NCBI GenBank assembly: GCA_018649885.1 | Contig: JABIHA010000127.1 | Location: 50,238 to 70,237, forward strand | Length of the DNA: 20,000 nucleotides | Reading direction: 5' to 3' | DNA from: Bacteriovoracaceae bacterium | GTDB taxonomy: Bacteria; Bdellovibrionota; Bacteriovoracia; Bacteriovoracales; Bacteriovoracaceae | Part shown: in pieces, positions 1 through 20,000 of the stretch | How the letters are laid out: each line of letters opens with the position of its first letter | How positions within the stretch are numbered: position 1 is the stretch's first letter | Notes under the pieces: model-generated | The model's input: only the letters and a program-made list of their open reading frames with translations | Told to the model about the DNA's origin: nothing | Databases searched by the model: none | Program-made: the position numbers and the translations under genes

Positions 1-522
1 GGTGGAATTGATCTTGAAATTGGCTGTGGTGTTGGGCTCCATCCCCTACAGTATTGTGCAAAGCATCCTGAAAGATTTCTGATCGCCATTGAGAGAACAA
101 GTGAGCGCTTTTCGAAATTTGAAAGAAGAATAGGTACTCACAATACTCCAGAAAACTTGCTCGCCATAAGAGATGATGCCATATCATATATTACTCACAA
201 TCTTCCACTTAACAGTGTTAATCGCGTTTTTCTCCTCTACCCTAACCCTTACCCAAAAACTAGACACCTAAACAAAAGGTGGCATGCTATGCCCTTTATG
301 AGGCAACTTAAAAGTGTACTGAGAAGTGGGGGAGAAATCGTTTTGGCCACTAATGAAAAGTTCTATGCTGATGAGGCCAAAAAATATATGTGTTCGTACT
401 GGGGGTTTGAGTTAGTGGAAGATGTGGAGCTTGCTTTTGACTTCCTTGGAAGAACTCATTTTGAGAGAAAGTACCTGGAGAGAAAGCAAAGTTGTTACAA
501 CTTGATTTTTAGGAAGCTATAA
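1..522 (+). CDS. TrmB-like class I SAM-dependent methyltransferase, 5'-truncated by the window edge
   Basis: Frame 1 is open from base 1: GGIDLEIGCGVG (SAM motif I), IAIE, LYPNPYPKTRH (cf. TrmB FPDPW.K.RH), LATN (cf. ATD), THFERKY (cf. T.FE.K). Confidence 0.8.
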   Translation, partial: GGIDLEIGCGVGLHPLQYCAKHPERFLIAIERTSERFSKFERRIGTHNTPENLLAIRDDAISYITHNLPLNSVNRVFLLYPNPYPKTRHLNKRWHAMPFMRQLKSVLRSGGEIVLATNEKFYADEAKKYMCSYWGFELVEDVELAFDFLGRTHFERKYLERKQSCYNLIFRKL

Positions 523-1650
523 AATTGTATTGTGCTGGAGAAGTTTTAAAAGATTGTCTTTTTCTTCTTTTGAAAGTGATTTTACATAATTTCCCAGCAG
601 TGATTTGAGAGAATCTTGACTCTTTGTTTTAGGAACCACAATCCATGACCAGATATTCATAAATGACTGTTCCATCTCTCCTGGTGTATCTTGGAATTGG
701 TCTTGTATCTCACTACCTTGATCAATTAGATCCCAAAGAGTAGTTGTCACTCTACCTGAAACGCTTTCTCCTTCATGCCAATCACTTCCACTGTGCTCCC
801 AGCCGAAAGTACTGCCATCAAATAAATATGTGGTGCTTGATTGACTTATGCCTAGAGAGAAAAATCTAGCGGTTCCATTAATGTATGCACACTTAGGTGA
901 CCAAACAAGGTGGATGGGGTGATTAATTTTGCAAGACTCGTATATCCCCGCATTATCTAGCAGTGCAAATGCATAGTAGTAGTTGATAATGTCTTTGGCC
1001 TTAATGTAGCTATGTGGAACAAACACTTGTTTAGTAATACTGTCGTAGCCAATTCTTTTTGTGAGACCTGGATACCAAGTGACATTGATTCCACCAAAAG
1101 CTCCATGGTTTTTGAGCCCTACTACTTTTGAATTCTTTAATCTATTTCCAATTTCAACTAGATCAGAGGTTAGCCACCAAGCTTCTACTAAAGGAGAGAA
1201 ATCTAGGATGAAGGACTTAAAGAAATCTGATTCTACCAAGAGGTTTTCATTTCCTTTTTTAATTTCATGCCATCCTATGCTGTAGGCGTATGGGGACCTA
1301 TTTCCGGAGAGGTCTGCCTTACCCACAACCTGGTAATGTTGAAGGCCTGTGCTTGGAAAATACATCACTGATTTGGAAAGGATCTCGATGGTGATCAAGG
1401 ATTTACTCGCCATAAAACGATCGTCTAGTGATAAATAAAAGAAGCCGCTTTTATCTGTGATACCTGTAGCGAGAGTGTGGCCAACTTTATTTTTTGCCAT
1501 GACGACCATTTGTCCCATGGGTTGCCAGGTGTAATTTCTTGAAGGTCCGATAACTTCGCGAGGAATAATAAGAAAACGCCCGCTTACCGAAGTCGCGCAG
1601 TGAGCAAATGTAGAAGCAAATACTAGAACTAAAATAAATGCATACTTCAA
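517..1650 (-). CDS. Secreted hypothetical protein, possibly a degenerate gluzincin metallopeptidase-like fold
   Basis: 377-aa ORF with TTG start and signal peptide MKYAFILVLVFASTFAHC. AYINGTARFF and E..V...LWDLID resemble motifs of secreted M4/M36-like proteins. No HExxH. Confidence 0.65.
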   Translation of the reverse strand: MKYAFILVLVFASTFAHCATSVSGRFLIIPREVIGPSRNYTWQPMGQMVVMAKNKVGHTLATGITDKSGFFYLSLDDRFMASKSLITIEILSKSVMYFPSTGLQHYQVVGKADLSGNRSPYAYSIGWHEIKKGNENLLVESDFFKSFILDFSPLVEAWWLTSDLVEIGNRLKNSKVVGLKNHGAFGGINVTWYPGLTKRIGYDSITKQVFVPHSYIKAKDIINYYYAFALLDNAGIYESCKINHPIHLVWSPKCAYINGTARFFSLGISQSSTTYLFDGSTFGWEHSGSDWHEGESVSGRVTTTLWDLIDQGSEIQDQFQDTPGEMEQSFMNIWSWIVVPKTKSQDSLKSLLGNYVKSLSKEEKDNLLKLLQHNTIL

Positions 1651-1772
1651 AAAAAAGACCCCCGATTTGGATTCCGAACATACCTTGCCAGTGGGTCAAT
1701 GTCATCCAAAAAGGAATCATGTTTTACTCTATGTGGTTGAAAATAGGGACGAAAAATACCTGACGAAAACAC

Positions 1773-1800
1773 TAAGGTTTATTCGGTAAGCGTCCGAAAG
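1773..1800 (+). promoter_or_regulatory. Possible sigma28 (FliA)-like promoter
   Basis: TAAGGTTT-N12-TCCGAAAG vs consensus TAAAGTTT-N11-GCCGATAA; lies upstream of the Hpt gene. Confidence 0.3.
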
Positions 1801-1875
1801 GCCTTGTGAACAATTTGTATTGAGGAGTGTGTTATAAAAATTAGTGATGAGCTCAAAGATTTACTTCCCTGTGCA

Positions 1876-2262
1876 ATGCCAAAGTTGGCCTTGAAGACGG
1901 CCAGGTTAGCTCAGCTGTGTAGCTCACTTAGAAAAGATGGCTACCGCATCGAGCTGTTCCACGACTTTAAGCATGAAGTTCATTCTTTCAAGGAGCTTGG
2001 TAGTCTTTTTGGCATTGAGTTTGTGACAAATATTACTCACTACCTCGAAGATTACACTCAATTTATGATGACTCTACCTATGCCCTCAAAAGATCATCAA
2101 TATCATCTTGAAGGCTATATTGAGCTACTTCTGGACTATGTTGCACAGATCGCTATTGGAATTGATTTCGACACAGGTATTTGGGTCACTGAGTTTCACC
2201 AGCACTTAGTCAAAGAAAATATGTTGCGCGAAAATAGAGAAGTTGCTAGTTGTAGTAAATAA
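1876..2262 (+). CDS. Stand-alone Hpt (CheA P1-like) domain protein; start may be the ATA at 1834
   Basis: FKHEVHSFKELGSLFGIEFVTNITHYLEDY matches the Hpt pattern FR..HS.KG....G......H..E. The frame is open upstream to a GAGGAG RBS at 1822-1827. Confidence 0.6.
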   Translation: MPKLALKTARLAQLCSSLRKDGYRIELFHDFKHEVHSFKELGSLFGIEFVTNITHYLEDYTQFMMTLPMPSKDHQYHLEGYIELLLDYVAQIAIGIDFDTGIWVTEFHQHLVKENMLRENREVASCSK

Positions 2263-2283
2263 ATCTCTATCCTTTGAGCGCTG

Positions 2284-2979
2284 ATGAAAAAAAAAGTCGC
2301 AATCGCAATATTTGTAAAAACCCCCAAATTTTCATCTTGTAAAAGTCGCTTGGCCAAAACAATTGGCACTAGTGCTGCCGTTAAGTTTCATTTATTCTCC
2401 TCAAATATTGTGGGAGAAACAGTATCTAGTGTGACTCAGGCCCAAGGGTTTTGGTCAATCGCTGAGCTTGAAGCAATGGATGGCGAATACTGGGGTGGTG
2501 GATTAAAAAAAATCCATCAAGGAAAAGGATCTTTAGGGGAGAGACTGGATAGAGTTTACCAAACTCTGTCACAAGACTTCGAAAAAGTGATCTTCCTTGG
2601 AGCTGATTGTCCACAAGTTGAAAAATCTCAAATCGATCATGCCTTAAAAAAACTTGAAAAAGCTGATTTTGTATTTGGTCCTTCAGAAGATGGAGGTTTT
2701 TATCTATTTGGTGGAGCCGCGCCCATCTCTAGAGAAATTTGGAATGAAACTCGCTACAGCGAAAGTGACACCTTAGCTCAAATTTCCAGAAGCTTAAAAT
2801 CCATTGGTAGTGTTGAGATTATTGAAAGTCTATTTGATGTAGATCATTTTGATGAATTTAAAAAATTAGGCACTGCTCTAGGAAGCTTTCAAAACTTGAC
2901 TCCAAAAAAGAAAGAGTTACTTAATTTTATTGATCACTTAGTTGAAGAGCAGGAAGCTCCTCCAAGTACACAAAACTGA
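2284..2979 (+). CDS. TIGR04282/DUF2064 family transferase (arsenosugar/rSAM-associated, CofC-like fold)
   Basis: IFVKTP..KSRLA, G.LGERL, FLGADCP, GPSEDGGFYLFG and LFDVD motifs. Confidence 0.88.
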   Translation: MKKKVAIAIFVKTPKFSSCKSRLAKTIGTSAAVKFHLFSSNIVGETVSSVTQAQGFWSIAELEAMDGEYWGGGLKKIHQGKGSLGERLDRVYQTLSQDFEKVIFLGADCPQVEKSQIDHALKKLEKADFVFGPSEDGGFYLFGGAAPISREIWNETRYSESDTLAQISRSLKSIGSVEIIESLFDVDHFDEFKKLGTALGSFQNLTPKKKELLNFIDHLVEEQEAPPSTQN

Positions 2980-3860
2980 GCGCAAAACTTGTGGGCCAGA
3001 TGTACTCTTGATAGAGACTCTTTAAGTGAATATCCCATCTCAAATTTGGGGTCATATGCTAGGAGTGTACAAGGCATAACCACTATTCGTGATTCTCCCT
3101 TTTTCTTAATGACCATCCTCTGTGTTGCACACATCTGATCTTCTGGTCTTTTACCGAGTATACTCCAGCAACCAGTACTTATTTCAGGGACATTTTTTTG
3201 TAGATCCATCTCGGGGAAGATCACCAACTTTTTCTCGATATCAATACTTATACCATGAGAATTTAATAATCTTTGGTAGCTGCATTTTGCATCAGTACTA
3301 GTTTCTTCTTTGAGAGATCTTCCAGCAATTGAAATATTAAATCGGCTCACAAATAACCACTCAACCATCTTTAGACACGAATCAAATGTGCCTTGCCCTC
3401 TTTCCTTCTCATGCAGTTCTTTTGTATGGTGATCAAGTGATATCCTGATATGCAATTTGTCACTATAGCGTACTAACAAACTTAAAAGAGCAATTTTGTG
3501 CCTTTCTAAAACTCTGTGAGCATTGGTCAGCACTAGTACTTCGAATCCACGGGATAGAATTTCTTCTAAAATTTCTATGATTTGTGGATTCAAAAATGGT
3601 TCACCGCCGGTTAAACCTATTAAATTTGTGGTCATCTGATTTTCTTTGATTTCGTCAAGAAAAGGTGTGATATCTTTTGTTTCAATGAAAGACAGCCTGT
3701 CATTGCTAGGAGAGGATTCAATATAACAGTTCTTGCAGCTAAGGTTGCATTTTGTGCCAGTATTAAACCAAAGAGTTTTTAGTAGCTGAAAATCAACAAA
3801 GGCCCTTTGTTTCCCACATACTGTGGACTCTGGGTTTTTAAAGTAGAGGTTAGTATCCAT
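2934..3860 (-). CDS. Radical SAM protein, ArsS-related by context; likely start ATG 3860
   Basis: CNLSCKNC (CxxxCxxC), LTGGEPF, VLTN, ISLD, RGQGTF; Cys-rich C-terminus CAQFCVLGGASC. ATG 3860 overlaps the DUF547 stop (translational coupling). Confidence 0.88.
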   Translation of the reverse strand: MDTNLYFKNPESTVCGKQRAFVDFQLLKTLWFNTGTKCNLSCKNCYIESSPSNDRLSFIETKDITPFLDEIKENQMTTNLIGLTGGEPFLNPQIIEILEEILSRGFEVLVLTNAHRVLERHKIALLSLLVRYSDKLHIRISLDHHTKELHEKERGQGTFDSCLKMVEWLFVSRFNISIAGRSLKEETSTDAKCSYQRLLNSHGISIDIEKKLVIFPEMDLQKNVPEISTGCWSILGKRPEDQMCATQRMVIKKKGESRIVVMPCTLLAYDPKFEMGYSLKESLSRVHLAHKFCAQFCVLGGASCSSTK

Positions 3861-4617
3861 TAAGATTCCAATCATAGTCCATGTAATCAATTCTAGTCGA
3901 TTTATTCTTTATGAGTTGTTGCTCAGAAATATCTTGGGTAAAGTAAGTTGCTAGAAAATTTGGGACACTACCAAACTTTTTCTTAAAGTCACCTTTGTAC
4001 CATTTAAAAATTTTACTCAAATTAAGTGTCTGCTTTTTTAAGTTCCAGCGATTTTTTTTCCTATCAGTAATAAAAGAAAAAGTGGCCTTTTCAAGTTGAG
4101 AATTTAAAGAGGTTGGGTAGAAGGCTTCAGGGTATAGGTTTGGGCAACCAATAGACGCGCAGTTCACTGCAAAGTGAATCCTGGGTTCATTGAAGTTTTT
4201 TCTAATCATGTCGTGCTCAATACCATCGAGACTTCTTTCTTCTTCAAGGAGAATGAAAAATTTCTTTTTCCAAGGACTGGTAAAAAGTGAGCCCAGCTTT
4301 TTAATTGATTCTAATGGGAAATTATCTACTATGAGTTTTACGGTGAAGGCATTGTAAGCATTGATCAGAAATGCCAGCTTTTCATTTTTTGAAAATGCAT
4401 TGTATTCTTTTTTACTTACAGCAGTTAAGCTACCCAGGTATTTAACCAAAAGATTTTTTTCTTTTTTTACTCCACGGTAATTTACCAAGTTTTGCTTACC
4501 ATTTTTTCTCATATTCTTTTTGAGAATCATTGACCACTCTCTATGCGAGTGATCGAAGGCGTAAGAATTCGATAGGACAAAAAATGCGCAAATTGTGAAT
4601 AGTGATTTTAGCAACAT
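3850..4617 (-). CDS. DUF547 domain exported protein
   Basis: Signal peptide; LAFLINAYNA, LDGIEH, EPRIHFAVNCASIGCP, LSKIFKWY..DF, YDWNLN. Confidence 0.9.
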   Translation of the reverse strand: MLLKSLFTICAFFVLSNSYAFDHSHREWSMILKKNMRKNGKQNLVNYRGVKKEKNLLVKYLGSLTAVSKKEYNAFSKNEKLAFLINAYNAFTVKLIVDNFPLESIKKLGSLFTSPWKKKFFILLEEERSLDGIEHDMIRKNFNEPRIHFAVNCASIGCPNLYPEAFYPTSLNSQLEKATFSFITDRKKNRWNLKKQTLNLSKIFKWYKGDFKKKFGSVPNFLATYFTQDISEQQLIKNKSTRIDYMDYDWNLNGY

Positions 4618-5663
4618 GATCCCTCCGTAGAGTTTTTGCCACTAACCCCTTCAAATGGTGATGAACTACCACAGCCAGGAAAAATGCCATAATGGTCGTC
4701 AAAGGTTCCATAAAAATCGAAATGTTTTTCAAAACGAGTATTTTTTAACATCAAAAATGTATTTCCACAGACTTTCTCCAACTTTGCTTTTTCAAAGTTG
4801 TGATGGCCATCTAAATCAAATGATGTGGGTTGTTCTGAAATTGTTCCTTTATAGGCCACACTCTGTCCATAATCTTCACAGTCATCCTCAAGTCCATCAA
4901 CTTTAAATAGTCTGTAGGTTAGGGAGTAAAATTCTGTTCCCTCTAGTTTTTCTTTGATCGAATCATTTTCAATGGTAATTGGTTTTTTGCTAACACAACG
5001 AGCATCACGAAAGCCCACGGCCTTTGCAATCTTCAAAAAATCATTCCAGTAAAGAGCTCCACTAAGACATTCTCCGTAGAGAACTGGATCAGCTTGCAAT
5101 TCGGCTGATATTCTTCTGCTGGCGTAAACATCTGAGAAATAGAATTCGCCACCAGACTTTAATTTGTTGAAACAATCTCTTAGAACTTTTTCTTTATTTT
5201 TACATAAGTTAATCACGCAGTTTGAAATGATTAAATCAAAGTAATCATTTTTAAGGGGAGTTTCTTCCATTTCATCAATATTGCCTTTGATAAAACTAAT
5301 ATTGGGTTTTTGGTAAGAAAATTTCTCCGTGTGATAATCTACATACTTATTTGCAACGAGAAGTTGCTCATCTGTCATATCAAGACCTACAACTTCACCA
5401 CTTTCACCCACGAGTTTTGAGGTGATATAAGCATCTCTGCCACTTCCAGATCCAAGATCGAGAACTTTAAGGCCTGCTAGCTCACTGGGAATGGCAAGAC
5501 CACAGCCGTAATACTTTCTATGAACTTCATCATGGACTAAGGACATTGCCTCTTTGATAAAATTTGGCGGCGGCTCTAATGTGCAGCACGCGTTTGTTTT
5601 TAAATCATCAGACTCTTTTAATTCTTTTCCGTAGTACTCTTGAACTTCTTGGTGGATGTCCAT
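4608..5663 (-). CDS. arsM: Arsenite methyltransferase (ArsM/AS3MT family)
   Basis: V.EYYG...LKTNACC, YYGCG, VLDLGSGSGRD, GLDMT, ISNCVINL, GECLSGALY cover the four conserved AS3MT/ArsM cysteine positions; C-terminal GSCC. Confidence 0.82.
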   Translation of the reverse strand: MDIHQEVQEYYGKELKESDDLKTNACCTLEPPPNFIKEAMSLVHDEVHRKYYGCGLAIPSELAGLKVLDLGSGSGRDAYITSKLVGESGEVVGLDMTDEQLLVANKYVDYHTEKFSYQKPNISFIKGNIDEMEETPLKNDYFDLIISNCVINLCKNKEKVLRDCFNKLKSGGEFYFSDVYASRRISAELQADPVLYGECLSGALYWNDFLKIAKAVGFRDARCVSKKPITIENDSIKEKLEGTEFYSLTYRLFKVDGLEDDCEDYGQSVAYKGTISEQPTSFDLDGHHNFEKAKLEKVCGNTFLMLKNTRFEKHFDFYGTFDDHYGIFPGCGSSSPFEGVSGKNSTEGSCC

Positions 5664-7798
5664 ACTTTTTCACCTCGCACATAGCTATGAAATTTTTCTA
5701 TAAATCTTAAAAGTTTTTCTGGTTTTCTATTTTGCTTATAAACTCCGGCCAGGTATTTATTTGCCTCGCTCATTGTTGGGTAGGGATGAATAGTTCCCAG
5801 TATTTTATTTAACCCCAATCCATGCTTCATAGCAAAGGTAAATTCGCTTAAAAGCTCTCCAGCATTGTATCCAACTATGGTGGCACCTAAAATTCTATCA
5901 CTTCCTGTCTTGGTGATTACCTTCACAAATCCTGCTGCTTCACCTTCACAAATGGCCCTATCCAAATCATCTATGCCATATTTTGTGACTTCATATGAAA
6001 GTCCTTGCTCTTTAGCTGCTCTCTCATTCACTCCCACAGTTGCAACCTCTGGATCGAGATAGGTGCACCAAGGAATTGTTTGATAGTCCACCTTGAATTT
6101 CTTCACTGCACCAAAGAGTGCATTAACAGATGTGTACCAAGCTTGATGGGCCGCTACGTGAGTTAGCTGATAGGGCCCTGTTACATCTCCGCAGGCGTAT
6201 ATATTGGGATAGTTTGTCTGTAGATACTCATTGGCCTCTATAGTGCCATTTCTTCTTAGTTCAACCCCTAGCTCTTCAAGGCCAAATCCTTTGGTGTTTG
6301 CCTTTCTTCCAACTGCCACTAGCACCTTATCAAATTCGATGATGACTTCACCGATAGCACTAGAGCAAGTAAGCCGGTTACCCTTAAACTTAATGGCCTT
6401 GTGAGTTGTGAGAATATTGACTCCTTCTTTTTCGAGCTTATTTTTGACAAATTCACTGACTTCCTCATCTTCTCTAGCTAAAAGCAAGGGCGCCATTTCT
6501 ACAACGCTAACACTTGAGCCCAGTCTATTAAATGTTTGTGCCATTTCTAGACCTATTGGTCCTCCTCCTAGAACAATAAGTCTTTTGGGAAGCTCTTCTA
6601 ATTTCCAAAGATTTTCAGATGTTAATACATCTGCTTTTTCAATCCCTGGAATTGGGGGGACAAATGGTGAGGCACCCGTTGCAACGACAATATTTTTTGT
6701 TTTAATAATTTGGCCGTTAACTTCGACTTCCCAAGGAGATATAATTTTGGCCTCTCCAGAGAAACATTCAACTCCCAGAGATGAATACCTTTCCACAGAG
6801 TCATGGGGTTCAATTTTTTCTATAACCTTTTGAACTCGATTCATTACATTTTTAAAGTCGAATTCTATTTCAGTACTTGTTAATCCCAGCTCATTTGCCT
6901 TTTTGGCCATATGAAGAATTTTTGCTGATTTAATAATTGCCTTTGAGGGGACACATCCCGTGTTGAGGCAATCACCTCCCATTTTATCTTTTTCAATTAA
7001 GGCGACTCTAGCTTTAACAGCGGCTCCAATATAAGATGTCACAAGTCCAGCTGCTCCTCCTCCGATGGCCACAATATTGTAGTCAAACACCTCGGGCTTT
7101 TTGAACTTTTTGTAAACAGAGTTTGCTTTAAATTTATCTACAATCTTTTTTGAGATAATTGGAATTAGGCCAAGTACGGTGAATGAGAGAAGGATTGAAG
7201 GAGATAGTATGCCTGAGATCGATTTTAATTTTGAGAGCTGAAGTCCTGCATTAACATAGGCCATAGTCCCTAGAATCATCCCTATTTGGCTGACGAAAAA
7301 ATAAGTGTGAGTTTTAATTTTGGTAAGGCCCATTACAAGGTTAACTAAAAAGAAAGGGAAAAGAGGAACCAGCCTTAAAGAGAAGAGGTAGAATGCTCCC
7401 TCTTTTTCAATTCCCTTATTAATTGAGTTGATCTTGCTGGCAAATTTCTTTTCAACAAAATCTCTTAAAACTAACCTTGCCACCAAAAAAGCCAGCGTTG
7501 CTCCTATGGTACTGGCAAAGGAAACAATGATTGTCCCAGTAACAAATCCAAATATCGCACCACCAACCAAGGTAAGAACAGTCGCGCCTGGAAGTGATAG
7601 TGCGGTAGAGACAATATAAATGAGAGCATAACTGCCAATAGTTAATATTTGATTTTGAGCATAAAAAGATCTGATGGAATCTAAATTTTGTTGGAAGTAA
7701 TCCAGACTTAGATATGATTGAAGATTAAAAATCTTTACTACGGCTAGTAAAATTAAAATTAATAAAATTATCAAAATTTTTGTTTGCTTCTTTTTCAT
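5618..7798 (-). CDS. DedA/VTT (TVP38) domain fused to a pyridine nucleotide-disulfide oxidoreductase (MerA/LpdA-like)
   Basis: N-terminal TM region with LPGA..L...GG..FG and LRLVPLFPFFLVN; then IGGGAAG, GGDCLNTGCVPSK, LGGGPIGLE, ACGDV, IHPYPT.SE. Lacks the MerA C-terminal Cys pair. Confidence 0.92.
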   Translation of the reverse strand: MKKKQTKILIILLILILLAVVKIFNLQSYLSLDYFQQNLDSIRSFYAQNQILTIGSYALIYIVSTALSLPGATVLTLVGGAIFGFVTGTIIVSFASTIGATLAFLVARLVLRDFVEKKFASKINSINKGIEKEGAFYLFSLRLVPLFPFFLVNLVMGLTKIKTHTYFFVSQIGMILGTMAYVNAGLQLSKLKSISGILSPSILLSFTVLGLIPIISKKIVDKFKANSVYKKFKKPEVFDYNIVAIGGGAAGLVTSYIGAAVKARVALIEKDKMGGDCLNTGCVPSKAIIKSAKILHMAKKANELGLTSTEIEFDFKNVMNRVQKVIEKIEPHDSVERYSSLGVECFSGEAKIISPWEVEVNGQIIKTKNIVVATGASPFVPPIPGIEKADVLTSENLWKLEELPKRLIVLGGGPIGLEMAQTFNRLGSSVSVVEMAPLLLAREDEEVSEFVKNKLEKEGVNILTTHKAIKFKGNRLTCSSAIGEVIIEFDKVLVAVGRKANTKGFGLEELGVELRRNGTIEANEYLQTNYPNIYACGDVTGPYQLTHVAAHQAWYTSVNALFGAVKKFKVDYQTIPWCTYLDPEVATVGVNERAAKEQGLSYEVTKYGIDDLDRAICEGEAAGFVKVITKTGSDRILGATIVGYNAGELLSEFTFAMKHGLGLNKILGTIHPYPTMSEANKYLAGVYKQNRKPEKLLRFIEKFHSYVRGEKVWTSTKKFKSTTEKN

Positions 7799-7840
7799 AC
7801 TCGCCTATATATTTATTTCAGGTTCATCCCGGTTACCTTT

Positions 7841-7870
7841 GTTAGTGTGCCGAGATGGTATATTGTTACA
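7841..7870 (-). promoter_or_regulatory. Putative ECF sigma promoter, copy 1 (TGTAAC-N16-ACACTAAC), for the reductase-arsM-DUF547-rSAM operon
   Basis: Minus strand tgtaac aatataccatctcggc acactaac, about 43 nt upstream of ATG 7798; same motif and spacing at 8381 and 10033. Confidence 0.7.
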
Positions 7871-7906
7871 CAAGATTATTTATTAAAAGGTGCAAGCATT
7901 AAAGTA

Positions 7907-8479
7907 GTGGACCCCGAATTTACCCAGAAGTTGAAAAATGGAGATAAAGACGCCATGTCTAAAATCGTCCATGACTACTCGTCCCATCTATTCAAAGCAG
8001 CTCTGGGTCTAGGTTTTGATGAAAATGAGTCCAAAGAGTTGACTCAAAAAACCATGGTTAAATTCGTGGAAGTGGTCCATAAATTTGAGGGTAGGTCTCA
8101 TATTCGGACCTTTTTATTCGGCATTTTCTATAATCACGTTCATGAGGCGAGAAGATCCTTCAAAAAGGCCCAAAGCCATGACCCTATTGATGAAGTGGCG
8201 GAGTCGATGTTCGATGAGCGTGGCAATTGGCAAAAAGATGCCAGGGTAAGTTCCCCAGAAAAGTTTTTAGAAGCCTGTCAAACTATGGATATCATTGAAT
8301 TATGCTTAGATAAGTTACCCATAAGACAGAAGATGGCCTTCACACTAAAATTTGTTGATTCCGCCGAAACGAGTGAAATATGTAACTTATTGACGGTTTC
8401 TGACACTAACCTAAGACAGCTGCTTTTTAGAGCAAAGAGTAGGCTGAGACTCTGTGTTGAGTCTCACATGAATAAATAA
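7907..8479 (+). CDS. ECF sigma-70 factor; start probably GTG 7907 or ATT 7898 rather than 7784
   Basis: Region 2 ELTQKT...FEGRSHIRTFLFGI; FDERGNW; region 4 LDKLP.RQK.AF.LK.....EIC..L......RQLLFRAKSRLR.C. Confidence 0.9.
   Translation: MDPEFTQKLKNGDKDAMSKIVHDYSSHLFKAALGLGFDENESKELTQKTMVKFVEVVHKFEGRSHIRTFLFGIFYNHVHEARRSFKKAQSHDPIDEVAESMFDERGNWQKDARVSSPEKFLEACQTMDIIELCLDKLPIRQKMAFTLKFVDSAETSEICNLLTVSDTNLRQLLFRAKSRLRLCVESHMNK
8381..8410 (+). promoter_or_regulatory. Putative ECF promoter, copy 2, embedded in sigma region 4 and pointing at the anti-sigma gene
   Basis: tgtaac ttattgacggtttctg acactaac: 14/14 box positions identical to copy 1 with the same 16-nt spacer; 80 nt before ATG 8490. Confidence 0.6.
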
Positions 8480-8489
8480 GGACGCGAGA

Positions 8490-8735
8490 ATGTTAAGTTG
8501 CAAAGAACTTTACGAACATTTGGCCAGTGGCAAAGAGCTTACTAGGATCCAAAAGCTTCAGTATCCTATGCACCTTTTTATGTGTCACAACTGCAAAAAA
8601 ATTGCCTCTCAATTTAAAACCATAAATTCTAGCTTTAAAAAAGTCGTGACCAAGAGAATGGAAAAGGCAAGTGAAGATAAAATTAGCGAGCTGGAAAAAA
8701 GCGTTTGGGAAGAAGTAGAGCGTAAAATTTCTTAA
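8490..8735 (+). CDS. Soluble zinc-binding anti-sigma factor (ZAS, zf-HC2)
   Basis: MLSCKE...HLFMCHNC (HxxxCxxC); 10 nt after the sigma stop; no TM segment. Confidence 0.88.
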   Translation: MLSCKELYEHLASGKELTRIQKLQYPMHLFMCHNCKKIASQFKTINSSFKKVVTKRMEKASEDKISELEKSVWEEVERKIS

Positions 8736-9999
8736 AGTAAACTTCGAAGTAATTAAACAAAATTGGAAAATACCACATGTGGACTAAAACCTCTGCAAGT
8801 CGGTTGTACTGGTAATATCCATAAGGGGTATAAGACAGGCAGCTAAAAAAGGCGTAGGCCATGGCCCACTTATTTTTTGTATATAGTGAAAATAGTAAAA
8901 ACCAAATTGTGTACCAGGGATTGAATACAGGTGAGAAAAATATCATGGAGCTGTGAAGGATCACTCCTGCTTCAAAAAAGGCACCTTTTTGCAGAGGCCT
9001 TGTCATCACTTTTAAATGCACAAGAGTCACGACCATTAAAAATGCTGCAAATGTAATCTGCCTCGCCAGTGGAATTTCTAGTTCAAGTAGATTAACTAAA
9101 AGTGAGTAAAATCCGGGAATCCATACCCAGTCCTTACTAAAACTGAGTACACCACTAAGTAAATTCAAATCAGTGATGTGGAACCAAAAAAATAGTCCAA
9201 GAGATAGGGGAATAAAAGCTGAAGCTAATATGCTCCTAACTTTGTTAATAGGTGTGGTTTTATTTGTAATAAAAAAAATAGGGAGAGTCACCACGCCAAT
9301 GAGTTTGCTCCAAAAGCTCATGAAATAAAGTCCATAGGTTAATAGCGTTCGTTTCCCATCTTTTTCCTTCAGCGCAAAAAGAGGTAATAGAAAAACTGCT
9401 GCAAAAAGATCTATATGAACAGCTTGAATATATTCTTTTTGTAAAAGAGGAAAAAATACACATAAGTAAAGAGCAGGCGTATTTCTTTTTGTGAAAAACC
9501 TAAATACTAAAGCAATCAGAAGTGCATTGAGGAGCATTAAACCCCGGAAAGCAAATTCGAAGGGGAGCTTGGCCACCAGGCTAAACCACAGTATTCCCAG
9601 CGGAGGATAAATCGTCGTGAGGTTGGAAAACCCAATACGATTTTTAGCCGCGTATTCGATATGTGACAGGGCCGCGTGGTCTGGGGATAGAAGGTAGGGG
9701 CTGAGGCCACTGGCCATAACTTTCCCCTCCCATATATAGCGGTAATGATCATTTTCAAAAATTGGTGAGTGAGAACACATTACCATTACCACACCGATGA
9801 AAAAGGCCACAGGTGAGAGTTCAAAATTAGTGGAGTGTTTTTTTAAAAGCACTAAGCACAAGGCCAGAAATCCAAAATTGTATAAGATGTAATAGATACC
9901 ACCAAAGTACTCCGGTCCCGGAGATTTTAGTGCGTAGGAAACTACTGCTAGGAAAAGTGCATTAAGTATCCAAAGAAAATTGATCTTATTTTTTGTCAT
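8683..9999 (-). CDS. GT-C-type (GT87-like) polytopic membrane glycosyltransferase; start ATG 9999 or 10005
   Basis: Many TM helices; ENDHYRYIWEG, TIYPPL, H.D, SPVFNPWY motifs. Confidence 0.75.
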   Translation of the reverse strand: MTKNKINFLWILNALFLAVVSYALKSPGPEYFGGIYYILYNFGFLALCLVLLKKHSTNFELSPVAFFIGVVMVMCSHSPIFENDHYRYIWEGKVMASGLSPYLLSPDHAALSHIEYAAKNRIGFSNLTTIYPPLGILWFSLVAKLPFEFAFRGLMLLNALLIALVFRFFTKRNTPALYLCVFFPLLQKEYIQAVHIDLFAAVFLLPLFALKEKDGKRTLLTYGLYFMSFWSKLIGVVTLPIFFITNKTTPINKVRSILASAFIPLSLGLFFWFHITDLNLLSGVLSFSKDWVWIPGFYSLLVNLLELEIPLARQITFAAFLMVVTLVHLKVMTRPLQKGAFFEAGVILHSSMIFFSPVFNPWYTIWFLLFSLYTKNKWAMAYAFFSCLSYTPYGYYQYNRLAEVLVHMWYFPILFNYFEVYFKKFYALLLPKRFFPAR

Positions 10000-10003
10000 A
10001 TCC

Positions 10004-10033
10004 ATTAGTGTGAAATATATGTAAATTGTGACA
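10004..10033 (-). promoter_or_regulatory. Putative ECF promoter, copy 3 (TGTCAC-N16-ACACTAAT), for the GT-C gene
   Basis: Minus strand tgtcac aatttacatatatttc acactaat; the -10 box overlaps ATG 10005. Confidence 0.65.
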
Positions 10034-10068
10034 CTTTTTCAAACGAGGTCGTAATTAGTAAAAAAGAT

Positions 10069-10779
10069 GTGATTGTCATTATCCCCGCCTTGAATGAAGA
10101 AGATTCTATCGGCTTGGTTTTACAAGAGATTCCCATGAAAAGGGTCAAACAAGTTATTGTTGTTAATAATGACTCAAGTGATCAAACAGCTTGTGTTGCA
10201 ACCAAGCATGGCGCTCATGTGGTTCATGAACCAATTCGTGGCTACGGTAAGTGTTGCCTGACAGGAATCGCTGAGGCCAGAAAAGATCCAGCTGACATAG
10301 TGGTTTTTTTAGATGGAGATTACTCTGATCACCCAGAGGAGATGGACCAACTCCTTTCTAAGCTTGATAGCGGATACGACTTTGTCATAGGAAGTAGAAT
10401 GCTTGGAAAAGCAAAGCCGGGGGCGCTTCTTCCTCAGGCCCGGTTTGGAAACTGGCTGGCCACAACACTTACTAAATGGTTTTTTGGAGGAGTTGCCTTC
10501 TCTGACCTGGGACCATTCAGGGCCATTAAGTGGAGCTCGCTTGAGAGAATAAAAATGTGCGATGAAGACTTTGGTTGGACTATGGAGATGCAAGTTAAGG
10601 CCATAAGCTTTGGGCTTAAATACACAGAAGTCAGCGTCAGTTATCGAAAGCGCGTAGGAGTTTCTAAAATTACCGGAACAGTCTGCGGAACTATCAAGGC
10701 CGGTTACAAAATTCTCTATACTATTTTTAAGTACCGCATTCTTAGTTGGATTAAATCAAGCTCATTTTCTTCAAAATAA
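10069..10779 (+). CDS. Glycosyltransferase family 2, DPM1/polyprenol-phosphate glycosyltransferase-like
   Basis: IIPALNEE, VNNDSSD, RGYG, FLDGDYSD, VIGSR, DLGPFRAI, GWTMEMQ, EV.V.Y..R.G.SK. Confidence 0.9.
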   Translation: MIVIIPALNEEDSIGLVLQEIPMKRVKQVIVVNNDSSDQTACVATKHGAHVVHEPIRGYGKCCLTGIAEARKDPADIVVFLDGDYSDHPEEMDQLLSKLDSGYDFVIGSRMLGKAKPGALLPQARFGNWLATTLTKWFFGGVAFSDLGPFRAIKWSSLERIKMCDEDFGWTMEMQVKAISFGLKYTEVSVSYRKRVGVSKITGTVCGTIKAGYKILYTIFKYRILSWIKSSSFSSK

Positions 10780-10793
10780 CAAATACATAGAGT

Positions 10794-10849
10794 AGCTTAC
10801 AGGGGAAGTGTCCCGATCTCTTTCTCGGGACGCTTTGTCCCCAAGGCTA
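10794..10849. other. Long GC-rich interrupted stem-loop (terminator or structured RNA)
   Basis: TAGCTT..GGGGA-AGTGTCCCGA-tctctttc-TCGGGACGCT-ttg-TCCCC-a-AGGCTA forms nested inverted repeats just after the GT2 stop. Confidence 0.5.
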
Positions 10850-10928
10850 TTGCCATCCTCAAATTCATTGACTAAAACTAAGTCAACTAGAAAACGGAAC
10901 GTAGTGTCCCGACAACTTTGGAGAAGAT

Positions 10929-11519
10929 ATGAAATACTTGGTTTTAACATTTGTAATGGTTGCATCTCTTATGGGAAGAGAGGCCCACGCCCTAACAGTA
11001 AGTGTTGCCCCGCTTAAAGCAAAAGCAGAAGTTTCAGCATTTGGCCTAACAATTAAAGCAAACGGTGAAGCGGCAGTTGTGCTAGCTGGCAAGATGGCAC
11101 AAGAGGCTGCGGAGATTGCAGGAATGACTATTAATACAGCAAAGGATGTAATTGTTCTCACAGGCAGTGAAGTTGATGAGTTCTTAAGAAATGCAGCAGG
11201 TGTTGGTTACGATGTTTCTAAGAGAGTATGGCTTGAAACTAAAGAAGTAGGAGAGTTTGCTCTTAATGTGGTGAGATCAGCTTACGAGTACCACAAGCTT
11301 GCAGTTAACTTTACTTACAAACAATCAAAAAAAGTTATTAAGAAACTTGGAAAAGGATTGAAAAAAATCAGCAAAAAAGGAGTTTATTTTATCTCTAGAA
11401 CTGGCGAGCGAACTTTAAAAACTGGAGAGGAAGTTCTTCTAACAGTTGTTTCAACTCCGGTTTACTTAGCTTGCTTGATTACTTATCCAATATTCAACTT
11501 TTGTGATCTTGATCTTTAA
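10929..11519 (+). CDS. Secreted helical hypothetical protein
   Basis: GGAG RBS; signal peptide ending AHA; Ala-rich amphipathic body, Lys-rich segment, hydrophobic tail with two Cys. Confidence 0.75.
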   Translation: MKYLVLTFVMVASLMGREAHALTVSVAPLKAKAEVSAFGLTIKANGEAAVVLAGKMAQEAAEIAGMTINTAKDVIVLTGSEVDEFLRNAAGVGYDVSKRVWLETKEVGEFALNVVRSAYEYHKLAVNFTYKQSKKVIKKLGKGLKKISKKGVYFISRTGERTLKTGEEVLLTVVSTPVYLACLITYPIFNFCDLDL

Positions 11520-11539
11520 AATTTAATAAACAAAAAATG

Positions 11540-11569
11540 AAAAGGGAGCTAGCTGGCTCCCTTTTTTTT
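11540..11569. terminator. Bidirectional rho-independent terminator
   Basis: AAAAGGGAGC-tagctg-GCTCCCTTTTTTTT between convergent genes. Confidence 0.9.
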
Positions 11570-11571
11570 AT

Positions 11572-12492
11572 TTAAAGTTTAAAATTGGTATTTAAGATTT
11601 GATTGCTCCAAGAAATCCTTTTTTGATCATTTATAGAGTAACCATACAGTGAATCACCTATCAGAGTGTATATGGCTTTTTGTTCAACTCTTTTTTCGAA
11701 GTCTTTATCAACATGTCCAGAATAATTTTCCACTACCATATGATAAAATTTACGATTAGATGCCCATATACAAGCAAAGTCTGCTGCTGGATCTCCAATG
11801 GCCATATCTGTCCAGTCGATAATTCCGGTGATCTTATTTTCTGCTCCCCCACAAATAATATGTTCAACACCTAAATCATTGTGAGTGAGAACCTTTTTTC
11901 CAAGAAAAGGTGTAATGCCCTTGTACTTTTCAAAGAGTATATTGAATTTATTCCATACACTTATTGGAATCATACCTTTCATTTCTTCAAGATTTTTTTT
12001 TGTCTCATCTCTAAAGTCTTTTGTAACTTCACTTCTTTCTTCAAAAATAGAGAGGTTTTCAATTTTTTTCAATGTATTCAAACTGTGCAAGGTCGTTAAA
12101 AAATCTCCCATGGTTTTTGCGTTAGCGATTGTTGCATATTGACTGGGAGGTATCTCGATAATGGGAGCACCTTCAATTTTTTTATAACCACCGATTGTAT
12201 TGGGGAAGACCTTCGAGGAATGAGAAATAAATGAATAATCTGGGGATAAAATGGGAAGCGAGTCGCTTAAAAGCTTCATCACCTCTAGTTCTTTGTTGAA
12301 TAAGGAGTTGTATTTGTCTCGTCTAGGAAAACGAAAGATAAATTCAGCGTTGATTTCAAAACAATTAAAATCCCATCCACTACCAAGAAATTTTATAGAT
12401 GATACTAAAAGTTCGGGAAAAGCTTCAGCCAGAATAAGTTTCGCCTTCGCACAATCCAAAGAATATTGATCTTCCCACTGCTTTGGGTCCAT
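11572..12492 (-). CDS. Aminoglycoside phosphotransferase (APH)/choline kinase family protein
   Basis: LGSGWD, FIFRFPR, E...L, HNDLGVEHI (Brenner motif), GIIDWTD...GDPAADF. Confidence 0.85.
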   Translation of the reverse strand: MDPKQWEDQYSLDCAKAKLILAEAFPELLVSSIKFLGSGWDFNCFEINAEFIFRFPRRDKYNSLFNKELEVMKLLSDSLPILSPDYSFISHSSKVFPNTIGGYKKIEGAPIIEIPPSQYATIANAKTMGDFLTTLHSLNTLKKIENLSIFEERSEVTKDFRDETKKNLEEMKGMIPISVWNKFNILFEKYKGITPFLGKKVLTHNDLGVEHIICGGAENKITGIIDWTDMAIGDPAADFACIWASNRKFYHMVVENYSGHVDKDFEKRVEQKAIYTLIGDSLYGYSINDQKRISWSNQILNTNFKL

Positions 12493-12500
12493 GGTATGCC

Positions 12501-13070
12501 TTACTCAATTCCCAGGAGTTTTTTTATTTCTGAGTCTGGTTTAATTTCACCAACCCGGTATTCAAGCATCTTTTTTCTCAATTGGTTGGGGTAATAACTA
12601 AGATGTATAAGAGTGCCAAATATATCTGATATTTCCATAGAGGTAATAACAAAGCCCGCTTTTAGCTTGGCTATAATAATAGGATTATTGGTAGGAGTGT
12701 GACGACTAAAAATTTCTTGAAAACCAAGGTCTTCGATTCTCGTCATCATCTCTTTTAAGAGTTTAGAATATAATCCTTTTCTTCTGTGCTTTGGTAAAAT
12801 TGCAGAGTTGCACATATAAAAACGAATATTTGATTCTTGATATCCCCAGCTCCATCCAACAAACTCATCACCACGATAAATTCCTAGGTTAATTCTTATA
12901 GGTTCACCAAGGTTGGACTTAAGCGAATTGGATTTTGCGAGCTCTTCTTCTGATAATGCATTTCTCAAACTAAAAATTTGGGACTCATCCTCAAATATTC
13001 TTTTGCCATGAGGAACCCAAAGTTCACCAAACTCTCGAGTCGAAATTTCTCTGATTTGATATTCACTCAT
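12501..13070 (-). CDS. GNAT family N-acetyltransferase
   Basis: SAILPKHRRKGLYS (motif A), N..I...LKAGF. Confidence 0.85.
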   Translation of the reverse strand: MSEYQIREISTREFGELWVPHGKRIFEDESQIFSLRNALSEEELAKSNSLKSNLGEPIRINLGIYRGDEFVGWSWGYQESNIRFYMCNSAILPKHRRKGLYSKLLKEMMTRIEDLGFQEIFSRHTPTNNPIIIAKLKAGFVITSMEISDIFGTLIHLSYYPNQLRKKMLEYRVGEIKPDSEIKKLLGIE

Positions 13071-13073
13071 AAT

Positions 13074-13298
13074 CTACTCTTTTTTTGCTTTCTTTTCAGC
13101 CCGCTTTACATTTTCAAGAAGCTCTTTACATGCAGGTTCATCCATTTCAAAAAGAGGATGACTCTTTGGCAGGTCTTTACTTGATGAATGGGCCTCCATG
13201 GCACTTAACCTATTTTTAATAGTAATTCGCAATTTTCTTAACTCTTTTTGATTCCAACTAGCGAGATCTGAAATGTCTTTAAGAGATATGTTGGCCAT
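13074..13298 (-). CDS. Small basic hypothetical protein; likely start ATG 13298
   Basis: AAGGA RBS before MANISLKD; 3-nt gap to the GNAT start suggests an operon. Confidence 0.65.
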   Translation of the reverse strand: MANISLKDISDLASWNQKELRKLRITIKNRLSAMEAHSSSKDLPKSHPLFEMDEPACKELLENVKRAEKKAKKE

Positions 13299-13467
13299 AT
13301 TAGTTCCTTTAATTTGTAAAAACAATGCACTGGATAAGTCGGATTCTAGTCAATTGAATAGAAGCAGGCAAGGGGAGTGGAAAGAATTTAAATTGATAAT
13401 ATGAGTAGGCCCAACCTTTTGTTTTTTAAGAGAAAACTCGCTATGTAGATTTAATATACCTGCTAAA

Positions 13468-13839
13468 ATGTATGAAAATGCTAAGCCGTACATGGATCGG
13501 GCCCTAAGTGGTGAAACTGTTCACTTTGAGATTGAGGCAAAAGACAAACTTTCCCTTAATCTGCAAGATGTTACCTACAGGGCTATCCCTTCAACAGGCG
13601 GAGCTGAGATCACAGTAGTAACTTTAAATCACTATATTAATAACACGCTAACTATTCTTCACAATAAGATAATGCATGCTCAAAAAACAGCTGTTCTAGA
13701 AGCTGTACAAAATGATTTGAAGGCCATGGATCAATCCATGAGAAAGGTGGTCAGTATTTTACAATCCCTTAAAGAATATAAAACCTTTGAAATCGAAGAT
13801 TACTTTGAAGATCTCAAATATTTTAAAATTGAAGAATAG
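13468..13839 (+). CDS. Partial PAS plus HisKA-like dimerisation segment with no HATPase domain
   Basis: RALSGE..FE...DVTY resembles the C-terminal half of a PAS domain; TVVTLNHYINNTL resembles the H-box HEINNPL. In-frame stop upstream at 13402. Confidence 0.5.
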   Translation: MYENAKPYMDRALSGETVHFEIEAKDKLSLNLQDVTYRAIPSTGGAEITVVTLNHYINNTLTILHNKIMHAQKTAVLEAVQNDLKAMDQSMRKVVSILQSLKEYKTFEIEDYFEDLKYFKIEE

Positions 13840-13857
13840 CACTACCTAAATTGAAGT

Positions 13858-13885
13858 TGCTGGCACTTAATTAAATGTGCCAGCA
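13858..13885. terminator. Hairpin between convergent genes, probable terminator
   Basis: TGCTGGCAC-ttaattaaat-GTGCCAGCA followed by TTTT. Confidence 0.7.
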
Positions 13886-13892
13886 TTTTAAA

Positions 13893-16004
13893 TTATTTTA
13901 GCAATTGGTAATACAAGCTTAGCGCCCTAATGGCTTCATATCGTCCACCCATACCATATCTACAGTATGAGATTTCTTTCACTAAAATTCCTGTGAATTC
14001 TGGTTCGTATACAGTTGGGTTCTTCTCAACGAAATCAACTAGCCAACGCACTCCTTTTTCAAGTGCTTTAGTGTATCTTGTGGGGCATCGATTTATGAGG
14101 CTAAGTACAGAACAGGTCTTGCTGTCTTTTTTGGCCATGCTCTCAAATCTCGCAAGCATTCTGATAGCCCATACTGTAGCTGTCATTGATGATTTAGCAC
14201 TGACAAAATACTTCTTTTGATCACTAATTGGATCTTCACCCCAGCCACCATCTATATTTTGTTTTTCAACTAACCACCTTACATGTCTCTGAGCTCGGTT
14301 GGCCTTAGTCCAGCATTTCGCGTCTAACAAACCAATTATTGCTTGAGTTGTGCCGTAAATGTAGTTAATACCCCAGTCACCTTCAACAATATCAATTCCA
14401 AAAAATGGTTTAAAGAGTTTACGTTCAAGGAAACTACAAGCACTATTTATTGTTGTTTTCAATTTGGGAGGATTGTAGCCAGTAGCATTTCTTGCGAACA
14501 CTAATCCTTCAAGAGCACGGGCCGTAACATCGGGTTGGCTTACATCGAAGTAGCTTGGAAGTCTTTTATCCATTTTTGCTATTTCACTTAGTAGGGTAGA
14601 CATTCCTTTTTCATATGCAGGAAATCCACCGTCACTATTTTGCATTCCAATTTCCCAGTCCATACCTTTTTTAATACTTTCTAACCAACGAGTGTTTGCC
14701 TTCCCAGCATCAAGAACAGGATTACTGGCCAAAGCCGTGAGCACCATTCCTGTATCATCGGTATCCGGGTAAAAAGTATTGGCATGTTGAAATCCCCATC
14801 CCCCTGGTTTTAAATCTGGTGCTGTAAATTTGTAGTCACCATCAACTATTGGTTGTAGCTTAATCAACCAATCAATGGCGCGGGCCTTGGAATTGAGTGG
14901 CAAAAGAGTTGTTTCAGTAATTTTTTCACTTTCAGCTATAACGGCCATCCCTCTGGCAGTGTCAACAATAGGGCCATCTGAAACCTGAAGGTAGCCTTCA
15001 CCTGAATCTGATTGATCAGCGTCAATCCACCAAGAATGAAACATACCATCCCACCCAGCTTTCATCTGGGCACTATAGTCAGCCACTCCAGCGCGGTCTG
15101 CCTCGTATAAGGCCCAAATAGACATCAAAGTGACATAGGGAACCCCGTACCAGGTGCCATCTTTTTCTTGTCGTTTTAATAAATATCCAAGACCTTCTTG
15201 GGCCCAAAAATCTTCTGGGTATCTGGAGAATTTCTTTGCAAGATTAATAGTCCCTTCGACAATGCTTTCAAAACCTGTGTTCAATATAAAACTTGGAAGC
15301 TCACTTACACCCAAAATTAATGAGCTTCCTTTTCCGAAAGCCTCCCCAGCAGAATCAATTCTACTTTGTTCAATTAAAGATCCCTTATGTCCTGACTCAT
15401 TAACTCTTTGATAGAAATTGGCAACGGCCAGTGGAACACCTGCTGAGCGGAAGGTCCCAATATTTATAATATTCATTGGTGTCCACTTTGGAAGAGCGAA
15501 AAATATGGGAGTCACTTTTGATACAAAAAAGTCTTTTTTAACTCCAGCAATGTGCAACATCCCTCTATGCAAAAAATGCAAATCAATAAGGCTTTTACCT
15601 TGAGCTCTCAACCAGTTCCACTCAGTTTTAAATTGATCAACACTGTCTACATCATAGTCTTTCAACATATGTAAAAGAGAATAGGTAATATGAAAATTAG
15701 TGGCCCCACCTGGATAAAGTGGCCATCCCGTTTTAGTTTTCCACTTCCAAGTGGTAACTCTTTTTAATAATTTTTGCTCTTGTTCACTCGTTATGAGTCC
15801 GGTTCTCTTCCCAACCATCAGTACCGCAGCTTCAGTCAGAGGATCCCCTTCAAACTCCCCTTGAAAATAACCATCAGAGCTCTGCTCTTTGGCCAAATCA
15901 TCTGCCAGTTTTAAAATACTGTCCTTTACTGTGGCTTTCATTGAATCAGCAAAGCTTGTTTGCATAAAAAATAATGCTATAAAAAGCACCAAAACCCTCT
16001 TCAT
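13893..16004 (-). CDS. shc: Squalene-hopene cyclase-like class II terpene cyclase with an N-terminal signal peptide
   Basis: GGWGFQ..N..YPDTDDT (DxDD); QW repeats QEKDGTW, QNSDGGF, QNIDGGWGE; DVTARALE; GDWGINYIYGT; GGAG RBS. Confidence 0.8.
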   Translation of the reverse strand: MKRVLVLFIALFFMQTSFADSMKATVKDSILKLADDLAKEQSSDGYFQGEFEGDPLTEAAVLMVGKRTGLITSEQEQKLLKRVTTWKWKTKTGWPLYPGGATNFHITYSLLHMLKDYDVDSVDQFKTEWNWLRAQGKSLIDLHFLHRGMLHIAGVKKDFFVSKVTPIFFALPKWTPMNIINIGTFRSAGVPLAVANFYQRVNESGHKGSLIEQSRIDSAGEAFGKGSSLILGVSELPSFILNTGFESIVEGTINLAKKFSRYPEDFWAQEGLGYLLKRQEKDGTWYGVPYVTLMSIWALYEADRAGVADYSAQMKAGWDGMFHSWWIDADQSDSGEGYLQVSDGPIVDTARGMAVIAESEKITETTLLPLNSKARAIDWLIKLQPIVDGDYKFTAPDLKPGGWGFQHANTFYPDTDDTGMVLTALASNPVLDAGKANTRWLESIKKGMDWEIGMQNSDGGFPAYEKGMSTLLSEIAKMDKRLPSYFDVSQPDVTARALEGLVFARNATGYNPPKLKTTINSACSFLERKLFKPFFGIDIVEGDWGINYIYGTTQAIIGLLDAKCWTKANRAQRHVRWLVEKQNIDGGWGEDPISDQKKYFVSAKSSMTATVWAIRMLARFESMAKKDSKTCSVLSLINRCPTRYTKALEKGVRWLVDFVEKNPTVYEPEFTGILVKEISYCRYGMGGRYEAIRALSLYYQLLK

Positions 16005-16253
16005 AATCTTCTCCAGGTAGTTTTTAATTTTTATTTTTTAAGTAGCGCTGGAACTGTTACACAGCTGAAAGGCATTGGTAGCTTCACTTGAATTATTTTC
16101 ACTGGAAGCAACGCTTCCGTTTCACAAGATGCGATTTTTCACTTTCCCATGCGCCCTCAAACATTTAATTTTTCACCACTTACGAATCCCCAAAAAGTCC
16201 TCCGAGAAGTTTTTGTCCAACAGAAGTTATTTAATTAGAACCGACCATTCTCC

Positions 16254-16281
16254 TCAAGTAACCTCCCTCTTTATCCGACAA
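16254..16281 (+). promoter_or_regulatory. Possible sigma28-like promoter
   Basis: TCAAGTAA-N12-TCCGACAA, 35 nt upstream of GTG 16317; same spacing as the 1773 site. Confidence 0.28.
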
Positions 16282-16316
16282 GCAAGAGTACTGAATTCTA
16301 AAATAGAGAGGGCTCT

Positions 16317-17576
16317 GTGGATATTTCTAGTAGGGGAAAGAAAAATTTTGCTCCAAGGATATTGGAGTATAGAAAACAAGTTGAAATTGTTGCTGCATTT
16401 TTCAAATATATCTCGCTAATCCTTTTTCTAGTGACTCTATTTACTATTTTTTTAAGCAGGCTTGTAACTGAACCGAAGGATGTAGCCTTCTACCTTACTA
16501 TATCATTTACAAGTGGAATAATTTGGCTATTTTACTATCCTTTATACTTCTTTTTGATCAAACCTCTTGCTACAAGTAAAATTCAAGTATTTGATGATAG
16601 TATTTTACTCACAAGAGGAAAAAAAGAAACCATCATACCATTCGATGAAATTACTTCTATTAAGAGAAAAGTAAATAAAAATGCAGGAGGGTGGTTTACC
16701 TTAGTGCTAAAGAATAAGAAAAAGTATAGATTTACTATCGTTTTAGAAAGGCTTGATTATATTTTGGATGCTGTTTACAAGTACAATAATCAACTTCTAA
16801 GTGAAGATGAATATCTAAGCCTTAGAAAGCAATTAATTCTTTCAGATCATGGTTTTGGTAGGCTCTATGATATGTTTGGGAGTCGGTATAAGTGGATTAC
16901 ATTTACTCATGCTTTTTTACTCCCTGCGGTTTTTATTATTGGTCTTTACATCAAGCAGGGTAGTCAATTTAATATCTACTTATCAGTGCTCTATTTTACC
17001 AAAATAATACAAGTTATTTTAATTACCTTGGGAGTCTTATGGGTCGCCTTTATCCTTATTGCAAATAAAATTTTGGATAAACATACTTCAAGCCAACTTG
17101 AGTCTAATTCTCTTTTAAAAAATAGGGACACTCAGTTTGAATCAAAAATTTTCAGAAGGTTATTTCCTGTCTATTTAGCCTTGATAATTTGTAGCTTTGC
17201 AGGAATTTACAAATATGACCTAAATACATATGGATTAACCTATATTAAAAAAGATTCCAAATATTTGGGGATAAAAGCAAATAAAAACTTGTGGGTAGAT
17301 ACAAAGTTTAACTGTTTAGATTGCAACTACTCTCTTGTGAGGGGAGACATTATCTTAGTTCATGGAGTTGGATTGGGAAAGATTGTTAATTTGCCAAACG
17401 AGCTGGTTACGATAAATGAAAAGGATAAAAAAGGTCGCCATATCGCTAGCACTACAGAAACGATGGTCCCACCAAGAAACCTAGCTATTCAAACATCTGG
17501 TGGTAAAGTGATTAAATTAGTACCTAACGTGAAAATAAAAGGAAAAATTCTCAAAAAACTTCCGATTGTTTTTTAA
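16317..17576 (+). CDS. Membrane protein: TM pair, bPH-like domain, TM bundle, degenerate S26 signal-peptidase-like C-terminus
   Basis: About five TM segments; IPFDEITSI is bPH-like; RGDIILV...KIVNLPNE...VP resembles S26 RGDIVVF..KRVIGLPG. Confidence 0.7.
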   Translation: MDISSRGKKNFAPRILEYRKQVEIVAAFFKYISLILFLVTLFTIFLSRLVTEPKDVAFYLTISFTSGIIWLFYYPLYFFLIKPLATSKIQVFDDSILLTRGKKETIIPFDEITSIKRKVNKNAGGWFTLVLKNKKKYRFTIVLERLDYILDAVYKYNNQLLSEDEYLSLRKQLILSDHGFGRLYDMFGSRYKWITFTHAFLLPAVFIIGLYIKQGSQFNIYLSVLYFTKIIQVILITLGVLWVAFILIANKILDKHTSSQLESNSLLKNRDTQFESKIFRRLFPVYLALIICSFAGIYKYDLNTYGLTYIKKDSKYLGIKANKNLWVDTKFNCLDCNYSLVRGDIILVHGVGLGKIVNLPNELVTINEKDKKGRHIASTTETMVPPRNLAIQTSGGKVIKLVPNVKIKGKILKKLPIVF

Positions 17577-18744
17577 AAAAAATCAAGCCCTGGAAAGATA
17601 CCTTTTTCATCCAGGCAGCCTTGAAGAAAGCAGGCAAGCCCAAGCTCTCCGGTCCAAAGAGTGTGGCGCTCATTTCTTCTTTCAATTGAGTGCATAGCAA
17701 ACTTTTGAGCTCTCTCAAGCCACTTTTGATCCCCAGTTCTTTGATAGATTTTCAGGAGACTGATGCCATTTCCGTCTGTTCCATGACAAATACCAATACC
17801 CTTTTTAAGAGGTCCTGCTTGCCAAATTAATTGACCTGCTTTTACAAAAAGTTTTTCAAACTCAGCATCATGGTTTTTTTCGATAGGTTCAAGGGATTGA
17901 ATCATTCCTGGGGCTCCATGACACCATTGGGTGGTAAAATAATCTGTCCCTTTTTCACCAAAAAAAAGTTGCTGGCCAATTTACAGTATCGTTTACTTCA
18001 GTAGCAAACTTTTTAGTCATTTCGATTGTTCGTTTAAGAATAAGCTCTCTTTGCTCTAGAGAGAGAAGATCTCCCCCCTTTTAGAAGTGGAAATGCATTT
18101 CCAAAATAGCCATGGCCTGATCCAATAAACGCTATAACTCGCTCATCTTGCTTATATTCCCAGTACCATGCACCTGACTCTTCATGGTATTTCCATACTT
18201 CATAGAGATGCTCCACATTTTTCAAGTAGAGTTCTTTAAAGCGTTGATCTTTTGTCCATTCAAATAAAAATAGAGCAGGCAGCATTGTACTTGGGCAACC
18301 CCATAGGGCATCTACGCATGGGTTTTAAATATTACTGCTTATGAGATTGTACAATTTGTCCAAAGTTTCTGTGTCAGGAGAAATTTTATATTTCAGTATG
18401 CAGATTCCGACTTCTCCAAGAAAGTACGAAGGACATACTGAATCTGTATCAGGCTCTTCAAGATATAGTTTGTGAATTTTTTGAATAAGATCATTTGCTG
18501 AAAAGGGCAGTTCAAATCCATTTTTTTCAGAAAGGTACTTCAGCCCCCAAAGGGTGCCTGTTGCGCCAAAATAGAAACTTTTATTTGACGCCGCGTCCCC
18601 ATCTTCGTCAGTGTGGGCAGGCTATAGGTTCTCTGTTAAAGCTGAAGTCGTTTTATCAAAGATATCTTTAATTACATCTTCCACTTGGTTTTTGTTTCAA
18701 GGTACGCTAGTTAAATCTTCGTGGTTTTCTTTGTCGTAATTCAT
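17573..18744 (-). pseudogene. Lanthionine synthetase C-like (LanCL) pseudogene
   Basis: Reconstructed MNYDKENHEDL...YFGATG.LWGL...LGEVG...LWG.P...GHGYFGN...NWP...QWCHGAPG...GICHGTDGNG...LWTGELG. Stops at 18697-18699 (TGA), 18622-18624 (TAG), 18325-18327 (TAA); +1 frameshifts at the C6 run 18073-18078 and the A8 run 17960-17967. Confidence 0.85.
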
Positions 18745-18823
18745 TTAGATTGCTTCTTTATTCGAGTTATAAAAAAATTATAATATTTCAAGAAAGATTA
18801 CTTAATATTTGTTATGCGTAGAG

Positions 18824-19699
18824 TTATTCATCACAAGAATAGTTCTTGGCCCCTGCTGTCGCTCTCAAAATGTGTACTTTACACCAAGCTAGTTTTTGGA
18901 ATTCCATCAAACTATCAAGATCTAATTGGTATGAAAATCCTTCTTCTGCTTCGTTATATCTGATTTCAAAGAGAACGGTAGTATAGTCAGATGCTCTGAG
19001 AGTTAATTCACCCAAGGTTTTTTTTAATATTGAAGATCTATTATGTCGTCTATATTTTACTTGTGCTTGAAATGCATTCTCTTGGCCTATTACTAAAAAA
19101 CTTTTTGGTGGCAAAAGTACATTTTCAAAAATCTCATGTTTTGCTCCCTGACTTCCATTATCAATATATATATTAGTCATATCTACTGTATAATTCGAAG
19201 AGTTATAAATTTCAATCCATTCATCCAAATTATTTTGCCCTACCGGGCCATCATAAAATTCTGAAATTATGAGACTGTCTTGGGAGCCTAGTGGGCCAAT
19301 AGGATAATTATCAATACCATCATCGCAATTATTGTCAATTTCATCGCCTAGAATTTCTGCAACAAAAGGTTTAATGGTAAAGTTATCATCATTGCAGTCC
19401 CCTTCTCTGTTAGAAAACCCTTCAGGGAGGTTTAAGCTTTCTCCTAAACAAAATTGAGTAGCAGAATCGTTAACTCCATATGTATCATTGTCTTTATCTT
19501 CATAGCCTATAACTGTCTGCCACAAGGTGTTGTCGTTAACAGCACAATCTTCACTGTCTATAACTCCATCATTGTCAAAATCTAGGTCTTCTAGGACTGT
19601 TTCTTGATTGCTTTCACTAGCGGGTACTGCCTGTTGAATTTCTTCATCAGAACAACTTACAAACAAAAAGATGGGAATTAATAGGGCCAGAATTTTCAA
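18824..19699 (-). CDS. Lipoprotein with Asp/Cys-rich metal-binding repeats (MopE-like) and a lamin-tail-like domain; likely start TTG 19699
   Basis: AAGGA RBS then MKILALLIPIFLFVSC lipobox; DFDNDG, DKDNDTYG, DCNDD...AEILGDEIDNNCDDGID; IIISEF...EWIEIYN. Confidence 0.78.
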   Translation of the reverse strand: MKILALLIPIFLFVSCSDEEIQQAVPASESNQETVLEDLDFDNDGVIDSEDCAVNDNTLWQTVIGYEDKDNDTYGVNDSATQFCLGESLNLPEGFSNREGDCNDDNFTIKPFVAEILGDEIDNNCDDGIDNYPIGPLGSQDSLIISEFYDGPVGQNNLDEWIEIYNSSNYTVDMTNIYIDNGSQGAKHEIFENVLLPPKSFLVIGQENAFQAQVKYRRHNRSSILKKTLGELTLRASDYTTVLFEIRYNEAEEGFSYQLDLDSLMEFQKLAWCKVHILRATAGAKNYSCDE

Positions 19700-19860
19700 G
19701 ATATTTCCTTTAGTCCATGGAAGTAAAAGCAAATTCATTTTGCTTTTTGTACCTATCAATAAAGCAATTCGTATGCCAAATTGATGCTTCTAAATAGCTA
19801 TAATCTAACCGATTATTTGTTCTGATTTATAATTTTGACTAATTTTTGATCAAAAAAGTG

Positions 19861-20000
19861 GTAACTACTCAATAAAAAGAGGCTAGATTTCTAACTAAGC
19901 AATTTCAATCAGGTTTTGTAGAGCTGGGATTTTGAATTTTTTATTTAATCTGTCTTGCAGGTAATCCCAAAATTCAATGTTTAACTTTCGGCAGGTATGG
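19861..20000 (-). mobile_element. Right end of an IS66-family insertion sequence
   Basis: GTAACTACTCAATAA at 19861 is a GTAA-type IS66 terminus, 34 nt beyond the transposase stop. Confidence 0.7.
19895..19999 (-). CDS. IS66-family transposase, C-terminal 34 aa (continues beyond the window)
   Basis: HTCRKLNIEFWDYLQDRLNKKFKIPALQNLIEIA* matches the TCRK.G..F..YL.DR....IP.L C-terminus of IS66 transposases; below the ORF-track length cutoff. Confidence 0.72.
   Translation of the reverse strand, partial: HTCRKLNIEFWDYLQDRLNKKFKIPALQNLIEIA

Follow-up and report, generated by a model that had tools for sequence, protein, structure and literature searches.

Arsenosugar-associated gene neighbourhoods are represented in NCBIfam by TIGR04167, TIGR04282 and TIGR04283, with DUF547 proteins and a flavoprotein reductase as further members; the functions of the transferases in this neighbourhood are names given by association. 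Control of arsM is usually exerted via ArsR. As far as the reports cited here describe it, the arsenosugar pathway of Synechocystis sp. PCC 6803 is built on ArsM and ArsS (Xue et al. 2019; Cheng et al. 2021, as cited in PMC8552651, PMC12159101 and PMC13598754). The window (the whole 20,000-nt stretch of DNA that was analysed) resembles the Synechocystis system, so described, in placing an As(III) methyltransferase gene beside a radical SAM gene, with predicted first steps to DDMAA. It differs in that its radical SAM enzyme belongs to a separate family (69.6 bits against the TIGR04167 cut-off of 300, no DUF3641), its ArsM is long, algal-like and fails NF038099 (81.6 vs 400 bits), and it has an ECF/ZAS pair and a GT2/GT-C pair besides. 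The window shares with the NCBIfam neighbourhood TIGR04282, DUF547 and the reductase, with TIGR04283 elsewhere in the genome; unlike in that neighbourhood, TIGR04167 is replaced, and TIGR04283 and MTAP are unlinked to the host cassette. On balance, we favour the reading that the locus encodes an arsenosugar-type set in which an unnamed radical SAM enzyme stands in for ArsS, with its own predicted ECF control and an optional GT2/GT-C pair that would extend the pathway into the envelope.

Nine genes were confirmed between positions 2284 and 10779 by an ORF check, and every gene type that the initial annotation had placed within these 8.5 kb (arsM, radical SAM, DUF547, DedA-reductase fusion, TIGR04282, GT2, GT-C and ECF/ZAS) was present. 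The region comprises at least five transcription units, for which reason one continuous operon spanning 2284..10779 was rejected. The TIGR04282 gene is convergent with the radical SAM gene and overlaps it by 46 nt. The same genes were found together again in relatives in rearranged order, which argues that their clustering is beyond chance. The genomes compared came from the host's phylum (151 of the same family) and from Pseudomonadota (301), with Bacteroidota, Planctomycetota and cyanobacterial loci outside the comparison. The host, probably a marine, predatory-type bacterium, has a genome of 5.4 Mb (92% complete) in which acr3 was not found; a single ArsR-type HTH_5 gene is located on a different contig. 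An Rfam scan of the window gave no match.

The radical SAM enzyme (2934..3860, minus strand; 308 aa; PF04055) carries the cluster motif CxxxCxxC at C38/C42/C45 and six invariant C-terminal cysteines (C231, C244, C264, C293, C297, C304), and its family comprises at least 8,000 clusters. The initial annotation had likened it to ArsS, but membership of the ArsS family did not hold: its sub-cut-off match to TIGR04167 covered residues 35-179 only, and PF12345 (DUF3641), scoring 189.6 in the true ArsS of locus L118, gave no match. The C-terminal domain aligned with that of ArsS no better than the controls did (score 18.6, shuffled maximum 21.1). Five C-terminal cysteines of ArsS are present in the same order, ending GxSC, a likeness at motif level only. 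The best NCBIfam match was Rv1681 (79.9 bits), confined to the radical SAM core (residues 28-205), which it aligned as well as ArsS did; unlike the window's enzyme, the Rv1681 family has no C-terminal Cys domain. A 99.5% HHalign match to ArsS, obtained in forced global mode, was rejected as proof of orthology because Rv1681 scored equally over the core and the C-terminal test failed. When the ArsS profile was run over the host proteins, the radical SAM enzyme ranked first (1.1e-15; next 3.4e-8). Its predicted model (pLDDT 89.6) showed a twitch/SPASM-type radical SAM fold, and the fold search returned generic twitch/SPASM enzymes (BlsE, SuiB, anSME; TM ~0.58), with no structure named ArsS among the matches listed. 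Atlas searches with this enzyme and with the DUF547 protein returned only their own families.

The distribution of the enzyme points to replacement. In the family sample, where counts include kin and are not independent, it occurred in 67/151 genomes, long ArsM (counted by BLAST) in 57 and ArsS in 15. Forty-eight of the 57 long-ArsM genomes carried the new enzyme, in 37 of them within 10 kb, and the other nine all had an ArsS above cut-off, adjoining arsM in seven; both radical SAM families occurred together in one family genome only (G380). Conversely to this linkage, long ArsM was not found in 19/67 genomes with the new enzyme. In the family's ArsS loci the partner genes are the same, namely ArsM, DUF547, DedA-reductase, TIGR04282/3 and ECF/ZAS. 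Among the 301 Pseudomonadota genomes, the new family or a close sister was found in 29 and ArsS in 105, and comparison of the two lists gave zero overlap, an exclusion confounded by kinship. The unnamed family thus distributed likely fills the slot of ArsS, and since the ArsM also keeps its As-binding cysteines, the arsenosugar-type core proposed at the outset is supported. We think it probable that the enzyme forms DDMAA as ArsS does.

The ArsM (4608..5663, minus strand), a long, eukaryote-like As(III) SAM methyltransferase, matched the solved arsenite methyltransferase 5EVJ with E = 1.9e-96. It was below the cut-offs of both NCBIfam models (PRK11873, 160.4 vs 263 bits; NF038099, as given above) and much closer to algal enzymes of known structure (326 bits). 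Its C26/C54/C149/C199 correspond in the alignment to C44/C72/C174/C224 of the algal arsenite methyltransferase structure (numbering of PMC5552862), and the alignments assign to the product the SAM-binding fold and the four catalytic cysteines of ArsM/AS3MT. The operon is headed by a fusion of a VTT/DedA domain with a pyridine nucleotide-disulphide oxidoreductase (5618..7798, minus strand; profile matches). The reductase part has C277-x4-C282 and HPYPTMSE at 671; its last cysteine is C617, with none C-terminal. Mercuric reductase MerA has a C-terminal Cys pair, and this identity was rejected for the fusion because that pair is missing; the score against the MerA model was 394.8 bits, with a cut-off of 454.

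The DedA domain had initially been given the role of flipping the sugar-lipid. DedA proteins that flip UndP (COG0586) were recognised by an acidic residue on the first re-entrant helix's tip and a pair of basic residues on that of the second; the tips located by eye here, ALSLPGAT without an acidic residue and LRLVPLFP with one Arg, led us to reject this identity. Judged by eye on motifs and fusion partner, the domain is assigned to the COG0398 type. In PMC10127716, this type is judged unlikely to flip UndP and its commonest fusion is to PF07992/PF02852. Because the fusion is of the COG0398 type and adjoins only 4/24 GT-C loci, the proposed flipping step is unsupported, and a flippase role for this DedA domain is improbable.

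The DUF547 protein (3850..4617, minus strand; PF04784, 86 bits) is probably exported, since inspection of the sequence shows a signal-like stretch at its N-terminus; it was the commonest GT-C neighbour (16/24 loci). The TIGR04282/DUF2064 protein (2284..2979, plus strand; 136.3 bits, cut-off 134), a CofC-like putative nucleotidyl/sugar transferase, matched PDB 3CGX, a putative nucleotide-diphospho-sugar transferase (E = 1.3e-9). Elsewhere in the host genome we found TIGR04283 (C72:168719; 183.8 bits, cut-off 182) and MTAP (289.8 bits, cut-off 274.85), the latter adjoining the cassette in loci L022, L061, L071 and L092. Thus, among the profiles by which the initial annotation proposed to check the locus, TIGR04282 and PF04784 passed, TIGR04167 failed, TIGR04283 passed only outside the locus, and GT87 only in homologs of the GT-C protein.

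The ECF sigma factor (7907..8479, plus strand; open frame 7784-8479) likely starts at GTG 7907, as homolog lengths of ~193-212 aa suggest; its closest model was TIGR02943 (91 bits, below the cut-off of 162). Directly downstream lies the gene for a soluble zinc-binding anti-sigma factor (ZAS; 8490..8735, plus strand) with C4 and H28-x3-C32-x2-C35, no transmembrane segment, and a match below cut-off to NF052368 (E = 1.7e-6). Regions sigma2 and sigma4, the downstream HxxxCxxC protein and a candidate bipartite promoter together identify the two genes as an ECF/ZAS pair. Neisseria sigmaE/MseR and Streptomyces SigR/RsrA (PMC2893595) likewise have a small soluble ZAS directly downstream with Cys4 and HxxxCxxC (MseR having the same Cys pattern) and a small redox-type regulon; unlike in those systems, the predicted targets here are arsM, the radical SAM gene and the GT-C gene, and the predicted promoter is TGT[A/C]AC-N17-CACTAA.

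Three exact copies of this motif lie in the window, with 0.10 expected when one mismatch is allowed. One (TGTAAC-N17-CACTAA, 7842..7870, minus strand), which was among the sites used to define the motif, is 44 nt 5' of the DedA-reductase/arsM/DUF547/radical SAM operon; another (8381..8409, plus strand) lies within the sigma gene, 81 nt 5' of the anti-sigma gene; the third (TGTCAC-N17-CACTAA, 10005..10033, minus strand) is an exact match directly 5' of the GT-C gene, whose transcript is likely leaderless. The copy inside the sigma gene, found at the same position in seven relative loci, predicts a negative-feedback layout. Genome-wide, there were seven motifs vs 1.2 expected. The motif is conserved in eight relative genera, and 44 relative loci held 27 motifs with spacer 17, against 0-2 for eight other spacer lengths; the former preceded arsM (7), the anti-sigma gene (7), GT2 (4), DUF547 (3) and the radical SAM gene (1). 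With a matrix trained on relatives only, the window sites ranked 1st, 4th and 5th in the genome, the site at 10005..10033 being the top score of all 5.4 Mb. A sigma-70 scan of the window found 18 sites vs 24.9 expected. ECF homologs were present in 48/151 family genomes, 15 of them no farther than 10 kb from the radical SAM gene. Of 11 regions around ArsS loci, only 2 had the strict motif, and two in which an ECF gene adjoins ArsS lacked it. The proposed ECF control is thereby supported for the arsM operon, the anti-sigma gene and the GT-C gene, because the conserved motif precedes all three; it did not extend to TIGR04282 (best upstream PWM score -10.8) and GT2, which have no good copy in the window. 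The predicted regulon also takes in an AhpC/TSA protein and an AhpD-like peroxidase, as would suit a response to general thiol stress.

The GT-C glycosyltransferase (8683..10005, minus strand; GT87/MptB-like; likely start ATG 9999) had no Pfam match in a direct scan; PF26314 was a precomputed assignment, and GT87 was seen in its homologs. Its profile matched the structures of GPI-mannosyltransferase 1 and PimE (E 5e-9 to 6e-8), and its model gave TM 0.55-0.56 with ALG3 and GPI-mannosyltransferase 1, at E above 1e-3. The polytopic topology, the homology and D84 in the first external loop, invariant across 58 homologs, place the predicted product in the GT-C fold. The GT2 protein (10069..10779, plus strand), DPM1-like and of the polyprenyl-phosphate glycosyltransferase type, has as best family-profile match the dolichol-phosphate mannose synthase 5MLZ (E = 2.6e-15), then GtrB and ArnC, and is below the cut-offs of the named models (AglJ, 118.6; DPhHxTase, 73.3 bits). 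D82, D84, R110, E187, R195, G197, S199 and K200 are conserved (DxD, GSR and E..R..G.SK motifs). A possible ATT start at 10054, after GAGG, was read from the sequence. The pair resembles polyprenyl-phosphate modules that combine a DPM1/GtrB/ArnC-type GT2 with a GT-C enzyme such as PimE, GPI-mannosyltransferase 1 or ArnT, at weak similarity (E 1e-15 to 1e-8; fold E above 1e-3); unlike in those modules, the GT2 has no transmembrane segment and no GtrA/ArnEF-type flippase gene adjoins the pair.

The new radical SAM enzyme was present in 24/27 GT-C genomes (base rate 67/151), in 13 within 10 kb, and ArsS in a 25th. At least one cassette gene accompanied 23/24 GT-C loci, with TIGR04282 in 12 and GT2 in 14. 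The TIGR04282/GT2/GT-C trio adjoins the new enzyme in L064 and L092 and a true ArsS in L118, and in L121 the GT-C carries a fused TIGR04283-like domain (176.5 bits). GT-C was found in 0/20 Pseudomonadota ArsS loci. Plasmid searches gave one weak partial match for the window's GT-C and none for that of L064, and a single-protein scan of the genome contigs returned three loci only. Co-occurrence of GT2/GT-C with arsM and the radical SAM gene, on which the initial annotation had staked its proposal, was observed in two Pseudomonadota loci as well as among Bacteriovoracaceae-like relatives. The pair is an optional part of the cassette. We lean towards its acting in the arsenic pathway; that arsenoribose itself is the sugar carried is possible, though doubtful.

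In the reading that we favour, a signal that reacts with thiols, be it As(III), methyl-As(III) or an oxidant, would free sigma from the zinc anti-sigma factor, as the Cys pattern suggests, and sigma would transcribe the DedA-reductase/arsM/DUF547/radical SAM operon, the anti-sigma gene and the GT-C gene from the motifs described. ArsM would convert As(III) to dimethyl-As, with the flavoprotein reductase holding As, or the ArsM thiols, reduced. The radical SAM enzyme, taking the genomic place of ArsS, would join a 5'-deoxyadenosyl radical to dimethyl-As(III) to give DDMAA. Searches made largely outside subscription journals found no paper on this radical SAM family, on ECF control of arsM, or on the transferases and other enzymes that follow DDMAA on the way to arsenosugars and arsenolipids. 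Host MTAP may then remove adenine to yield arsenoribose-1-phosphate, which TIGR04282 could convert to an NDP form; TIGR04283 would make the usual beta-arsenoriboside. The enzyme types of the pair suggest that the DPM1-like GT2 would attach a sugar to polyprenyl phosphate, from which the GT-C would hand it on to a lipid or protein acceptor that faces outwards.

The arsenic core may also operate as proposed while the GT2/GT-C pair beside it handles ordinary hexoses or hexosamines (polyprenyl-P-Man/Glc/HexN, passed to lipid A, a glycolipid or a protein) and is only co-regulated in a thiol/oxidative-stress envelope response. The closest solved enzymes (DPM synthase, GtrB, ArnC, GPI-mannosyltransferase 1, PimE, ALG3) act on hexoses or Ara4N, the predicted regulon holds the peroxidase-type genes, and related ECFs with TGTAAC-like -35 boxes run redox genes (PMC3420878, PMC6180224). 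Moreover, GT-C is absent from 43/67 radical SAM genomes, and in the GT-C-bearing genomes G409 and G414 (98% complete) and in G309 and G327, which also bear it, ArsM and both radical SAM types were not found. The lipid-linked glycosylation module of the initial annotation stands as to its enzyme types and is not confined to genomes with a detected ArsM or ArsS-type enzyme. Left unexplained by a hexose module are the linkage of GT-C to TIGR04282 and DUF547, its recurrence in ECF-less loci, and the fusion to a TIGR04283-like domain, and we regard this explanation as conceivable rather than likely.

A more distant prospect, which we hold to be quite improbable, is that the radical SAM enzyme does not adenosylate arsenic and forms another 5'-deoxyadenosyl adduct (e.g. 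of Se, S or Sb) or takes part in a side reaction, with TIGR04282/GT2/GT-C serving as a general route for 5'-substituted riboses. It would accord with the 21% identity to ArsS, the lack of DUF3641 and a quick tree without a resolved sister placement to ArsS. Many alpha-type genes stand alone, 15/25 such loci having no cassette gene within ~10 kb (counted per locus, not genome-wide). A Roseomonas plasmid cassette lacks arsM and has a phosphonate-type ABC transporter and a second radical SAM gene. In G309 and G327, the same trio adjoins an Rv1679-81-type cassette (NF049973, with Rv1679/Rv1680-like genes), the family of the enzyme's best NCBIfam match, and ArsM was not found. Against such a function, 57/57 long-ArsM genomes carry the new enzyme or ArsS, the two being nearly exclusive and having the same neighbours, and the five C-terminal cysteines keep the ArsS order up to GxSC.

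If the new family does the job of ArsS, surveys of arsenosugar producers, which rely on the ArsS model, would overlook the majority of producers in this bacterial family (67 genomes vs 15) and a share of those in Pseudomonadota (29/301 sampled), and the census of marine arsenic cyclers would change. The arsM operon is predicted to be under an ECF/ZAS pair in place of the usual ArsR control. The lipid-linked branch suggests which genes to consider, and which stereochemistry to expect, for an envelope product containing arsenic. The full joint reading, which we consider unlikely as a whole, is that predatory Bacteriovoracaceae and many alphaproteobacteria-like genomes hold a second, annotation-missed family forming As-C bonds, and that the zinc anti-sigma factor senses trivalent arsenic and induces arsenoribose loading on polyprenyl phosphate and GT-C transfer to an envelope lipid. 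If it were true, the outcome of three inverting steps would be an arsenoriboside with an alpha linkage, in contrast to the beta-linked ones known from algae.

The nine genes that the initial annotation had placed at the locus were all found by ORF calling and by NCBIfam and Pfam profile searches of the window, which forms the final 20 kb of contig C143 in a genome of 5.45 Mb (38% GC, 92% complete). The host is probably a Bacteriovoracaceae-like bacterium of marine origin, because named homologs of its radical SAM protein come mostly from Bacteriovoracaceae/Halobacteriovorax and the sequencing runs that its study lists derive from marine metagenomes. The DedA-reductase, arsM, DUF547 and radical SAM genes follow one another on the minus strand with overlaps of 10-46 nt. 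The TIGR04282 gene (+; 136.3 bits, above the cut-off of 134) is convergent with this arsM operon. The ECF and anti-sigma genes (+) are divergent from the operon and convergent with the GT-C gene (-), which in turn diverges from GT2 (+) across 63 nt. The TIGR04283 and MTAP genes lie on other contigs of the host. A 128-aa ORF with a weak Hpt-like match (1876-2262, +) ends 21 nt upstream of TIGR04282 and is probably co-transcribed with it; its homolog was absent from the fetched loci.

Elsewhere in the window, an APH-family phosphotransferase gene (11572-12492, -; best NCBIfam match APH(2''), 88.5 vs a cut-off of 600) is followed by a strong bidirectional terminator (11539-11566). A divergent squalene-hopene cyclase-like gene (13893-16004, -; TIGR01507, 199 bits vs a cut-off of 431) is unexpected in this bacterial lineage. 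A LanC-like gene (17573-18285, -) is apparently fragmented into ORFs of 110 aa and 83 aa, with PF05147 on the first.

The window ArsM matched solved arsenite methyltransferases with E=1.9e-96 and, in the alignment, retained all four As-binding cysteines (numbering as in the available text of PMC5552862); it scored below the NCBIfam ArsM cut-offs. The reductase part of the DedA fusion carries a CxxxxC redox pair. A MerA identity was rejected, as the score fell below MerA's and the C-terminal cysteines were missing.

The radical SAM protein (308 aa; 2934-3860, -), given the adenosylating role of ArsS in the initial annotation, scored 69.6 bits vs the ArsS cut-off of 300 and lacks DUF3641, and a profile search found no true ArsS in the host genome. 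Its family is unnamed and tight, with at least 8,000 candidates at E 1e-20, all 8,000 scored passing and the best 120 of them showing 55-62% identity. Six C-terminal cysteines are invariant across the family, and the structure model appears twitch/SPASM-like. The five C-terminal cysteines of ArsS recur in the same order in the new protein. Sequence alone did not establish ArsS orthology: the core, which aligned to ArsS (99%, 215 columns, local mode), matched Rv1681 equally well, the C-terminal profiles scored 18.6 against a shuffled maximum of 21.1, and a quick tree did not place the family relative to ArsS.

The genomic evidence for replacement of ArsS by the new family was much stronger. The same 151 genomes of the host's family were searched for five proteins, giving the radical SAM in 67, long-type ArsM in 57 (leaving out six genomes whose matches were all short and at roughly 40% identity), GT-C in 27, the ECF factor in 48 and true ArsS in 15. 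The distribution was directly seen to be complementary: 48 of the 57 ArsM genomes hold the new radical SAM, within 10 kb of arsM in 37, and the other nine all hold true ArsS, adjoining arsM in seven. Both enzymes occurred in a single genome of the 151, where about 7 would be expected if they were independent, which kin are not. ArsS loci in family genomes have the same partner genes as the new-family loci. In Pseudomonadota (301 genomes), the new family was found in 29 (23 close, 6 sister-type; the sample's centre genome was selected for carrying the family) and ArsS in 105, with an overlap of 0; this exclusion lends weak support, because the sample is taxonomically clumped. Against replacement, long ArsM is missing from 19 of the 67 family genomes with the radical SAM, and among 25 alpha-type loci 15 lack a partner gene inside about 10 kb. 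ArsM was present in 4/25 alpha-type and 3/6 sister-type loci. It was also present in 6 of 20 ArsS loci, chosen out of the 105 genomes for their contig size, so ArsS too usually shows a split layout.

The genome with both enzymes (G380; contigs C36, C46 and C55), a suitable setting for comparing them, holds the new radical SAM and three related ECF genes, along with two copies each of ArsS, long ArsM and GT-C. On a Marinobacter adhaerens plasmid (NC_017507.1; L029:11809-12874), a sister-type radical SAM is split between two frames, is missing from the record's gene table and is followed by a sodium:solute symporter. A Roseomonas plasmid (NZ_CP061178.1; L028:9031-22089) carries TIGR04282, DUF547, a TrsS/Tes-like and a new-family radical SAM, and phosphonate-type ABC transporter, VTT and reductase genes; no arsM was found in that stretch. 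PiT/PHO4 phosphate transporter genes adjoin rSAM/arsM at L114:1-835, L118:16987-17850 and L140:11437-12585, one with an ECF motif 28 nt upstream, and possibly serve arsenate uptake.

Comparison of the ECF-to-cassette regions of relatives yielded the predicted promoter motif TGT[A/C]AC-N17-CACTAA. Three exact copies were observed in the window (0.10 expected with one mismatch allowed): before the arsM operon (a site used in defining the motif), before the anti-sigma gene (inside the sigma gene) and directly upstream of GT-C. Transcription from these three sites would begin near 7835(-), 8415(+) and 9999(-), respectively. The host genome holds 7 exact copies vs 1.2 expected. When the pattern was slightly relaxed, 27 sites with spacer 17 were counted across 44 relative loci, compared with 0-2 for any of eight other spacer lengths. 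These span eight genera and are redundant (22 distinct without an in-gene site); they precede arsM (7), anti-sigma (7), GT2 (4), DUF547 (3), spondin-domain (3), rSAM (1) and AhpC (1) genes, one lying inside a gene. A matrix trained without the host ranked the GT-C site 1st in the host genome and the other two window sites 4th and 5th. Motif conservation, ranks and spacing make co-regulation of the arsM operon and GT-C a well-supported prediction. The proposed ECF control of the locus thus stood for the arsM operon, the anti-sigma gene and GT-C, but not for TIGR04282 or GT2: the same matrix found no good site upstream of these, TIGR04283 or MTAP in the host.

Two more predicted host targets encode an AhpD-like peroxidase and an AhpC/TSA protein. 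The site ranked 3rd (G000:C21:121582, -) has no ORF downstream, being directed antisense towards a 218-aa gene at its 3' end, and is possibly a small RNA or chance. The window anti-sigma shares its Cys pattern with Neisseria MseR (in the part of PMC2893595 available), and excerpts of PMC6180224 and PMC3420878 describe redox genes under ECFs whose -35 boxes are similar. The inducing signal may be either arsenic or general thiol stress. The ECF gene lay within 10 kb of the radical SAM in only 15 of 48 ECF family genomes, and of 11 regions retrieved around ArsS loci, 2 contained the strict motif, whereas two that have an ECF gene alongside lacked it. At L061:2866-3507, an alpha-type cassette is preceded by a gene for an NrsF-type anti-sigma factor, a hint that elsewhere the cassette is under the control of other redox-type ECFs.

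The GT2 profile was nearest to dolichol-phosphate mannose synthase, GtrB and ArnC, and that of GT-C to GPI-mannosyltransferase 1 and PimE; the GT-C model (pLDDT 89.7) appeared nearest to ALG3 and GPI-MT1. D84 is invariant, and GT-C belongs to a wide family (7,058 representatives). Co-occurrence of GT2/GT-C with arsM/rSAM, expected from the initial annotation, was borne out: 24 of 27 GT-C family genomes have the new radical SAM and a 25th has ArsS, and 23 of 24 fetched GT-C loci hold at least one cassette gene (DUF547 16, window-type GT2 14, TIGR04282 12). In Pseudomonadota, strong GT-C matches occurred in 6/301 genomes (7 places, 6 with a cassette gene), plus 2 weak matches. The linkage is real, and the pair is an optional part of the cassette, GT-C being absent from 43 of 67 rSAM family genomes and all 20 Pseudomonadota ArsS loci. 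The suggestion that the DedA domain flips the lipid was not upheld: it is of the oxidoreductase-fused COG0398 type, judged an unlikely UndP flippase in the accessible portion of PMC10127716, and it adjoins only 4 of 24 GT-C loci, the reductase accompanying it each time. Among the Pseudomonadota places with a cassette gene, L121:15787-17775 encodes a 662-aa fusion of GT-C with a TIGR04283-like GT2 domain; its neighbour is a cellulose-synthase-like GT2, and a sister-type rSAM/arsM cassette lies about 24 kb away.

In the pathway suggested by the gene identities and catalytic residues observed, ArsM would methylate arsenic and the new radical SAM would, quite likely, make DDMAA, the product of the ArsS reaction in the available text of PMC13598754, PMC12159101 and PMC8552651. 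MTAP, whose gene adjoins the cassette in four loci, would remove adenine, the TIGR04282 protein (related to 3CGX) may activate the sugar, and TIGR04283 transfer would give beta-ribosides, as listed for algae in part of PMC10456119. For the GT2/GT-C branch, arsenoribose is a possible donor, at well below even odds; an ordinary sugar put on an arsenic-containing acceptor is slightly less probable, and the rest of the probability, the largest share, falls to mere co-regulation or another product. The pair also occurs in G409 and G414 (both 98% complete), G309 and G327, four genomes whose searches for ArsM and for an ArsS-type enzyme both came back empty. In G309 and G327 it flanks an Rv1679-81-type cassette: at L123:7421-15682 and L124:7430-15747, TIGR04282, GT-C and window-type GT2 are joined to Rv1679/Rv1680/Rv1681-like genes and a SPASM radical SAM, and ArsM was not found in these two 62% GC genomes. 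Were arsenoribose the donor, an alpha-anomer would be predicted, because GT2 and GT-C enzymes invert.

An arsenosugar-associated gene neighbourhood is already named in NCBIfam. Our literature search found nothing on the downstream enzymes, the new radical SAM family or ECF control of arsM; the Xue 2019 and Cheng 2021 supplements may list homologs. To this neighbourhood, the locus adds what is probably a second family of ArsS type, distributed in a pattern of within-family replacement, and a defined promoter linking arsM to GT-C.

Follow-up and report, generated by a model that had tools for sequence, protein, structure and literature searches.

A candidate ECF sigma factor promoter motif at a Bacteriovoracaceae locus, with one copy inside the sigma4 codons of the sigma gene

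Genes and motif copies of the locus

The window analysed here is a stretch of 20,000 nucleotides from a Bacteriovoracaceae bacterium, a marine bacterium of predatory type with a genome of 5.45 Mb, which hosts the motif and the sigma locus described below. Its plus strand carries, at 7907..8479, a gene of an ECF sigma factor whose clade is the sister of the TIGR02943/Neisseria sigmaE group. GTG at 7907 is the likeliest start, the start codon being uncertain. The Arg codon at 8414-8416 aligns with Arg171 of E. coli RpoE, and the Glu codon at 8144-8146 with RpoE Asn84. The next gene on the same strand (8490..8735) encodes a likely anti-sigma factor, a soluble protein of 81 amino acids with no hydrophobic segment, with four cysteines and the HxxxCxxC motif of the zinc-binding anti-sigma (ZAS) type; its match to NF052368 (27.8 bits) is below the cut-off of 50. 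The 3′ end of this gene is overlapped by a minus-strand gene (8683..9999) of a membrane protein of 438 amino acids with eight hydrophobic segments, which resembles GT-C proteins weakly (MptB, E=4e-4) and has no Pfam match above the cut-off.

On the other side of the sigma gene, four minus-strand genes follow one another. The first (5618..7798) encodes a pyridine nucleotide-disulphide oxidoreductase with a fused VTT (TVP38) domain, and it is followed by genes of an ArsM-like SAM methyltransferase (4608..5663; PRK11873, 160 bits, cut-off 263), a DUF547 protein (3850..4617) and a radical SAM protein of uncertain start that is distantly ArsS-like (2934..3890; TIGR04167, 70 bits, cut-off 300); a further comparison of the operon genes with ArsM and ArsS models also fell short (82 vs. 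400 bits). The original prediction had spoken of an arsM operon. An operon does lie on the side faced by the first motif copy, but it begins with the VTT–oxidoreductase fusion, and its methyltransferase scores below the arsenite-methyltransferase cut-offs. A nearby TIGR04282 gene is above its cut-off (136 vs. 134 bits) and has no motif upstream.

An exact pattern scan for TGTMAC-N16-ACACTAA, a motif of 29 nt, found exactly three matches in the window, and none in any of 200 shuffles of it. Copy 1 (7842..7870, minus strand, TGTAAC-N16-ACACTAA) is placed divergently to the sigma start and points to the four-gene operon, 43 nt from the VTT–oxidoreductase gene. Copy 2 (8381..8409, plus strand) lies within the codons of the sigma4 helix-turn-helix and faces the anti-sigma gene, 80 nt away, and copy 3 (10005..10033, minus strand, TGTCAC-N16-ACACTAA) ends 5 nt before the ATG of the GT-C-like gene and is not conserved in relatives. 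The claim of three copies with a 16-nt spacer thus stood, although the spans given for them were one base too long. That each copy is oriented toward a gene was also right; what had gone unnoticed is that copy 2 is intragenic, being placed in the sigma coding sequence. No same-strand copy with up to two mismatches occurs directly upstream of the sigma gene, the GT2 gene (10069) or the TIGR04282 gene. A scan for sigma-70 promoters returned 7 sites vs. 6.2 expected, so that the sigma gene's own promoter was not identified by it.

The motif core is TGT(A/C)A(C/G/T)-N17-CACTAA. An unusual −10 box, ACACTA, had been proposed, and the −10 is indeed altered, with NCACTAA in all three window copies and in relatives, but its conserved part is CACTAA: the first A of ACACTAA varies among 35 sites (A 20, T 7, G 4, C 4). 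With the spacing described for Neisseria in the available part of PMC2893595, the predicted transcription starts fall at about 7836-7835 for copy 1, at about 8416 for copy 2, and at or beside the A of the ATG at 9999 for copy 3. As the last of these coincides with the start codon, the GT-C-like mRNA is likely leaderless.

The motif and the sigma factor across genomes

As the pattern had been drawn from the window itself, the genome-wide test was made outside it. At spacer 16, the genome holds six exact matches, of which three lie beyond the window, vs. two in total at 14 other spacers between 10 and 24. When the genome was scored with a matrix built from 35 sites of other genomes, the six exact sites ranked 1–5 and 7. 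Two of the outside copies precede a gene of an AhpD/CMD-like protein (C72) and a gene of an AhpC/TSA membrane protein (C143:27264), which extends the candidate regulon beyond the window. The sixth exact copy, at C21:121610, is a perfect site with no open reading frame in front. The idea that it is a conserved small-RNA promoter was rejected, as strict copies at the neighbouring DUF374 gene were found in 0 of 29 loci. The relaxed pattern, TGTMAB-N17-CACTAA, is noisy in this genome (21 matches at spacer 16 vs. 4–15 at other spacers).

In the family, the motif is tied to the presence of this sigma factor. A profile search with it matched 70 of 237 genomes. With the own genome excluded and the reversed pattern as the control, the relaxed pattern occurred 292 vs. 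109 times in the 56 genomes with a strong sigma match, 28 vs. 18 times in the 13 with a weak match, and 358 vs. 386 times in the 167 without the sigma. This corresponds to 1.49 vs. 0.56 matches per Mb in sigma-bearing genomes, and 0.67 vs. 0.73 in sigma-less ones, and the excess persists after one internal copy per genome is subtracted; p-values for this enrichment are overstated, since the genomes are related. From 148 distinct sigma genes we took the 98 with scores of at least 200 and less than 80% identity, and their flanks contain 22 matches at spacer 16 vs. 1–4 at other spacers. In five relatives, the strict pattern had 25 matches vs. 2 for the control. In the genome-wide scan that the original prediction had asked for, exact matches concentrate at one spacer, and the family excess is confined to sigma-bearing genomes. 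A bipartite motif with a fixed spacer of 16–17 nt that lies upstream of genes and faces them is what is expected of ECF (group 4) promoters, and the motif has this form.

The −35 element is also tied to the residue that reads it. We compared the base at −31 with the sigma4 residue aligned to E. coli RpoE Arg171, the alignment being checked on 1OR7. According to ECF mutagenesis (PMC7776599, Dataset S3, available in part), Arg at this position favours C (0.88), and Gly favours G (0.43) or T (0.35). In sigmas of the Arg type, −31 was C in 15/16 internal and 6/6 flanking sites; in those of the Gly type, it was G or T in 54/60 internal and 14/14 flanking sites, so that the last base of the −35 agrees with the residue in all 20 sigma-flanking sites. 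Within the sigma gene, synonymous Asn codons follow the same split, with AAC in 11/12 cases with Arg and AAT in 19/24 with Gly. The residue changed at least six times on the tree; an independent-pair test of Arg with −31 C, of low power with its three starred pairs, was not significant. Specificity thus tracks the Arg171-type residue, as is expected of ECF (group 4) sigmas, with one exception, the Arg-type genome G149, which has TGTAAT before its ArsM-like gene.

As to the altered −10, the part of PMC7776599 available gives a rule by which an acidic residue at the position of Lys56 goes with −11A; this position is acidic in 0 of the 98 sigmas. The position of RpoE Asn84 is Asp in 9/9 Neisseria-type sigmas vs. 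Glu in 96/98 of the window's clade. Asp-to-Glu replacement is a weak candidate for the cause of the changed −10, as the register is ambiguous and the ECF11 mutagenesis in the same source is non-specific: Glu gives CA 0.35 and CG 0.33 with standard deviations above 0.2, and several other residues behave alike.

Co-occurrence with the sigma, the covariation of residue and base, and a 16-nt layout in common with the Neisseria-type sister group all support the proposal that the copies are probably ECF −35/−10 promoters of the local sigma factor.

The copy inside the sigma gene and the anti-sigma gene

Copy 2 spans the sigma4 helix-turn-helix codons C-N-L-L-T-V-S-D-T-N. We compared codon use at these positions in the 98 orthologues, whose GC3 ranges from about 0.2 to 0.9, with the expectation from the codon use of the same genes, binned by GC3. 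The wobble positions of the motif are conserved. The Cys codon was TGT in 89/94 genes (48.8 expected), the codon preceding Thr ended in C in 83/95 (29.9 expected) even though its column holds 13 different residues, the Thr codon was ACT in 74/87 (24.6 expected), and Lys codons were AAG in 40/43 (22.9 expected). The wobble positions of Cys, pre-Thr and Thr rank first to third among 187 columns, as they do after dereplication at 70%, and two adjacent control columns showed the expected codon use. The Asn codon AAC was not enriched over all genes (16/37 vs. 13.9), as is expected from the Arg/Gly split.

The internal pattern was present in 76 of the 98 sigma genes, and all 76 are followed by a ZAS gene, which is whole in 74 cases and truncated by a contig end in 2. 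Among the 22 genes without it, 1 is unscorable, 12 still have a ZAS gene beside them and 9 do not; thus the pattern is absent from 12/88 ZAS-adjacent loci and from 9/9 loci without an adjacent ZAS gene. The latter nine need about three changes on the tree, and the independent-pair test of ZAS gene with motif, of low power with two starred pairs, was not significant.

Relocation of the anti-sigma gene was accompanied by relocation of the motif. The sigma gene of genera g16 and g14 has neither an adjacent ZAS gene nor an internal copy, and in 8/8 such genomes a ZAS gene elsewhere has a copy 16–155 nt upstream, exact in G148, G139, G141 and G062 and with one mismatch in G142, G149, G140 and G013; the chance of a one-mismatch copy is about 0.0013 per 200 nt. 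Two of these genes were discovered via the motif and six via protein search, and they occupy three different gene contexts. No copy precedes two weaker ZAS-like genes of g14. The moved proteins match the 81-aa protein of the window with E-values of 0.001 and 5e-9, and we infer that they are the cognate inhibitors.

It is thus very probable that the motif is the −35/−10 promoter used by the ECF sigma factor of this locus, and that the sigma4-embedded copy serves to drive the zinc anti-sigma gene as negative feedback. Two other explanations appear highly improbable, and about equally so. One accepts copies 1 and 3 as sigma promoters and regards copy 2 as a by-product of the protein: the codons of the conserved C-N...T-N residues of the helix would happen to spell the motif. 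The helix does conserve C, T and N, TIGR02943-type relatives have S-N or T-N at the place of C-N, and the pattern is missing at the 12 ZAS-adjacent loci mentioned above. However, the synonymous positions are held constant against the gene's own GC3 bias, whichever way it points, and AAC and AAT follow the Arg/Gly residue. Moreover, the internal match is found in 0/9 TIGR02943-type sigmas, and where the anti-sigma gene has moved, the copy is gone from the sigma gene and stands before the moved gene. The other explanation has the motif read by a different factor, either another ECF sigma of the genome or a regulator with two half-sites. The promoter role is a prediction, and the genome does have 10 sigma-70-type matches above the family cut-off; but the enrichment is limited to genomes with this ECF sigma, and the −31 base shifts with a residue of this very protein in the way predicted by the published mutagenesis (PMC7776599, available in part).

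In the mechanism that we favour, with the motif as the promoter of the adjacent sigma, the 81-aa ZAS protein would keep the sigma inactive until thiol oxidation (by hypochlorite, peroxide or disulphide stress) releases it. RNA polymerase with the freed sigma would then transcribe the VTT–oxidoreductase/ArsM-like/DUF547/radical-SAM operon, the GT-C-like gene, the AhpD-like gene and the AhpC/TSA gene, and would also make an anti-sigma-only mRNA from within the sigma gene, by which the excess of the inhibitor would be restored. Upstream autoregulation of the sigma gene seems to be lacking: a same-strand copy within 300 nt upstream of it was found in 1/93 loci, so autoregulation is not the rule.

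Regulon, signal and relation to known systems

In five relatives, the genes behind strict copies include msrA (four times), msrB (three), trxA (two) and AhpC/TSA (two), as well as a thioredoxin-reductase-like gene, an ArsM-like gene, anti-sigma genes and a gene of a short Cys-rich peptide of secreted type; several strict matches face no gene. A further msrA copy is present at locus L045, and the two msrAB genes of the own genome have no copy. Among the best 30 of 63 genomes, ArsM-like genes had a copy within 250 nt in 10/19 sigma-bearing loci vs. 1/11 others; in the window, the promoter stands one gene further upstream of the ArsM-like gene. The GT-C-like gene was rejected as a conserved member of the regulon, since a copy within 1.5 kb upstream was found in 1/12 sigma-bearing loci, that of the own genome, and in 0/16 others. 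The GT-C gene and the operon had been assigned to one regulon: copies do face both, but the GT-C promoter is peculiar to this genome.

Since the copies in relatives stand before msrA, msrB, trxA, peroxiredoxin-like and ArsM-like genes, oxidant stress is a likelier signal than arsenite. An inducer that is arsenite or another thiophilic metal(loid) acting at the ZAS cysteines, with arsenic methylation or arsenosugar synthesis as the core job, seems unlikely, yet clearly less so than the two explanations judged highly improbable above. It would fit the copies near ArsM-like genes, the TIGR04282 gene nearby, the arsS genes that adjoin sister-group sigmas on plasmids, and one study (PMC2893595, available in part) that saw no response of Neisseria sigmaE to H2O2, diamide or singlet oxygen. 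On the other hand, most targets identified in relatives are methionine and thiol repair genes, the methyltransferase and the radical SAM protein are far under the ArsM and ArsS cut-offs, and in H. influenzae the msrAB genes are driven, in response to hypochlorite, by RpoE2, a sigma close to Neisseria SigE (PMC7907618, available in part). The arsenite proposal touches the signal alone and is compatible with the promoter assignment that we prefer.

We regard a wider reading as fairly probable. It sees in the sigma an undescribed zinc-sensing ECF clade, extending from Bacteriovoracaceae to GC-rich bacteria of soils and sediments, whose −10 switched to CACTAA and whose promoter is spelled by the codons of the very helix that recognises the −35. 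This helix and the promoter would co-vary, with the Arg or Gly ten codons downstream setting the −35 wobble base and the predicted start lying in that codon, and the link between sigma and anti-sigma would be rebuilt whenever the anti-sigma gene moves. The whole would be a non-autoregulated redox switch of pure negative feedback that also commands the ArsM-like/DUF547/radical-SAM cluster, and this cluster would then serve oxidant defence. Such a reading would assign a promoter and a regulon to an ECF lineage which, as the sigma appears not to be autoregulated, would escape methods based on upstream motifs. It would offer a clear natural case of a single DNA stretch that codes both a DNA-binding helix and the helix's own site, with residue and base covarying. 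The ArsM-like/DUF547/radical-SAM/VTT-reductase cluster, of which little is understood, would be connected with a regulon for the repair of methionine and thiols, which gives a testable lead on its job, and a CACTAA-specific sigma might be an orthogonal part for synthetic circuits.

In a quick tree of 37 proteins, the sigma clade (20 rows) had an SH-aLRT support of 99 and adjoined nine TIGR02943-type sigmas that include N. gonorrhoeae Ecf (99), inside a group supported at 98 that also holds L210. Named homologues come from Halobacteriovorax, Bacteriovorax and Bdellovibrionales, and a search for related loci with the sigma alone returned only distant ECFs of 19–33% identity. The TIGR02943 cut-off of 162.2 bits was not reached by the sigma (91.1) or its orthologue P0016 of Halobacteriovorax marinus SJ (99.5), Neisseria Ecf scoring 271. 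Marks of ECF293 (Casas-Pastor 2021) are present: a soluble zinc-finger anti-sigma at +1, with a ZAS gene adjacent in 88/97 scorable loci, and three sigma4 cysteines (C135, C161 and C185), which are kept in 90% or more of 27 sequences. The sigma2–sigma4 linker is as long as that of E. coli RpoE, and the "extended linker" of ECF293 has no stated length in the available material. ECF293 is recorded there without a conserved promoter across subgroups (PMC7826278 supplement). With these marks present and the TIGR02943 cut-off failed, the sigma probably belongs in or next to ECF293 and would work like Neisseria sigmaE.

Neisseria sigmaE/Ecf–MseR and H. influenzae RpoE2–HrsE (ECF13, now ECF293) are among the nearest known parallels. 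They likewise have a soluble ZAS anti-sigma at +1 with four cysteines and HxxxCxxC, and in both the ZAS protein inhibits its sigma via zinc-binding cysteines (MseR, PMC2893595; HrsE, PMC7907618; both available in part). Their targets, as far as these sources describe them, are msrAB and DUF692/DUF2282-type genes, msr genes being common to the relatives of the window's sigma. The Neisseria sigmaE promoter has a −35 of GTMAG and a −10 ending in CTAA (PMC2893595). In agreement with this, the N. gonorrhoeae locus contains TGTCAG-N16-CGTCTAA, and five sites in three loci of the TIGR02943-type sister group read TGT(A/C)AN-N16-CG(T/A)CTAA. The −10 of the Neisseria type is CG(T/A)CTAA, in contrast to NCACTAA in the clade of the window. 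H. influenzae RpoE2 is described as having little autoregulation (PMC7907618). Bradyrhizobium EcfF (ECF16, tGTAACc-N16-CGAA) has the TGTAAC −35 and the 16-nt spacer in common with the present system, and an oxidative-stress response like the one predicted here (PMC3420878), but differs in its CGAA-type −10, its autoregulation and its six-helix DUF1109 membrane anti-sigma, according to the available parts of these sources (PMC7826278 supplement).

The literature searched, mostly open-access, yielded no description of the motif or of the sigma clade; the supplements of PMC7776599 and PMC7826278 were available in part and may hold the group. Judged from sequence comparison, the system is probably a variant of the known redox ECF/ZAS type, and internal promoters for anti-sigma genes are known already. 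In E. coli rpoE–rseABC, a sigmaE-dependent internal promoter feeds the anti-sigma gene rseA, in an envelope-stress system with a membrane anti-sigma and a GGAACTT/TCAAA promoter. In C. glutamicum sigH–rshA, a sigma-dependent promoter for a ZAS-type anti-sigma likewise lies inside the sigma coding region: the SigH-dependent PrshA within sigH gives an anti-sigma-only mRNA, with a proposed excess of the inhibitor (PMC3489674, available in part). That sigma belongs to another ECF group, reads a GGAA...GTT motif and was described in one species. In contrast to that account, as far as it is available, the copy in the clade of the window lies in the codons of the recognition helix, is kept in 76/98 orthologues, and moves with the anti-sigma gene.

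Genes and predicted transcripts around the sigma factor

The GT-C-like gene (8683-9999, minus strand) and the 3' end of the putative anti-sigma gene (8490-8735, plus strand) overlap on opposite strands by 53 nt, at 8683-8735 of the window; therefore, the mRNAs of these two genes, both assigned to one predicted regulon, would run head-on into each other. The VTT/ArsM-like cluster is flanked by genes for a TIGR04282 glycosyltransferase (2284-2979, plus strand) and a GT2 protein (10069-10779, plus strand), and no copy of the predicted promoter motif, TGT(A/C)A(C/G/T)-N17-CACTAA, precedes either of them in the window. Also present are a squalene-hopene cyclase-like gene (13893-16004, minus strand), whose 199 bits against TIGR01507 fall under the cut-off of 431, and an APH-family phosphotransferase gene (11572-12492, minus strand), which scores far under every resistance-gene cut-off.

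Motif copies elsewhere

In g14, one of the two genera with moved putative anti-sigma genes, a second copy, 164 nt upstream of msrB, falls within the preceding gene's 3' end and is kept in both genomes (L247, L251). Three other genomes, G029 (L047), G015 and G145, carry several copies, one of them exact and ahead of an ArsM-like gene. Despite these copies, the sigma and anti-sigma queries found no match there, which may reflect an assembly gap or a divergent sigma.

One exact, top-scoring site of the window's own genome (G000:C21:121582-121610, L048) lies in the gap between two convergent genes. It faces no ORF and points, antisense, into a gene that we take to be DUF374-like, at that gene's 3' end; it may be a chance match or a small-RNA promoter.

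Sites beside TIGR02943-type sigmas

TGT(A/C)AN-N16-CG(T/A)CTAA sites adjoin TIGR02943-type sigma genes at three loci, L211 (2682, 6220), L289 (184, 205) and L287 (861), where they face thioredoxin/ccdA, arsenosugar-type or DUF692 genes. As predicted sites, they would extend the Neisseria-type promoter to other proteobacteria.
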